From a virus (lineage: Duplodnaviria; Caudoviricetes): a stretch of 51,212 nt of DNA. The translations under genes were made by a program, and so were the position numbers. The stretch spans positions 1 to 51,212 of IMG/VR virus record IMGVR_UViG_3300048598_000511; one strand, written 5' to 3'. Shown here piece by piece: positions 1 through 51,212 of this stretch. How positions within the stretch are numbered: the first letter of the stretch is position 1; each line of letters begins with the position of its first letter. Under the pieces are notes generated by a model. That model saw only the letters and a list, made by a program, of their open reading frames with translations, ran no database searches and was not told the origin of the DNA.

Positions 1-35
1 CCTGGGCGACCGTGCAGGACAGCCGCAAACGACGA

Positions 36-57
36 AGGCCGCCCTCTCGGGCGGCCT
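36..57 (-). terminator. Hairpin, probable terminator originally downstream of the host tRNA-Ala
   Basis: AGGCCGCCC-TCTC-GGGCGGCCT, 9-bp stem; followed by TCGTCGTTTG on the minus strand, downstream of the tRNA 3' end. Confidence 0.6.
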
Positions 58-97
58 CACAAGCATCGATTGCACTTTTGACAAGAGCAACTTGGGG

Positions 98-144
98 TGG
101 AGCTAAGGGGATTCGAACCCCTGACCTTCTCATTGCGAACGAGA
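98..144 (-). pseudogene. 3' half of tRNA-Ala(CGC), prophage att core
   Basis: Minus strand TCTCGTTCGCAATGAGAAGGTCAGGGGTTCGAATCCCCTTAGCTCCA has an anticodon arm (CGC), a T-arm (GGTTCGAATCC) and the 3' acceptor strand; D-arm and 5' acceptor strand are absent; the integrase is adjacent. Confidence 0.88.
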
Positions 145-267
145 ATGATGGTACGCTCAAGGTAGGCCCAACAAGCCTCTGACTAGCTATGTTGCCCATG
201 TAGGCAGGGGCATGCATAGGCTGGAGATGGCCTAGCGAATGGCCTACCGAGGGGAGCGTGTTCGAAT

Positions 268-1488
268 ATGACCAGAGCGCACGGCACGGGGAGCATGACG
301 AAGCTCGCCAGCGGCAGGTACCAGGTGAGCATCGAGGCGGGCTGGACCCAGCGCGGCACCCGCCGACGAATCCGCCGCACCACCAAGGCGACCGGCCGCC
401 CCGGCGAGCAGGAAGCCAAGGTGCTGCTCAAGACTCTGATGCGGGAGGCGGTCCCCGAAGAGGGCGTGCGGCAGGGCACCACGGTCAAAGCGTGGTGCGA
501 TCACTGGCTCACCACCACACAAGACACCCACCGGCCCAAGACATGGGCCACCAACCGGTCCGCCATCAGGGTGTGGATCGTCCCCACCATCGGCCACAAG
601 CGACTCGACAAGCTGACCCTGTCCGACGTGCGGAGCGTCACCCGCGCCATCCGCGGTGCGGGCCGATCGGATGCGACCGCACAACGCGCACACGTACTGC
701 TGGTCAAGATCCTGCGCGACGCGCTGATCGAGGGACACTCGGTCGCTGCACGCCTGCTGGAGATGGAGGCGCCCGACCGCGGCGAATCAGACCGCGACGC
801 CATCCCACAGGCGGACGCGCTCACCATCCTCTCCATCGCCGCTGGCAAGAGAGAGGCATCCATGTGGGTCGCCGCGCTCCTCCAAGGCATGCGCCCGGCC
901 GAGGTCCGCGGACTCACCTGGGACTGCGTCGACCTTGAGGCCGACCTCATCGACGTGTCCTGGCAGCTCCAGGCCCTGCCGTACACGATCCCCCGCGACC
1001 GGTCGTCCGGCTTCCGCGTGCCGGCCGGATTCACCGCCCGCCACCTCGTCGACGGCTACCACCTGACCAGGCCCAAGACCAAGGCCGGCAGGCGTATCGT
1101 GCCCATCGTGCCCTGGATGCACGATGCACTGGTCCGCTGGCAGTCCATCGCCCCGACCAATGCCCACGGGCTCGTCTGGCCGGGCGTCTTCGGACGGCCC
1201 ATGAACGAGGTCGACCACAGAGAGGCCTGGGCGGCGCTGTGCAGCGAGTCCGGAGTGGGTGCCTACGACCTGTACGAGGCTCGGCACACCACCGCCACGC
1301 TGCTGCTGGACGCCGGCATCGACATGGAGGTCATCAAGGCAATCATGGGCCACGCGAGCATCCTGTCCACCAAGACCTACGCCCACGTCCAGACCACCGC
1401 CACGCGGCGCGCACTGGAGACGCTGGCAGGCAGGCTCGGCCTAGACCCGGCCGCCCCCGTGGAGGGCAGTGCCCCGGAGGCTGGCTAG
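268..1488 (+). CDS. int: Tyrosine integrase
   Basis: 406 aa; GMRPAE (catalytic R), KTKAGRR (K), LYEARH (HxxR variant), MGH...TKTY (nucleophile Y); next to att. Confidence 0.95.
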   Translation: MTRAHGTGSMTKLASGRYQVSIEAGWTQRGTRRRIRRTTKATGRPGEQEAKVLLKTLMREAVPEEGVRQGTTVKAWCDHWLTTTQDTHRPKTWATNRSAIRVWIVPTIGHKRLDKLTLSDVRSVTRAIRGAGRSDATAQRAHVLLVKILRDALIEGHSVAARLLEMEAPDRGESDRDAIPQADALTILSIAAGKREASMWVAALLQGMRPAEVRGLTWDCVDLEADLIDVSWQLQALPYTIPRDRSSGFRVPAGFTARHLVDGYHLTRPKTKAGRRIVPIVPWMHDALVRWQSIAPTNAHGLVWPGVFGRPMNEVDHREAWAALCSESGVGAYDLYEARHTTATLLLDAGIDMEVIKAIMGHASILSTKTYAHVQTTATRRALETLAGRLGLDPAAPVEGSAPEAG

Positions 1489-2099
1489 AAGTCCCACTCC
1501 CAGCCACTGTCGGAGTAGTCCTGGATGAGCGCGAGATGCCCGTGCTTGTACTTGGTGTCGACGACCACGACGCCCTTCACGTGCTTGGCCCCCTCTATCT
1601 GAGTCGGGAGCGCTTCGGAGTCCTTGGCGCAGGAGTACCCGTTGCCGCTGGAGTCGTTCTCGGTGGTGCCATCGGGGCCGATGACCTGCCAGTCGTCGGT
1701 GTTGAAGTAGGACACGTCGTTGTCATTGTCACTGTCGAACTTCACCGCCTTCGTGGTGGTGATGTCCATCCAGATGGCCACGTACTGCCCGTTCTTGGAC
1801 TTGTCCGGGTAGTCCGAGTTGCACTTGAAGCCGGGCTGGATCTTGGTCACGGTGAACCGGACAGCCTCCCGACCGTCTGCGGTGATGATGAGTGCTTGGT
1901 CGCCGACCCTCTTCGGGATGTTCCCGCGTTCGTTCGTCTCAGGACTCGCGCTGTCGCTGGGGCTCGGACTGATGACGTTCGGGTCGGGCGTCTCGCTCGT
2001 AGCGGTCGGGACGGCGGCCGTGACAGTGATGACGGGCGTGGCGGTACCCGAGCATCCGGTGAGCAGGATGGCTGCCGCGATGAGCCAAGCCCTGGTCAC
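1485..2099 (-). CDS. Lipoprotein in lysogeny cassette (DUF4352-like; possible superinfection exclusion)
   Basis: Lipobox LLTGC, S/T/P linker, beta-rich domain. Confidence 0.7.
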   Translation of the reverse strand: MTRAWLIAAAILLTGCSGTATPVITVTAAVPTATSETPDPNVISPSPSDSASPETNERGNIPKRVGDQALIITADGREAVRFTVTKIQPGFKCNSDYPDKSKNGQYVAIWMDITTTKAVKFDSDNDNDVSYFNTDDWQVIGPDGTTENDSSGNGYSCAKDSEALPTQIEGAKHVKGVVVVDTKYKHGHLALIQDYSDSGWEWDF

Positions 2100-2686
2100 G
2101 GCGTGAAGTCCACGTCGGTCACGATGGCGCTGAGCTTGGTCTTGGATGACGCGGTCTGGATGTCCTCGGCGCTGTCGAGGTGGGCCGTCCCGTCGCTGTC
2201 CATGGTGAAGGTGTTCGTGTAGCCGCCCTCGGCGCCCTTCACCTTGTAGGTCACCTCAACCGAGCTACCGTCGGCGAGATCGTCTCCGATGTAGGTCGGG
2301 TCGATGCGGAAGGTGATCAGGCATCCGGCCGAGCCGAAGCACTCCTTCTTCTTCACCTTGACGCCCACGACGAAGTCGTCCTTGGTCGGGGTGTAGGCGG
2401 CAGGGGCATCGGGTGTGGCTGCTTCGGTCGGGGTTGCAGATGCGGATGCATGGTCGGCACTGGCCGAGGTCACGGGGGCTGCGGGGGTAGCCGCGGGCTT
2501 CTGGGCACCCTGCACGATGCCGCCGACGACCAGCAGTGCGAGCACGCCGCCGGCAACCCCGAGCACCACCTTGCCCCGTCCCTTCTTGGGCGGCGGCGGT
2601 GCGATGAAGGCTGGCTGTTGGGGTGCCTGATACGGCTGGCCTGGGAAGGGCTGCTGGGGTGGCTGTGGTGGGTACTGCTGGGTCAT
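2096..2686 (-). CDS. Membrane-anchored protein
   Basis: P/Q-rich N-terminus, one TM helix, A/T/P linker, extracellular domain with CFGSAGC. Confidence 0.75.
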   Translation of the reverse strand: MTQQYPPQPPQQPFPGQPYQAPQQPAFIAPPPPKKGRGKVVLGVAGGVLALLVVGGIVQGAQKPAATPAAPVTSASADHASASATPTEAATPDAPAAYTPTKDDFVVGVKVKKKECFGSAGCLITFRIDPTYIGDDLADGSSVEVTYKVKGAEGGYTNTFTMDSDGTAHLDSAEDIQTASSKTKLSAIVTDVDFTP

Positions 2687-2749
2687 GATTTCCCCCTCGG
2701 GTGGTGATGGCGGCAGCGTAGACCTGAGCGTCGGCTGCGCGCAGGCAGA

Positions 2750-2974
2750 TCAGTCCATCAGCGCCTCGGCGCGGGCGAAGAGCACTGATCCGCGCAGTTC
2801 GAGGCCGCGGGCGATGGCTTCGATCTGGCGCGCACCGACCGATTGGCGGCCGGTGAGTACGTAGCGCAGGGTGCGCTCGGGCATTGAGGCGAGGCGAGCC
2901 AGTCGGGGGGTGGTGAGGGAGCGTGCCCTCATCTCGTCCAGCGTCGCCCTGGCTAGGGCGGCGTTGATGTCCAT
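2750..2974 (-). CDS. XRE-family HTH regulator
   Basis: 74 aa; TPRLARLASMPERTLRYVLTG HTH pattern. Confidence 0.75.
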   Translation of the reverse strand: MDINAALARATLDEMRARSLTTPRLARLASMPERTLRYVLTGRQSVGARQIEAIARGLELRGSVLFARAEALMD

Positions 2975-3142
2975 CAGAGGACCGTACCCGCCTCTGACTA
3001 GGAAGAACCGGCGGGTTCTTGCCGATTCTCAGACCCGGCTGCGGCGAGGCCGCGAGCGGGCCAAGATGCGAAAGAGCCCCCGTCGCGACCCTAGACGGGG
3101 GTTGCGAGGGGGGCGGTCGGGATGACTGGCAGCTAGAACTGG

Positions 3143-3175
3143 GCGACCCCGGCTCAGAGCCCGAGCCGGGGTCGC
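3143..3175. other. Perfect 13-bp hairpin downstream of repressor
   Basis: GCGACCCCGGCTC-N7-GAGCCGGGGTCGC. Confidence 0.6.
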
Positions 3176-3186
3176 AAGTGGACGAT

Positions 3187-3408
3187 CTAGCGCATCCGAG
3201 TGTTAGCCAGCAGGACTTTCGGGTCCTGCTGTAGCAGCACGCATAGCGCTTCGATGTCTTCCAGCGTGAGGGCCGTTTCGCGCGAACCCAGTCGCTTCCA
3301 CCAGTACTGATGCGTGTGGCCGAGCTTGTCGCCAAGCGCACGGTAGGAGATCGCCTTCTTCTCCAGCATCGCGGCGAGTTCCTTCGCCGTGTCTTCTGTC
3401 CATCCCAT
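3187..3408 (-). CDS. Immunity repressor candidate (short XRE HTH, no peptidase domain)
   Basis: ISYRALGDKLGHTHQYWWKRL...LTLEDIEALC; divergent from cro-like gene; start placed at ATG 3408 (ORF open to 3435). Confidence 0.75.
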   Translation of the reverse strand: MGWTEDTAKELAAMLEKKAISYRALGDKLGHTHQYWWKRLGSRETALTLEDIEALCVLLQQDPKVLLANTRMR

Positions 3409-3430
3409 GTCACCAGATCGTACCCCATCA

Positions 3431-3525
3431 GTCACCGAAATGGTGACACCTCCCGACTTTCCTCAAAAGGCTTGCGCTGTCACCAGTTCAGTGACAGTAT
3501 GTCCAATGTCACCGATTCGGTGACA
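3431..3525. promoter_or_regulatory. Three palindromic operators (TGTCACC-N5-GGTGACA) and divergent promoters of the genetic switch
   Basis: GTCACCgaaatGGTGAC 3431-3447; TGTCACCagttcAGTGACA 3478-3496; TGTCACCgattcGGTGACA 3507-3525; possible -35 TTGCGC at 3472-3477. Confidence 0.85.
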
Positions 3526-3540
3526 GCGAAAGGAACTCAG

Positions 3541-3780
3541 ATGCTCTCTCAGACCGTGGCGCGAGAGGTTCGCGCCGAGCTTGGTCGGCAGTCCATCTCT
3601 CACAAGGTATTCGCAGAGAAGGCTCAGATCCCGTACAAGAAGGCGCTGCTGATGATCAGGGGTGAGCGCTCGTGGGAACTGGAGCAGGTAGATGCGGCGG
3701 CTGCGGCCCTCGGCGTGAATTCCCTCGACCTCATCTTCCCGGATCGCGCCGAGCGGACCGTCGAAGCCACTGCCGCCTAG
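3541..3780 (+). CDS. Cro-like HTH regulator
   Basis: SD AAGGAA; VAREVRAELGRQSISHKVFAEKAQIP...GERSWELEQVDAAAAALGV. Confidence 0.8.
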   Translation: MLSQTVAREVRAELGRQSISHKVFAEKAQIPYKKALLMIRGERSWELEQVDAAAAALGVNSLDLIFPDRAERTVEATAA

Positions 3781-3788
3781 GCGCAGCA

Positions 3789-3825
3789 ACGCCCCCGCTC
3801 AACTCGCCAAAGCCCGCGGGGGCGT
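3789..3825 (+). other. Hairpin between cro-like gene and antirepressor
   Basis: ACGCCCCCGC/GCGGGGGCGT 10-bp stem, loop contains CTCGCCAAAG. Confidence 0.5.
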
Positions 3826-3849
3826 CGATCCACTAAGGAGCTTACCCCA

Positions 3850-4623
3850 ATGGATGCACAGATCCTCCCATTCCACTACGCCGAAGCGCGAGACCTTCGC
3901 ACGGCCGTGATCGACGGTGAGCCCTGGTTCGTCGCTGCCGACGTGGCTGCGATCCTCGACATGGGCAACGTCCACTCGTCGCTGGCACTGCTCGACGATG
4001 ACGAGAGGGGTCTCCACAGTGTGGAGACCCCCTCCGGAGCGCAGCCGATGGTCATCGTTTCCGAACCCGGCCTCTACTCGCTGATCCTGCGGAGTCGCAA
4101 GGCTGAGGCGAAGCCCTTCAAGCGGTGGATCACCCACGATGTGATCCCCGCCATCCGCAAGACCGGCAGCTACGGCCTGCAGAAGTCGCTCCCAAAGGAC
4201 TACGCGTCGGCGCTGCGCGAACTGGCGTCCGAGGTCGAGGCGCACGAGCTGGCCAAGGTCCGCATCCGTGAACTGGAGCCGGCCGCGTCCGCTTGGTCGT
4301 CGCTGGTAGAGGCCACGGGCGACTACTCGATGGCTGACGCCGCGAAGATGCTGAGCCGCGACCCCGCGATCCAGATCGGCCAGAACACCCTCTTCCGCTA
4401 CCTCGGCAAGCATGGGTGGCTCTATCAGCGCAACGGCGAGTGGCACCCGTACCAGGACAAGATCGACGCGGGTCTGCTGACCCTCAAGACCAACCGGCCG
4501 TACTGGGACTCCAAGCGTGGCGTGGACGTGCTTCCCGCACCCACCGTCCGGGTTACCGCCAAGGGGGTCCAGAAACTCTACAGGCTGCTTGGCGGTACTG
4601 AGCCGATGGCGGAGGCCTCGTGA
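3850..4623 (+). CDS. Phage antirepressor (BRO-N + KilAC-type domain)
   Basis: GEPWFVAADVA...SEPGLYSLILRSRKAEAKPFKRWITHDVIPAIRKTGSY; C-terminal IGQNTLFRYL...VRVTAKG. Confidence 0.92.
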   Translation: MDAQILPFHYAEARDLRTAVIDGEPWFVAADVAAILDMGNVHSSLALLDDDERGLHSVETPSGAQPMVIVSEPGLYSLILRSRKAEAKPFKRWITHDVIPAIRKTGSYGLQKSLPKDYASALRELASEVEAHELAKVRIRELEPAASAWSSLVEATGDYSMADAAKMLSRDPAIQIGQNTLFRYLGKHGWLYQRNGEWHPYQDKIDAGLLTLKTNRPYWDSKRGVDVLPAPTVRVTAKGVQKLYRLLGGTEPMAEAS

Positions 4624-4889
4624 TGACCGTCGCTCAGCTCCCCGCATCGCTCCGTAAGCGCATCGCCATCGACGGCGACCATTGGGTCTGGACTGGTCGA
4701 TTCAACCGCCATGGTGTGCCGGCGGCGACCACCACATCCGCTGCGCGCGAGGTTTGGCAGGCGCTGGAGTGCGGCCCCCTCATGGAGGGCGAGGGCGTCT
4801 ACCGAGCCTGTGATCGCCATGGCTGCGTAAATCCGGACCACCAGGAGGTCCGGCTCACCAGTAAGGCCAAGAGCAGGAGGGCTGCCTGA
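4620..4889 (+). CDS. Degenerate HNH-like protein
   Basis: HWVWTG...CDRHGCVNPDH resembles HNH_3, but the first His is replaced. Confidence 0.55.
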   Translation: MMTVAQLPASLRKRIAIDGDHWVWTGRFNRHGVPAATTTSAAREVWQALECGPLMEGEGVYRACDRHGCVNPDHQEVRLTSKAKSRRAA

Positions 4890-5080
4890 TGGCCGGCCAG
4901 ATCTCCTACAGCCGCAAGCAGGCCGCAGAGCAGACCGGTGTCAGCGTCGACACTCTCGACCGGGCCATCAAGGCCGGCGACCTCGCCACCCTCCACCCCC
5001 CCATCGATGGCAAGCCGATCGCGTCGCCGCTCATCGAGCACGGCGAACTCATCCGCTGGCTACGTTCCCGAACCGCCTAA
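4889..5080 (+). CDS. Excisionase-like HTH
   Basis: YSRKQAAEQTGVSVDTLDRAIKAGDL. Confidence 0.75.
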   Translation: MAGQISYSRKQAAEQTGVSVDTLDRAIKAGDLATLHPPIDGKPIASPLIEHGELIRWLRSRTA

Positions 5081-5095
5081 CCCCAAGGAGCCCTG

Positions 5096-5326
5096 ATGCG
5101 CCGCATCTACCCGTCCGACGACTCGCTCTGCTTGACGATCGACACCGCCGACAACCTCGAAGTCGTCTTCGACAGGGAGCGCGAGTTGCCGGTGATCGAG
5201 ATCCGCAACCTCGCTTTCGTCGAGACACCCAAGTACCTCGCCATCAGTGCCACTGAGCCCGAGCGCTACATCGCCGCGCTCATCGAGGCGCTGGCATCCC
5301 TGCAGGCAGCCCTGAAGCGCGCCTAA
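5096..5326 (+). CDS. Hypothetical protein
   Basis: SD AAGGAG, 76 aa. Confidence 0.6.
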   Translation: MRRIYPSDDSLCLTIDTADNLEVVFDRERELPVIEIRNLAFVETPKYLAISATEPERYIAALIEALASLQAALKRA

Positions 5327-5395
5327 CCCCCACAGTCTGCCCCGGTCCCGGAAGGGGAAGCCGGGCCGGGGCATCCCAAATCGAAGGAGAGAGCA

Positions 5396-5782
5396 ATGAA
5401 GAAGATCTTCGCCGCGGTCGCGGCAACCGTCCTGCTGCTGCTTGCGGGGTGCTCCAGCGATGCCGATGTGGCGTCGAAGAACCTCAGCACCGAGGCGGAC
5501 CAGTTCCGCGTCGAGCGGCGCATCGTCACCACCAACCTCATCACTGGCCAGTTCCTGTTCGTGGTCACGGGCAAGTGCAGCCTCGGCAACGCCGACACGC
5601 CGAACAGCCACACCATCACCTGCAAGGTCGGCGACAACGCCTTCCAGAAGCACTTCATCGAGGCCCCGGACGGCGCGAACCTCGTCATCACGACCGAGCA
5701 GATCGGCGACACGTTCAGTGACCCCTACCACTACGAGTGGGTCTTCAAGCCCGAGACGGTCGTCCCGACGGTGGTGCGGTGA
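5396..5782 (+). CDS. Conserved phage lipoprotein
   Basis: Lipobox LLAGC; ADVASKNLSTEADQF.V.RRI...DPYHYE..FKPET pattern. Confidence 0.8.
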   Translation: MKKIFAAVAATVLLLLAGCSSDADVASKNLSTEADQFRVERRIVTTNLITGQFLFVVTGKCSLGNADTPNSHTITCKVGDNAFQKHFIEAPDGANLVITTEQIGDTFSDPYHYEWVFKPETVVPTVVR

Positions 5783-5904
5783 TGAGCCCCGCCACCATCG
5801 CTGCCCGTGCTGTGGCTGTTGCGCCGCTGAGCATCGAGACCGCCGAGTGGCACCTCGTCATGTACGTGGATGCGACCCTGGCCAGTCTGCGGGGTGCGCT
5901 GTGA
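5782..5904 (+). CDS. Small coupled hypothetical protein (40 aa)
   Basis: TGATG and GTGA overlaps with both neighbours; not in ORF track. Confidence 0.5.
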   Translation: MSPATIAARAVAVAPLSIETAEWHLVMYVDATLASLRGAL

Positions 5905-6722
5905 AGGCATGGAAGGGCGGCAAGCCCGTTGACGGCGGCATGGTGTGCCGCGACAAGACCTACATCGAAGGCGAGTCGTACACCGAGCCGTCGGCCATCA
6001 TCTGCAAGTGCGGAATGCACGCCTGCACGATGCCAATGGACGTGCTCAGCTACTACCCGGCCGAGTCGTCGGTCTACCACGAGGTCGAGGTGGACGACGA
6101 CGCCACGGGCGAGAGCGACGGCAACTCGAAGGTCGTGAGCCGACACATGAGCGTGAAGGCCCGCCTGAGCATCCCAGGACTCATCAAGGCCAGCGTCGAG
6201 TGGGTCTTCCAGCAGGTCGAGGCGTCGCCGTCGAAGAAGGCCACGACGGGCAACTCCGCGCACTCGGCCACGACGGGCTACTACGCGCACTCGGCCACGA
6301 CGGGCTACTACGCGCACTCGGCCACGACGGGCGACTACGCGCACTCGGCCACGACGGGCGACTACGCGCACTCGGCCACGACGGGCAACTCCGCGCACTC
6401 GGCCACGACGGGCTACTACGCGCACTCGGCCACGACGGGCAACTCCGCGCACTCGGCCACGACGGGCTACTACGCGCACTCGGCCACGACGGGCTACTCC
6501 GCGATCGCCGCAGCCCTCGGACGCAGATCGCAAGCCAAAGCGGGCATGACCGGATGGCTCGTGCTGTCCGACTACGACCACAGCGGCGAACTCCGCGAGG
6601 TCATCGCCGTCAAGGTCGGTCGCAGGAAGCGAGGCATCGTGGTCAAGCCGGACGCCTGGTACGCGCTTCGGGATGGACGGCTGGTCGAGGTTGACGACGA
6701 CGGAGAGGCGGTGTCCCGATGA
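5901..6722 (+). CDS. Phage protein with 9-aa tandem repeats (DUF7666-like)
   Basis: GTG start; CKCGMHAC..PMDVLSYY domain, ATTGxxAHS repeats, C-terminal KPDAWYAL. Confidence 0.8.
   Translation: MKAWKGGKPVDGGMVCRDKTYIEGESYTEPSAIICKCGMHACTMPMDVLSYYPAESSVYHEVEVDDDATGESDGNSKVVSRHMSVKARLSIPGLIKASVEWVFQQVEASPSKKATTGNSAHSATTGYYAHSATTGYYAHSATTGDYAHSATTGDYAHSATTGNSAHSATTGYYAHSATTGNSAHSATTGYYAHSATTGYSAIAAALGRRSQAKAGMTGWLVLSDYDHSGELREVIAVKVGRRKRGIVVKPDAWYALRDGRLVEVDDDGEAVSR
6240..6503 (+). repeat. 27-bp in-frame tandem repeat, 9 full + 1 partial copies
   Basis: GCCACGACGGGC(A/T/G)ACT(C/A)CGCGCACTCG. Confidence 0.95.
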
Positions 6723-6862
6723 CTCACTACGGACGCCGGCACCGCGAGATGCCCGACTGGCTCGTGATCGCTCTGATGATCCTCGCTGTCACCGTCTTCG
6801 GCGCGCTGATGACGCCCCTGTACGGCTGGCTGCTGGCGATGGGCTGGGGGTGGGCGAAGTGA
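6719..6862 (+). CDS. Small membrane peptide (47 aa)
   Basis: MTHYGRRHREMPDWLVIALMILAVTVFG...; ATGA/GTGA coupled. Confidence 0.55.
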   Translation: MTHYGRRHREMPDWLVIALMILAVTVFGALMTPLYGWLLAMGWGWAK

Positions 6863-6984
6863 CCCACTACGACCTGCCTTCGCTGACCAACTCGGGCCTC
6901 ATCGTCCTCCTCCTGCTCGTCTTGGCCGTCGTCGTGCTGCCTCGTGTGGGGCGTGCGCTGGACCGTGAGCGGGGGCAGCGATGA
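6859..6984 (+). CDS. Small membrane peptide (41 aa)
   Basis: MTHYDLPSLTNSGLIVLLLLVLAVVVLP...; coupled overlaps. Confidence 0.55.
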   Translation: MTHYDLPSLTNSGLIVLLLLVLAVVVLPRVGRALDRERGQR

Positions 6985-7214
6985 CATGCCGCCACGCTCG
7001 CAAGGGCATCATCACCAATCAGACGGAGGGCTTCGACCCGACGCGGACGCACGCTCAGACCAGCGTCTGCGACCGGCCTGAATGCATCTTGGCTGCGGGC
7101 CGCTGGGTGTCGGGCAGGACGGGCGAGGTCGCCTACTTCCGGCCCGACGCCGACAAGACGCGCGGCTGGACGCCCGTCGATGAGTGGGTCAGCGCCGCGA
7201 GGGCTGACGCATGA
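6981..7214 (+). CDS. Hypothetical protein
   Basis: Coupled ORF, CDRPEC motif. Confidence 0.6.
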   Translation: MTCRHARKGIITNQTEGFDPTRTHAQTSVCDRPECILAAGRWVSGRTGEVAYFRPDADKTRGWTPVDEWVSAARADA

Positions 7215-7807
7215 CCGCCCCGAATCCGTACGCGAAGCAGTGGGCGCAGTTCAAGGCCTCAACCGCTGACCACGTGCTGATAGTGCTCCGCGATGACGGG
7301 CTGTACCGGCACTTCCGGATGGGCAAGCCGGGCACCGGCATGTGGTCGTGGAATGTCGTCACCTGGCCTTGGCATCTGTACGTCGGCGGCGACATCGGCG
7401 GCGGCTTCGTCTGGTCGCGCGAGGAAGACATGGTCGCCTTCATGGACACCCGCCACTACGGCGACTACCACGGCGACGGGTCTCCGCTCCTTCAGGCTGA
7501 CTATTGGGCCGAGAAACTGGATCACGTCTGCCGCGACCGCGCCTACAGCTTCAGCGAGGACCGATTCATCCGGCGCGTGACGGAGGCTGTCGAGGGCTGG
7601 CCGGCCGCGGATGCGCTGGTGTCCGAAGCGCGTGAGGCCGCCTACTACGAGGCCGAGGCTCGCGAGTGGCTGAGCGAGCACCAGGACGGATTCCCCGACT
7701 CGTGGGAGTGGGAACTCAAGGACCTCGATCACCACTACCTGCTGGCCTGCTACGCGGTGGTCACCACCATCGCCGCTGTCCGAAGGATGAAGGAGGCAGC
7801 GGCATGA
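7211..7807 (+). CDS. Hypothetical phage protein
   Basis: 198 aa, DDGLYRH...TWP..L.V.GD.G...YWAEKL. Confidence 0.75.
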   Translation: MTAPNPYAKQWAQFKASTADHVLIVLRDDGLYRHFRMGKPGTGMWSWNVVTWPWHLYVGGDIGGGFVWSREEDMVAFMDTRHYGDYHGDGSPLLQADYWAEKLDHVCRDRAYSFSEDRFIRRVTEAVEGWPAADALVSEAREAAYYEAEAREWLSEHQDGFPDSWEWELKDLDHHYLLACYAVVTTIAAVRRMKEAAA

Positions 7808-8109
7808 CCGCCCCGATGAGAGCCACGCACGCCTGCATCCCCGCCGAGTGCCCCGAGTGCAGCGTCGACCTGGCGCTACTGACCGCGTCGGGTGACCCCA
7901 TCGCCACGGCGGCCGACCTCAGGTGGGCGGCGGACTACCTGACCTCCGTCGCCCCCACCATCGATGCCGACCTACTGCCCACCGCTCGCCAGATCCAAGA
8001 CTGGCTGGTGAGGGGTGGGCGTGAGTTGGTGATCGCCGAGCTGGTTTCGCGGACCGGTGTCAGCCAGGCGCGACGTGAGCTGACTGCACGGACGGGTGGT
8101 GCGGCATGA
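7804..8109 (+). CDS. Hypothetical protein
   Basis: Coupled ORF. Confidence 0.6.
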   Translation: MTAPMRATHACIPAECPECSVDLALLTASGDPIATAADLRWAADYLTSVAPTIDADLLPTARQIQDWLVRGGRELVIAELVSRTGVSQARRELTARTGGAA

Positions 8110-8993
8110 CCCTCTCGACACCCACGCCGTGGATGGACGACTACGACAGCTACGACGAGCCAGACGTGCCGGCCGAGCCCCGTATCGAGGTCCGCTACGA
8201 CCTGGAGCAGGGCAGCGAGGAATGGCTGGAGGCGCGTCGGGGCATGCTCACCGCCTCAGTGATCGGCCAGCTCATCACCGTGGGACCGCCGGACGCGTTG
8301 ACTGTGGCCTGTCCGTACTGCCATGCGGCTGAGGGTGGTCCGTGCCTGAGCGCTGCTCGCAAGGAGCCGACGCCGACCAAGGTTCCGCACCCCGCCAGGA
8401 TCGCGAGGGCGGCCGAGATGCCACCCACTTACAAGCCTGCGACCGGGGATGTGCCCAGGATGCTGACGGCGCTGCTGGTGGCAGAGCGCATCAACGGCTG
8501 GTCCGACCCGGTCTTCATCTCCAGCGACATGTGGCGCGGGAAGATGGAGGAGCCGCTGGCCCGCTCCCTGTACTCCGAGACCTACGCCAAGGTCACCGAG
8601 GCGGGGCTCATCGTCCGTTCCGACTGGGGATTCAGCATCGGCTACAGCCCCGATGGGCTGGTGGGCGATGACGGCCTCATCGAGGTCAAGTCTCGGCGGG
8701 CCAAGAGGCAGCTCCTGACGGTGCTCGACGACACGGTGCCGCTCGAGAATCTGGCCCAGATCCAGACGGGGCTGCTCGTCAGCGGCCGCTCTTGGTGTGA
8801 CTACGTGAGCTACTCCGGCGGCATGCCGATGTGGCGGACACGCGTCTACCCGGATCCCGCATGGCAGGCCGTGATCGTCGAGGCCGCCCGTCTCTTCGAA
8901 CGCACCGCCACCCGGATGCTCACCACCTGGACCGAGCGCACCGTCGGACTGCCGGCGACCGAGCGCACCACTTACGACCTGGAGATCGTGTGA
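8106..8993 (+). CDS. YqaJ/lambda-exonuclease family protein with inserted zinc finger
   Basis: EQGSEEWLEARRGMLTAS, YSPDGL, IEVK, QIQTGL; insertion CPYC...C...H. Confidence 0.9.
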   Translation: MTLSTPTPWMDDYDSYDEPDVPAEPRIEVRYDLEQGSEEWLEARRGMLTASVIGQLITVGPPDALTVACPYCHAAEGGPCLSAARKEPTPTKVPHPARIARAAEMPPTYKPATGDVPRMLTALLVAERINGWSDPVFISSDMWRGKMEEPLARSLYSETYAKVTEAGLIVRSDWGFSIGYSPDGLVGDDGLIEVKSRRAKRQLLTVLDDTVPLENLAQIQTGLLVSGRSWCDYVSYSGGMPMWRTRVYPDPAWQAVIVEAARLFERTATRMLTTWTERTVGLPATERTTYDLEIV

Positions 8994-9592
8994 TGGACGA
9001 CCACGGAGACATTTCAGACACCCTGGCCCCGAAGTCGGAGCAGCTCGACAACGTCGAACTCACCAGCGGCCCCCGCGTCTTCGTCGTGGAGCGCGTCGAG
9101 GTCAAGCGTGAGGCCGAACAGCCTGTCCGCGTCTACTTCCTCGGCTTCCCGCGCCCGTGGCGGCCCGGTGTCACCATGCGCCGCGTCCTTGCCTACTGCT
9201 GGGGCGAGAAGTCCAAGTGCTGGCCTGGACGCAGCATCAAGCTCTTCCGCGACCCCGACATCCGCTACGGCAAGGACGCTACGGGAGGTACCCGAATCGC
9301 AGCCATGAGCGACATCGACGGCAGACAGGAAGTGCCGATCCTCATGTCGCAGGGTCGCGCCGGGGTCTATGTCGTCGAGCCCCTGTCGCCGACCGAGATC
9401 CCGGCCGCCACCCCAACCGCCAGCCCGACCCCGGACCAGATCGACGCCTGCACCGACATCGCCGAACTCGGCGAGATGTGGAAGGCGCACCCCGACGCCC
9501 GCGCCCGCATCGAGGCCCGTGTCGCAGCACTCAAGGCAGCCGAGCCAGACGGCCGCCTCATCCCTGACCACGTCACCGCTGCTGGCGAGTGA
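8993..9592 (+). CDS. Exonuclease partner, putative ssDNA-binding/annealing protein
   Basis: Directly follows exonuclease; APKSEQL...GGTRI motifs; function inferred from position. Confidence 0.6.
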   Translation: MDDHGDISDTLAPKSEQLDNVELTSGPRVFVVERVEVKREAEQPVRVYFLGFPRPWRPGVTMRRVLAYCWGEKSKCWPGRSIKLFRDPDIRYGKDATGGTRIAAMSDIDGRQEVPILMSQGRAGVYVVEPLSPTEIPAATPTASPTPDQIDACTDIAELGEMWKAHPDARARIEARVAALKAAEPDGRLIPDHVTAAGE

Positions 9593-9652
9593 CCTACCCG
9601 CCGGACTCGTCGGGGGGCGAGTCCGGCCAAGACGAATCGAAGGAGAGAGCAA

Positions 9653-10267
9653 ATGAGCAGCTTCACCATCACCCACAAGGACCTGTCAAGACTCGCCACT
9701 ATCGTCGGCCCGAGTGTCGGCAAGGACACCCTGCTGCCGGTCTTCACCTACGTCCAGATCCGAAGCCATGAAGGCCGCGTCGAGATGCGGGCCACCGACC
9801 GGTTCACCCTTGCCGTCGCCCGTGTGGAGACCACCTACGATGGCGAGCCGTTCTGCATGCGGCACGCCGACCTGAAGCACCTGCTGACGATGCTCAAGAT
9901 GGCCGGCTCGGTGCACCTCACCATCAGCATCGAGGGCGACACCATCACCGCCTCCGCCGCTCAGCCAGACCTTCGCGACGGACCCAGCATTACCGTCACT
10001 TTCAGCGTGCCGGCCGGGGACTACCCGACGTTCGACCCGTTCCTGAGGGACTGGTCAGATACCGTCGCACGTCCCGCCTTCAATCCTGCCTACCTGCGCC
10101 GCGTCCCCAACCTGCTGAGCGCTGAGCCCGTCAGGTTCGCCAGCCAGGGTGAAGGCAAGCCGTGCGGACTCTTCGCCGCCGACTGGGCGCTGGTCATCAT
10201 GCCCATCAGGACAGCCGAGGACGCGACCGACCAGTGGCTGACCAAGCCGGAAGCCGAGGCCGCGTGA
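9653..10267 (+). CDS. DNA polymerase III beta-clamp-like protein
   Basis: LPVFTYV...ATDRFTLA, GDYP, FNPAYL, IMPIR motifs of DnaN domains; short (204 aa). Confidence 0.75.
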   Translation: MSSFTITHKDLSRLATIVGPSVGKDTLLPVFTYVQIRSHEGRVEMRATDRFTLAVARVETTYDGEPFCMRHADLKHLLTMLKMAGSVHLTISIEGDTITASAAQPDLRDGPSITVTFSVPAGDYPTFDPFLRDWSDTVARPAFNPAYLRRVPNLLSAEPVRFASQGEGKPCGLFAADWALVIMPIRTAEDATDQWLTKPEAEAA

Positions 10268-10437
10268 TGGGCGCCTCAGGACGTACCTACCTGCACCCCG
10301 AGCCGCACCGTGAGCATGTCCCGGTGACACGCCGGGCAGCCACGGCAGCCGTCTGGGTACTGATCGGACTCATCTGCATCAGCTTCTGGACTGTCGTGGG
10401 AGCCCTGCTGGCTTGGTGGGCGGGAGTGGACCGATGA
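10267..10437 (+). CDS. Small membrane protein
   Basis: One TM segment, coupled. Confidence 0.55.
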   Translation: MGASGRTYLHPEPHREHVPVTRRAATAAVWVLIGLICISFWTVVGALLAWWAGVDR

Positions 10438-10853
10438 GCCAGATCACGACAGCCGACGAGCTGGACGGACTGCCGATGGGGAGCATCGTCAAGGTGTCCG
10501 ACGAGTCCCCGGACAGCTTCTGGCTCAGGGGCGGCGGTGGCCTCTGGTGGACCTTCGCCGCCGTACGCGGATACTCCAGCGCCGAAATGGTGGAGGAGTG
10601 GCAGTACACCGTCCTCTACCGTCCCGACGTCCCGGCCGAACCCCAGCGGGTGCAGCCGAGCCGGGAGGAGGTGGCGTCGGCATTCGACACCCACCGGTGG
10701 AAGACGATGGGAGTTCGCTCCGTCGAGTGTGAGTGCGGAGCCATCCTGCACGATCCAGCCAGCCAGCCACTGCGTATGTTCCCGGCGGATCGAGTCTTCC
10801 GCGAGCATCTAGCCGACGCCATCCTCGCCCTGTTCGAGGGACGTGAGTCATGA
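10434..10853 (+). CDS. Hypothetical protein
   Basis: ITTADELDGLPMGSIV N-terminus; H..CECG..H motif. Confidence 0.65.
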   Translation: MSQITTADELDGLPMGSIVKVSDESPDSFWLRGGGGLWWTFAAVRGYSSAEMVEEWQYTVLYRPDVPAEPQRVQPSREEVASAFDTHRWKTMGVRSVECECGAILHDPASQPLRMFPADRVFREHLADAILALFEGRES

Positions 10854-11359
10854 CCATGACTACGGCCACGTGGTGGCGCAAGTTCTGGGAGCGCGTCGAC
10901 CGGTCCGGCGGGTGCTGGCTATGGGCTGGCGGTTCCAATGGCTACGGCTACGGCACCCTGACTCGCGGCGGCACGAAACTCATGGCGCACCGCGTGGCCT
11001 ACGAGTCGATGGTCGGACCCATCCCGGACGGCTTGGTCCTCGACCACCTGTGCCGTGTCCGCAACTGTGTGAATCCGGCGCACCTGGAGCCCGTAACGAT
11101 CGGCGAAAACGTGCTTCGTGGGGTCGGTCCATCCGCCATGGGATGTCTGCGTACCCATTGCCCCCAAGGGCACGAGTACACGCCGGAGAACACCGAGGTC
11201 CGAGGTGATGGACGGCATTGCCGAGAGTGCCATCGGGCCGATAGCCGCCGCCGCTCCGCTCTACGAGCGCCGTGCCCCGTCTGTGGCCTTGAGCGGAAGG
11301 CCCGCTACATCCCCGATCACATCCGCAGGGTTCACCGACAGGAGGCCAACCATGGCTGA
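10850..11359 (+). CDS. HNH endonuclease
   Basis: CWLWAG, AHRVAY, LDHLCRVRNCVNPAHLE, THCPQGHEY. Confidence 0.9.
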   Translation: MTMTTATWWRKFWERVDRSGGCWLWAGGSNGYGYGTLTRGGTKLMAHRVAYESMVGPIPDGLVLDHLCRVRNCVNPAHLEPVTIGENVLRGVGPSAMGCLRTHCPQGHEYTPENTEVRGDGRHCRECHRADSRRRSALRAPCPVCGLERKARYIPDHIRRVHRQEANHG

Positions 11360-11672
11360 GTTCGAGCAGCTTCCCGACGACGCCCGAATGAACGCCTACT
11401 ACTACGGCTTCGAGCGGACCGGCATCGGTCCTATCGACGCGATCCTCTCGGCGGTGGCGGTGGCAGGGAAGGGTTCGCATCACACTTCCGACTGGTGCGA
11501 AAAGTCCAGCTACGACTACTACAAGGGCCGCCCCGGACTCCCTGATGCAGACAGCGCGCTGGACCTCATTCAGTCGACCGCGAACCGTTCTGCGGCGCAG
11601 GTACGGGCAGCACTCGCCGCCCAGCCCACCGTGGCCGAGGTCAAGGCTGAGGCGCTGAGGGGGCTGTCGTGA
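11352..11672 (+). CDS. Hypothetical phage protein
   Basis: SD AGGAGG; RMNAYYYGFERTG..IDAILSAVA.AGK. Confidence 0.7.
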   Translation: MAEFEQLPDDARMNAYYYGFERTGIGPIDAILSAVAVAGKGSHHTSDWCEKSSYDYYKGRPGLPDADSALDLIQSTANRSAAQVRAALAAQPTVAEVKAEALRGLS

Positions 11673-12706
11673 CCGCCCTCCGATTCTTCAGCTACGGCGG
11701 CGGCGTCCAATCCACCGCCGCCCTCGTCCTCGCGGCACGCGGCGAAATCGACTTCCCGCACTTCGTGATGGCCAATGTCGGCGATGACTCCGAGCACCCT
11801 GCCACCCTGGCCTACGTCCGCGACGTGGCCATGCCCTACGCCGCAGGGCACGGCATCGACCTGCATCTGCTCGACCGGACCAAGCGTGACGGCACCGTCG
11901 AGACCCTGTGGGGCCGACTTATGGATTCGCGGCCGTGTCCCGACTGTGATGGCGTGCCGTCGCCGGACCAAGAGGCGGGCTGCCCTTGGTGTGAGGGCCG
12001 GGGCAACCGCAACGTGCTCGACTGGCCGGACGGCGTCGACTTCGACGAGTTGGACGACGACTACGAGCCGCCAATGCGGTGGGGCAAGTGCCCCAACTGC
12101 GACGGCAAGGGCTATCGGATGGTCCCGGGATGTTCCAGATGTGGCGGCACCGGCCGTCTAGAGTCCCGCTCGCTGCCGATTCCGGTCCGCATGTCCAACG
12201 GCGCACCGGGCCAGAGGTCATGCACCGCCGACTTCAAGATCAGAGTCACCGGCAAATGGGCCAAGCAGCACGGGGCCACCAAGGACACCCCGGCCGTCGT
12301 CGGTATTGGCATCAGCGTGGACGAGATCCACCGCGCCAACAACCGCCGCGTCGAAGCCCACGAGCAGATCGTCTACCCGCTGCTCGACCTCCGGCTGAGG
12401 CGCGACGACTGCCTGCGCATCATCGCCGAAGAGGGGCTGCCAGTGCCCGGCAAGTCGTCGTGCTTCTTCTGCCCGTTCCATCGGACCACGGCATGGCAGG
12501 ACCTCGCACGCGAAACCCCTGACCTCTTCGAGAAGTCGTGCCAGCTTGAGGACACCCTCAACGCCCGCCGTGACACGCTCGGCAAGGATCACGTCTTCCT
12601 GACGCGCTTCGGGGTCCCTCTGCGACAGGCGATCGCGCTGGACCAGGACACGCTGCCCGCCGATCCTGCGGATGGGGAGTGCGGCTCAGGGTGGTGCGGA
12701 CTATGA
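11669..12706 (+). CDS. PAPS-reductase-like PP-loop protein with DnaJ-type zinc-finger insertion
   Basis: SYGGGVQS PP-loop, CTADFKI, GISVDE, KSSCFFCPFH, ECGSGWC; four CxxC(xGxG) motifs internally. Confidence 0.82.
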   Translation: MTALRFFSYGGGVQSTAALVLAARGEIDFPHFVMANVGDDSEHPATLAYVRDVAMPYAAGHGIDLHLLDRTKRDGTVETLWGRLMDSRPCPDCDGVPSPDQEAGCPWCEGRGNRNVLDWPDGVDFDELDDDYEPPMRWGKCPNCDGKGYRMVPGCSRCGGTGRLESRSLPIPVRMSNGAPGQRSCTADFKIRVTGKWAKQHGATKDTPAVVGIGISVDEIHRANNRRVEAHEQIVYPLLDLRLRRDDCLRIIAEEGLPVPGKSSCFFCPFHRTTAWQDLARETPDLFEKSCQLEDTLNARRDTLGKDHVFLTRFGVPLRQAIALDQDTLPADPADGECGSGWCGL

Positions 12707-12765
12707 CCGCCCTCCGTGTCCGTGTCGCCCTGTGGCTGTGGCGTGCGGCGAGGAGGCTGGGATGA
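12703..12765 (+). CDS. Possible 20-aa coupling peptide
   Basis: MTALRVRVALWLWRAARRLG; ATGA overlaps at both ends. Confidence 0.4.
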   Translation: MTALRVRVALWLWRAARRLG

Positions 12766-13088
12766 GCACCCTCCAGGACATCATCGCCACCCTCGACCGT
12801 CACGGCATAGAGCCCATCAGCCTCACCTACGAGCACCTGACGTCCGGGACTCACTGGACGCTCTACGTCGGCTGCTGCGCCGACTTCTGGACGCTGGCCG
12901 GCGAGTGGCACGGGAGACGCTCAGACCGACTCACGGGCTTCCACGCCACCGAGCGGACCAGGCTCGCACAGTGTGGGGATGGGCTGCTCGGCCATCTGTG
13001 CCACCACCTGTTGCCCTGCTGGGACAGCGTCGAGGGTGAGGCTCCAGCCGAGCCTGAGCAGGGCGTGCCGATCGGGGGTGCGCTGTGA
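12762..13088 (+). CDS. Hypothetical protein
   Basis: SD GGAGG, coupled. Confidence 0.6.
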   Translation: MSTLQDIIATLDRHGIEPISLTYEHLTSGTHWTLYVGCCADFWTLAGEWHGRRSDRLTGFHATERTRLAQCGDGLLGHLCHHLLPCWDSVEGEAPAEPEQGVPIGGAL

Positions 13089-14167
13089 ATCTCGCGGCAC
13101 CCTTCCCGTACTTCGGCGGAAAGCGTCGGGCTGCCCAGACTGTCTGGCGGGCGCTCGGCGACCCGTCCGGCTACGTCGAGCCGTTCGCCGGGTCTGCTGC
13201 CGTACTCCTTGCCCGGCCATCGTTCGACGGCCGTCGAGTTGAAACCATCAACGACGCTGACGGCTGGCTCGTCAATGCGTGGCGCGCCATCCAACTCAGC
13301 CCCACCGAAGTAGCCCGGTATGCCCACGGCCCTGTCTCTGAGATCGACTACCACGCCCGGCTGGCGTGGCTGCAGGAGCGCCGCACGCCCGAGTTGGTGG
13401 CGTGGCTGGAGGGCGACCCGGAGGTGCACGACGCGAAGGCTGCCGCGTGGTGGCTGTATGTCGCCGCGTGCGGTATCGGCGATCCTTGGGGCGGTGGGCC
13501 GTGGCGCGTGCAGGATGGCCTGCTGGTCGACTCCCGCGCCACGGCCTCGGCGATGCCGGGCGGGGAATCCACCGGGCACTCCTCACCGCTCGGCGTGAAT
13601 CGTGAACTCCCGCACCTCGGCGACGCCGGGCAGGGAATCCACCGGGCACTCCCGCACCTCGGCGATGCCGGGCGGGGAATCCACCGGGCACTCCCGCACC
13701 TCGGCAACGCCGGGCGGGGAATCCACGAAGAGCAACTAGAGGCCTACTTGGCATTGCTCGCCGCCCGGCTCGAACGCGTCCGCATCACCTGCGGCGACTG
13801 GCTGCGTGTCGTGCAGCCATCCGTGGTCAGATCCGGCAGTGGGGGTGACGGTGCCCGCGCCGTGTTCCTGGACCCGCCGTATGCCACCAGCGGCGACCTC
13901 TATGCGGCCGCGAGCGACGGCATCGCCGAACATGTAGCTGACTGGTGCCTCGGTGCCGACCCTTCCCTGCGCATCATCCTTTGCGGCTACGACGACGAGC
14001 ACGCGCGACTTGAGGTCCACGGCTGGAGCAGAGTGGATGGCAAGGCGGGCGGGGGCGCTGGGTACAGCACCCGCCGCGACAACGGCCGACGGGAGCGCCT
14101 GTGGCTGAGCCCCGCCTGCCTCAGCGACCACCGGCAGGACGTCCTCGACTTCGGGGAGCCCGCATGA
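13085..14167 (+). CDS. DNA adenine methyltransferase (Dam/D12 class)
   Basis: PFPYFGGK, YVEPFAGS (SAM binding), IND, FLDPPY (catalytic). Confidence 0.92.
   Translation: MNLAAPFPYFGGKRRAAQTVWRALGDPSGYVEPFAGSAAVLLARPSFDGRRVETINDADGWLVNAWRAIQLSPTEVARYAHGPVSEIDYHARLAWLQERRTPELVAWLEGDPEVHDAKAAAWWLYVAACGIGDPWGGGPWRVQDGLLVDSRATASAMPGGESTGHSSPLGVNRELPHLGDAGQGIHRALPHLGDAGRGIHRALPHLGNAGRGIHEEQLEAYLALLAARLERVRITCGDWLRVVQPSVVRSGSGGDGARAVFLDPPYATSGDLYAAASDGIAEHVADWCLGADPSLRIILCGYDDEHARLEVHGWSRVDGKAGGGAGYSTRRDNGRRERLWLSPACLSDHRQDVLDFGEPA
13545..13726 (+). repeat. 42-bp tandem repeat in methyltransferase variable region
   Basis: CCTCGGC(G/A)A(C/T)GCCGGGC(A/G)GGGAATCCAC copies start at 13545, 13615, 13657, 13699. 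Confidence 0.9.
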
Positions 14168-14322
14168 GACCCCCGACCACCACCATCGCGCTCCACCGTG
14201 GCCGCTGGACCGCAGCCTGCCTCCGCGACGGCTGCACCTGGCGCGCCGCAGCACTCCTCACTCGCTCGGCCGCAGAGGCAGCGGCGAGCACCCACGACCA
14301 GCAGCACAGGAGGACGCGATGA
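14164..14322 (+). CDS. Small C2H2-like protein
   Basis: C..DGC.W...H...H. Confidence 0.55.
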   Translation: MRPPTTTIALHRGRWTAACLRDGCTWRAAALLTRSAAEAAASTHDQQHRRTR

Positions 14323-15200
14323 CCCACGAGTGCGCGATGCACGAGGCTGGCTCGGCCCAGTGCTACACCGACCACCGCTGCCGCTGCGCCGCCTGCTCGG
14401 CCGCGGGCAATGCGTATCGCAAGAGGCAGCGCGCCGGGGTTACCAGCAAAGTGCCGACCTCGGTCGTCTGCGCCCACCTGGATCTCCTGGCTACCGCAGG
14501 CATGTCTGCCCTCGACATCGCCGCCGATGCCGGCGTGTCCCGCACGACTATCACCCGCATCCTCACCGGGGAGACCAGCAGTGTGTGGAGACGCACGGCC
14601 CGCGTACTGCTCGCCGTCCAGCCACGACCCGGAGCGTACGGCACAGTGTCGGCTGTCGGTACAGCCCGTCGAATGCAGGCGCTCGCCGCCCTCGGCTGGT
14701 CGAGCCGCGCGATCGCTATCGCCACGGGCATCCCCGACAGCAATGTGCGCCGCATCCGCCGGCACGCGATCCCGACCGTATCAGCCACCACTGCGGCGGC
14801 CGTGCGGTCCCTGTACGACCACGCCTCGATGCGGCCGCCGACATGCCCCGATCTGCGGCTGCTCAACCTGGCCAGACGCAACGGATGGGCTCCGCCGCTG
14901 GCCTGGGACGACGACCTCGGACCCCATGGCATCGACAACCCGGACGCGACTCCCTGCCTTCCTGGCGACTCGCAGACCGACCGGCTCGCCGACGCCCTGT
15001 GGCTCATAGACGCCGGCGAATCACCATCCCGCATCGCTGCTCGGGTCGGCTACAAGGACCGCGACGGGCTCTACCAGGCACTCAACCGGGCGGGCCTCGG
15101 AGACCAGGTGCAGCGGCTCAGCAAGGCGCAACGGGCCGAGTACGACGCACTGAGAGACGCAGGGCTCGGCGAGATCCGCGGGCCGAGGAAGGTCGCCTGA
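14319..15200 (+). CDS. Multi-HTH DNA-binding protein
   Basis: CRCAAC, IAADAGVSRTTI, GTARRMQAL..LGW, GWAPPLAWD. Confidence 0.75.
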   Translation: MTHECAMHEAGSAQCYTDHRCRCAACSAAGNAYRKRQRAGVTSKVPTSVVCAHLDLLATAGMSALDIAADAGVSRTTITRILTGETSSVWRRTARVLLAVQPRPGAYGTVSAVGTARRMQALAALGWSSRAIAIATGIPDSNVRRIRRHAIPTVSATTAAAVRSLYDHASMRPPTCPDLRLLNLARRNGWAPPLAWDDDLGPHGIDNPDATPCLPGDSQTDRLADALWLIDAGESPSRIAARVGYKDRDGLYQALNRAGLGDQVQRLSKAQRAEYDALRDAGLGEIRGPRKVA

Positions 15201-15610
15201 TGGTCCGGAGGATTCCTGGCGAGTTCGTCCCGGCCGACGTGAATCTTGCGAACGATCCGGCGATTATGCGCGCCGGGCCGCTCGCCGAGCTGATGTTCCG
15301 TCGAGCCAACGAATACGCCAAACGCAACGACCGAGACGGGGTCATTTGCGGCGTCGAGTTGGGGGTGATCGCGTTCGGCATCCCCGGCAGGCCGATTGCC
15401 CATGCCGAGGCGTTGGTCCGAGAAGGGCTGTGGGAGCAATCCGGCGATGACTACGTGATTCGCTCGTTCCTGAAGTGGAACATGAGTCAGGTTGAGCAGG
15501 CCGAAGACAAGGAGAAGAAGCGTCTCGCAGCCATTCTGACCAACCATAAGCGCTACCACCACAAGGAGCCCCAAGCCGACTGCCCGCACTGCATGGAGGT
15601 CGCAGAATGA
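15200..15610 (+). CDS. Replication-initiator-like N-terminal domain protein
   Basis: DG.I...AEALVREGLW....DDYVIRSFLKWN pattern of actinophage replisome organisers; followed by repeats. Confidence 0.6.
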   Translation: MVRRIPGEFVPADVNLANDPAIMRAGPLAELMFRRANEYAKRNDRDGVICGVELGVIAFGIPGRPIAHAEALVREGLWEQSGDDYVIRSFLKWNMSQVEQAEDKEKKRLAAILTNHKRYHHKEPQADCPHCMEVAE

Positions 15611-15879
15611 CTCGCTACACCGATCGCTATAGCGATCGCTACACCGATCGTGCACCCGTCAAAAGCATTCTCGCTCCCTGCTCGCAGAGGGTAGAGGGTA
15701 GAGAGCAGAGGGTAGAGGGTAGAGAGCAGAGGGTAGAGGTCCCCCCGCTGACGCGGGCCCCCCAGGGGGCCCTTGTCCTCGAACCCTGTGCCCCGACTTT
15801 GTCAGTGGTTACGCACAGACTCAATTCTGAAAGTCAACTACAGACGGCGCGCGCGTTCGATTCGGTGGTGGCGTCGTGA
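15607..15879 (+). CDS. Repeat-rich ORF overlapping putative origin
   Basis: RYTD/RYSD and QRVEGRE repeats. Confidence 0.45.
   Translation: MTRYTDRYSDRYTDRAPVKSILAPCSQRVEGREQRVEGREQRVEVPPLTRAPQGALVLEPCAPTLSVVTHRLNSESQLQTARAFDSVVAS
15613..15739. repeat. Putative replication origin: 12-bp and 21-bp repeats
   Basis: CGCTA(C/T)A(C/G)CGAT x3 at 15613-15648; GCAGAGGGTAGAGGGTAGAGA x2.7 at 15684-15739. Confidence 0.7.
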
Positions 15880-16370
15880 TCACCGAATCGAGCTACCTGC
15901 CCGCCATCGAAGCACTGGAGTCGCTCGGCCCATCACTGCATGCCGTTCGGCTCTCCCGCGGCAAGAGCCTACGGAAGTGCGCCGCCGAAATGGGCATCAG
16001 CTTCTCGACTGTCAACCGCGTCGAGTCGGGCGAGGACTGCGACCTCGGCAGCGCCCTGGCCATCCTGCGCTGGCTCGCGACGCCGCCCGGCGTCGCTGCC
16101 GTCGAAGTGCGGGTCAACCCTGCGCTCGCCATCGACCTCAGCGACCCCGATACCGAGCCGGTCGTCCGCGTCTGGACATGCGCACAGTGCGGCAAGCGTG
16201 AACCGTGGGGGCCGGGCTGGGCGTGGTTCGGCAACTACCGCCAGCTGGACCTGACCGGTGAGCCAGAGTTCGTCGTCTGCTCGACCGCCTGCCGCCAGAG
16301 GTCCGCGACGCGTGAGGGCCACGACGCCGCGCTGCTCAACGCTGCCGAGGATGGTGGCGACGATGTCTAG
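15876..16370 (+). CDS. XRE HTH + zinc-binding domain protein
   Basis: SLRKCAAEMGISFSTVNRVESG; CAQC...CSTAC. Confidence 0.75.
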   Translation: MITESSYLPAIEALESLGPSLHAVRLSRGKSLRKCAAEMGISFSTVNRVESGEDCDLGSALAILRWLATPPGVAAVEVRVNPALAIDLSDPDTEPVVRVWTCAQCGKREPWGPGWAWFGNYRQLDLTGEPEFVVCSTACRQRSATREGHDAALLNAAEDGGDDV

Positions 16371-16506
16371 CCACCCCTGCCCGTTCGGCGTCGGCGAACT
16401 GCTGGCCTTGTACGCGATCGTCCTGAACACCCACCACAACCCCGAGCTGGCCGCGCGCCTCAAGGAGCACGCGGACCAGCACTACCCCGAAGGAGAGCCG
16501 CAGTGA
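16363..16506 (+). CDS. Hypothetical protein
   Basis: Coupled small ORF. Confidence 0.5.
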   Translation: MSSHPCPFGVGELLALYAIVLNTHHNPELAARLKEHADQHYPEGEPQ

Positions 16507-16790
16507 GCACCTACGTCTACCTCGAATGCCTCGATCACGACCCGCCACTGAGGGCTGACGGCGAGTCGGGCCAGCACCTGTCCGACCTGCCGCAGATCAG
16601 GGCCGACATCGCCGCCCGTGACGCACTGCTGACCCTCATCGCCGCGTCCGAGTGGGGCGATGTGCCCGACCTTGGCACCTACTTCCGCCAGAACACCGCC
16701 CGATTCCTGGCCGCCCTCCCGCACTGCCGCATCGGCATCCGGGACGAGTACGGCGACGTGCACCCGACCATCGAAGGAGAGCAAGCATGA
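16503..16790 (+). CDS. Hypothetical phage protein
   Basis: MST..YLECLDHDPP...DEYG. Confidence 0.7.
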   Translation: MSTYVYLECLDHDPPLRADGESGQHLSDLPQIRADIAARDALLTLIAASEWGDVPDLGTYFRQNTARFLAALPHCRIGIRDEYGDVHPTIEGEQA

Positions 16791-17188
16791 CCACATCCGA
16801 GACCCACGACTACCTCGCCGAAGCCCGAGCCCTGTACGAGCAGGCCGTCGAGGACAAGCGCGCCGAGATTGCCAGCAGCTCCAACCACTGGGCAGCGCGG
16901 GTCGGACGCGGCGAGTTGGCCAGCCTGCTGCTGAAGCTGGACGCCATCGACGAATATCGGCGGAATCGCGACGAGCAGCAGGCCGACGACAAGCGCGTGC
17001 AGGCGATGTCGCTGGCGGCGAAGGCCCGGACCGCTGCGCAGGAGTCCATCGCCGAGTCGCTGCGTGCCATCGCCGTCGCACTCACCCCCCCACCCCTGAA
17101 CCTGCCATCGCTGGGATACGCGGAGTGGTACGCGCAGAACGGCATGATCCCTGCGGTCCGCGAACTGCCGGACGGCGGCCAGCGATGA
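16787..17188 (+). CDS. Hypothetical protein
   Basis: SD GAAGGAG, helical. Confidence 0.6.
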   Translation: MTTSETHDYLAEARALYEQAVEDKRAEIASSSNHWAARVGRGELASLLLKLDAIDEYRRNRDEQQADDKRVQAMSLAAKARTAAQESIAESLRAIAVALTPPPLNLPSLGYAEWYAQNGMIPAVRELPDGGQR

Positions 17189-17604
17189 CACTCGACCTTG
17201 ACAGCCCTCCCCGGCACCTCGAACGCTACGCACCGCCGTGGGCACGCGACCGGCGGACCATCTGCGGGCGGCCCCTCGGCGACGTCGCTGTGTGGGTGAC
17301 CTTCGAGGAGGGCCGCGCCATCATCGCCAAGCACGGCCAGCAGAGGGCCCGGCTCCTGCTGTGCCAGACGTGCATCGGCAATCAGGCCCGGATCCAGTCC
17401 CCGAGCATCTGGGACACCAACCCGGTGCAGGTCGTCAACGACTACACGTCCCACAACTGGCCGAACTCGCTCGCGTTCGCACAGACCCGCGCCGAACTGC
17501 TGGCGATCGCCAAGCTCGTCGCCGCCCACGAGGCCGAGTTCGCCGCGACCGTCACGGCCTACCTGACCGACGAACTCACCGCACGAAGGGAGAAGCGAGC
17601 ATGA
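17185..17604 (+). CDS. Hypothetical zinc-binding protein
   Basis: H...TICG...CQTC. Confidence 0.65.
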   Translation: MTLDLDSPPRHLERYAPPWARDRRTICGRPLGDVAVWVTFEEGRAIIAKHGQQRARLLLCQTCIGNQARIQSPSIWDTNPVQVVNDYTSHNWPNSLAFAQTRAELLAIAKLVAAHEAEFAATVTAYLTDELTARREKRA

Positions 17605-18047
17605 CCATCGACCTCGACCGGCTGGAGGAGCTGGCGAAGAGCGCGACGCCGGGGCCGTGGGTTGCGGAAGTGGACGACTGGAACTGCTCGGTCATCCTCG
17701 ATGATGACCAGCCTGGGACGGCCTACATCGCAGAGCGCCTGACTCAGGGAAAGTCCGAGGGTGAGGCTGACGCCGAGTTCATCGCCGCCCTCGACCCGAC
17801 CACCATCCTCGCTCTGATCACCGAGGTGCGACGGCTGCGTGAGACGGTCGGCCTGCTGCACGGCTGGGAGGACCGGGCGAAAAAGGCTGAGGCCGAGCGG
17901 GACGGGTGGGCCTCGCGGATGGTCGAGTTCGTGGATGCCCAGCGAGCGCTCGCCCGTGTCGCAGCACTGGCCGACTCGGTCGAGAACCGGATGATGGCGA
18001 CCGCGAAGCCGAGCGAGATCCGGGCCGCGCTGGCGGGTGGTGAGTGA
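17601..18047 (+). CDS. ead/Ea22-like protein
   Basis: LEELAKSATPGPW...DAEFIAALDPTTILALITEVRRLR. Confidence 0.8.
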   Translation: MTIDLDRLEELAKSATPGPWVAEVDDWNCSVILDDDQPGTAYIAERLTQGKSEGEADAEFIAALDPTTILALITEVRRLRETVGLLHGWEDRAKKAEAERDGWASRMVEFVDAQRALARVAALADSVENRMMATAKPSEIRAALAGGE

Positions 18048-18688
18048 TGGCCCTCCACGGCGACATCCGGGTGAATGGCGAGGTCATCGGCCGCTGGTCA
18101 GCCCAGCGCGTCCTGACCCGCAAGTCGGGATGGCACGAGTACCGCTGGGAAGCGGTCTCGAACGGCGAGCGCGTGACCGGAGTCCTGGGCCACTGGTACG
18201 ACAACGGGGCGCTGATGCTGGCACAAGCAGTGCTCATCGCTGCACACGAAGAGCTGACCCGGAATCACACTGGTGCAACTCGGCCACAAGGCCCGCGTTG
18301 CGTCACCGCTGAGGCGCTGGCTGGCGCGGAGGGCCCACAGACCCAACCATGTCCCGCTGAGCGTGAACCCCGAGAAATGCCCTCCAGCGGCCCCACGTTG
18401 CCCGCTGACGCATCGCACCTAGTCAGAGGCACCGAAAATCGGGGGTCTGGAGAGGCCGATCTGGACCTCGCCGCGAGCATCCTCGATGATGCCCGGCACG
18501 CCCTGAGCCCCGAGCAGCCAGGCCAGCGCATCGAGCCTGCCAAGCGCGTCCTGTGGTCGGAGGATGCCTGCCGCATCGTCCGTGAGTGGGAGGACCGCAA
18601 GAGGCGGGCATCGTGGCAGCCGCCGGCGCATGTCGTGCACCACGAGGCTGAGACCTACCTGCCGCCCGAGGATCGGGAGGGGCTGTGA
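18044..18688 (+). CDS. Hypothetical protein
   Basis: Coupled ORF, may be mosaic. Confidence 0.55.
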   Translation: MMALHGDIRVNGEVIGRWSAQRVLTRKSGWHEYRWEAVSNGERVTGVLGHWYDNGALMLAQAVLIAAHEELTRNHTGATRPQGPRCVTAEALAGAEGPQTQPCPAEREPREMPSSGPTLPADASHLVRGTENRGSGEADLDLAASILDDARHALSPEQPGQRIEPAKRVLWSEDACRIVREWEDRKRRASWQPPAHVVHHEAETYLPPEDREGL

Positions 18689-19053
18689 GCGCCGACCGGG
18701 AGGACGCCATCGGGCAGGACCTCCGTGCGATGCGGAACGCGCCGAGCATCGAGGGCGTCGAGGCCATCGCTCGCGCCATGAGGGGCACTGGGCACTGGAC
18801 GCCGGAAGCTGAACGCGAGTACGCGACGCAGATCCACAAGCGCCGGGTCGTGGTCCCGCTCGGCCAGGCGCGCTCGGCCTCCACCAATGTGCGGTGCCAT
18901 CGATGCGGCGGGGAATGGTGGCGGCTGATCCGACGCCACGGCGCCGGTGATGTCGCTTCCGGCGCGGTCATCCTGCACGCCGCCGAGCATGGTGACCAGA
19001 TCGTCGGCTACTCGGGCTATTTCGAGTGTGTCGAATGCGGGGCGACGCGATGA
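18685..19053 (+). CDS. Hypothetical zinc-ribbon protein
   Basis: CHRCG...CVECG. Confidence 0.6.
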   Translation: MSADREDAIGQDLRAMRNAPSIEGVEAIARAMRGTGHWTPEAEREYATQIHKRRVVVPLGQARSASTNVRCHRCGGEWWRLIRRHGAGDVASGAVILHAAEHGDQIVGYSGYFECVECGATR

Positions 19054-19283
19054 GTTCAGACCCGATCCGCGGCTACATGTTCAAGCGTGGCGGCATGTGG
19101 CACTACGAGGTGATGTTCGGAGACACCGTCGTTGCCTACGACAACTGCAAGCTGCGCGAGAAGTTGATCGAGAGTTGCCGCGAGCGCGTGGCGGCGTTCC
19201 GGATCGTCATCGGCCTCGGCTACACGCTGGAGCCGTCCTTCGGATGGAGTTCCCTCGTTGAGCGAGCGGGGGCAGAGCTGTGA
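19050..19283 (+). CDS. Hypothetical protein
   Basis: Coupled ORF. Confidence 0.6.
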   Translation: MSSDPIRGYMFKRGGMWHYEVMFGDTVVAYDNCKLREKLIESCRERVAAFRIVIGLGYTLEPSFGWSSLVERAGAEL

Positions 19284-19798
19284 CCCACAACCCCGCCGCC
19301 CGCACCGTCGTGACCGTCGAGGACCTCAAGCCGATCCACGTCCGCGGCACCCAGATCCGCATCCCGGATCTGCACATGCCAGGCCTGGACTTCGACGCGC
19401 CGCACGTCACCGTCACCGGACGCCTGTACTCGATGCGGAGGACCCTCGGCGGCTGGCTGCTCGACGTCCGCCGCACCCATGCCGGTCCGTCGCTGCTCGA
19501 CACCCCGATACCAGGCACCCACCCGTGCTACCTGGTGCGGGAGGATCCGCCGCCAGCACCTGAGCCCGAGGCTATCCCGTTCGACTGGGAGGAAATCGTG
19601 ACCCGCCCGAACCCCGCCGCCCGTGTTCGTGCCGCCAAGCAGGCCCGCGAAGTCCGCCAGTGGCAGGAGGTGTCCGCCCGCGTCTCGACCTCCATCCACT
19701 GCGACAACCACCCTGACCGCACCGCAGTCCGCTACCACCCCGCCACCGGGGAGCGGTTCTGCGCCGAGTGCGAAGCAAGCCGAGAGGAGCAGCCGTGA
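19280..19798 (+). CDS. Hypothetical protein with C-terminal B-box-like motif
   Basis: CDNHPDR...FCAEC. Confidence 0.6.
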   Translation: MTHNPAARTVVTVEDLKPIHVRGTQIRIPDLHMPGLDFDAPHVTVTGRLYSMRRTLGGWLLDVRRTHAGPSLLDTPIPGTHPCYLVREDPPPAPEPEAIPFDWEEIVTRPNPAARVRAAKQAREVRQWQEVSARVSTSIHCDNHPDRTAVRYHPATGERFCAECEASREEQP

Positions 19799-20652
19799 AT
19801 CCGATTCTGACCGTGCTCGCGGGCAGCCATGCCCACGGCATCAACACTGCGACGAGCGACTACGACTACCTGTCCGTCGCCGTGGCCCCGCTGGAGGTGA
19901 CGCTCGGCATCGCCCCGCCGCTCAAAACGACCCAGACCCGCACCGCACCGCAAGGTGTCCGGTCGTCGGCCGGTGATGTGGAGACGACCACCTACGAACT
20001 CCGGCACTTCATGCAGCTCGCGACCCAGGGCAACCCGAACATCCTCGTCCCGCTGTTCGCCAACCCCGAGCACGTCATCCATGCGACGCCGCTGGGTATG
20101 TCACTGCGCGCGCTGGCGCCGTCCATCGTGAGCATGCACGCGGTGCGCCGTCACCTCGGCTACCTCGACGCTCAGCGCGGCCGCATCACAGGCAACGGCC
20201 CACACCAGGCGCGCAAGCCGAACCGGCCCGAACTGGTGGAGGCGTACGGCTACGACACGAAGTACGCCGCCCACGCACTGAGGCTGGCGTGGCAGGGCAT
20301 CGAACTGGCGCAGTTCGGTCGGCTGAACCTGCCCATGCCGACCTTCGAGTGCCGGGTGCTGCGCGGCATCCGGGCGGGCGAATGGACTGAGTCGCGAGTG
20401 CTGGAGGAGATCGACGCGACACGGGCTGAGCTGGTCGCCTTCCTCGAAGGCAAGCGCCCGGTCGCCCTCCACCCCGAACCCGACTGGCCGGCCATCAACC
20501 GCTGGCTCATCAAGGCGCAGAAGGAGCAGCCGCGAAGACCCGCACCACCATCCTCAGCACCGAGGTGGACGACTTCGACGCCGCCATCGGCTTCCTGGTC
20601 GAGCACAAGCCCGAACTTGGCCCAACCCCGTACATGGAGGTGCTGCCCATGA
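19795..20652 (+). CDS. Pol-beta superfamily nucleotidyltransferase (Nuc-transf/RlaP-like)
   Basis: GSHAHG...SDYD, GNPNIL, YDTKYAAHALRL; ancestral stop probably at 20533-20535. Confidence 0.85.
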   Translation: MNPILTVLAGSHAHGINTATSDYDYLSVAVAPLEVTLGIAPPLKTTQTRTAPQGVRSSAGDVETTTYELRHFMQLATQGNPNILVPLFANPEHVIHATPLGMSLRALAPSIVSMHAVRRHLGYLDAQRGRITGNGPHQARKPNRPELVEAYGYDTKYAAHALRLAWQGIELAQFGRLNLPMPTFECRVLRGIRAGEWTESRVLEEIDATRAELVAFLEGKRPVALHPEPDWPAINRWLIKAQKEQPRRPAPPSSAPRWTTSTPPSASWSSTSPNLAQPRTWRCCP

Positions 20653-20727
20653 CCATCGCACCCGACACCGAACCACGCCAGGGACGTGCTCAAGGTCACC
20701 CTGCGAATCACCGAGGAGGTCGCGTGA
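20532..20727 (+). pseudogene. Probable decayed small gene (lost start, frameshift)
   Basis: AAGGAGCAGCCGCGA versus GAGGAGCAGCCGTGA at the upstream junction; plausible C-terminus lies in another frame and ends at a GTGA overlap. Confidence 0.4.
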
Positions 20728-20966
20728 AGACCCGCGTCGAGAAGCTGGCTGGACTGTGGCTGGCTTCCTGCCCGTCCTGCCCATGGACCTACCACAGCAG
20801 GGACCTGCCCAGGGCGCATGACGAGGCCACATTCCACACGTGCCAGGTCAGGCTCGGGCCCCGTCCGCTGGCCACGAGCATCAGCATCGCCGCAACCGAG
20901 GGCAGCACGGTGGTCTGGGCCGAGCAGCCAGCCACCAATGGACACAGGATGGAGGTCTGGCTGTGA
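20724..20966 (+). CDS. Small zinc-finger protein
   Basis: SD GAGGAGG, CPSC...H.C. Confidence 0.6.
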   Translation: MKTRVEKLAGLWLASCPSCPWTYHSRDLPRAHDEATFHTCQVRLGPRPLATSISIAATEGSTVVWAEQPATNGHRMEVWL

Positions 20967-21808
20967 GCAAGCACCACCGCGTCGGCCAGTATCGCGAGTG
21001 CGTCGGAGGCCGCTGGGCCGGTGACGGCGACACGTTCCCGTGCGTGTGGCGCTATCGGCACATGCCTGCCTGCGAAGACCTGCGCGAGCAGGCCCGCACG
21101 ATCATCGGACGGGACGCGAACGCCGAGCTCGAGGACGACCTTCGCGCGGCCCATGACTGCCCGGGGTGCCTGCCGCGCGAGGCCACCGAGGGATGGCTGT
21201 GCGAGACGTGCGACCGCTACCTGCGACAGTGGTTGGGTGGTGGCGAGAACTCGCTCAGCGGCGCTCGCTCGTGGCTGCTCTCGAATGTCGGCCCGCTGCG
21301 CTCGACGGCCATCCGCGACGACTGGCAGCAGCGGTCCGACAAGGATGCCCTCCCGTCCGCCGTGGGTGAGCGCGGCTTCGACCTGCTCGACTGCGTGAAG
21401 GTGCTGGAGGACCGGGTCTACGTGGCCGAGGAGCGTCTACGGGTGGCGCTCGGGAACCGCGACCTTGCCGACGTCGGGCCATGGGACTTCGACCGTTCGA
21501 TGGCCCTGCTTCGCCGGCACGTGCTCAAGATGGAGGACGACCCCCTGCTGGTCGGCGAGGTCTTCCGCAAGTTCCAGGACTCGATGATCGATGCCCATGC
21601 CCGTGCGCCGTGGCGGAAGATGGCGACGAAGATCCGCGGTTCAGACGGTCCGATCGCGTGCCCACACTGCGAGCGCAAGACCCTGATGCAGTACAGCGGA
21701 GACGACTTCGTTACGTGCACCACCTGCCACTGCGTGGTGAGCGACAAGCGGTTCGGGGTGTGGACGGAGATGCTGGAGGACGAGAATCGCAAGGCTGCAG
21801 AGGGCTGA
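20963..21808 (+). CDS. Zinc-finger protein, putative late-gene regulator
   Basis: LCETC, CPHC, CTTC; last large early gene before the late promoter. Confidence 0.6.
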   Translation: MSKHHRVGQYRECVGGRWAGDGDTFPCVWRYRHMPACEDLREQARTIIGRDANAELEDDLRAAHDCPGCLPREATEGWLCETCDRYLRQWLGGGENSLSGARSWLLSNVGPLRSTAIRDDWQQRSDKDALPSAVGERGFDLLDCVKVLEDRVYVAEERLRVALGNRDLADVGPWDFDRSMALLRRHVLKMEDDPLLVGEVFRKFQDSMIDAHARAPWRKMATKIRGSDGPIACPHCERKTLMQYSGDDFVTCTTCHCVVSDKRFGVWTEMLEDENRKAAEG

Positions 21809-21830
21809 CCGAACGGGCGTTCGATAGACT
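21809..21830 (+). promoter_or_regulatory. LexA (SOS) box abutting a -10 element
   Basis: CCGAAC-GGGC-GTTCGA at 21809-21824, then TAGACT, ATG after 7 nt (leaderless). Confidence 0.7.
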
Positions 21831-21837
21831 TCCTGCC

Positions 21838-22065
21838 ATGGACTCCATCCCCGGCGTGCTGACCACGGACGAGGTAGCCGACCTGCTCCGGGTGAGCACG
21901 TCGAGGGTGCGGCAGTTGGCCATGTCGGGCAGCCTGCCGCCGCTCGTGCGAGGGATGCGGCCGCTCCGGTTCCGAGAGGCTGAGGTCATCGAGTACGAGT
22001 TGGCCAACCGCAGGGACCGAGAGCGGATTGCGCGACTCGCCGAGGCATGGAGACTTGCATCCTGA
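21838..22065 (+). CDS. MerR/excisionase-type HTH protein
   Basis: LTTDEVADLLRVSTSRVRQLAMSGSL. Confidence 0.8.
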   Translation: MDSIPGVLTTDEVADLLRVSTSRVRQLAMSGSLPPLVRGMRPLRFREAEVIEYELANRRDRERIARLAEAWRLAS

Positions 22066-22083
22066 GCCTCGGCTAACGATAAT
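22055..22083 (+). promoter_or_regulatory. Putative late promoter
   Basis: TTGCAT-N17-GATAAT upstream of the packaging operon. Confidence 0.6.
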
Positions 22084-22099
22084 GAACGCGGAAACAAGT

Positions 22100-22430
22100 A
22101 CGCCCTGAGCCTGATGGCCAGGGCGTTTCGCATGCCGGGTGGTGGAGGCCGCTGGTTGGTACAAGGGCATGTCCCAATGGGCGCGACCAGGGCGGTGGAA
22201 TGGTCAGGGATCACGGAGGCATCCGCCCGTAGACCGCCGCCGACCTGCGGCTTAAGAACGAGGCGTCGCCACACGCCTACTCCACCACCCCCACAGTCTC
22301 GTCCCGGCGACCTCTCTCCGCCGGGACGTGCCTACCTCCTCTCGCCCGCCGGCCACCGCGCCACCACACCACTCACGAGCCACGGGCGCTCGACATCCTG
22401 AGACAGGGCGGGCAAGCCCGGGCGAGAGGA
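22100..22430 (+). ncRNA. Highly structured late leader / candidate ncRNA
   Basis: Stems at 22100-07/22119-26, 22137-47/22280-90, 22300-09/22319-28 and 22337-48/22419-30, plus internal hairpins. Confidence 0.45.
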
Positions 22431-22438
22431 CGGGCACA

Positions 22439-22789
22439 ATGGGCAAGCGGGTCTGCCCGACTCATGGCTGCCCCAACCTCACCGAGGGTGGACGGTGCGA
22501 CGACTGCCGGGCTAAGGCAGACAGACAGCGTGGCACATCCACCCAGCGCGGCTACGACCGCGACCACCGACTGAGGTTCCGCGAAGGAGTCCTCGCCAAG
22601 CACCCCATCTGCGTACTGTGCCGCAGCCGCAGGGCCACCGTCGCCGACCACTGGCCACTCAGCCGGCGCGAACTCGTAGACGCAGGGCTCGACCCATCCG
22701 ACCCGCAGCACGGACGCGGACTGTGCAAGCCATGCCACGACCGCGAGACCGCGCGCCACCAGCCAGGCGGATGGCACCAGACCCTCTGA
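22439..22789 (+). CDS. Packaging-associated HNH endonuclease
   Basis: CP..GC, RGY, CVLC, ATVADH, LCKPCH; precedes terminase. Confidence 0.85.
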   Translation: MGKRVCPTHGCPNLTEGGRCDDCRAKADRQRGTSTQRGYDRDHRLRFREGVLAKHPICVLCRSRRATVADHWPLSRRELVDAGLDPSDPQHGRGLCKPCHDRETARHQPGGWHQTL

Positions 22790-22828
22790 AGGGGTGGGGG
22801 TGACCCCCTAAACCCCCTAGTCAGAAGA

Positions 22829-22838
22829 CCGCCGGTGA
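22829..22838 (+). other. Possible cos site
   Basis: CCGCCGGTGA between HNH and terS; position typical for 3'-cos phages; exact site unverified. Confidence 0.3.
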
Positions 22839-22937
22839 CGGGCGAAAAGGGTGCGGGGGGTTCAAAGTTCCCAGCCGGGTGGGCGCAAGGCCTTCCGGCG
22901 CTTCGGTCTGGCGCAACGCCAGCGGGGGTGATTCCAG

Positions 22938-23483
22938 ATGACCAGTGGTGGTGCACGCAACCGTTCCGGACCTCCGAAGGATCCGAACTCGGCGACGTCG
23001 GACCGCATCGACTTCAAGCTGACCTCGCTGCCGTCTGCGCCGCGCACGGGGCCGGTCCCGGAATGGCCGTTGATGGTTCGCAGGGTGTACCGGTGGGAGG
23101 TTGAGGACAAGCGCCGCTTCCAGGTGCTCGACGAGGACTCCACGGAGGAGATCCGCGATCGCGAAGCTGCCCTCTGGGAGTGGGTGTGGCGTACCCCGCA
23201 GGCCTACGCGTGGTCGCTCCCGTCGGAGTCGTGGCGACTGCTGACGGTGGCGATGTGGGTGCGGACGTTCGTCATCTGCGAATCTTCCGAGGCGACTGCG
23301 GCCGACAAGAACTCGCTCCACCGATTCGCCGACCAGATCGGAATGACGACCGCCGGTCTGGCTGAGATGGGCTGGGCGGTCGCGAAGGACGAACTCAGCG
23401 CGAAGAGGGCCGAGGTGCAGGAGTCCACCGAGCCGGCCCGGCAGTCGTCGCGAAACCGCATGAAGGTCGTCGGTGCCGAGTGA
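22938..23483 (+). CDS. terS: Terminase small subunit
   Basis: MTSGGARNRSGP, W.TPQA.AW, IGMT.AGL; upstream of terL. Confidence 0.8.
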   Translation: MTSGGARNRSGPPKDPNSATSDRIDFKLTSLPSAPRTGPVPEWPLMVRRVYRWEVEDKRRFQVLDEDSTEEIRDREAALWEWVWRTPQAYAWSLPSESWRLLTVAMWVRTFVICESSEATAADKNSLHRFADQIGMTTAGLAEMGWAVAKDELSAKRAEVQESTEPARQSSRNRMKVVGAE

Positions 23484-25119
23484 CGAACTCGCCCTCGACT
23501 TCGACCCGCTGCACAGTCTCGGCTTCCTGGTCACCGACTGGGTAGAGGCCCACTGCCGGGTTCCGGGCGGCGTCTACGAGGGTGAGCCGCTGGTCTTCAA
23601 CGGTTGGCAGCTCTACTGCACGGCGAATCACTACCGCATCGTTCCCGGCGCCGTCCTCGACCCGCGCCGGCTGCTGGCCCCGTTCCATTACCGCCGCTCG
23701 GTGGTGGTGGGTCCGCAGAAGTCAGGCAAGTCGCCGTGGGGCGCGGGGATGCTGCTGGCGGAGGGTGTCGGTCCGTCGTTGTTCGCCGGCTGGGCGCGCG
23801 GCGGCGAGGTGTACCGCTGCTCCGATCATGGCTGCGGGTGTAGCTGGGAGTACCGGTACGAGCCAGGCGAGGCGATGGGTGTCCCGCGGCGCAAGTCGCT
23901 GCTTGGGCTGTTGGCGTTCGCGGAGTCGCAGACGCAGAACGTGTACGAGCCGCTGCAGACCATGATCCACAACGGCCCGCTCGCGAGCTTCGTGCACGTC
24001 CGCGAGGGCTTCATCCGGCTCCCGAACCGGGGCATGATCGTGCCCTTGTCGCGCGCGGCCCGGACGAAGCTCGGCAAGCCGCTGACGGGGGCGTTGGCCG
24101 ACGAGTCGGGTCTGTACACGCTGCAGAACGGCGTCCTCGGCACGTGGCAGACGATGCGCCGGGGTGTGGCTGCGATGCAGGGACGCACGATCGAGCTGAC
24201 GAACCCGTGGGACCCGATGGAGAACTCGGCGGCCCAGCAGGCTTTCGAGTCCCGCTCGAAGGACATCTTCCGGTACTACCGCAAGCCACCGACGAACCTG
24301 TCGTACGGCAACAAGCGGGAGCGGCACAAGATCCACGCCCACGTCTACGCCGACAGTCCGTGGGTGGACCCGTCGGGCATCGATGCCGAGGCTGCCGAAC
24401 TCGTCGAGACCGACCCGACGCAGGCCGAGCGCTTCTTCGGCAACCGGCTGGTCCAGGGGCTCGGGGCATACCTGACTGAGGCGCTGGTCGAGTCCGCGAC
24501 CATCCGCACTCACGTCGACGTCCCGGACGGTGCGGCAGTCTCGGGCGGCTTCGATGGCTCCCGATCGGGCGACTGGACGGCGCTGCGGCTGGAGACGGTG
24601 GAGGGTCACCGGTTCACCCCGACGTACGGGCCGGACCAGCGTCCGGCGGTGTGGCGTCCGGAGGAGTGGCCCGAGGGTCGGATCCCTCGCGGCGAGGTCA
24701 ACGCATGCATGGACGAGGTCAACCGGCGCTACAAGGTGGGCCGGATCTACGTGGACCCGCGCCACTTCGAGACCCAGGCAGACGCGTGGGCCTCCGAGCA
24801 CGGAGAAGACCGCATCATCCAGTGGCCGACGAACTCGATCACGCGGATGTACCCGGCGCTCGTCCGTTACCGCGAAGACCTCGCCGAGGGTCTGACCACG
24901 GCCGAGCCTGACCCGGTGTTCGAGCGGAACGCGCTCGCCGCCCGCAAGGTCGCCAAACCCGGCGACAAGTTCATCCTCGGGAAGCCTTCCGAGAACCAGA
25001 AGATCGACGTCCTGATGGCCGACGTGCTCGCCCACGAGGCCGCGTGCGATGCGCGCGCGGCCGGCTGGGAGAAGCCGAAGCCGAACTTCATCTGGACCGG
25101 ATCATCGACGCGACGCTGA
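23473..25119 (+). CDS. terL: Terminase large subunit
   Basis: Walker A GPQKSGKS, Walker B ALADE, LTN, nuclease GFDGS...KID. Confidence 0.92.
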   Translation: MPSDELALDFDPLHSLGFLVTDWVEAHCRVPGGVYEGEPLVFNGWQLYCTANHYRIVPGAVLDPRRLLAPFHYRRSVVVGPQKSGKSPWGAGMLLAEGVGPSLFAGWARGGEVYRCSDHGCGCSWEYRYEPGEAMGVPRRKSLLGLLAFAESQTQNVYEPLQTMIHNGPLASFVHVREGFIRLPNRGMIVPLSRAARTKLGKPLTGALADESGLYTLQNGVLGTWQTMRRGVAAMQGRTIELTNPWDPMENSAAQQAFESRSKDIFRYYRKPPTNLSYGNKRERHKIHAHVYADSPWVDPSGIDAEAAELVETDPTQAERFFGNRLVQGLGAYLTEALVESATIRTHVDVPDGAAVSGGFDGSRSGDWTALRLETVEGHRFTPTYGPDQRPAVWRPEEWPEGRIPRGEVNACMDEVNRRYKVGRIYVDPRHFETQADAWASEHGEDRIIQWPTNSITRMYPALVRYREDLAEGLTTAEPDPVFERNALAARKVAKPGDKFILGKPSENQKIDVLMADVLAHEAACDARAAGWEKPKPNFIWTGSSTRR

Positions 25120-25130
25120 GGGGGTGGCGA

Positions 25131-26552
25131 GTGGATCCCGTTGCGGAGGCTCAGCGTTGGACTGGGCGCCTCGCCCGCCTGCTCGACGATCGTCGGCCCG
25201 ACATCGACCGGCGCCTCGACTACTACCGGGGCACCTCGGGGCTACTGCGGTTCGCGTCGAAAGAGTTCGGGCAGTTCAACTCGAAGCGCTACCAGGGCTT
25301 CGCCGACAACTGGTGCGCCCCCGTGGTGCAGCCGACCGCCGAGCGCATGGTTCATCAGGGCATCATCCTGCCCGGCGAGCGATCCATAGATCCTGACGCT
25401 CAGCGGGCGTGGATGGGTTCGGACTGTGACCGCGGGTCGTCGGAGGCGTACGTCGTCTTCTCGGCTGCCGCGGTCGCTTACGCGCTCGTGCACCCGGGTG
25501 ACGAGCCGAGGGTCACGTGGGAGCATCCAGGTCAGGCGATCGTCGACACCGACCCAGTCACGGGTGAGCGGCGTCGAGGCCTCGTCTCATGGGTGGATGA
25601 CCGGTACGACTACGCCACCTTGTACGACAAGAAGACGGTGTGGAAGTGGCGGCGGCCGAACAACGACGCCGACACCCGCAAGCCGGCATTCCCGGCCCGA
25701 GTCGGCTTCGGCTGGTCGGCAGTGCCGGTCGAAGAGTCGGGCGACGACACGTGGCCGATCAAGAACCCCTTTGGGCTGGTGCCGCTGGTGGAGATGCGCA
25801 ACCAGTCACTGCTGGACGACCGCCCGATCAGCGACATTGATGGCGTGATGGCCATGCAGGACGCCATCAACCTCGTCTGGGCCTACCTGCTGAACGCGCT
25901 GGACTACGCGTCACTGCCGCAGCGCATCGTGACTGGCGCCGATGTCCCGGTCCTGCCGGTGCTGGACAGCGACGGGAAGGTGGTCGGCTCGAAGCCGGTA
26001 GACCTGAACGACCTGATCCAGGAGCGCATCCTGTGGCTCCAGAGCAAGGACGCGAAGACTTCGGAATGGTCTGCGGCACGGCTAGACGTGTTCTCGGATG
26101 TCATCGAGCGCGCCGTGGAGCATGTGGCTGCGCAGACCCGCACCCCGCCGCACTACCTGGTCGCGAAGATGGTCAACACGTCCGGCGATGCCCTGGTCGT
26201 CGCAGAGGCCGGGCTGGTGTCGAAGGTGCGGGAGCGGATCACCTACGTGACCGCGCCGCATCGTTCGCTGTACGAGCTGATCTTCCTCGGCCTCAACCAG
26301 CCTGAGAAGGCTCGCGGTGCACGCTACGGGCAACTGAAGTGGTCTGATCCGCAGTACCGCTCGGACGCCCAGCGGGCCGACGCGTTGCTGAAGAAGCGCC
26401 AGATGGGCTATCCGTTCGAGTACATCCTCGAACTCGACGGGCTGGAGCCGGACGAGGTCGCGCGCGTGATGGCGATGAGGCGGGCCGAGGCCTCCGACCC
26501 GACCATGCAGGCGCTGATGGACAAGCTCGATGGCGCTGCAGTCGGCGGCTGA
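25131..26552 (+). CDS. Portal protein (SPP1 gp6-like)
   Basis: YYRG, NWC..VV, NPFGLVPLV, QDAIN, W.DP; follows terL. Confidence 0.9.
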   Translation: MDPVAEAQRWTGRLARLLDDRRPDIDRRLDYYRGTSGLLRFASKEFGQFNSKRYQGFADNWCAPVVQPTAERMVHQGIILPGERSIDPDAQRAWMGSDCDRGSSEAYVVFSAAAVAYALVHPGDEPRVTWEHPGQAIVDTDPVTGERRRGLVSWVDDRYDYATLYDKKTVWKWRRPNNDADTRKPAFPARVGFGWSAVPVEESGDDTWPIKNPFGLVPLVEMRNQSLLDDRPISDIDGVMAMQDAINLVWAYLLNALDYASLPQRIVTGADVPVLPVLDSDGKVVGSKPVDLNDLIQERILWLQSKDAKTSEWSAARLDVFSDVIERAVEHVAAQTRTPPHYLVAKMVNTSGDALVVAEAGLVSKVRERITYVTAPHRSLYELIFLGLNQPEKARGARYGQLKWSDPQYRSDAQRADALLKKRQMGYPFEYILELDGLEPDEVARVMAMRRAEASDPTMQALMDKLDGAAVGG

Positions 26553-27561
26553 CTTCTACGACGCGCAGCAACGCCGCATCCTCCTGACCCTCAATGCGAC
26601 CCGCGGCGAGTGGTCGAAACTGTCGAAGCCGAGCGACTTCGACCAGATCCTCAAACGGATCTACGCCCTGATCGTCACCGCCCAACTCGGGGCCGCGAAG
26701 GACGCCGCCACCTACGTCCCTGCAGCCCTGGAGGAACAGGGCGCCCCGAGCAAGACTCCACTGCGGGTAGCCCCCGCCGCCTTCGCCGGCTGGGGCTACA
26801 GCACCACCAACCCGGGGCTGGCCCGGCCGCTGAACTCGCTGCTCGGGATCGTGCCGTCAATGGCAACCGGGAGCGACCTCGCCACCCAGATGGCCGCTGG
26901 CGGCACTTTCCTGGACCTGCTCGCCAAGACCCAGATCATCGAAGCGGGCCGGATGGCCACCAGCACCGGAATCAGCATCCGGCCGTCCGCAGGCTGGGTG
27001 CGGCAGGTCCGGCCGCCGTGCTGCCAGAACTGCGCGGTGCTGGCCGGCAAGTGGTTCCGCCGCAACACCGGCTTCCAACGCCACCATGGCTGCGACTGCA
27101 TCCACGTACCCGCCCACGGCAGGGACGTGCCGGAGGGCTACACCGACACGATCGCGCCCGACCAGATCCACGACCTGACCGAAGCCCAACAGCAAGCGAT
27201 CGCCGCTGGCGCCGACATGAACCAGGTCATCAACGCCTACCGGGACGCGACCCCGTCGATGCGAGCCCAGATGTTCACGACCGGTGAGGGTTCGACACGG
27301 AGGGGCTACGCCTCCTACATCCGGCGAGCCATCGACCAGCAGCAGGGCATCACGACCGCTGAGACCGCGACGGCCGTCGGGAAGCGTGGCGCGGTGAAGA
27401 ACTACACCGTCCGCAGGCTTGCCCAGCGACGGCTCACACCCGAAGGCATCTACACGATCGCGCGGAACGACCGCGAAGTGCTCACCCTGCTGCGAGCGAA
27501 CGGCTACGTGGTCGGCGACATCCGCCAGATCGCTGAGCAGGTCGCAGCACTCACACCTTGA
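26530..27561 (+). CDS. Minor capsid / head morphogenesis protein (MuF-like)
   Basis: C..CAVLAG...FQRH.GCDC, GADMNQVINA, RLTPE.IY. Confidence 0.8.
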   Translation: MALQSAADFYDAQQRRILLTLNATRGEWSKLSKPSDFDQILKRIYALIVTAQLGAAKDAATYVPAALEEQGAPSKTPLRVAPAAFAGWGYSTTNPGLARPLNSLLGIVPSMATGSDLATQMAAGGTFLDLLAKTQIIEAGRMATSTGISIRPSAGWVRQVRPPCCQNCAVLAGKWFRRNTGFQRHHGCDCIHVPAHGRDVPEGYTDTIAPDQIHDLTEAQQQAIAAGADMNQVINAYRDATPSMRAQMFTTGEGSTRRGYASYIRRAIDQQQGITTAETATAVGKRGAVKNYTVRRLAQRRLTPEGIYTIARNDREVLTLLRANGYVVGDIRQIAEQVAALTP

Positions 27562-27564
27562 TCC

Positions 27565-27605
27565 ACCCGTCGCCGCAAGGGCGCCGGGTTACTCCGCACG
27601 GGAGG
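27565..27605 (+). promoter_or_regulatory. Twin hairpins upstream of scaffold gene, second one covering the SD
   Basis: ACCCG-T-CGCC(GCAAG)GGCG-C-CGGGT and CTCC(GCACG)GGAG. Confidence 0.45.
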
Positions 27606-27612
27606 AAGCCGC

Positions 27613-28323
27613 ATGTCCGAGGATCACGCCACACTGGCCGAGATCATCGCAATCCACAAGTCCCTCTTCGGCGGCTGGAAGATGATGGCCGACGAGCAGG
27701 GCGAGGCATCCGAGGATGCCGACGAGGCCGAGACGGACGATGCCGTCGAGTCGACTGGCGACAACGACGACGAGGCCGACCCCGAGGGTGCTGATGCCCT
27801 CGGCGACCCGGGCAAGAAGGCGCTCGACGCCATGAAGGCCCGAATGAGGAACGAGCAGGCCAAGCGCCGCATCGCCGAACAGAAGGCGAAGGACGCGCAG
27901 GATGCGCTCGCCAAGGCTCAGGGTGAGGACGAGGCTGCGGCGCAACGCCGCAAGGTCGAGTCCGACGCGCTCGCCAAGGCGAACCAGCGCATCGTGAAGG
28001 CCGAGGTGCGGGCTGCCGCGAAGGGCGTGCTCGCCGATCCGGAGGACGCGCTGGTCTTCCTGAACCTCGACAGCATCGAGGTTGGGGAAGACGGCGACGT
28101 CGACGCCGATGACATCGCGCAGCAGGTCGCCGACCTGGTCGCGAAGAGGCCCTATCTGGCCGCGCAACGCGACCCGGGCAAGGGCACATTCGATTCTGGG
28201 CGCGGCAAGGCGTCACAGAAGAGGGCAATCCTCACCGAGGCCGAGTACAACGCGCTGCCGTCCGCTGAACGCAGGCAGGCCCGCAAGGACGGCCGAGTCA
28301 ACAAGCTCCTGGGCATCTCCTGA
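27613..28323 (+). CDS. Capsid scaffolding protein
   Basis: Acidic N-terminus, LGDPGKKALDAMK coiled coil, KRPYLA; precedes capsid. Confidence 0.85.
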   Translation: MSEDHATLAEIIAIHKSLFGGWKMMADEQGEASEDADEAETDDAVESTGDNDDEADPEGADALGDPGKKALDAMKARMRNEQAKRRIAEQKAKDAQDALAKAQGEDEAAAQRRKVESDALAKANQRIVKAEVRAAAKGVLADPEDALVFLNLDSIEVGEDGDVDADDIAQQVADLVAKRPYLAAQRDPGKGTFDSGRGKASQKRAILTEAEYNALPSAERRQARKDGRVNKLLGIS

Positions 28324-28359
28324 CGCCCTTCCCCACGTCCCGGAAAGGACACAACCATC

Positions 28360-29460
28360 ATGGGTACCACCAACTTCATTCCCCAGATCTGGGCCGACAC
28401 GGTCGAGGACCGCTGGGTTGACCGCGCCGTCGGCGCCAACCTGGTCAACCGCGACCACGAGGGCCAGGCCGCCAAGGGCAACACGGTCAAGCTGACCGCC
28501 ATCCTCACCCCCGAGGTGAAGGACTACAAGGCGGCCGGCCGGACGATCAACCCCGACGCCATTTCCGACGCCAACGTCGACCTGGCGATCGACCAGGAGA
28601 AGGCCTTCTCCTTCTATGTCGACGACATCGACAAGGCGCAGGCTGCGGGCAACCTCGACGTGTACGCCGAGGCGGCAGGTGACGCACTGGTCACCGACTC
28701 CAACCAGGCGCTCTTCCAGACGATGGCCTCGCAGGGGACCGTGCTGTCCGGATCCGCACCGACCGACGGCGACTCCGCCTTCAACCTCATCCGGGATGCC
28801 TGGAAGGCACTCACCAAGGCGAAGGCCCCGCAGGACGGACGGGTTGTGCTGTGCAACTCGGAGTTCGCCGGCTACCTGCTGGGCGCCAACTCGAAGCTCA
28901 CCGCGTTCAACACCTCTGGTGACGCCGCCGGCCTGCGGACCGCGACCATCGGGCAGCTCCTGAACTTCCGCACGGTCGTCTCCGATGACCTGCCGGAGAT
29001 CGAGGCGCCGGCATTCATCGCCTTCCACTCTCGCGCAGCGTCCTACGTGGGCCAGATCGCCGAGGTGGAGGCGCTGCGTGCGCAGAACAAGTTCGCCGAC
29101 ATCGTCCGCGGGCTCAACGTGTACGGCGCGAAGGTCACCAAGGCCAACGGCGTCTACGTGTTCAACATCACGCAGGCGACCATCCAGGGCACCCCGGCAG
29201 CCGAGAAGTGGACCTTCGCCATCACGGGCGGCCCGACCGGCGGCACGTTCACGCTGACGGTCGGCTCGACCGCCACGGCGAGCATCGCCTACAACGCCAC
29301 CAACTCCGACATCGCCGCCGCGCTGAACGCGCTCAACGGGGTGTCGGGCGCGAAGGTGTCCAGCGGTGTCATCACCTTCCAGACGGCCGTGAAGCTGACC
29401 GCCGCCTCGTCGCTGACCGGCGGCACCACGCCCACGGTCACCGTCACCGCGACCGCCTGA
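28360..29460 (+). CDS. Major capsid protein with C-terminal Ig-like extension
   Basis: FIPQIW, GNTVK, IDQEKAF.F.VDDID, VRGLNVYGAK; tail GGTFTLTV...IAYNAT. Confidence 0.9.
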   Translation: MGTTNFIPQIWADTVEDRWVDRAVGANLVNRDHEGQAAKGNTVKLTAILTPEVKDYKAAGRTINPDAISDANVDLAIDQEKAFSFYVDDIDKAQAAGNLDVYAEAAGDALVTDSNQALFQTMASQGTVLSGSAPTDGDSAFNLIRDAWKALTKAKAPQDGRVVLCNSEFAGYLLGANSKLTAFNTSGDAAGLRTATIGQLLNFRTVVSDDLPEIEAPAFIAFHSRAASYVGQIAEVEALRAQNKFADIVRGLNVYGAKVTKANGVYVFNITQATIQGTPAAEKWTFAITGGPTGGTFTLTVGSTATASIAYNATNSDIAAALNALNGVSGAKVSSGVITFQTAVKLTAASSLTGGTTPTVTVTATA

Positions 29461-29468
29461 CCAAGACC

Positions 29469-29509
29469 GGTAGGTGGGGATCGCGTTACCGCCGCGATCC
29501 CCACCTACC
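29469..29509 (+). terminator. 17-bp perfect hairpin after capsid gene (terminator or mRNA stabiliser)
   Basis: GGTAGGTGGGGATCGCG-N7-CGCGATCCCCACCTACC; no U-tract. Confidence 0.65.
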
Positions 29510-29542
29510 CGGTCGACCGACAGTCCCTGAGGGGGGTGGGCA

Positions 29543-30124
29543 ATGACCGCCACACTGGCTTCCGACGTAGACCTCAACAACCTGCGCATCGCAGTCGATG
29601 TGCCCATCTCCGTCAGGGGGGCGCTGCTCGAGTCGGCGTCGGCAGCGATCAGGGAGGCAGCGGGGTCGCAGATCAGCCGGGACTCGACCACCATCACGTT
29701 CGGGAGTGCCCCCGGCTACTGGCTCGCTATCCCGGTCACCCCTGTCGTGTCGGTGTCTGACGTGGCGATCGATGGGCAGTCGGTCACCGGGTGGCGCCTC
29801 GTCGATGGGCGGCTGTGGTTGTCCGAGGGTTGGCCGCATCCTCCGGCGGAGGTCACCATCTCGGTTACCTACGGCTACGACCCGGTGCCGGCCGACATCG
29901 TGAACCTGGCATGCATGCTCGTCGCGGCCGGGGCTGCTGCGTCCCGGACCAGCTTCGAAGGCCATCGAGGACTGGCGGGCGTCTCGGTGGACGACTACTC
30001 CGAGACCTATGTCAGCGGTGATGCCGCAGACACGGTGGACCCGATGGAGATCCCGGAACGCACCCGGCTGTGGCTACGCGCCCGCTTCGGCGGTGGCGCT
30101 GCGGTGGTGGGGGCGAGGCGGTGA
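29543..30124 (+). CDS. Head-tail adaptor
   Basis: ASAAIR, YGYDPVPADI, SVDDYSETY; position. Confidence 0.8.
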   Translation: MTATLASDVDLNNLRIAVDVPISVRGALLESASAAIREAAGSQISRDSTTITFGSAPGYWLAIPVTPVVSVSDVAIDGQSVTGWRLVDGRLWLSEGWPHPPAEVTISVTYGYDPVPADIVNLACMLVAAGAAASRTSFEGHRGLAGVSVDDYSETYVSGDAADTVDPMEIPERTRLWLRARFGGGAAVVGARR

Positions 30125-30513
30125 ACCCGTCCGGGGCGCTGGCGCGCGGCCGCGCCCAGGCCGAGTCGCTGATGCGCGCCGCCGTCACCATCACCCGTGT
30201 GTCTGGCACTGTGCGCGACACGGACGGCTACGACCAGCCTTCGACGACGCCGGTCTACACCGGGAAGGCGCGGATCGTGCGGGCCACCACCGCCCCGAAT
30301 CCGGTCGATGTGGCTGGCCAGACGCTGACGGTGGTCCGACCCCAGATCAATCTTCCGGTCGGCGCCTACACGATGCAGGTGGGTGATGTGGCCACGGTGA
30401 CCGCGAACCCCGACGACGTGTCGCTGGTCGGGCACCGCTACCGGCTGGCCGCTGAGGCTCCTGCCGGGTCGATGTCGGTCCAGTACAAGATCCCCGCCGA
30501 GGAGATCCTGTGA
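30121..30513 (+). CDS. Head-tail stopper (DUF6093-like)
   Basis: GRAQAESLM...VYTGKAR. Confidence 0.75.
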   Translation: MNPSGALARGRAQAESLMRAAVTITRVSGTVRDTDGYDQPSTTPVYTGKARIVRATTAPNPVDVAGQTLTVVRPQINLPVGAYTMQVGDVATVTANPDDVSLVGHRYRLAAEAPAGSMSVQYKIPAEEIL

Positions 30514-30902
30514 CCACCTCGGCATTCGACGCCTCCGAGCTGCGCCAGTTCGCTGACGACCTGGACAAGTCGGTGGTCGAGGTGGCTCGGGGCATCCGCG
30601 GCATCATGGCGAAGGCCGGGGTGAACATCAAGAGGCAGATGCGGGCCGAGATGGAGTCCTCGGAGCACTTCAAGGGTGCGGCACACCGAATCAGCTACGA
30701 CATCACCACCCCCAGCGACGACACGGCGATCGTCGAGGTCGGCCCGACGCACGGCGCCGGAGACCCGGGTTCGCTGGGCAACGTCGCCTACTTCGGCACC
30801 AGCCGGGGCGGCGGCACTGTCCCGGACCCGATGGGTGCGCTGGAGGCCGAGGCCGCGGTGACCGAGGCGTACTTCGCGAAGCTGCTCGGGGGTCTGCTGT
30901 GA
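30510..30902 (+). CDS. Neck protein (HK97 gp10-like)
   Basis: ISYD...EVGP...YFGTS; position. Confidence 0.7.
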   Translation: MTTSAFDASELRQFADDLDKSVVEVARGIRGIMAKAGVNIKRQMRAEMESSEHFKGAAHRISYDITTPSDDTAIVEVGPTHGAGDPGSLGNVAYFGTSRGGGTVPDPMGALEAEAAVTEAYFAKLLGGLL

Positions 30903-31294
30903 CCGAGATCATGGACGAACTCAAGGCGCTGCTGGAGGCCGCTGGCTTCGCGGTGCATCTGGTGAGCGTCCCTGACGGGGCGACCTACCCGTACGTGCTG
31001 GTGTGGTGCACCCCGGGCCAGCCGGGTATCGAGCCGGGCATCGTCACCGACTCTGACCTGTCGGACCTGATTGGGGTCACGATGGTGCACACGACCCCGC
31101 GGAATGCCCTGGTGCTGACCGGGAAGGTGCGCGCCGCGATACCTGCTCATCTCGTGGTGGGCGGTCAGCTCGTGTGGCTGAGCCGGTCGGCCTCTCAGGC
31201 AGTGCAGCCCGACCGGGACGTGACCCTGCCCACCACGAACGCGCATCCGTTCTTCGCGGTCGACCGCTACCAGCTGGTCGCGACCGCCGCCTGA
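30899..31294 (+). CDS. Tail terminator protein
   Basis: YPYVLV...DRD; precedes tail tube. Confidence 0.7.
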   Translation: MTEIMDELKALLEAAGFAVHLVSVPDGATYPYVLVWCTPGQPGIEPGIVTDSDLSDLIGVTMVHTTPRNALVLTGKVRAAIPAHLVVGGQLVWLSRSASQAVQPDRDVTLPTTNAHPFFAVDRYQLVATAA

Positions 31295-31356
31295 CCCGTC
31301 CCGTAAGCCCAGCCCGTCATCCCGGCGGGTTGTTCGTCGTGCCCAAGGAGCCCCGC

Positions 31357-31542
31357 ATGCCGAAGAAGCCCGACCCGGTAGAGCCCGGGTTCGCACCCAT
31401 CGAGGTCGAGTCGTTCGTCGACGAGACCTTCATCCCGATCGAGGTCGTCCCGTACGAGGCGGCCCTACCCGTGACCCCGGCCGAGACGCCCGTCCCGACC
31501 ATCGCCCCGTCGGCCGGTGCGGCCGAGATCAAGGAGAAGTGA
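31357..31542 (+). CDS. Small acidic/Pro-rich protein
   Basis: SD AAGGAG. Confidence 0.5.
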   Translation: MPKKPDPVEPGFAPIEVESFVDETFIPIEVVPYEAALPVTPAETPVPTIAPSAGAAEIKEK

Positions 31543-31543
31543 G

Positions 31544-32053
31544 ATGGCTCGCATCGTCGACCTGAACGTCACCGGCTACTGGTTCGTGCCGGGTGTGGCC
31601 GGACTGACCACGCCGGCCGGCCCGAAGATCACCGAACTGTCGGCCGGCACGGTGAAGGCCCTGTCGCCGTACGTGGTGACCACCACCAGCATCAACCCGA
31701 CCGACTCCGACACCGTCAGCGAGAAGGGCATCACCGACACCACGAACGCCGTGGTGCTGACCATCGGCAACTTCGACGGCTCCCTCGTCCTGTTCCGGGA
31801 CTACACCTCCGGCGCGCCGTCCGCGAACGACCCGATGACCATCTTCACCAGCTCCGGCGTCGTCGGCTGGATTGTGCGTCGGCTCGGCAAGCCTGCAGCC
31901 ACTGCTCTCGCAGTGGGCGACAAGGTCGACGTCTTCCTGGTGATGAGCGACAACCCGCAGCAGACGGGCGGCCAGTCGGACGGCTACCTCAAGATGACCG
32001 TCCCGCTGAAGCAGCAGGGCCAGATGTTCCTCGGCGCCACCTGCGTCGCCTGA
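31544..32053 (+). CDS. Major tail (tube) protein
   Basis: P.ITEL.AG, GWIVRRLGK, GDKVDVF; upstream of chaperone. Confidence 0.82.
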   Translation: MARIVDLNVTGYWFVPGVAGLTTPAGPKITELSAGTVKALSPYVVTTTSINPTDSDTVSEKGITDTTNAVVLTIGNFDGSLVLFRDYTSGAPSANDPMTIFTSSGVVGWIVRRLGKPAATALAVGDKVDVFLVMSDNPQQTGGQSDGYLKMTVPLKQQGQMFLGATCVA

Positions 32054-32111
32054 CCCTCCCTCCTGAACCCCGGTGGGGGTTGCGCTACACGGGTCGCGCC
32101 CCCACCGGTCA

Positions 32112-32165
32112 ACCCGTGCCCACCCGTGACCCGTGACCCGTGACCCGTGAAAGGACCTACCCGTG
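32112..32165 (+). repeat. ACCCGTG heptamer x6 before the chaperone start
   Basis: Copies at 32112, 32122, 32129, 32136, 32143, 32159 (last includes the GTG start). Confidence 0.85.
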
Positions 32166-32888
32166 ACCGAAGACCGCGACTCCATCACCGCCGACCAGTT
32201 CGACGAATGGCTGGCCGGCGCCAGCCTCGCCCACACCTCCGTCGAAATCCTGCAGAACCCGGGGCTGCTCGGTGAATGGGAAGACCTTGAGCGGCGGCAT
32301 GCCCGCGCCAAGGCCATCGCCCAGGCTGAGGGCGGCATCACCGACGGCGACCCGCTTGGCGAACTCGAAGCTGAGGCCGAGTCGCTGCTGGAGCGCATCG
32401 AGGCGTCCCGGACCACCTTCCACCTCCGGGCGCTCACCCCCGAAGACAACGCAGCGATTCTTGCCGCCCACCCGGTGAAGCCGGGCCCGCGATTCGCCGG
32501 CAAGATCCCCTCGATTCAGCCGAACCACACCGAAACGCAGGCGAAAGCCTTCCTCGGCATGTACGCCTCGTACGAGGCGCAGCTGAACCGGTGGAAGGAA
32601 GAGAACGCCGAGGAGATCGACGCCCACGAGAAGGACATGATGGATGCCCTCCTGCGGCAGGGCGCCGAGAAGGTGTCCAGGTCCGTGGTTCGCATCGAGC
32701 AGGGCGGTCGCACGATCTCCACCCATCTCAGCGCCGATCAGGTGATCGCGCTGGAGAAGCGCATCGGCCAGCCCCAGATCAGCGCCATCATCGCCGCCAT
32801 CAACACAGTCTCGGAGACGGCCCCCGAGGTGCCGACCGGTTTTTTGTCCCGCACCTCCGGGAGCGACCCGGCCTCGTCCGCTGGCTGA
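32163..32888 (+). CDS. Tail assembly chaperone (gpG-like)
   Basis: Between tail tube and tape measure; slippery site near the 3' end. Confidence 0.8.
   Translation: MTEDRDSITADQFDEWLAGASLAHTSVEILQNPGLLGEWEDLERRHARAKAIAQAEGGITDGDPLGELEAEAESLLERIEASRTTFHLRALTPEDNAAILAAHPVKPGPRFAGKIPSIQPNHTETQAKAFLGMYASYEAQLNRWKEENAEEIDAHEKDMMDALLRQGAEKVSRSVVRIEQGGRTISTHLSADQVIALEKRIGQPQISAIIAAINTVSETAPEVPTGFLSRTSGSDPASSAG
32838..32846 (+). other. Programmed -1 frameshift site GGTTTTTTG
   Basis: -1 frame stays open to 33277 (ARAWGVPPS...WDRRDRILALA). Confidence 0.8.
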
Positions 32889-33277
32889 AGACCGCCCGCG
32901 CGTGGGGCGTCCCACCCTCCCAGATGGACCAGTGGGATCGCCGCGACCGCATCCTCGCCCTCGCGCTCACCGAGATGGAGGACACCACCACCCGCTTCGG
33001 GAACCCGGCCGACGTGGCGCTCGACGAGATGCACGAGGGCGAGTTCGAGGTACGCACGGTCATCGACCTGGAGCAGGCGGCGCTCGACGAGTGGCAGCGG
33101 ACGAACACAAAGCCGGGCGACGGGGTCAGGCCCTACGTGGCGTGGATCGGATCAGGAGCCAATCTTCAGGTCGATGACCTCTCGAAGCTGCTCCCGGGTG
33201 AACTGGACTCGCCCCCGGTGAGAGATCTCGACGGAATAGATCGCACTGCCCTCGGGGACTCCCGCCACGTCGAATGA
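32846..33277 (+). CDS. Frameshift extension of chaperone (gpT-like part)
   Basis: Open -1 frame with no own SD/start. Confidence 0.7.
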   Translation, partial: VPHLRERPGLVRWLKTARAWGVPPSQMDQWDRRDRILALALTEMEDTTTRFGNPADVALDEMHEGEFEVRTVIDLEQAALDEWQRTNTKPGDGVRPYVAWIGSGANLQVDDLSKLLPGELDSPPVRDLDGIDRTALGDSRHVE

Positions 33278-33580
33278 GAAGTAGCACCGATTGGTCCGCT
33301 CCCCAACGTGTGCCGCGGGGGCCGCGATCCCAAGGGTGCCGAGCGCCACGGCTTTACCAGCCGAGTCGTACACCGTCACCTGAGTCCCGCTGCGAATGTC
33401 CGCATAGCCTCCGCCACTCAAGGGGCAGGAATCGGCGGATCGAACCGCCTCGTATTGCCCGGAGTTCAGCTGAAGGGTTCCGCCGACGCTGAATGTCCCG
33501 CCCCCGCAGCCTGCGGTCAGTAGCAGCAGGGCCGGAATGGCTGCCCTCTGAATCACCACTCGCACCCCTTCACGTCCCAT
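33152..33580 (-). CDS. Antisense-oriented lipoprotein (moron-like)
   Basis: Lipobox LTAGC; GGYADI..GTQVTV.D...C.F.F....VP....YSVEISHRG; true start probably GTG near 33556-33559. Confidence 0.75.
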   Translation of the reverse strand: MGREGVRVVIQRAAIPALLLLTAGCGGGTFSVGGTLQLNSGQYEAVRSADSCPLSGGGYADIRSGTQVTVYDSAGKAVALGTLGIAAPAAHVGERTNRCYFSFDVAGVPEGSAIYSVEISHRGRVQFTREQLREVIDLKIGS

Positions 33581-33611
33581 TCCTCAAGCATGCCTGAACG
33601 GAGGCGGAACC

Positions 33612-36600
33612 GTGACTGATCGCTCCATCTTCGTGCGGCTCGGCGCCATCGCCTCCGGGCTCAAGAGCGGCTTCAAGGACGCTTCGGCGGCGGCGAAGCA
33701 GACAGCGACCGATATCGAGGCTGCCGGCAGGAAGTCGGAGCAGGCGGTCGAGAAGACTGCCGCGAAGGTGCCGCTGATCCAGCGCGCGCTCAACGGCCTC
33801 AGCTCGGCTTCGGCCGCCACGTCGAAGTGGGTCACGAAGAACCGCGACGAAATCGACAAGCTGGCGTCGGCGGGTCTGGTCGCGGGCGGCCTCATGGCAG
33901 CAGGCGCAGCGATCGCGGCCAAGAAGTACGCCGACTTCGACGAAGCCATGTCCCATGTCGCCGCGACCGGCAGCGATGCCCGAGCGAATCTCGGCGCGCT
34001 CCGCGAGGAGGCCATCAAGCTCGGCGCCGACACCGTCTTCTCGGCCCAGGAGGCCGCGCAGGGCATTGAGGCCATGGAGAAGGCCGGCGTCTCCGCGAAG
34101 GACATCCTTGGCGGCGGGCTCCAGGGCTCACTCTCTCTCGCCGCGGCGGGCGAACTGTCCGTCGGTGACGCGGCCGAAGTGGCAGCCACCGCCCTCGTCC
34201 AGTTCGGCCTGTCCGGCACCCAGATGAACCACGTCGCGGACCTCCTCGCTGCTGGTGCCGGAAAGGCGCAAGGCGAGGTGTCCGACCTGGCGCTCGCGCT
34301 GAAGTACGTCGGCCCGGTCGCCTCCGGAATGGGTGTCAGCATCGAGGAGACAGTCGGTGCACTGGCTGCCTTCGCGTCACAAGGCATCCTGGCGGACCAG
34401 GCAGGCACGAGCCTGCGCGGCGTGCTCGCTGCACTCACCAGCCCCTCATCGCAGGCCGCCGGCGAGATCGAGCGGCTCGGAATCACCCTGTACGACAGCA
34501 ACGGAAAGTTCCTCGGGCTGGCGAACGTCGCCGGGCAGCTCCAGAAGGCGTACTCCGGCGTGACCGACCAGGCCAAGGATGCCTCGCTCGGCATCCTCTT
34601 CGGCAACCAGCAGGTGACCGCGGCGCGCGTCCTATTCGACCAGGGCGCGAAGGGCATTCAAGACTGGACTGACAAGGCCAACGACGCCGGATATGCGGCA
34701 ACCGCCGCAGCGACCCGAATGGACAACCTCAAGGGCGACGTCGAGAGGCTGTCCGGCTCCATCGACTCCGCGCTCATTCAGTCCGGGACTGGCATCAACA
34801 CGTTGCTGCGGAACACCGTCCAGAGCGCGGAATCCATCGTGGATGCGGTCGGCCAGATCCCTCCGGGAATCCTGGGCGTAGTCACCGCACTGGCCGGGTC
34901 CGGTGGCCTTGGCGTCCTCGGGGTCTCCGCACTCGGAAAGCTGCTCGTCGGAATCAACGACGCAAAGCTGGCTTTGGTGTCACTCACCGGATCAGCCAAG
35001 GCTGCAGGGCTCGCCGCTGGCGCCCTCGGCGCCGTCGTCGGCATTGGCGCCCTCGCCATCTCAAAGTGGGCATCCGACGTAGCGACCGCGCGCGCCAACG
35101 CCGACGATTTTGCGGCAACCCTCGTCGTCATCAACGGCAAGATCGCATTCTCAATGGCAACCGTGAGTTCGATCAACGACAAACTCGCGAATACGAAGAC
35201 AATGTTCGGGTTTGGGCCGACGCTGCTCGACCTCATGAACAAGGTAGGCATCTCGGCAGCCGATGCGCAGGGCTTCCTCACCGACGAGGCGGAGGCTGTC
35301 GATCGCGTCAATGCGGCCATCGATATCTACACCAAGCAGCATTGGCTCGACGCGAGCATGACCACGACTCCGCTTCTCAAGGCACTGACGGACCTCAAGG
35401 GGAGCATGTCAGATGCTGAGCGGACGACCCTCCAGAAGGCGCAGGCGGACAAGGAGGCCGGGTCTGCTGCGGACAGCAACGCGACCGCTCAGAAGACGAT
35501 CACCGCCTACCTGACGGACCAGACGGATGCTCTCGGTAACGCCACCACACTCCTGAAGGACTATGAGACGGCACTGTGGAACGCCGCCACGGCCGCATTG
35601 AAGCTGTCCGGGTCGGAGATTGGATTCCGTCAAGCTGTCGCCGACGCAAATAAGGGCATCAACGACAAGGGCCACAAGGGAAAGGGTGTCGATACCCACA
35701 CCCAGGTTGGGCGCGATAACCAGAGCGACCTGAACCAGATCGTGACGTCCGGGAAGACCCGGATCAACGACATCCTCGAAACTGAGGGCAAAGGCAAGAA
35801 GGCTGTAGCGGCGATGAAGGAACTCCGCGAGAGCTTCATCGCCGCCGCGACGGCCGCCACTGGGAGCAAGGCGCGGGCGGTCGAGATGGCTGATGCCCTG
35901 AAACTCTTCCCGAAGAACGTCGACACCGAACTCACCTTGAAGGACCAGGACGCCCAGGCCGAACTCGGAACGTTCAAGGAACTGCTCACGGGGCTCCCGA
36001 AGGAAACTCAGGCCCGCATCATCGCGGACTACAACGACAAGGGCGCCAAAGCAGCCTACGACGATCTGAACTCGCTCGATGGTGCCACCGCTGACGCGTG
36101 GGTGAACTCGCTGCTGGATCAGAAGGGCATCAAAGGCTGGGAGAACTGGTCGCCGGCGAAGAAGCGTGCCGCGATCCAGCCGTACCTGACCGACTCCGAG
36201 ATCAACCTCAAGGTCAAGGTCACGATGCGCAACCAGCCGAAGGATGCCGCCGAAGGTGGACTCTTCGCCCGCAGCGCTCTGGTCTCGGCCGGGCTTGGTC
36301 TTGTCCAGGAGTTTGCCGACGGCGGCTTCCCGGCGATCGGTTCTCAGCAGTCTCAGATTCAGCGCACGCGGCCCGGTGGCATCCGGTGGGCGGAGGACAC
36401 CACGGCTGACTGGGAGGGCTTCGTGTCAGGGCACCCTGGCAAGATCCACCGCTCTCGCGCGATCACCAGCGAGATCGCTCGGCGCCTCGGTGGGGTGGCC
36501 AGTTTCGCGGAGGGCGGCTTCGCGGGTGACCCTGCGCTGGCCCGTCTGATCGCGAGCGGTCGTGCATCCGCGCTCGGCACGACGCATGTCACGAACATCA

Positions 36601-36695
36601 ACCTGAACGGGGACACCTACTACCCGCAGTCTGAGCCGAAGTCGGTCGAGACGAACCGAAAGCTCGGATATGCCGCCGCGGTGGGGAGGTACTGA
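33612..36695 (+). CDS. Tape measure protein
   Basis: 1027 aa, TP901-type core (FSAQEAAQG, GSLSLAAAG, AGTSLR, RMDNLKGD), C-terminal A(D/E)GG motifs. Confidence 0.93.
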   Translation: MTDRSIFVRLGAIASGLKSGFKDASAAAKQTATDIEAAGRKSEQAVEKTAAKVPLIQRALNGLSSASAATSKWVTKNRDEIDKLASAGLVAGGLMAAGAAIAAKKYADFDEAMSHVAATGSDARANLGALREEAIKLGADTVFSAQEAAQGIEAMEKAGVSAKDILGGGLQGSLSLAAAGELSVGDAAEVAATALVQFGLSGTQMNHVADLLAAGAGKAQGEVSDLALALKYVGPVASGMGVSIEETVGALAAFASQGILADQAGTSLRGVLAALTSPSSQAAGEIERLGITLYDSNGKFLGLANVAGQLQKAYSGVTDQAKDASLGILFGNQQVTAARVLFDQGAKGIQDWTDKANDAGYAATAAATRMDNLKGDVERLSGSIDSALIQSGTGINTLLRNTVQSAESIVDAVGQIPPGILGVVTALAGSGGLGVLGVSALGKLLVGINDAKLALVSLTGSAKAAGLAAGALGAVVGIGALAISKWASDVATARANADDFAATLVVINGKIAFSMATVSSINDKLANTKTMFGFGPTLLDLMNKVGISAADAQGFLTDEAEAVDRVNAAIDIYTKQHWLDASMTTTPLLKALTDLKGSMSDAERTTLQKAQADKEAGSAADSNATAQKTITAYLTDQTDALGNATTLLKDYETALWNAATAALKLSGSEIGFRQAVADANKGINDKGHKGKGVDTHTQVGRDNQSDLNQIVTSGKTRINDILETEGKGKKAVAAMKELRESFIAAATAATGSKARAVEMADALKLFPKNVDTELTLKDQDAQAELGTFKELLTGLPKETQARIIADYNDKGAKAAYDDLNSLDGATADAWVNSLLDQKGIKGWENWSPAKKRAAIQPYLTDSEINLKVKVTMRNQPKDAAEGGLFARSALVSAGLGLVQEFADGGFPAIGSQQSQIQRTRPGGIRWAEDTTADWEGFVSGHPGKIHRSRAITSEIARRLGGVASFAEGGFAGDPALARLIASGRASALGTTHVTNINLNGDTYYPQSEPKSVETNRKLGYAAAVGRY

Positions 36696-37537
36696 TGGTC
36701 TCCGACTTCGGCTGGGCGGTCAACGGGAGTCCGCTGGCCACCGCGTTCGGTGACCTCTTCCTGACCGATGCGACGTTGTGGCGGCCGAGTGTCGAGATTC
36801 GGCGCAGCCCGGTCGTGATCCCGGGTGTGCACGGCACGGTGAATCCGTCACTGCCGGTGTATGGCGAGCCGACTGTGGGCTTGACGCTGAGGTCACGGCA
36901 GGCGTCCCAGGCGGCGCTGGAGGAGGCGGTGAACCAGGCGGTCGCCATCCTCACCGCGCCGTCGCTAACTCTGACGCGCACCTCGGGCACGTCGGTCACC
37001 ACGGCTGTCGCCCAACTGGTCTCGCTGGACCCGGGCGACAGCTTTATCTACGGTCAGGCGGCCCGCATCGTCGCCGTCTTCGCCATCCCTGGAGTCTTCT
37101 TCCGAACTACCGCATGGACGTCGGACGACATTGCTGCGGCGGGTGACCTGACGAATCAGGAACTGTCTGGTCTCAGCGGCTCGACGGGACCGATTGTGGA
37201 TCCGGTGTTTCGGCTGGCCGGGCCGTGGACCAACCCGTACCTGAGTGATCCGTCGACGGGCACGGGCATCTACTACTCGGGCACGGTGGCGGCCGGCTCG
37301 TTCCTGTACCTGTGCCCGAAGCCTTTGAGTGCCCGGATCGCGACGTCGTCGTCGGCGTGGTCGTCGGGCGGTACTGACGTGTCGGCGGCGGTGAGCTATC
37401 CGGCTGCGGGACGGCTGCAGTTGTGGCCGGTGGTGCAGACCGCGACGACCCGCAAGGTGCTCATCAGCACGACCGGCACATCGCGGGTGGCGGGACAAAC
37501 GAAGTTGGCCGTTCAGGCGAGGGGGTCATACCTGTGA
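36695..37537 (+). CDS. Distal tail protein
   Basis: IPGVHG motif, follows tape measure. Confidence 0.75.
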   Translation: MVSDFGWAVNGSPLATAFGDLFLTDATLWRPSVEIRRSPVVIPGVHGTVNPSLPVYGEPTVGLTLRSRQASQAALEEAVNQAVAILTAPSLTLTRTSGTSVTTAVAQLVSLDPGDSFIYGQAARIVAVFAIPGVFFRTTAWTSDDIAAAGDLTNQELSGLSGSTGPIVDPVFRLAGPWTNPYLSDPSTGTGIYYSGTVAAGSFLYLCPKPLSARIATSSSAWSSGGTDVSAAVSYPAAGRLQLWPVVQTATTRKVLISTTGTSRVAGQTKLAVQARGSYL

Positions 37538-40500
37538 CTTACGATCTGCGTTTGCGCGCCTACAGTCCCGGCACGGACACCCCTTTGGGCCTGCTGCCCG
37601 AGCCGCTGTCATGGCAGGCGTCGGTGGTCCACAACAACGATGGCGCGCTCACCGTGAAGTACTCCGAGCTGGCCGAGGGTGGAGCTGTCGGCGCCCGCGG
37701 GGTGCAGGCCGGTCTGGACATCGCGCTCGAGGTCAACACGACCGGCGCCGCGACGGGTTGGGTCGAGCCTGACAATGCGCGCTTCCTGCTGGTGGGCGAC
37801 GATTTCGACCGCACGGACACGGCGCTGGTGCACAGCTTGACGCTGACGTCGTGGTCGTGGCTGCTCAACAAGGTCTGCGATCTGAATCTGGGTGCGCTGG
37901 CGGGCAGCAAGAGCAAGTATTCGGGCCAGAGGGTGTTCCCGGCCTCCTCGGATGCCGGGGATGTGTCCAAGAAGATGCTCGACGAGCATGATGCCCGGTC
38001 GGGCCCGGCGGTGCCGATCTTGCGGGATTCGTGGACGACGACCACCGACAGCAACGGTGCCACGTGGGCGAAGAAGCTGGGCAAGAACACGGACGGGCGC
38101 GCGTTCCCGGCGGGCCAGCCGCTGCACGACAAACTCGATGCGCTCACGAAGAACGGGCTGTGTGAGTGGCGTACTCGGGGCCGTGGTTTGAGGATCTACA
38201 ACCCGAACTCGGGCTTCGTGGACCGCTCGGCGAGTGTGCATCTGCGCTACGGCGAGGACATTGTCGATGCGCCGTCGAAGACGTCGCAGGCGGACCGGGT
38301 TGCGCGGCTGCTGGTCAAGGGTGACGGCAAGCACAAGGTGACCGTGTCTGACCCTGCCGTGCCTGAGTACTACGGCCGGTGGGAGGCGCTGCTGGACTCG
38401 TCCGGGGTCAAGGACGACGACGACCTTGAGGATGCCGGGACCGCCGAGTTGGCGGACCGGAATCGGATCAAGGGCGAGTACACCCGCACTTTGACGATGA
38501 GCGATGCGGCCGGCCGGTTCTTGCCGTTCCGCGACTACCAGGTCGGCGATTGGGTGACGGCGCCGGGCGCTTCGGGTGACGAGGTGCTGCGGGTGATGCA
38601 GGTCACGATCACCCGTGACGAGCAGGGTGGGCTGGGCGGCAACGTGGTGCTCGGCGATCGCTTCACGAACTCGGATTTGGCGCTGGCGGGGACTGTGGCG
38701 GCGATCACGGGCGGCTCGTCCGGTGTGTCGGGCAACGGGGCCATCACGCCCGACCTACAGGACACCCGCCAGCCCGCCGCCCCGACCGGGCTGGGCGTGA
38801 CCGGCGAGCTGTACCTGAATCCCTTCGGCGAGTGGAAGGTCCGCGGACGCTTCTCGTGGACGGCTATCACGGCAGCCACGGACGGCACCGACCTGGACAT
38901 TTCCCGCTACGAGGTCCTGGGGCAGGAGCAGACCACGCCCGCGTCGGAGTGGGGCGTGGTGAAGGCGACCAGCGGCAACGAGACGGTCCTCTCGCAGGGT
39001 GAATTCGCGGTCGGGTCTCAATGGCTGTTCACGGTGCGCGCCTACGGGGTGACGACGACCGAACCAGGTGTGCAGTCGGCGACCGCCAGCATCACGTTCG
39101 GCGTGGACACTGTTGCCCCGAATCAGCTCTCCACCCCGACCGCCAGCAACTATTTGGGTGCGGGCGTGATCGGCTGGGACGGTAAGGACACTGGCGGCGC
39201 TGTGATGCCGCCCGACTTCGTGCGGGCTGAGGTCCACCTGTCCACCGTCTCGGGGTTCACGCCCGACCTGACTTCGGCGTCCACGACCCGTAAGGCGCAT
39301 CTGTTGGGCGCCGGTACTGTCACCTTGTCGGGGCTGGTTTACGGCACCATGTACTACGCCAAGCTGGTCGCCGTTGATATGTCGAAGAACTGGTCGGTCC
39401 CCTCGGCGCAGGCCAGCTTTGTGCCGCAGCAACTGGTCCGCACCGACCTGTCGACGGGGATCGCGCTGCCTGGCGATGTGGCGTACGCCGACTACGGCAA
39501 CCTGGTCGCGGACGGCTCCTTCGAGGATCCGGCGATCACCACTGAGCGGATCGCCGCCTCGACGGGCGACTGGGCTGTGACCACCACAGCCTCCGATGTG
39601 GCTCACGGCGCGCGGGCGCTGTACTCGGCGGTGGCTGCGGGGGCTGCGGTGTCCGACCGTACTCTGCTCCTCCAATGGCCAGGGCTGAGCACGGGTGCTG
39701 TGGTGGTGCAGCCCGGGACGCAATTGTACGTGTCCGCCGAGGTTAAGACGTGGGGCAGCCCGGGCGGCGAATGCCAGGTGTCGGTCGGCTGGCTGGACGG
39801 CTCCGGGGCGGCCTTGTCGTGGTCGACGGTCACTCTCGGGATGACCGATGGTGCATTCGCGTTCTCGGAGGGTGTCGTGTCGGTGCCCGCCGGCGCATAC
39901 CGTGCGCAGACGGCAGTGCGCGTCAGCGGCTATTCGACGACCAACTCGGTCGGATGGATCGTGGACGCCATTCAGGTACGCCAGGTCATCCCGACCGAGC
40001 TCATCGAGAACCTCGCCGTCACTGACGCCAAGATCAAGACCGTCTCCGCGAACAAGATGACGACCGCTGAACTGGCTGCGGGGGTCCGCATCTCCGCGGG
40101 CCCGCTGGCTGGCACACACAGCGAGATCACTGGTGATGACGGCTTCTCGGCATGGGACACCGACCCTGCCGACTCAACGGTCAAGTCGTGGCTGCGGGTG
40201 GGCGACGCGGACTCCGGCGATGGCATGTCGGTGGGCTTCGACCCTGACAATCCTGTCGCGCGGGTCAACGCAGCGGGGAACTCCCTCTTCCAGTCGGTGT
40301 CCACCCAGGCGCTCCGCGTCGCCGGTGACACCCTGGACACCATCCTTGCCCGGCTACCGCAGGGCCGTCTGGCCTTCGCCGAGTCCACCAGTCCCACCAC
40401 CGGCATCTCCACCACCGAGACGGGCATCGTGGAGCTGCGCGCGGTGATGCAGCCGGGACGCACCTACAGCATCGCCGTCGAGAACATTGCGATGCAGTCC

Positions 40501-41277
40501 AGCGCGGGCGCGGTCCAGGTGCGTCAGGGCATCCGGTACGCGCTGGCCGGAGCATCTGTGTCCACCTCCTCGACCTCTCTGCGGCTCAACGCCACCGACT
40601 ACATCCACCCCAGCGGCGTCTATCTCGGCCAGCCCGACCTGAACGCCACCCTCAACACGGGCTCGTGGGGCTCGGCGCAGGAGATCCGGCTGCTGTACAC
40701 GGTGTGGCGCTACTCCGGCTCCGGCACCGTCGACGTGTGGGGCGGGTCGCTCCAGCCGCTCACCCTCACCATCCGGGACGAGGGCCCGGCAATGTCGGCC
40801 ACCACCACCACGAAGCTGTGGACGAGCGTCTGGAACTGCTCGGCGATGCACCGGAACGGGGCGGGCTCGGCGCTCACCTCGCTCGTCGTGTACAACCCCG
40901 GCACAGACGTCTACGCCCACGCACTTTTCAACGGGACTGCGGTCGCCGGCGAGGCTACGACCGTCGCCTCCGCCACATCCGGGGCGACACTGCTCAAAGC
41001 GGAGATCGGTACCTACGTGTCCAAGTCGGGCAACGGCGACTTCGGCTGGTACCTCTACCCGTCCACGGCCACGGCGGCGACCCCGTACAGCTCCGGCTCG
41101 GTCGTAGACGCCTCGACCCAGTGGCAGACGGCACCAAGCTTCCAGTGGTACAGCGTTAGCTCCGTCTGGACGACGGCTTCGCGCAGCGTCTACCTCGAAG
41201 ACCCCAACTTGGTGAACCGCACTCTGCTCAACACCACGGCGCACCCCCTGCAACTGCGGCTCACCTACCTGCGATAG
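37534..41277 (+). CDS. Large tail tip / host-specificity protein (hub + FN3 + carbohydrate-binding-like domains)
   Basis: GTG start; PFRDYQVGD, PAAPTGL, DTVAP, NLVADGSFE, AVTDAKI. Confidence 0.85.
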   Translation: MTYDLRLRAYSPGTDTPLGLLPEPLSWQASVVHNNDGALTVKYSELAEGGAVGARGVQAGLDIALEVNTTGAATGWVEPDNARFLLVGDDFDRTDTALVHSLTLTSWSWLLNKVCDLNLGALAGSKSKYSGQRVFPASSDAGDVSKKMLDEHDARSGPAVPILRDSWTTTTDSNGATWAKKLGKNTDGRAFPAGQPLHDKLDALTKNGLCEWRTRGRGLRIYNPNSGFVDRSASVHLRYGEDIVDAPSKTSQADRVARLLVKGDGKHKVTVSDPAVPEYYGRWEALLDSSGVKDDDDLEDAGTAELADRNRIKGEYTRTLTMSDAAGRFLPFRDYQVGDWVTAPGASGDEVLRVMQVTITRDEQGGLGGNVVLGDRFTNSDLALAGTVAAITGGSSGVSGNGAITPDLQDTRQPAAPTGLGVTGELYLNPFGEWKVRGRFSWTAITAATDGTDLDISRYEVLGQEQTTPASEWGVVKATSGNETVLSQGEFAVGSQWLFTVRAYGVTTTEPGVQSATASITFGVDTVAPNQLSTPTASNYLGAGVIGWDGKDTGGAVMPPDFVRAEVHLSTVSGFTPDLTSASTTRKAHLLGAGTVTLSGLVYGTMYYAKLVAVDMSKNWSVPSAQASFVPQQLVRTDLSTGIALPGDVAYADYGNLVADGSFEDPAITTERIAASTGDWAVTTTASDVAHGARALYSAVAAGAAVSDRTLLLQWPGLSTGAVVVQPGTQLYVSAEVKTWGSPGGECQVSVGWLDGSGAALSWSTVTLGMTDGAFAFSEGVVSVPAGAYRAQTAVRVSGYSTTNSVGWIVDAIQVRQVIPTELIENLAVTDAKIKTVSANKMTTAELAAGVRISAGPLAGTHSEITGDDGFSAWDTDPADSTVKSWLRVGDADSGDGMSVGFDPDNPVARVNAAGNSLFQSVSTQALRVAGDTLDTILARLPQGRLAFAESTSPTTGISTTETGIVELRAVMQPGRTYSIAVENIAMQSSAGAVQVRQGIRYALAGASVSTSSTSLRLNATDYIHPSGVYLGQPDLNATLNTGSWGSAQEIRLLYTVWRYSGSGTVDVWGGSLQPLTLTIRDEGPAMSATTTTKLWTSVWNCSAMHRNGAGSALTSLVVYNPGTDVYAHALFNGTAVAGEATTVASATSGATLLKAEIGTYVSKSGNGDFGWYLYPSTATAATPYSSGSVVDASTQWQTAPSFQWYSVSSVWTTASRSVYLEDPNLVNRTLLNTTAHPLQLRLTYLR

Positions 41278-41284
41278 GAGCATC

Positions 41285-41608
41285 GTGGCCAACGAAATCC
41301 CCAACGCCGTCGCGCTGATGCGAGACCCCGACTTCCGCGACTGGGTATGCGCCGCGTCCTGCTACCAGGCGGCACAGGTGCTCGCCTCCGGGACTGCCGC
41401 ATCCAAGGCGATGGCCACCGAGGTACTGCTCAACCCCCGCGGCCACATCCTCGAGCGGCTGGTCAATGTCCTGGCCACCCAGACCGCCATCGCCAGTGTC
41501 GGCAGCACTGTCGGGACCGCCGCAGGGACCATCACCCAGACGCTGCTGCTCACCCAGACCGCGACCGTGTGGGCACCGCTCACCGCCGTCCTCTACCCGG
41601 CGGCATGA
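41285..41608 (+). CDS. Hypothetical protein
   Basis: SD AGGAG. Confidence 0.65.
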   Translation: MANEIPNAVALMRDPDFRDWVCAASCYQAAQVLASGTAASKAMATEVLLNPRGHILERLVNVLATQTAIASVGSTVGTAAGTITQTLLLTQTATVWAPLTAVLYPAA

Positions 41609-42048
41609 TGACCAAACTCAAGGCTCTCGTCACAGTCCGGCCGGTCTGGCTGCTCGTCGTGGCCGTCGCCGTCACGGCACTGCTCGGCTACCTGTCCGGG
41701 CTGCTGACGCCGCTCCAGCCGTCGATGCGGGCCCCGCTGCTGGACATCAACGACGGCATGATGCTCGGCGTCCTCGCCGCCCTCGGGCTGTTTGTGGGGC
41801 ATCTGTACTCGCGGCTCGGCAAGGTCGAGGACCGCAACCTCGCGCTGGAGGACCGGATCGCCAAGTTGGAGACGGCGCGCGGCGAGGCGATCGACAAACT
41901 GGCCAGTGCTGCCAGCTTCATCAACCGGGTCGGCCTGTGGCTCAGGGGAGGCCAGCGGGGCCCGATGCCTGAGCCGCCTGAGCAGATCCTGCCCCACATC
42001 GACGCCGAGCTCTGGGACGTACCGGACGCTGTCGGCGGCACCGAGTAG
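41605..42048 (+). CDS. Membrane protein of lysis region
   Basis: Two TM segments, coiled coil, PEPP. Confidence 0.65.
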   Translation: MMTKLKALVTVRPVWLLVVAVAVTALLGYLSGLLTPLQPSMRAPLLDINDGMMLGVLAALGLFVGHLYSRLGKVEDRNLALEDRIAKLETARGEAIDKLASAASFINRVGLWLRGGQRGPMPEPPEQILPHIDAELWDVPDAVGGTE

Positions 42049-42091
42049 CCCACCCCTTCCACCACCAACCTCAACGGGAGGTCATCGAAGC

Positions 42092-43294
42092 ATGTCCGGA
42101 ACCATCGCTGCGATTCTCAAGTGGGCCGAGTACTTCCTCGGCCGGAACTTCGGCTACTCGCAGGCGGCCCGCTGGACAGGCCTGAAGGACGGCAAGCCAC
42201 ACGAGCCGGGCGACTTCGACTGCACCTCGATCATCGGCGCCATCTTGTACCTGGCTGGCTACATCAAGCTGTCGCTCCTGTCGGGCACGTGGTACTCCGG
42301 CAATCTGGCCAGCAAGCTGCAAGGGGCTGGCTGGAAGCGGGTCTCGGCGAAGGGCCGCAGTCTCGCATGGCTGAACGCCAACGTGGCCGCGGGCTGCGTC
42401 CTGGTGGGCCCGGGCCATGGCGTGCTCGGGCTGGGTGGCGGATACATCCTGTCGTGGGAGTACTCGGAACGCGGAACCATCGCCGGGAAGGTGGGCCGCC
42501 AGAGTGGTGAGAAGGTCGGTAAGCGGAAGCTGTACCTGAGGTCGAAGGGCTGGGCTGACCTGCTGATCCCGCCGGCTGACAAGACGCTGAGCACGGTGGT
42601 GCCGCTCGCGCTGCGGGCCGCGCACGCCTCGCAGGAGGCGCAGCACTTCGGCGGGCCTGCCGACTACACCTCCCGCGGCCGGTGGATGGCCAAGCTGGGT
42701 GCATCCCTGATCGGCACGACTGAGACCACCGTCACCGCCAAGGGCAAGACTGCATGGAGCGGGCGGGTCGCGATGCAGAAGGGTCTCGGGAAGGTGTGGA
42801 AGCGGACCACCTTCCTGGCGCTGTGCCTGTACTACGACTCCGGGAAGTACACCCGCAGCGGCACGGTCCGCTCCGCCCCGTTCGGGCCCAAGTCGGACAT
42901 CTGGCACGGCGCCATGGTGGTGCCGGTGACCCGGAAGGACGCCAAGGTCCGCATCGACGTGGGTGTGGTGCACATCCGGCCGAAGGCTGTCGCGACCGAC
43001 ACCCAGAAGCGTGCCGACGTCGCCAAGGCCCTCGCCCTGGTCGACCCCACCGTGCCGACCATCCTGTGCGGCGACTGGGCCGGCAACTGGGATGCGGAGA
43101 TGGCAGCGGCCGGATTCACCCGCGCGAGCCTGCGAGTCGACACCTACGACGACGCAGGGGTCCAGACCATCGACGCCGTCTACCTGTCCCACCACCTGAG
43201 CGGCGACCTGCCGAAGCTACTCGACCCCGGCGCGTGGTCTGACCACAAGTGGGTCAGCGTCCGCGTCACCAAGCCCTCCACCACCACGCTCTGA
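42092..43294 (+). CDS. Endolysin: NlpC/P60-like Cys-His peptidase fused to an EEP-fold domain
   Basis: YSQ..R, FDCTS, PGHG; C-terminal TE, VHI, ILCGDW, IDAVY, SDH. Confidence 0.75.
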   Translation: MSGTIAAILKWAEYFLGRNFGYSQAARWTGLKDGKPHEPGDFDCTSIIGAILYLAGYIKLSLLSGTWYSGNLASKLQGAGWKRVSAKGRSLAWLNANVAAGCVLVGPGHGVLGLGGGYILSWEYSERGTIAGKVGRQSGEKVGKRKLYLRSKGWADLLIPPADKTLSTVVPLALRAAHASQEAQHFGGPADYTSRGRWMAKLGASLIGTTETTVTAKGKTAWSGRVAMQKGLGKVWKRTTFLALCLYYDSGKYTRSGTVRSAPFGPKSDIWHGAMVVPVTRKDAKVRIDVGVVHIRPKAVATDTQKRADVAKALALVDPTVPTILCGDWAGNWDAEMAAAGFTRASLRVDTYDDAGVQTIDAVYLSHHLSGDLPKLLDPGAWSDHKWVSVRVTKPSTTTL

Positions 43295-43303
43295 GGAGAT
43301 TCC

Positions 43304-43813
43304 ATGAGCAAACTGTTCACCGCCACGTTCTGGGCCGCGATCGGTTGGGCGCTGCTGCGCACCGGCCTCGCCGCCCTCGTCCCCTTCCTTCCCGCGCTGC
43401 TGTCCACCCCGCAGCAGGCCGTGATTCCCGCCGTGCTCACGATCGGCCTCGTGCTCGTCGTGACCGTCGCCACCATGCTTGCCGGGCTGCCCTCGACCGA
43501 CACGGGGGCGTGGTGGGAGGTGGCCAGCCAGCGTGCTGTCCGGCAGCTCGGCCAGTACATCGTGGGTGCTGTCGCTGGCGCTGTCCTGCTGACCGATCTC
43601 GACTGGCGCAGCATCATCACCGCGGCGCTCGCCTCCGCGATCTCGACCTTCATCCTGGCTTCGCTGACCCTCGTCCCGAGCCTCGCCGACGACCCGCTGA
43701 CCGTCCCCGGAGATGTCGTCGAGGACGTGGCGGACGACTCCAGCCCCGAAGGCACCGAGGGCATCGACGTGAGCGACACCGAGATGGATGCCGCCACCGA
43801 CACCACGGCCTGA
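43304..43813 (+). CDS. Holin (internally duplicated)
   Basis: FW.A...ALLRT and WW..A..RAVRQ.GQ halves, DWRS, acidic tail. Confidence 0.75.
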   Translation: MSKLFTATFWAAIGWALLRTGLAALVPFLPALLSTPQQAVIPAVLTIGLVLVVTVATMLAGLPSTDTGAWWEVASQRAVRQLGQYIVGAVAGAVLLTDLDWRSIITAALASAISTFILASLTLVPSLADDPLTVPGDVVEDVADDSSPEGTEGIDVSDTEMDAATDTTA

Positions 43814-43815
43814 CC

Positions 43816-44181
43816 ATGGCCATCGCGAAGGTGGACGTCTGGCAGGGCGTCCACTACCTGCGGCTGTGGTGCCCCGGCTGCCAGTGCGCCCACCAGGTCG
43901 TCACCAGCCGAGACCCCGGCGCGGCGCCGGGCATCGTGTGGGAGTGGGACGGCAGCCTCGACGCCCCGACCCTCAGTCCATCCCTCCTCGTGAGAGGGCA
44001 CCAGTGGCCTCAGGATGATCCGTTCCACAAGCCTAACCACCGCGTCACTCCAGGTCAGCCGACCTGCTGCCACAGCTTCGTCCGGGCCGGCGTCTGGGAG
44101 TACCTGAGTGACTGCACCCACACCCTCGCCGGACAGCACGTCCCGGTCCCCGAGTGGGACGACGACTGGCTCGGCGCCTGA
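43816..44181 (+). CDS. Zinc-binding protein (DUF6527-like)
   Basis: WCPGC..H, W.WDG....PTLSPS, CHSFV..G...YLSDCTH.LAGQ. Confidence 0.8.
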   Translation: MAIAKVDVWQGVHYLRLWCPGCQCAHQVVTSRDPGAAPGIVWEWDGSLDAPTLSPSLLVRGHQWPQDDPFHKPNHRVTPGQPTCCHSFVRAGVWEYLSDCTHTLAGQHVPVPEWDDDWLGA

Positions 44182-44297
44182 TCTTGCCCGCGTCCTCGCC
44201 GGTCTCGCGCAGGCCGAGCACACCGCCCGATCCATGGGCCAATGGTGGGCCGCTGATGCCTGCCGGGCCGCCCGAACCCTACTGACCCGACAGGAGC

Positions 44298-45344
44298 ATG
44301 ATGGCCAATCCGTCTAGCCGCTGGGATTTCGTGCCCGTCTGGGGCGTCTACCTCAATCCGGTCACTGACGCGGCCTCCGCGGGCGAGGTCACGTTCGCAC
44401 TGTCGTCCCGCATAACCCGGGTCGATGGCCGGCTCATCTACCCTGACGGCGCCACTGTCAGGGTGGCGATCGGTGATAGCACGGGGCAGGACTCGACGGT
44501 CCGTGAAGCGGTCAGGGCCGCGTGGCGTGCCGCCGATAGTGCCCTGCCCGGCTTCGACGGCTCGGCGTGGGACGTGTGGTGGTCCGACACTGTGGTGCCG
44601 GCCGCGATCTTCACCCGCTTCCCAGCCAGTGATGATCCTGACATCGTGCAGTCCGGCTGGTCCGTGACCGTCTCGGAAGCGCTCGCCTCGGCCCGCGGCA
44701 AGAGCTACAGCATCACCACCCTGCTCGCTCAGCTCGACTCCACGATCCCCGGCATCAATCTGGGTGCTATCGAAGTCCCCCCTGGAAGCCCGACCGTGCC
44801 AGCCCCGATGTACGCCAAGGGGGTGGCTGGGGGTGTGGCCGCTCTCGATGCGGATGGCGATGTGGTCGACGCGGCCGGTGTGAAGGTCGGCGGCGGCTCG
44901 GGCTCGTCCACCGTGGACGGCATCACGGACGCCACTGCGACTGGCAAGGCGGTCATGAAGGCCGCGTCGGCTGCTGCGGGTCGGTCTGCTCTCGGTGCAG
45001 CGGCTGCCACGGATGTCGCTGCGGCTGCTGAGGCTGCTGCAGCGGCCCAGGCGGCCGCGAGCAACGCGGTACGCACCGACACCGCCAGCCAGGGTCTGAC
45101 CGACACGCAGAAAGCCAACGCCAGGGCGAACATCGGGGCGCTGACGAGCGGGGATGTGACCGGGGTCTACGTGTGGCGCTACACCGCCGGCGCGTGGCCG
45201 ACCCTGCCGTCGACCCAGCCTGCCGGGGTGCAGCTGGTGTGGGCGGTGGGCCCGACCGTGCCCGACTCGGGGTCGCTGCCTGCCTGGGTGGGCCTGTCCG
45301 CGGGGCTGGTCCCGCTCCTCTTCGACACCGCCGCAGTCTCCTAG
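44298..45344 (+). CDS. Virion structural/fibre-like protein
   Basis: V.G.YL...G.V.F, PASDDPD, KGVAGGVA.LD, ITDAT.TG, LTDTQKANARANIGA. Confidence 0.7.
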   Translation: MMANPSSRWDFVPVWGVYLNPVTDAASAGEVTFALSSRITRVDGRLIYPDGATVRVAIGDSTGQDSTVREAVRAAWRAADSALPGFDGSAWDVWWSDTVVPAAIFTRFPASDDPDIVQSGWSVTVSEALASARGKSYSITTLLAQLDSTIPGINLGAIEVPPGSPTVPAPMYAKGVAGGVAALDADGDVVDAAGVKVGGGSGSSTVDGITDATATGKAVMKAASAAAGRSALGAAAATDVAAAAEAAAAAQAAASNAVRTDTASQGLTDTQKANARANIGALTSGDVTGVYVWRYTAGAWPTLPSTQPAGVQLVWAVGPTVPDSGSLPAWVGLSAGLVPLLFDTAAVS

Positions 45345-45356
45345 GAAGGCCTGGAC

Positions 45357-46679
45357 ATGACCCTCGCGCAGTGGAAATTCGACGGCTCGGCGTCGGGCAC
45401 TTCGGCGACCGCAGCCCTGACTGGCGCGTCGCTGGTCTCCAAGGGCGGCGGCGCCATGAACTTCCAGGCACTTGCCGCCGCGCACGGGGCGTGCGGGCTG
45501 GAGGCCATCTCCTCGGCCAGCCAGTACAACATTGCCCGATTCCTGGGCACGGCCTCGAACCAGTTCGCGGCGTCGCTGGTCTTCTCGGTGCCGGCTGCTC
45601 CGGTGGGTGCGACGGCGCAGCCTTTCGGGCTCCGCAACTCGACCAATGACACGCTGATCCTCAAGTGGTCGGTGGACACGTCGCTGGCGCTGAAGATGAT
45701 GGACGCGGCCGGTACTCAGATCGGGTCGACCTACACCCTGACGGCAGGCACCAAGTACCGCGTGGAGATCGTCGGCACGGGCGCATCCACCACAGCCGGT
45801 GCGGCGACGGTGCACCTGTACACCCTGTCAGGCGGCACTCTGGTCGCGACCTGGTCGACCACCACCGCCAACATGACCGCGAACACCCCGACGGGCTGGG
45901 AGATCGGCCAGACCTCGTCCGGGTCCGCCTTCACCAGCGCCTTCACCTTCTACTGGGACGATGTCCAGTGGTCTGACGGGGCGACAGCAGAGATCGGGTC
46001 TTTGGGTACCGCGCCGACGGTGACCCTGTCGGCGACCCAGTCGGTGGCGGCGGCTGCGGCGGTGACCTGCACAGCGTCTGCCTCCGATGATGGCAGCATC
46101 TCCTCCTACGCGTGGACGGTGGTGGCCGCCGCCTCCTCCTCGACGCCCACCCTGACCGGTGCGTCGACCTCCTCGGTCAGCTTCACCGCTCCGGCGGTCG
46201 GGAATCTGGTCACCCTGCAGTGTGTGGTGACTGACAACGAGGGCATGGCCACGAGTCGGACGTGCGAGGTGCGGGTGCCGCTGACCGGGTCGACCGCGAT
46301 CCGGACCCTGCCGATCGCCGCCACCTCAGGCTCCTGGTCCAATGTGGGCGGCGCGTCGACGGCAGGCGCGGCGCTGGCTGACGAGTCGGACACGACCTAT
46401 CTGGAGTCGGGGTCGGTGAGCGGCACCGAGCAGGCGCAGCGGCAGCGTCTCCAGCCCGCCACGACCCGGACCGCCGGCACCATGTCGCTGCGGCTCGGCG
46501 CCGACACCGGCACCGTCACCCTCGCTGTCCGCATCCTCGAGGGGGCCACGCTGCGCCAGAACTGGACCCAAACCGCGACCTCCACCCCGACCGACTACGC
46601 CTTCGCGCTGAGCAGCGACACAGTGTCGGCGATCACCGACTGGGGCAACCTCTACGCAGAGGTGGGGGCGACCACATGA
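45357..46679 (+). CDS. Lectin-like + PKD/Ig-domain virion protein
   Basis: YRVE, FYWDDV; ASDDGSISSYAW, FTAP, VTDNEG. Confidence 0.7.
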   Translation: MTLAQWKFDGSASGTSATAALTGASLVSKGGGAMNFQALAAAHGACGLEAISSASQYNIARFLGTASNQFAASLVFSVPAAPVGATAQPFGLRNSTNDTLILKWSVDTSLALKMMDAAGTQIGSTYTLTAGTKYRVEIVGTGASTTAGAATVHLYTLSGGTLVATWSTTTANMTANTPTGWEIGQTSSGSAFTSAFTFYWDDVQWSDGATAEIGSLGTAPTVTLSATQSVAAAAAVTCTASASDDGSISSYAWTVVAAASSSTPTLTGASTSSVSFTAPAVGNLVTLQCVVTDNEGMATSRTCEVRVPLTGSTAIRTLPIAATSGSWSNVGGASTAGAALADESDTTYLESGSVSGTEQAQRQRLQPATTRTAGTMSLRLGADTGTVTLAVRILEGATLRQNWTQTATSTPTDYAFALSSDTVSAITDWGNLYAEVGATT

Positions 46680-48550
46680 GCAAGGCCCGCTGGTATCGGG
46701 CAGCCCTCAACTCGACCAGCAAAGCTCGCTGGTACCGGGGCGAACTGTCGGGCGGCATCTCCAGCAAGGCCCGCTGGTACCGTGCCGCGCTCAGTGGCGC
46801 GTCCGCGGTCAGGGGCTGGCTGTGGACCGGCACCGGCTGGATGCCGCGCACCGCGAAGTACGTCACCCCGGCCGACCTGCCCTGGGTCGCGCCGGCCGCG
46901 GTCGTGGCGGGTGCGGCTGCGCTGGGCTCCACCAGCTATCCCATCCCCACCAGCAATGCGGTGTACCTGTCCACCACAGGCTCAGACTCCGCATCCGGGA
47001 CGGTCGCCGCACCCAAAGCCACCCTCGCCGGCGCGCTCGCCGCGATCAGCGCGGGCGGCACCATCGTCGCCCGTGGCGGCACCTACCTCGACGCTTTCGG
47101 CGAGGGTGCCATCACCAAGAGCTTCACCCTCCAGTCCTACCCGGGCGAAGCCGTCTGGTTCGACGGCTCGGTCGTCCTGACCGGCTGGACGTACGACACG
47201 GCCGCAGGGAAGTGGTGGGCGCCCTCCACCACCGAATGGGACCACTCGGACCCCTCCGGTATCGCCGGCACCCTCAACCCTCTCGCCCTGTGGCGCGACC
47301 TCCTCTTCCGCGACGGCGGGCGCCTCTTCCAGGTCTCCTACCCGCCCGCAGCCGGCCAATTCTCCGTCGACTACGACACCGACCGGGTATGGGTCGGCGA
47401 CGACCCGACCGGCCACGAAATCCGGATCACCACCAAAGCCCGATTCGCCCTCATCCAAGGCCCCGACACCACCCTGCGTGGCATCGGGGTCCGCCGCTAC
47501 ACCACCCCGAGCTGGGGCGGGTCAGTCCAGGTCGTCGACGCCGCGAAACGGACCCGCATCGAGCACTGCCACCTCTACGACATCTCCTCCCTGGCCATCG
47601 ACTCCGACAATGCGGTCATCACCCGCAACACTGTGTCGCGCGGAAACACGATCGGGCTCGGCGGGAATGTGGGCTCCGACTGCGAATGGTCCGCCAATCT
47701 GGTCGAGGGGTCGAACCAGAAGCTGCTGCAGAATCATGTGCCGTCGGCGATGAAGATCACCAAGCACACCCGGCCGATCATCAAGGACAACGTCTTCCGC
47801 GACACCCTGTACGGCATGGGCATCTGGCTTGACGTGTCCTGCTACCAGCCCGTCATCACCGGCAACCTCATCCGCAACAGCGCCGGCAACACCACCACCT
47901 CGGGCAATGGGATCTGGGTCGAGCTCACCGAGGGCGGGCTGATCGCCAACAACCGCTGCTATGGGGTCGGCGACAACGCCAAGTACGGGCTCGCGTCCTA
48001 CAACTCCGGTGGGCAGATCTGGATCAACAACTACGTGGAGGGCTACCGTCTCGGCGGCATCTTCCTCGGCGGCGACACCCGGCGAAACACCAGCGTGTCC
48101 GGCGACGGTATCGACTGGTCCCTCATCCCGTGGTACGACCACGACATCCAGATCATCAACAACGTCCTCGGCCAGAACACGCTGTACTTCCAGCTCCTGA
48201 CGGGCGCGGACGGGCTGACCACGCAGGCGATGGTGACCCGCATCGAAGGCAACCTGTCCTGCTCCCGGCCAGCCGGCGCATCGGTGCACGACGCCCTGGT
48301 CGGCTGGGTCGCGACCGTCGGCGCCAGCCGCACCATCTACACGACCTGGGCCGCCGCGGCCACCGCGTGGCCAGGGCTCGGGCTCGCCAACAACAGGCTC
48401 ACCGGCAACGTGCCGCCCACCACAGGCGACGCGACCACAGCCGCCGCGACCGCCGTGCCACTCGACACCACCACCGCCACCGCACTCGGAGTACCCCTCG
48501 GCTACCAGGCAGTCGGACCCATCCTGCCCGCACCCGTCACCACCACCTGA
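46676..48550 (+). CDS. Right-handed beta-helix protein, putative polysaccharide depolymerase
   Basis: YLSTTGSD..SGT...P, RGGTY, YPGEAVWFDGS, GIWLD, Asn-ladder repeats. Confidence 0.8.
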   Translation: MSKARWYRAALNSTSKARWYRGELSGGISSKARWYRAALSGASAVRGWLWTGTGWMPRTAKYVTPADLPWVAPAAVVAGAAALGSTSYPIPTSNAVYLSTTGSDSASGTVAAPKATLAGALAAISAGGTIVARGGTYLDAFGEGAITKSFTLQSYPGEAVWFDGSVVLTGWTYDTAAGKWWAPSTTEWDHSDPSGIAGTLNPLALWRDLLFRDGGRLFQVSYPPAAGQFSVDYDTDRVWVGDDPTGHEIRITTKARFALIQGPDTTLRGIGVRRYTTPSWGGSVQVVDAAKRTRIEHCHLYDISSLAIDSDNAVITRNTVSRGNTIGLGGNVGSDCEWSANLVEGSNQKLLQNHVPSAMKITKHTRPIIKDNVFRDTLYGMGIWLDVSCYQPVITGNLIRNSAGNTTTSGNGIWVELTEGGLIANNRCYGVGDNAKYGLASYNSGGQIWINNYVEGYRLGGIFLGGDTRRNTSVSGDGIDWSLIPWYDHDIQIINNVLGQNTLYFQLLTGADGLTTQAMVTRIEGNLSCSRPAGASVHDALVGWVATVGASRTIYTTWAAAATAWPGLGLANNRLTGNVPPTTGDATTAAATAVPLDTTTATALGVPLGYQAVGPILPAPVTTT

Positions 48551-48567
48551 CAGCCACCCCCGAAGAC

Positions 48568-48608
48568 AGCGGCCCTCACCATCACGGTGAGGGCCGCTTT
48601 TATGCTTT
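48568..48608. terminator. Intrinsic terminator between convergent units
   Basis: AGCGGCCCTCACC-N5-GGTGAGGGCCGCT then TTTATGCTTT. Confidence 0.85.
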
Positions 48609-48732
48609 CCCCCGGGCAGTGGCGGGGGGCAATCCCTGGCCAGTTGGCGATTGTCGGCTCACCCCCGCATTCGGCGGGGAAGTTGCGCAATCGCCCGTCT
48701 CCGTGGGCTCACCTCCGCTTGGCGGAGAAGTT
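48601..48732 (-). CRISPR. Cas-less mini-array of type I-E-like repeats (2 clear + 1 degenerate), 20- and 21-nt spacers
   Basis: Minus strand AACTTCTCCGCCAAGCGGAGGTGAGCCC (48732-48705) and AACTTCCCCGCCGAATGCGGGGGTGAGCCG (48684-48655); degenerate CCCCCG-N8-CGGGGG hairpin at 48628-48609. Confidence 0.72.
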
Positions 48733-48741
48733 GGCCCGATG

Positions 48742-49317
48742 CTACTCCGGCCCGTCGCCGTCCGCAGCGAATGTGAAGCCAGCCTCACGCAGCCACCGGT
48801 AGATGGTCTGTCGGCTCACGTCCGCAGCACGGCATAGTGGCGCGATCTTCGCCCCTGCCGTGTACGCGTCCGCGACCGCGACCCGCAAGGCCCGTGTCGC
48901 CACCTCCACGCCGGCCGCGGCGTCCACCACACCCTGCAGCGGGGCCGGCCTGCCGCCCTGCACGGTCGGGACGCTGCTGCCAGCACCCCGGCAGACCTCC
49001 GCCATCGTCACGTGCAGCATCCGCCTCCCGGCGATCCGCTCCAGCGCTGCGGTCGCGAGGCCGGTCTCCTCGACATCCAGACCCCACCGCTTGGCGTCGG
49101 CCTTCACGACGTAGCTGGCACCGACCCGGTGCCCGCCGCCGTGGTGGTAGGTCTCGGCGACCAGCTCGCCATCCTCAGCGACGATCACACCACGGCGCGG
49201 GTCACCGATCCGCTTCGCCTCCTCGGCCCACACTGCCAGCGGGCCAGCAGTGTCCGGGTCGCCGCCTGCCCGGGCGATCCGCGCCCGGGCCTGATCAGTG
49301 AAGTACGTGTGGGTCAT
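48742..49317 (-). CDS. Unknown N-terminal domain + C-terminal HTH (Aca-like autoregulator candidate)
   Basis: LRVAVADAYTAGAKIAPLCRAADVSRQTIYRWL. Confidence 0.75.
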   Translation of the reverse strand: MTHTYFTDQARARIARAGGDPDTAGPLAVWAEEAKRIGDPRRGVIVAEDGELVAETYHHGGGHRVGASYVVKADAKRWGLDVEETGLATAALERIAGRRMLHVTMAEVCRGAGSSVPTVQGGRPAPLQGVVDAAAGVEVATRALRVAVADAYTAGAKIAPLCRAADVSRQTIYRWLREAGFTFAADGDGPE

Positions 49318-49607
49318 GACCGGACATACAGCTCGTGACGCAGCGAGCTGATCTGGCGACCGAGCTCGTCGGACGTCCGGATCGCCACGGTGTGCCGCTC
49401 GATCTCCTCAACGGTGAGGTCACGCTCGGCCTCGGTGTCCTTGAAGGCCTTGTCGTCGGCATCGGCAGAGAACTTCGCGGTCTCCAGCACGTACAGCGCC
49501 AGGGCCACGTCGCCGTCGGTGATCCCGGCGAGGGTGGCGTCGTCGTTCGTGCGGTCTGCGCGGACGATCGTCTTGACCAGGGCCTGCGCTTCGGTGGTGC
49601 TCATCAT
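49314..49607 (-). CDS. Small acidic helical protein (Acr candidate)
   Basis: SD GGAAGG, D/E-rich 97 aa, ATGA-coupled to the HTH gene. Confidence 0.7.
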   Translation of the reverse strand: MMSTTEAQALVKTIVRADRTNDDATLAGITDGDVALALYVLETAKFSADADDKAFKDTEAERDLTVEEIERHTVAIRTSDELGRQISSLRHELYVRS

Positions 49608-49638
49608 TTTCGTGCCTTCCTCTTCTTGGTGATTCTTC

Positions 49639-50001
49639 TCAGTAGCGACCGGTGAGGGAGTCGATCATCGAGGAGGCCTGACGGCGGGTGAGGCGGCTCA
49701 GGTCCATGTCGGCGCGCAGGGAGAGGAAGCCGCCTTCGAGGTGCTTGCCGTCGCGGATCAGGGACCGGATGAAGCTGATCTGGCGCTCGGTGGCCATCGG
49801 CTCGGCGGACCGGACGGGGCTCGTCTTGGCCTGCGCGGCCTCCTGGCGGCGGCCCAGCGTCATCTGGATGAAGGCCGCGTCCTTGGTGGTCCACGCGGTC
49901 AGCTCAGCGAAGCTGCCGACGATCCGGCTGCCGAACTCGGCGCGGATGGCCTCGGCGGTGGTGTCGTACTTGGCCGGGTAATCCTTGATCGAGATCTGCA
50001 T
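49639..50001 (-). CDS. Small protein, first gene of leftward operon (Acr candidate)
   Basis: SD AAGGAGG; ATERQISFIRSLI...LTRRQASSMIDSL. Confidence 0.75.
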   Translation of the reverse strand: MQISIKDYPAKYDTTAEAIRAEFGSRIVGSFAELTAWTTKDAAFIQMTLGRRQEAAQAKTSPVRSAEPMATERQISFIRSLIRDGKHLEGGFLSLRADMDLSRLTRRQASSMIDSLTGRY

Positions 50002-50016
50002 GTCGTCCTCCTTGGT

Positions 50017-50056
50017 GTGTAACACCATCATACACACATAGTGTAACGCCATGCAA
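50017..50056 (-). promoter_or_regulatory. Strong sigma-A promoter overlapped by 12-bp direct-repeat operators
   Basis: TTGCAT-N18-TATGAT (with TG upstream of -10); ATGG(C/T)GTTACAC at 50052-50041 and 50028-50017. Confidence 0.8.
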
Positions 50057-50085
50057 CACTTTCGAGGAGAAATCTCGACCGACCT

Positions 50086-50334
50086 TCACCACCTCAGCGA
50101 CCGCCGCACATCCCGCTTCGGCAACCACGACTGCCTGACCGTGCCACCTCGCTGCCACTCCACCTTCACCGCCGCACCATCCACCCACAGCAGATGCGCC
50201 GGCACCACCTCCACATACTGCGGCCACACCAGACGGACCAGCACCAGCAGGCGACGGCCGTCATGACCCGAGCGCCAACCCGGCGGCTCCCACACCGAAT
50301 TGCGAGGGGCCTGGAAGAGCGGGTCGGCAGGCAT
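50086..50334 (-). CDS. Small beta-rich protein, probably SOS-inducible
   Basis: VRLVW...V.VEW......SWLP..DVRR; leaderless ATG 6 nt after TACCTT. Confidence 0.65.
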   Translation of the reverse strand: MPADPLFQAPRNSVWEPPGWRSGHDGRRLLVLVRLVWPQYVEVVPAHLLWVDGAAVKVEWQRGGTVRQSWLPKRDVRRSLRW

Positions 50335-50347
50335 GGATGGAAGGTAA

Positions 50348-50363
50348 TCGAACAAGAGTTCGA
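50348..50363. promoter_or_regulatory. Perfect actinobacterial LexA box
   Basis: TCGAAC-AAGA-GTTCGA. Confidence 0.85.
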
Positions 50364-50377
50364 CACGCTAGGCCGGA

Positions 50378-50800
50378 TCAGCAGTAGGCGAGATCCCGGA
50401 TAACTTCCTCGGCGTCTGCCCGCTCCGCATGAGTATGGGCCGTGTGGTCCTGGGCGATCTCGTGGAGCGCGGCGCTGGTCATCTGGAGCATCGAGACGAA
50501 GAGATCCTGCTCCGGGAGCGGCCCGGTGCCGCGGGCCAGCGAAAGGCCGCCCGCGTGGACACTCAACTCGGCGTCGGCGCCCGCCGAGTTGGCCACGAGG
50601 TATGCCTCCATGTCATCCACCTCGGACGCACACAGGAAGTCTGCCTGCTCCCACGTCAGATCGACGGCGAGCCAGAGATCGAAGGGCTCCGTGTGCCCGA
50701 GCATCAGCCAATGCAGGCGGGGCGAGCCATCTTTGACGTCCAGCCAGGTGGTCGCCCGCCCGTTGTGGTAGTCCAGCACCACACGCTCGTCAGCAGGCAT
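50378..50800 (-). CDS. Acidic hypothetical protein (antitoxin/immunity candidate)
   Basis: SD GGAGG; VLDYHNG motif; directly downstream of 50805-51212 ORF. Confidence 0.6.
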   Translation of the reverse strand: MPADERVVLDYHNGRATTWLDVKDGSPRLHWLMLGHTEPFDLWLAVDLTWEQADFLCASEVDDMEAYLVANSAGADAELSVHAGGLSLARGTGPLPEQDLFVSMLQMTSAALHEIAQDHTAHTHAERADAEEVIRDLAYC

Positions 50801-50804
50801 GCGC

Positions 50805-51212
50805 TCACTCACCTCCCCTGAATGCACGCTCGAATCGTCTCACTTCCAGATAATGCCACGCTTCCACTAGCGAGGGAACAGTGACGCTTATGTGGTTGGG
50901 TACGCGTCGCGTCGGCGTCCTGGTCACGATGAAGCCCTCTAGGCGAAGCCTCCCGACCGTCGTATAGCGCACCGTCGCGTACGGTGGGGCAGCCCTTCGC
51001 AGGACCAGAGCGGCAGCCTCGGACGGCTCCAACCGCCCCTCCAGCAGCGAGATGTCCGTCTCGCCAGAGTCGAACCGCGGCGACTGGCGAAACGGTGGCA
51101 CGCTGATGAGCTGCCCGTACTGGGTCAAGGCGCACCCATCGAGCAACGGCCCCCCATCCGACACCGCCGACACCGCCGGCACCGCCGGCACCGGCAGCAA
51201 ATGGCGGCTCAT
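50805..51212 (-). CDS. Hypothetical protein, possible ADP-ribosyltransferase-like toxin
   Basis: FR.S..D...IS, VRYTTVGRLR..GF.V..TP....PNHISV; start at the window edge is uncertain. Confidence 0.5.
   Translation of the reverse strand: MSRHLLPVPAVPAVSAVSDGGPLLDGCALTQYGQLISVPPFRQSPRFDSGETDISLLEGRLEPSEAAALVLRRAAPPYATVRYTTVGRLRLEGFIVTRTPTRRVPNHISVTVPSLVEAWHYLEVRRFERAFRGGE

What the first reader, a model, noticed from the sequence alone, without database searches (positions are those of the whole stretch)
48601..48732. Prophage-borne type I-E CRISPR-like mini-array with 20/21-nt spacers and no cas genes
Seen on the minus strand, starting about 10 nt after the HTH gene stop: AACTT-CTCCGC-CAA-GCGGAG-GTGAGCCC, a 20-nt spacer (ACGGAGACGGGCGATTGCGC), AACTT-CCCCGC-CGAAT-GCGGGG-GTGAGCCG, a 21-nt spacer (ACAATCGCCAACTGGCCAGGG), a degenerate CCCCCG/CGGGGG hairpin, then the terminator. 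The two repeats differ by a compensatory C-G/T-A stem change. Known: this 5 nt + 6-bp stem + 8-nt handle layout is that of type I-E repeats (E. coli GTGTT-CCCCGC-GCCA-GCGGGG-ATAAACCG). Cas6e cuts at the stem base, and each Cas7 covers 6 nt of a 32-nt spacer. Inference: host Cas6e would release a ~50-nt crRNA mimic whose 20-nt guide is exactly two Cas7 units short. That would give an interference-deficient Cascade acting as an RNA anti-CRISPR (Racr-like decoy) or as a guide for transcriptional silencing.
Basis: partly seen in the sequence, partly recalled or inferred. Interest (0 to 1): 0.93.

Follow-up and report, generated by a model that had tools for sequence, protein, structure and literature searches.

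The report
Phage guide RNAs aimed at cas3
A temperate phage with no cas genes carries a tiny imitation of a bacterial CRISPR array whose second short guide matches the end of the cas3 gene in its likely host genus, so it probably turns the host's CRISPR complex into a brake on the host's own cas genes, a trick recently described for promoters but here apparently also aimed inside a gene.

Summary
Two type I-E-like repeats, 20- and 21-nt spacers and a degenerate third hairpin end a small HTH operon of a 51-kb temperate phage with no cas genes (0 such units in 300 shuffles).

Host: seven spacers of one Propionibacteriaceae I-E array match the phage at 26-31 of 32, which points to that genus (Propionicimonas).

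Repeat 1 has the stem variant of that family's cas-regulating mini-arrays (CreR), seen in 0 of 56 ordinary arrays. Spacer 1 fits the CreR profile (p about 0.001-0.004), but no target was found.

Spacer 2 matches the 3' end of cas3, 93 bases before the cas8e start (10-nt seed, 15 of 18, AAA PAM). It does best at that same site in all three I-E loci of the genus; 1 of 5000 mock spacers did as well.

Most likely this is a Cracr-type RNA (Liu et al. preprint) that both occupies Cascade and represses the cas operon. The target inside a coding sequence is the new twist. It rests on relatives of the host and on a rare PAM. Expression and processing are untested. The scan found such arrays before on other DNA.

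The parts
48705..48732 (-). Repeat-like unit R1; CTCCGC/GCGGAG stem as in first repeats of host CreR-like elements; GTGAGCCC handle
48685..48704 (-). Spacer 1 (20 nt); fits the family's CreR spacer profile with TTG at positions 15-17; no nucleotide target found
48655..48684 (-). Repeat-like unit R2; ordinary CCCCGC/GCGGGG stem, GTGAGCCG handle
48634..48654 (-). Spacer 2 (21 nt); matches the 3' end of cas3 in the I-E loci of the host genus, antisense to the cas mRNA
48601..48633 (-). Degenerate terminal repeat R3 (6-bp stem, 8-nt loop, no handle); Cas6e cutting doubtful
48568..48598 (.). Perfect 13-bp hairpin terminator between the array and the converging tail gene; T-run on the plus strand
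48663..48712 (-). Predicted mature RNA 1 (50 nt: handle, spacer 1, R2 hairpin); inferred from the type I-E cut site
   Evidence: inference; folded
48609..48662 (-). Predicted mature RNA 2 (54 nt if R3 is cut, longer if not); inferred
   Evidence: inference; folded
48742..49317 (-). 191-aa gene: unknown N-terminal domain of about 115 aa plus C-terminal HTH; likely autoregulator of the operon (Aca-like position)
49314..49607 (-). 97-aa gene of unknown function in the same operon; Acr candidate by position only
49639..50001 (-). 120-aa first gene of the operon, no homologue found; hit by a G275 CRISPR spacer at 30 of 32; Acr candidate by position only
50007..50056 (-). Likely operon promoter (TTGCAT, 18 nt, TATGAT) with repeated GTTACA boxes and a ribosome site; both hexamers and spacing kept in related phage L370; read by eye, below the scan's threshold
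   Evidence: not found

Best explanation
The array is likely a Cracr-type anti-CRISPR RNA: likely transcribed as the tail of the HTH operon, it would be cut by the host's Cas6e into two short guides predicted to load a Cascade two Cas7 short, which would tie up Cas proteins and repress the host cas operon, guide 1 probably at the cas3 promoter and guide 2, which matches the 3' end of cas3 in the likely host genus, just before cas8e. Shown: anatomy, absence of cas genes, matching repeats and CreR-like elements in the host family, host link by spacers, and the spacer 2 match. Inferred: transcription, processing, loading, the target of guide 1, and repression.
For: Host: of 1784 spacers from family I-E arrays, 9 match the phage at 26 or more of 32, and 7 of these are from G275 (31, 30, 29, 27, 27, 26, 26); reversed spacers reached 26 once. 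Cas8e was found in 3 genomes of that genus (G275, G374, G395). CreR-like elements lie upstream of cas genes; 7 of 8 tested have an AAG/AAC/AAT-flanked seed match there, and in 3 of them positions 15-17 cover a -35-like TTG. R1 shares their stem variant (0 of 56 array repeats have it). Spacer 1 scores on a 5-spacer CreR profile above all but 0.08% of mock 20-mers (0.04-0.4% in seven other profile choices). Spacer 2 matches G395 cas3 over positions 1-10 and 15 of 18 pairing positions beside AAA; its best site in G275 (14 of 18) and G374 (13 of 18) is the orthologous one. The G395-level match was reached by 1 of 5000 mock and 2 of 5000 shuffled spacers in the three loci. The guide would pair with the non-template strand, the orientation that repressed inside genes in E. 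coli (PMC4288209 passages). Related phage L370, also hit by G275 spacers (two at 32 of 32), keeps promoter, HTH, a repeat and a terminator in the same order.
Against: The true host genome was not available. No seed-plus-PAM target for spacer 1 was found in 75 cas loci, the phage itself, or 151 genomes (11 scattered 2-mismatch hits, none on a contig where cas8e was found). No CreR with spacer 1's seed turned up in 401 genomes or the genome collection. The AAA PAM is rare for this system: 1 of 25 protospacer rows, and 7 of 306 G275 repeats end in A. In G275, the genome linked to the phage, the spacer 2 site has a seed mismatch at position 5. Against all 75 loci the spacer 2 match is less rare (48 of 5000 mocks). 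Unlocked R-loops are unstable and may be weak roadblocks. Spacer 2's seed is complementary to spacer 1 over 8 nt and to R3, which could hide it. 3 of 4 related phages lack any repeat in the 8-kb flank.
Confidence: 0.6

Rival explanations
1. Pure decoy (Racr-like): the RNAs only occupy Cas6e, Cas7 and Cascade; the spacers need no target and the cas3 match is chance or a relic.
For: No target found for spacer 1. L370 has one repeat and a hairpin with no target found. Both predicted RNAs fold back on their seeds. Seed-mutated Cracrs were still thought to compete for Cas proteins.
Against: The 5' handle is intact, unlike RacrIF1. Spacer lengths are the -12 class that assembles well. The spacer 2 match is rare in controls and orthologous in three loci. 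Spacer 1 keeps a CreR profile.
Confidence: 0.2
2. Self-attack: the guides direct weak Cas3 cutting or primed adaptation at the host's own cas3, selecting lysogens that lose or damage the cas locus.
For: Spacer 2 matches a coding sequence, not a promoter. E. coli -12 guides gave weak interference and shortened guides primed (PMC5159557). Spacer 1 translates in one frame to GDGRLR, found exactly in G275 Cas3 about 250 nt upstream of the spacer 2 site (0.6% of mock 20-mers hit any genus Cas protein so).
Against: StCascade -12 gave no Cas3 cleavage. The GDGRLR site is only 12 of 20 identical in DNA and has no AAN PAM (read by eye). Chromosome cutting would endanger a prophage's host.
Confidence: 0.07
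3. Captured, decaying copy of a host CreR element with no present function.
For: Degenerate R3; absent from 3 of 4 related phages; T-poor terminator on the array strand.
Against: Two perfect stems and handles; two spacers of the same short class; same slot used in L370; 43 of 86 units found in IMG/VR loci have 20-21-nt spacers (the search pattern favoured these lengths).
Confidence: 0.08
4. Mini-array for competition with other phages or for control of the phage's own genes.
For: Known role of viral mini-arrays (PMC11656645 passages).
Against: Spacers are 20-21 nt against 32-33 in host arrays. No PAM-flanked self match. The spacer 1 pattern gave 3 IMG/VR hits, none beside an AAN PAM with AA at -3/-2. 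Spacer 2 was not searched in IMG/VR.
Confidence: 0.05

Closest known systems
Cracr arrays, in particular the Salmonella prophage CracrIE array (Liu et al., bioRxiv 10.1101/2024.10.29.618823)
   Same: Prophage-borne, no cas genes, three repeat-like units with a defective last one, two short spacers (24 and 21 nt there), 8-nt handle, predicted target in the host cas locus; 16 two-spacer I-E arrays listed, Actinomycetota among hosts.
   Different: Published Cracrs were found by likeness to a CreR/CreA spacer and target promoters. Here no CreR with the same seed was found, and spacer 2 matches inside cas3. Table S2 could not be seen, so this array may be listed there.
CreR host autoregulatory mini-CRISPRs (Liu et al., bioRxiv 10.1101/2023.03.10.532045; Shmakov et al., 10.1101/2023.03.03.530964)
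   Same: First repeat keeps the handle, last keeps the hairpin; short spacer; the Salmonella target lies about 140 bp before casA, a distance like spacer 2's 93-114 bp.
   Different: Host-encoded inside the cas locus with one spacer; this one is on a phage with two.
Racrs, solitary repeat units (Camara-Wilpert et al., PMC10651486)
   Same: Phage-encoded repeat mimic at the end of an acr-like operon; competes for Cas proteins.
   Different: Racrs are solitary, and RacrIF1 acts through a product without the 5' handle that forms a Cas6-Cas7 filament; here there are two spacers with intact handles and a target match.
Viral mini-arrays for inter-virus competition (reviewed in PMC11656645)
   Same: One or two spacers, no cas genes, reliance on host Cascade.
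   Different: Those have host-identical repeats and spacers against related viruses; here repeats are diverged, spacers short, and no viral target was found.

Membership tests
Cracr array (type I-E) | On a virus or plasmid, outside any CRISPR-Cas locus | tested here: met
Cracr array (type I-E) | Repeat-like units resembling the host's I-E repeat, handle kept | tested here: met
   R1 scores 23 of 28 against the G324 array repeat and 20-21 against genus repeats; R2 21-25 (global alignment scores)
Cracr array (type I-E) | Two or more different short spacers | tested here: met
   20 and 21 nt against 32-33 in 1385 of 1423 host spacers
Cracr array (type I-E) | At least 9 PAM-proximal bases shared with a host CreR/CreA spacer | tested here: inconclusive
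   No such CreR in 401 family genomes or the genome collection; one genome per species, true host missing; spacer 1 fits the profile only
Cracr array (type I-E) | PAM-flanked target in a cas or creT promoter | tested here: inconclusive
   Spacer 2 has a PAM-flanked target in the cas locus but inside cas3, with no clear promoter there; spacer 1 none found
Cracr array (type I-E) | Cas6-dependent maturation and seed-dependent repression | not testable with these tools
   needs small-RNA sequencing and reporter assays
Racr (solitary repeat unit) | A single repeat with no second copy within 100 bp | tested here: not met
   two full units 48 nt apart plus a degenerate third
Racr (solitary repeat unit) | Inhibition by sequestration, independent of a target | not testable with these tools
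   may act in addition; needs seed mutants
Viral competition mini-array | Full-length spacers matching related viruses | tested here: not met
   20-21 nt spacers; no PAM-flanked viral hit for spacer 1; spacer 2 not searched in IMG/VR
acr-aca operon | Small genes and an HTH regulator behind a promoter with operator repeats | tested here: met
   (promoter read by eye and by conservation in L370)
acr-aca operon | A gene related to a known Acr or Aca | tested here: inconclusive
   no match in PHROGs, Pfam, PDB sequence or fold searches; the N-terminal domain was not folded alone

The most novel reading that the evidence does not exclude
The phage locks the host cas operon at two points: one short guide copies the host's promoter-silencing CreR, and the second, taken from cas3 itself, parks a non-cutting Cascade inside cas3 just before cas8e, where it blocks elongation into all Cascade genes (or pairs with the mRNA there). 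This would be a natural in-gene CRISPRi that does not depend on copying a host regulator and that targets a protein-constrained site the host cannot easily change.
Probability: 0.35. Interest if true: 0.72.

Novelty: new variant of a known kind. Interest (0 to 1): 0.5.

Why it matters
The class is known, so the array alone is a good new example. The added point is a testable target inside the cas3 reading frame. Shmakov et al. filtered viral-spacer hits to intergenic DNA and arrays, and Liu et al. searched by likeness to CreR/CreA, so in-gene targets would have been missed. If real, some of the viral spacers listed as having no target may hit cas coding sequences, and phages could evolve such guides without capturing a host regulator. 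It also shows CreR-like elements over the cas3 -35 box in Propionibacteriaceae.

Tried and rejected
Rfam: 0 matches. The sigma-70 scan found no promoter in 48000-51212. DNA context for the 30 HTH homologues could not be had: single-protein scans found none and alignment scans gave mostly C-terminal HTH hits (12 viral, 4 metagenome loci), of which only L005 showed a repeat. The full AACTT-type repeat pattern gave 0 viral and 4 genome hits, none a CRISPR array. Sequencing runs: no RNA holder listed; one DNA run held 0.07 of the words and, when laid, did not cover the array; this says nothing on expression. First target scan left out AAA PAMs and missed the spacer 2 site; it was found and rescored. 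The collection-wide scan for the spacer 2 target gave 97 hits, about what chance gives; I read only the titles of the 80 listed, and did not test them for cas genes. Other viral short spacers did not beat mock spacers against the 75 loci (53 spacers scored including the two of this array; one other reached 15 of 17), so in-gene targeting was not shown to be general; most of their hosts are unknown. A cas8e match for spacer 1 (14 of 17, no PAM) was set aside as chance. An internal cas8e promoter was looked for by eye: a TAYGAT lies about 30 nt before cas8e in 7 clade members, with no -35. The HTH protein's N-terminal domain found no known fold or Acr, and 0 of 3 examined stand-alone homologues in the family (4 loci found) have a repeat beside them. 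The 120-aa protein has no homologue. Two rows of the repeat alignment (G374, G297) had wrong coordinates and were not used. No complex prediction was run.

Full report
Context. The window is a whole 51,212-base virus record of a temperate tailed phage with 67% G+C: integrase, antirepressor, terminase, portal, capsid and tape measure are recognised by PHROGs. The left end carries what reads by eye as the 3' half of a tRNA-Ala gene, which matches three actinobacterial genomes with 0-1 mismatch. The closest integrase found is 60% identical, in a Micropruina record. At the right end a minus-strand operon of three genes (120, 97 and 191 aa) runs towards the last tail gene; the array fills the gap between its HTH gene and a shared hairpin.

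Observation. Two units with a perfect 6-bp stem and handle occur in the window, both here, against none in 300 shuffles. No cas gene was found. The terminator's T-run is on the plus strand, so termination of the array transcript is less sure. A promoter-like pair of hexamers (50056, 50032) with repeated operator-like boxes precedes the operon; the scan did not call it, but related phage L370 keeps both hexamers, the 18-nt spacing and the order DUF7011 gene, promoter, small genes, HTH gene, I-E-like repeat, terminator. Three of the four phages found with the same tail-region protein lack any repeat in the 8-kb flank, so the module is accessory.

Host. Cas8e was found in 75 of 401 genomes of the Micropruina record's family; I fetched one locus for each and longer arrays for seven. 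Of 1784 spacers, 9 match the phage at 26 or more of 32 bases, 7 of them from G275, while reversed spacers reached 26 once. G275 spacers also hit L370, twice at 32 of 32. The genus of G275 has 68 genomes, and Cas8e was found in G275, G374 and G395. A record titled Propionicimonas sp. (L433) holds the same cas3 site as G395. G275 is a relative of the host and need not be the host. PAMs in 25 protospacer rows were AAC 10, AGC 4, AAG 3, AAT 2, AAA 1, four others and one cut off.

Repeats and spacer 1. Several family loci carry a one-spacer element upstream of the cas genes. Seven of eight tested have a seed match beside AAG, AAC or AAT in the region before cas3 (cas8e for L315); in three, positions 15-17 are a TTG followed 17 nt after the hexamer by a -10-like box (boxes read by eye). 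These fit CreR as described (10.1101/2023.03.10.532045, abstract and passages). The first repeat of many has the CTCCGC/GCGGAG or CTCTGC/GCAGAG stem, which 0 of 56 array repeats have, and phage R1 has it. Spacer 1 has TTG at 15-17 and beats all but 0.08% of mock 20-mers on a profile of five such spacers, 0.04-0.4% under seven other choices; the profile was built after I saw the likeness. No actual target or twin CreR was found. A rival clue is that one frame of spacer 1 reads GDGRLR, present exactly in G275 Cas3 (0.6% of mocks hit any genus Cas protein), but with 12 of 20 bases and no PAM.

Spacer 2. A search of five genus genomes gave 14 seed hits (5 in the control), one of them just upstream of cas8e in G395. 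There the minus strand reads AAA then ACAATCGCCAGTTGGCCGGCA: positions 1-10 match and 15 of 18 pairing positions. The site is in the cas3 frame at the motif GQLAIVF, with the PAM 93 bases before the cas8e start. The best AAN site in G275 (14 of 18) and G374 (13 of 18) is the same one. With the rule seed 1-10 and 15 of 18, 1 of 5000 mock and 2 of 5000 shuffled spacers hit the three loci; against all 75 loci it was 48 and 14 of 5000. The genus was fixed before this hit was seen, which justifies the narrower test, but two spacers were tried and the rule was set from the hit. Against it: AAA is a rare PAM here, G275 has a seed mismatch, and the seed can pair with spacer 1 (8 nt; 0.24% of shuffled pairs, 0 of 15 other viral pairs) or with R3.

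Mechanism. From established type I-E processing, Cas6e would cut at the stem base and give RNAs of 50 and about 54 nt with 8-nt handles (inferred). StCascade complexes 12 nt short formed R-loops without the higher concentration needed for -6 and -18, stayed unlocked and gave no Cas3 cleavage (PMC6859484 passages). E. coli -12 guides let phage and plasmids in, with only weak plasmid loss (PMC5159557 abstract and first results section). Such complexes can bind without killing. Cascade repressed strongly at promoters and moderately inside genes when aimed at the non-template strand (PMC4288209 passages); guide 2 would pair with that strand, on my reading of their wording. I therefore put 0.6 on sequestration plus repression, 0.2 on decoy only, and less on self-attack, decay or phage competition.

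Known systems. Liu et al. (10.1101/2024.10.29.618823; abstract, two results sections, discussion, part of the supplemental legends) describe 219 Cracrs, 16 two-spacer I-E arrays and a tested Salmonella array with 24- and 21-nt spacers. Shmakov et al. (10.1101/2023.03.03.530964; passages and the viral section) predicted such arrays from intergenic matches. Racrs (PMC10651486 passages) are solitary. The array works like a Cracr array; two defining tests are inconclusive. In IMG/VR loci, 43 of 86 units had 20-21-nt spacers (biased by the pattern, and the scan covered 28 of 64 parts), and the scan's own notes list eight like cases on other DNA. I found no report of an in-gene target in two searches or in word searches of two of the preprints; this is a narrow search, and bioRxiv supplements, above all Table S2, were not seen and may list this array or such targets.

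Verdict. A real feature of a known kind, with one supported but unproven twist: a guide aimed inside cas3. New variant of a known kind; interest 0.5.

Noticed in passing
window 48809-48826 (minus strand), inside the HTH gene: An 18-nt stretch coding for part of the HTH is 89% identical to the 3' part of R2 plus the first bases of spacer 2. Chance or a trace of the repeat's origin; unexplained.
   Followed up: no
window 48687-48695 and 48646-48654: Spacer 1's 3' half and spacer 2's seed are complementary over 8 nt and extend the R2 hairpin in the predicted fold; not seen in 15 other viral spacer pairs.
   Followed up: partly
L370:12018-12047 (same phage as L005:1430-1458): Related phage with one I-E-like repeat whose 3' side is a terminator hairpin starting about 22 nt after the handle; a Racr-like or terminator-ended guide; no target found.
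   Followed up: partly
L164 (IMGVR_UViG_3300045589_000088) and L315: A viral 20-nt spacer shares its first 14 bases with the CreR-like spacer of G106: a clear Cracr candidate in this family.
   Followed up: no
L532 (G278:C120, about 900-1000): A CreR-like I-E element sits after a tRNA gene as in G275 and G374, but is followed by an array with a different repeat, and no cas8e was found in this genome.
   Followed up: no
L533 (G369:C44, about 33550-33700): I-E-like mini-array away from the cas contig, in a mobile-looking region, with two similar short spacers that have TTG at or near positions 15-17.
   Followed up: no
L001, L002, L003 (position about 1500): Streptomyces genomes carry solitary I-E-like repeats with the CTCCGC stem start and a GACTT 5' end; L001 and L002 lie between non-cas genes, and L002 has a 32-nt spacer and a degenerate second repeat.
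   Followed up: partly
L257, L264, L266, L269, L270, L305: CreR-like elements upstream of cas3 with full-length 32-33-nt spacers and a T-A stem variant in the first repeat.
   Followed up: no
window 48973-49317; L541, L542, L544: The HTH protein's N-terminal domain of about 115 aa is a widespread unnamed family, often stand-alone; in the host genus it ends small element-like gene clusters.
   Followed up: partly
window 19768-20652: RlaP-family nucleotidyltransferase gene (PF10127) among the early genes.
   Followed up: no
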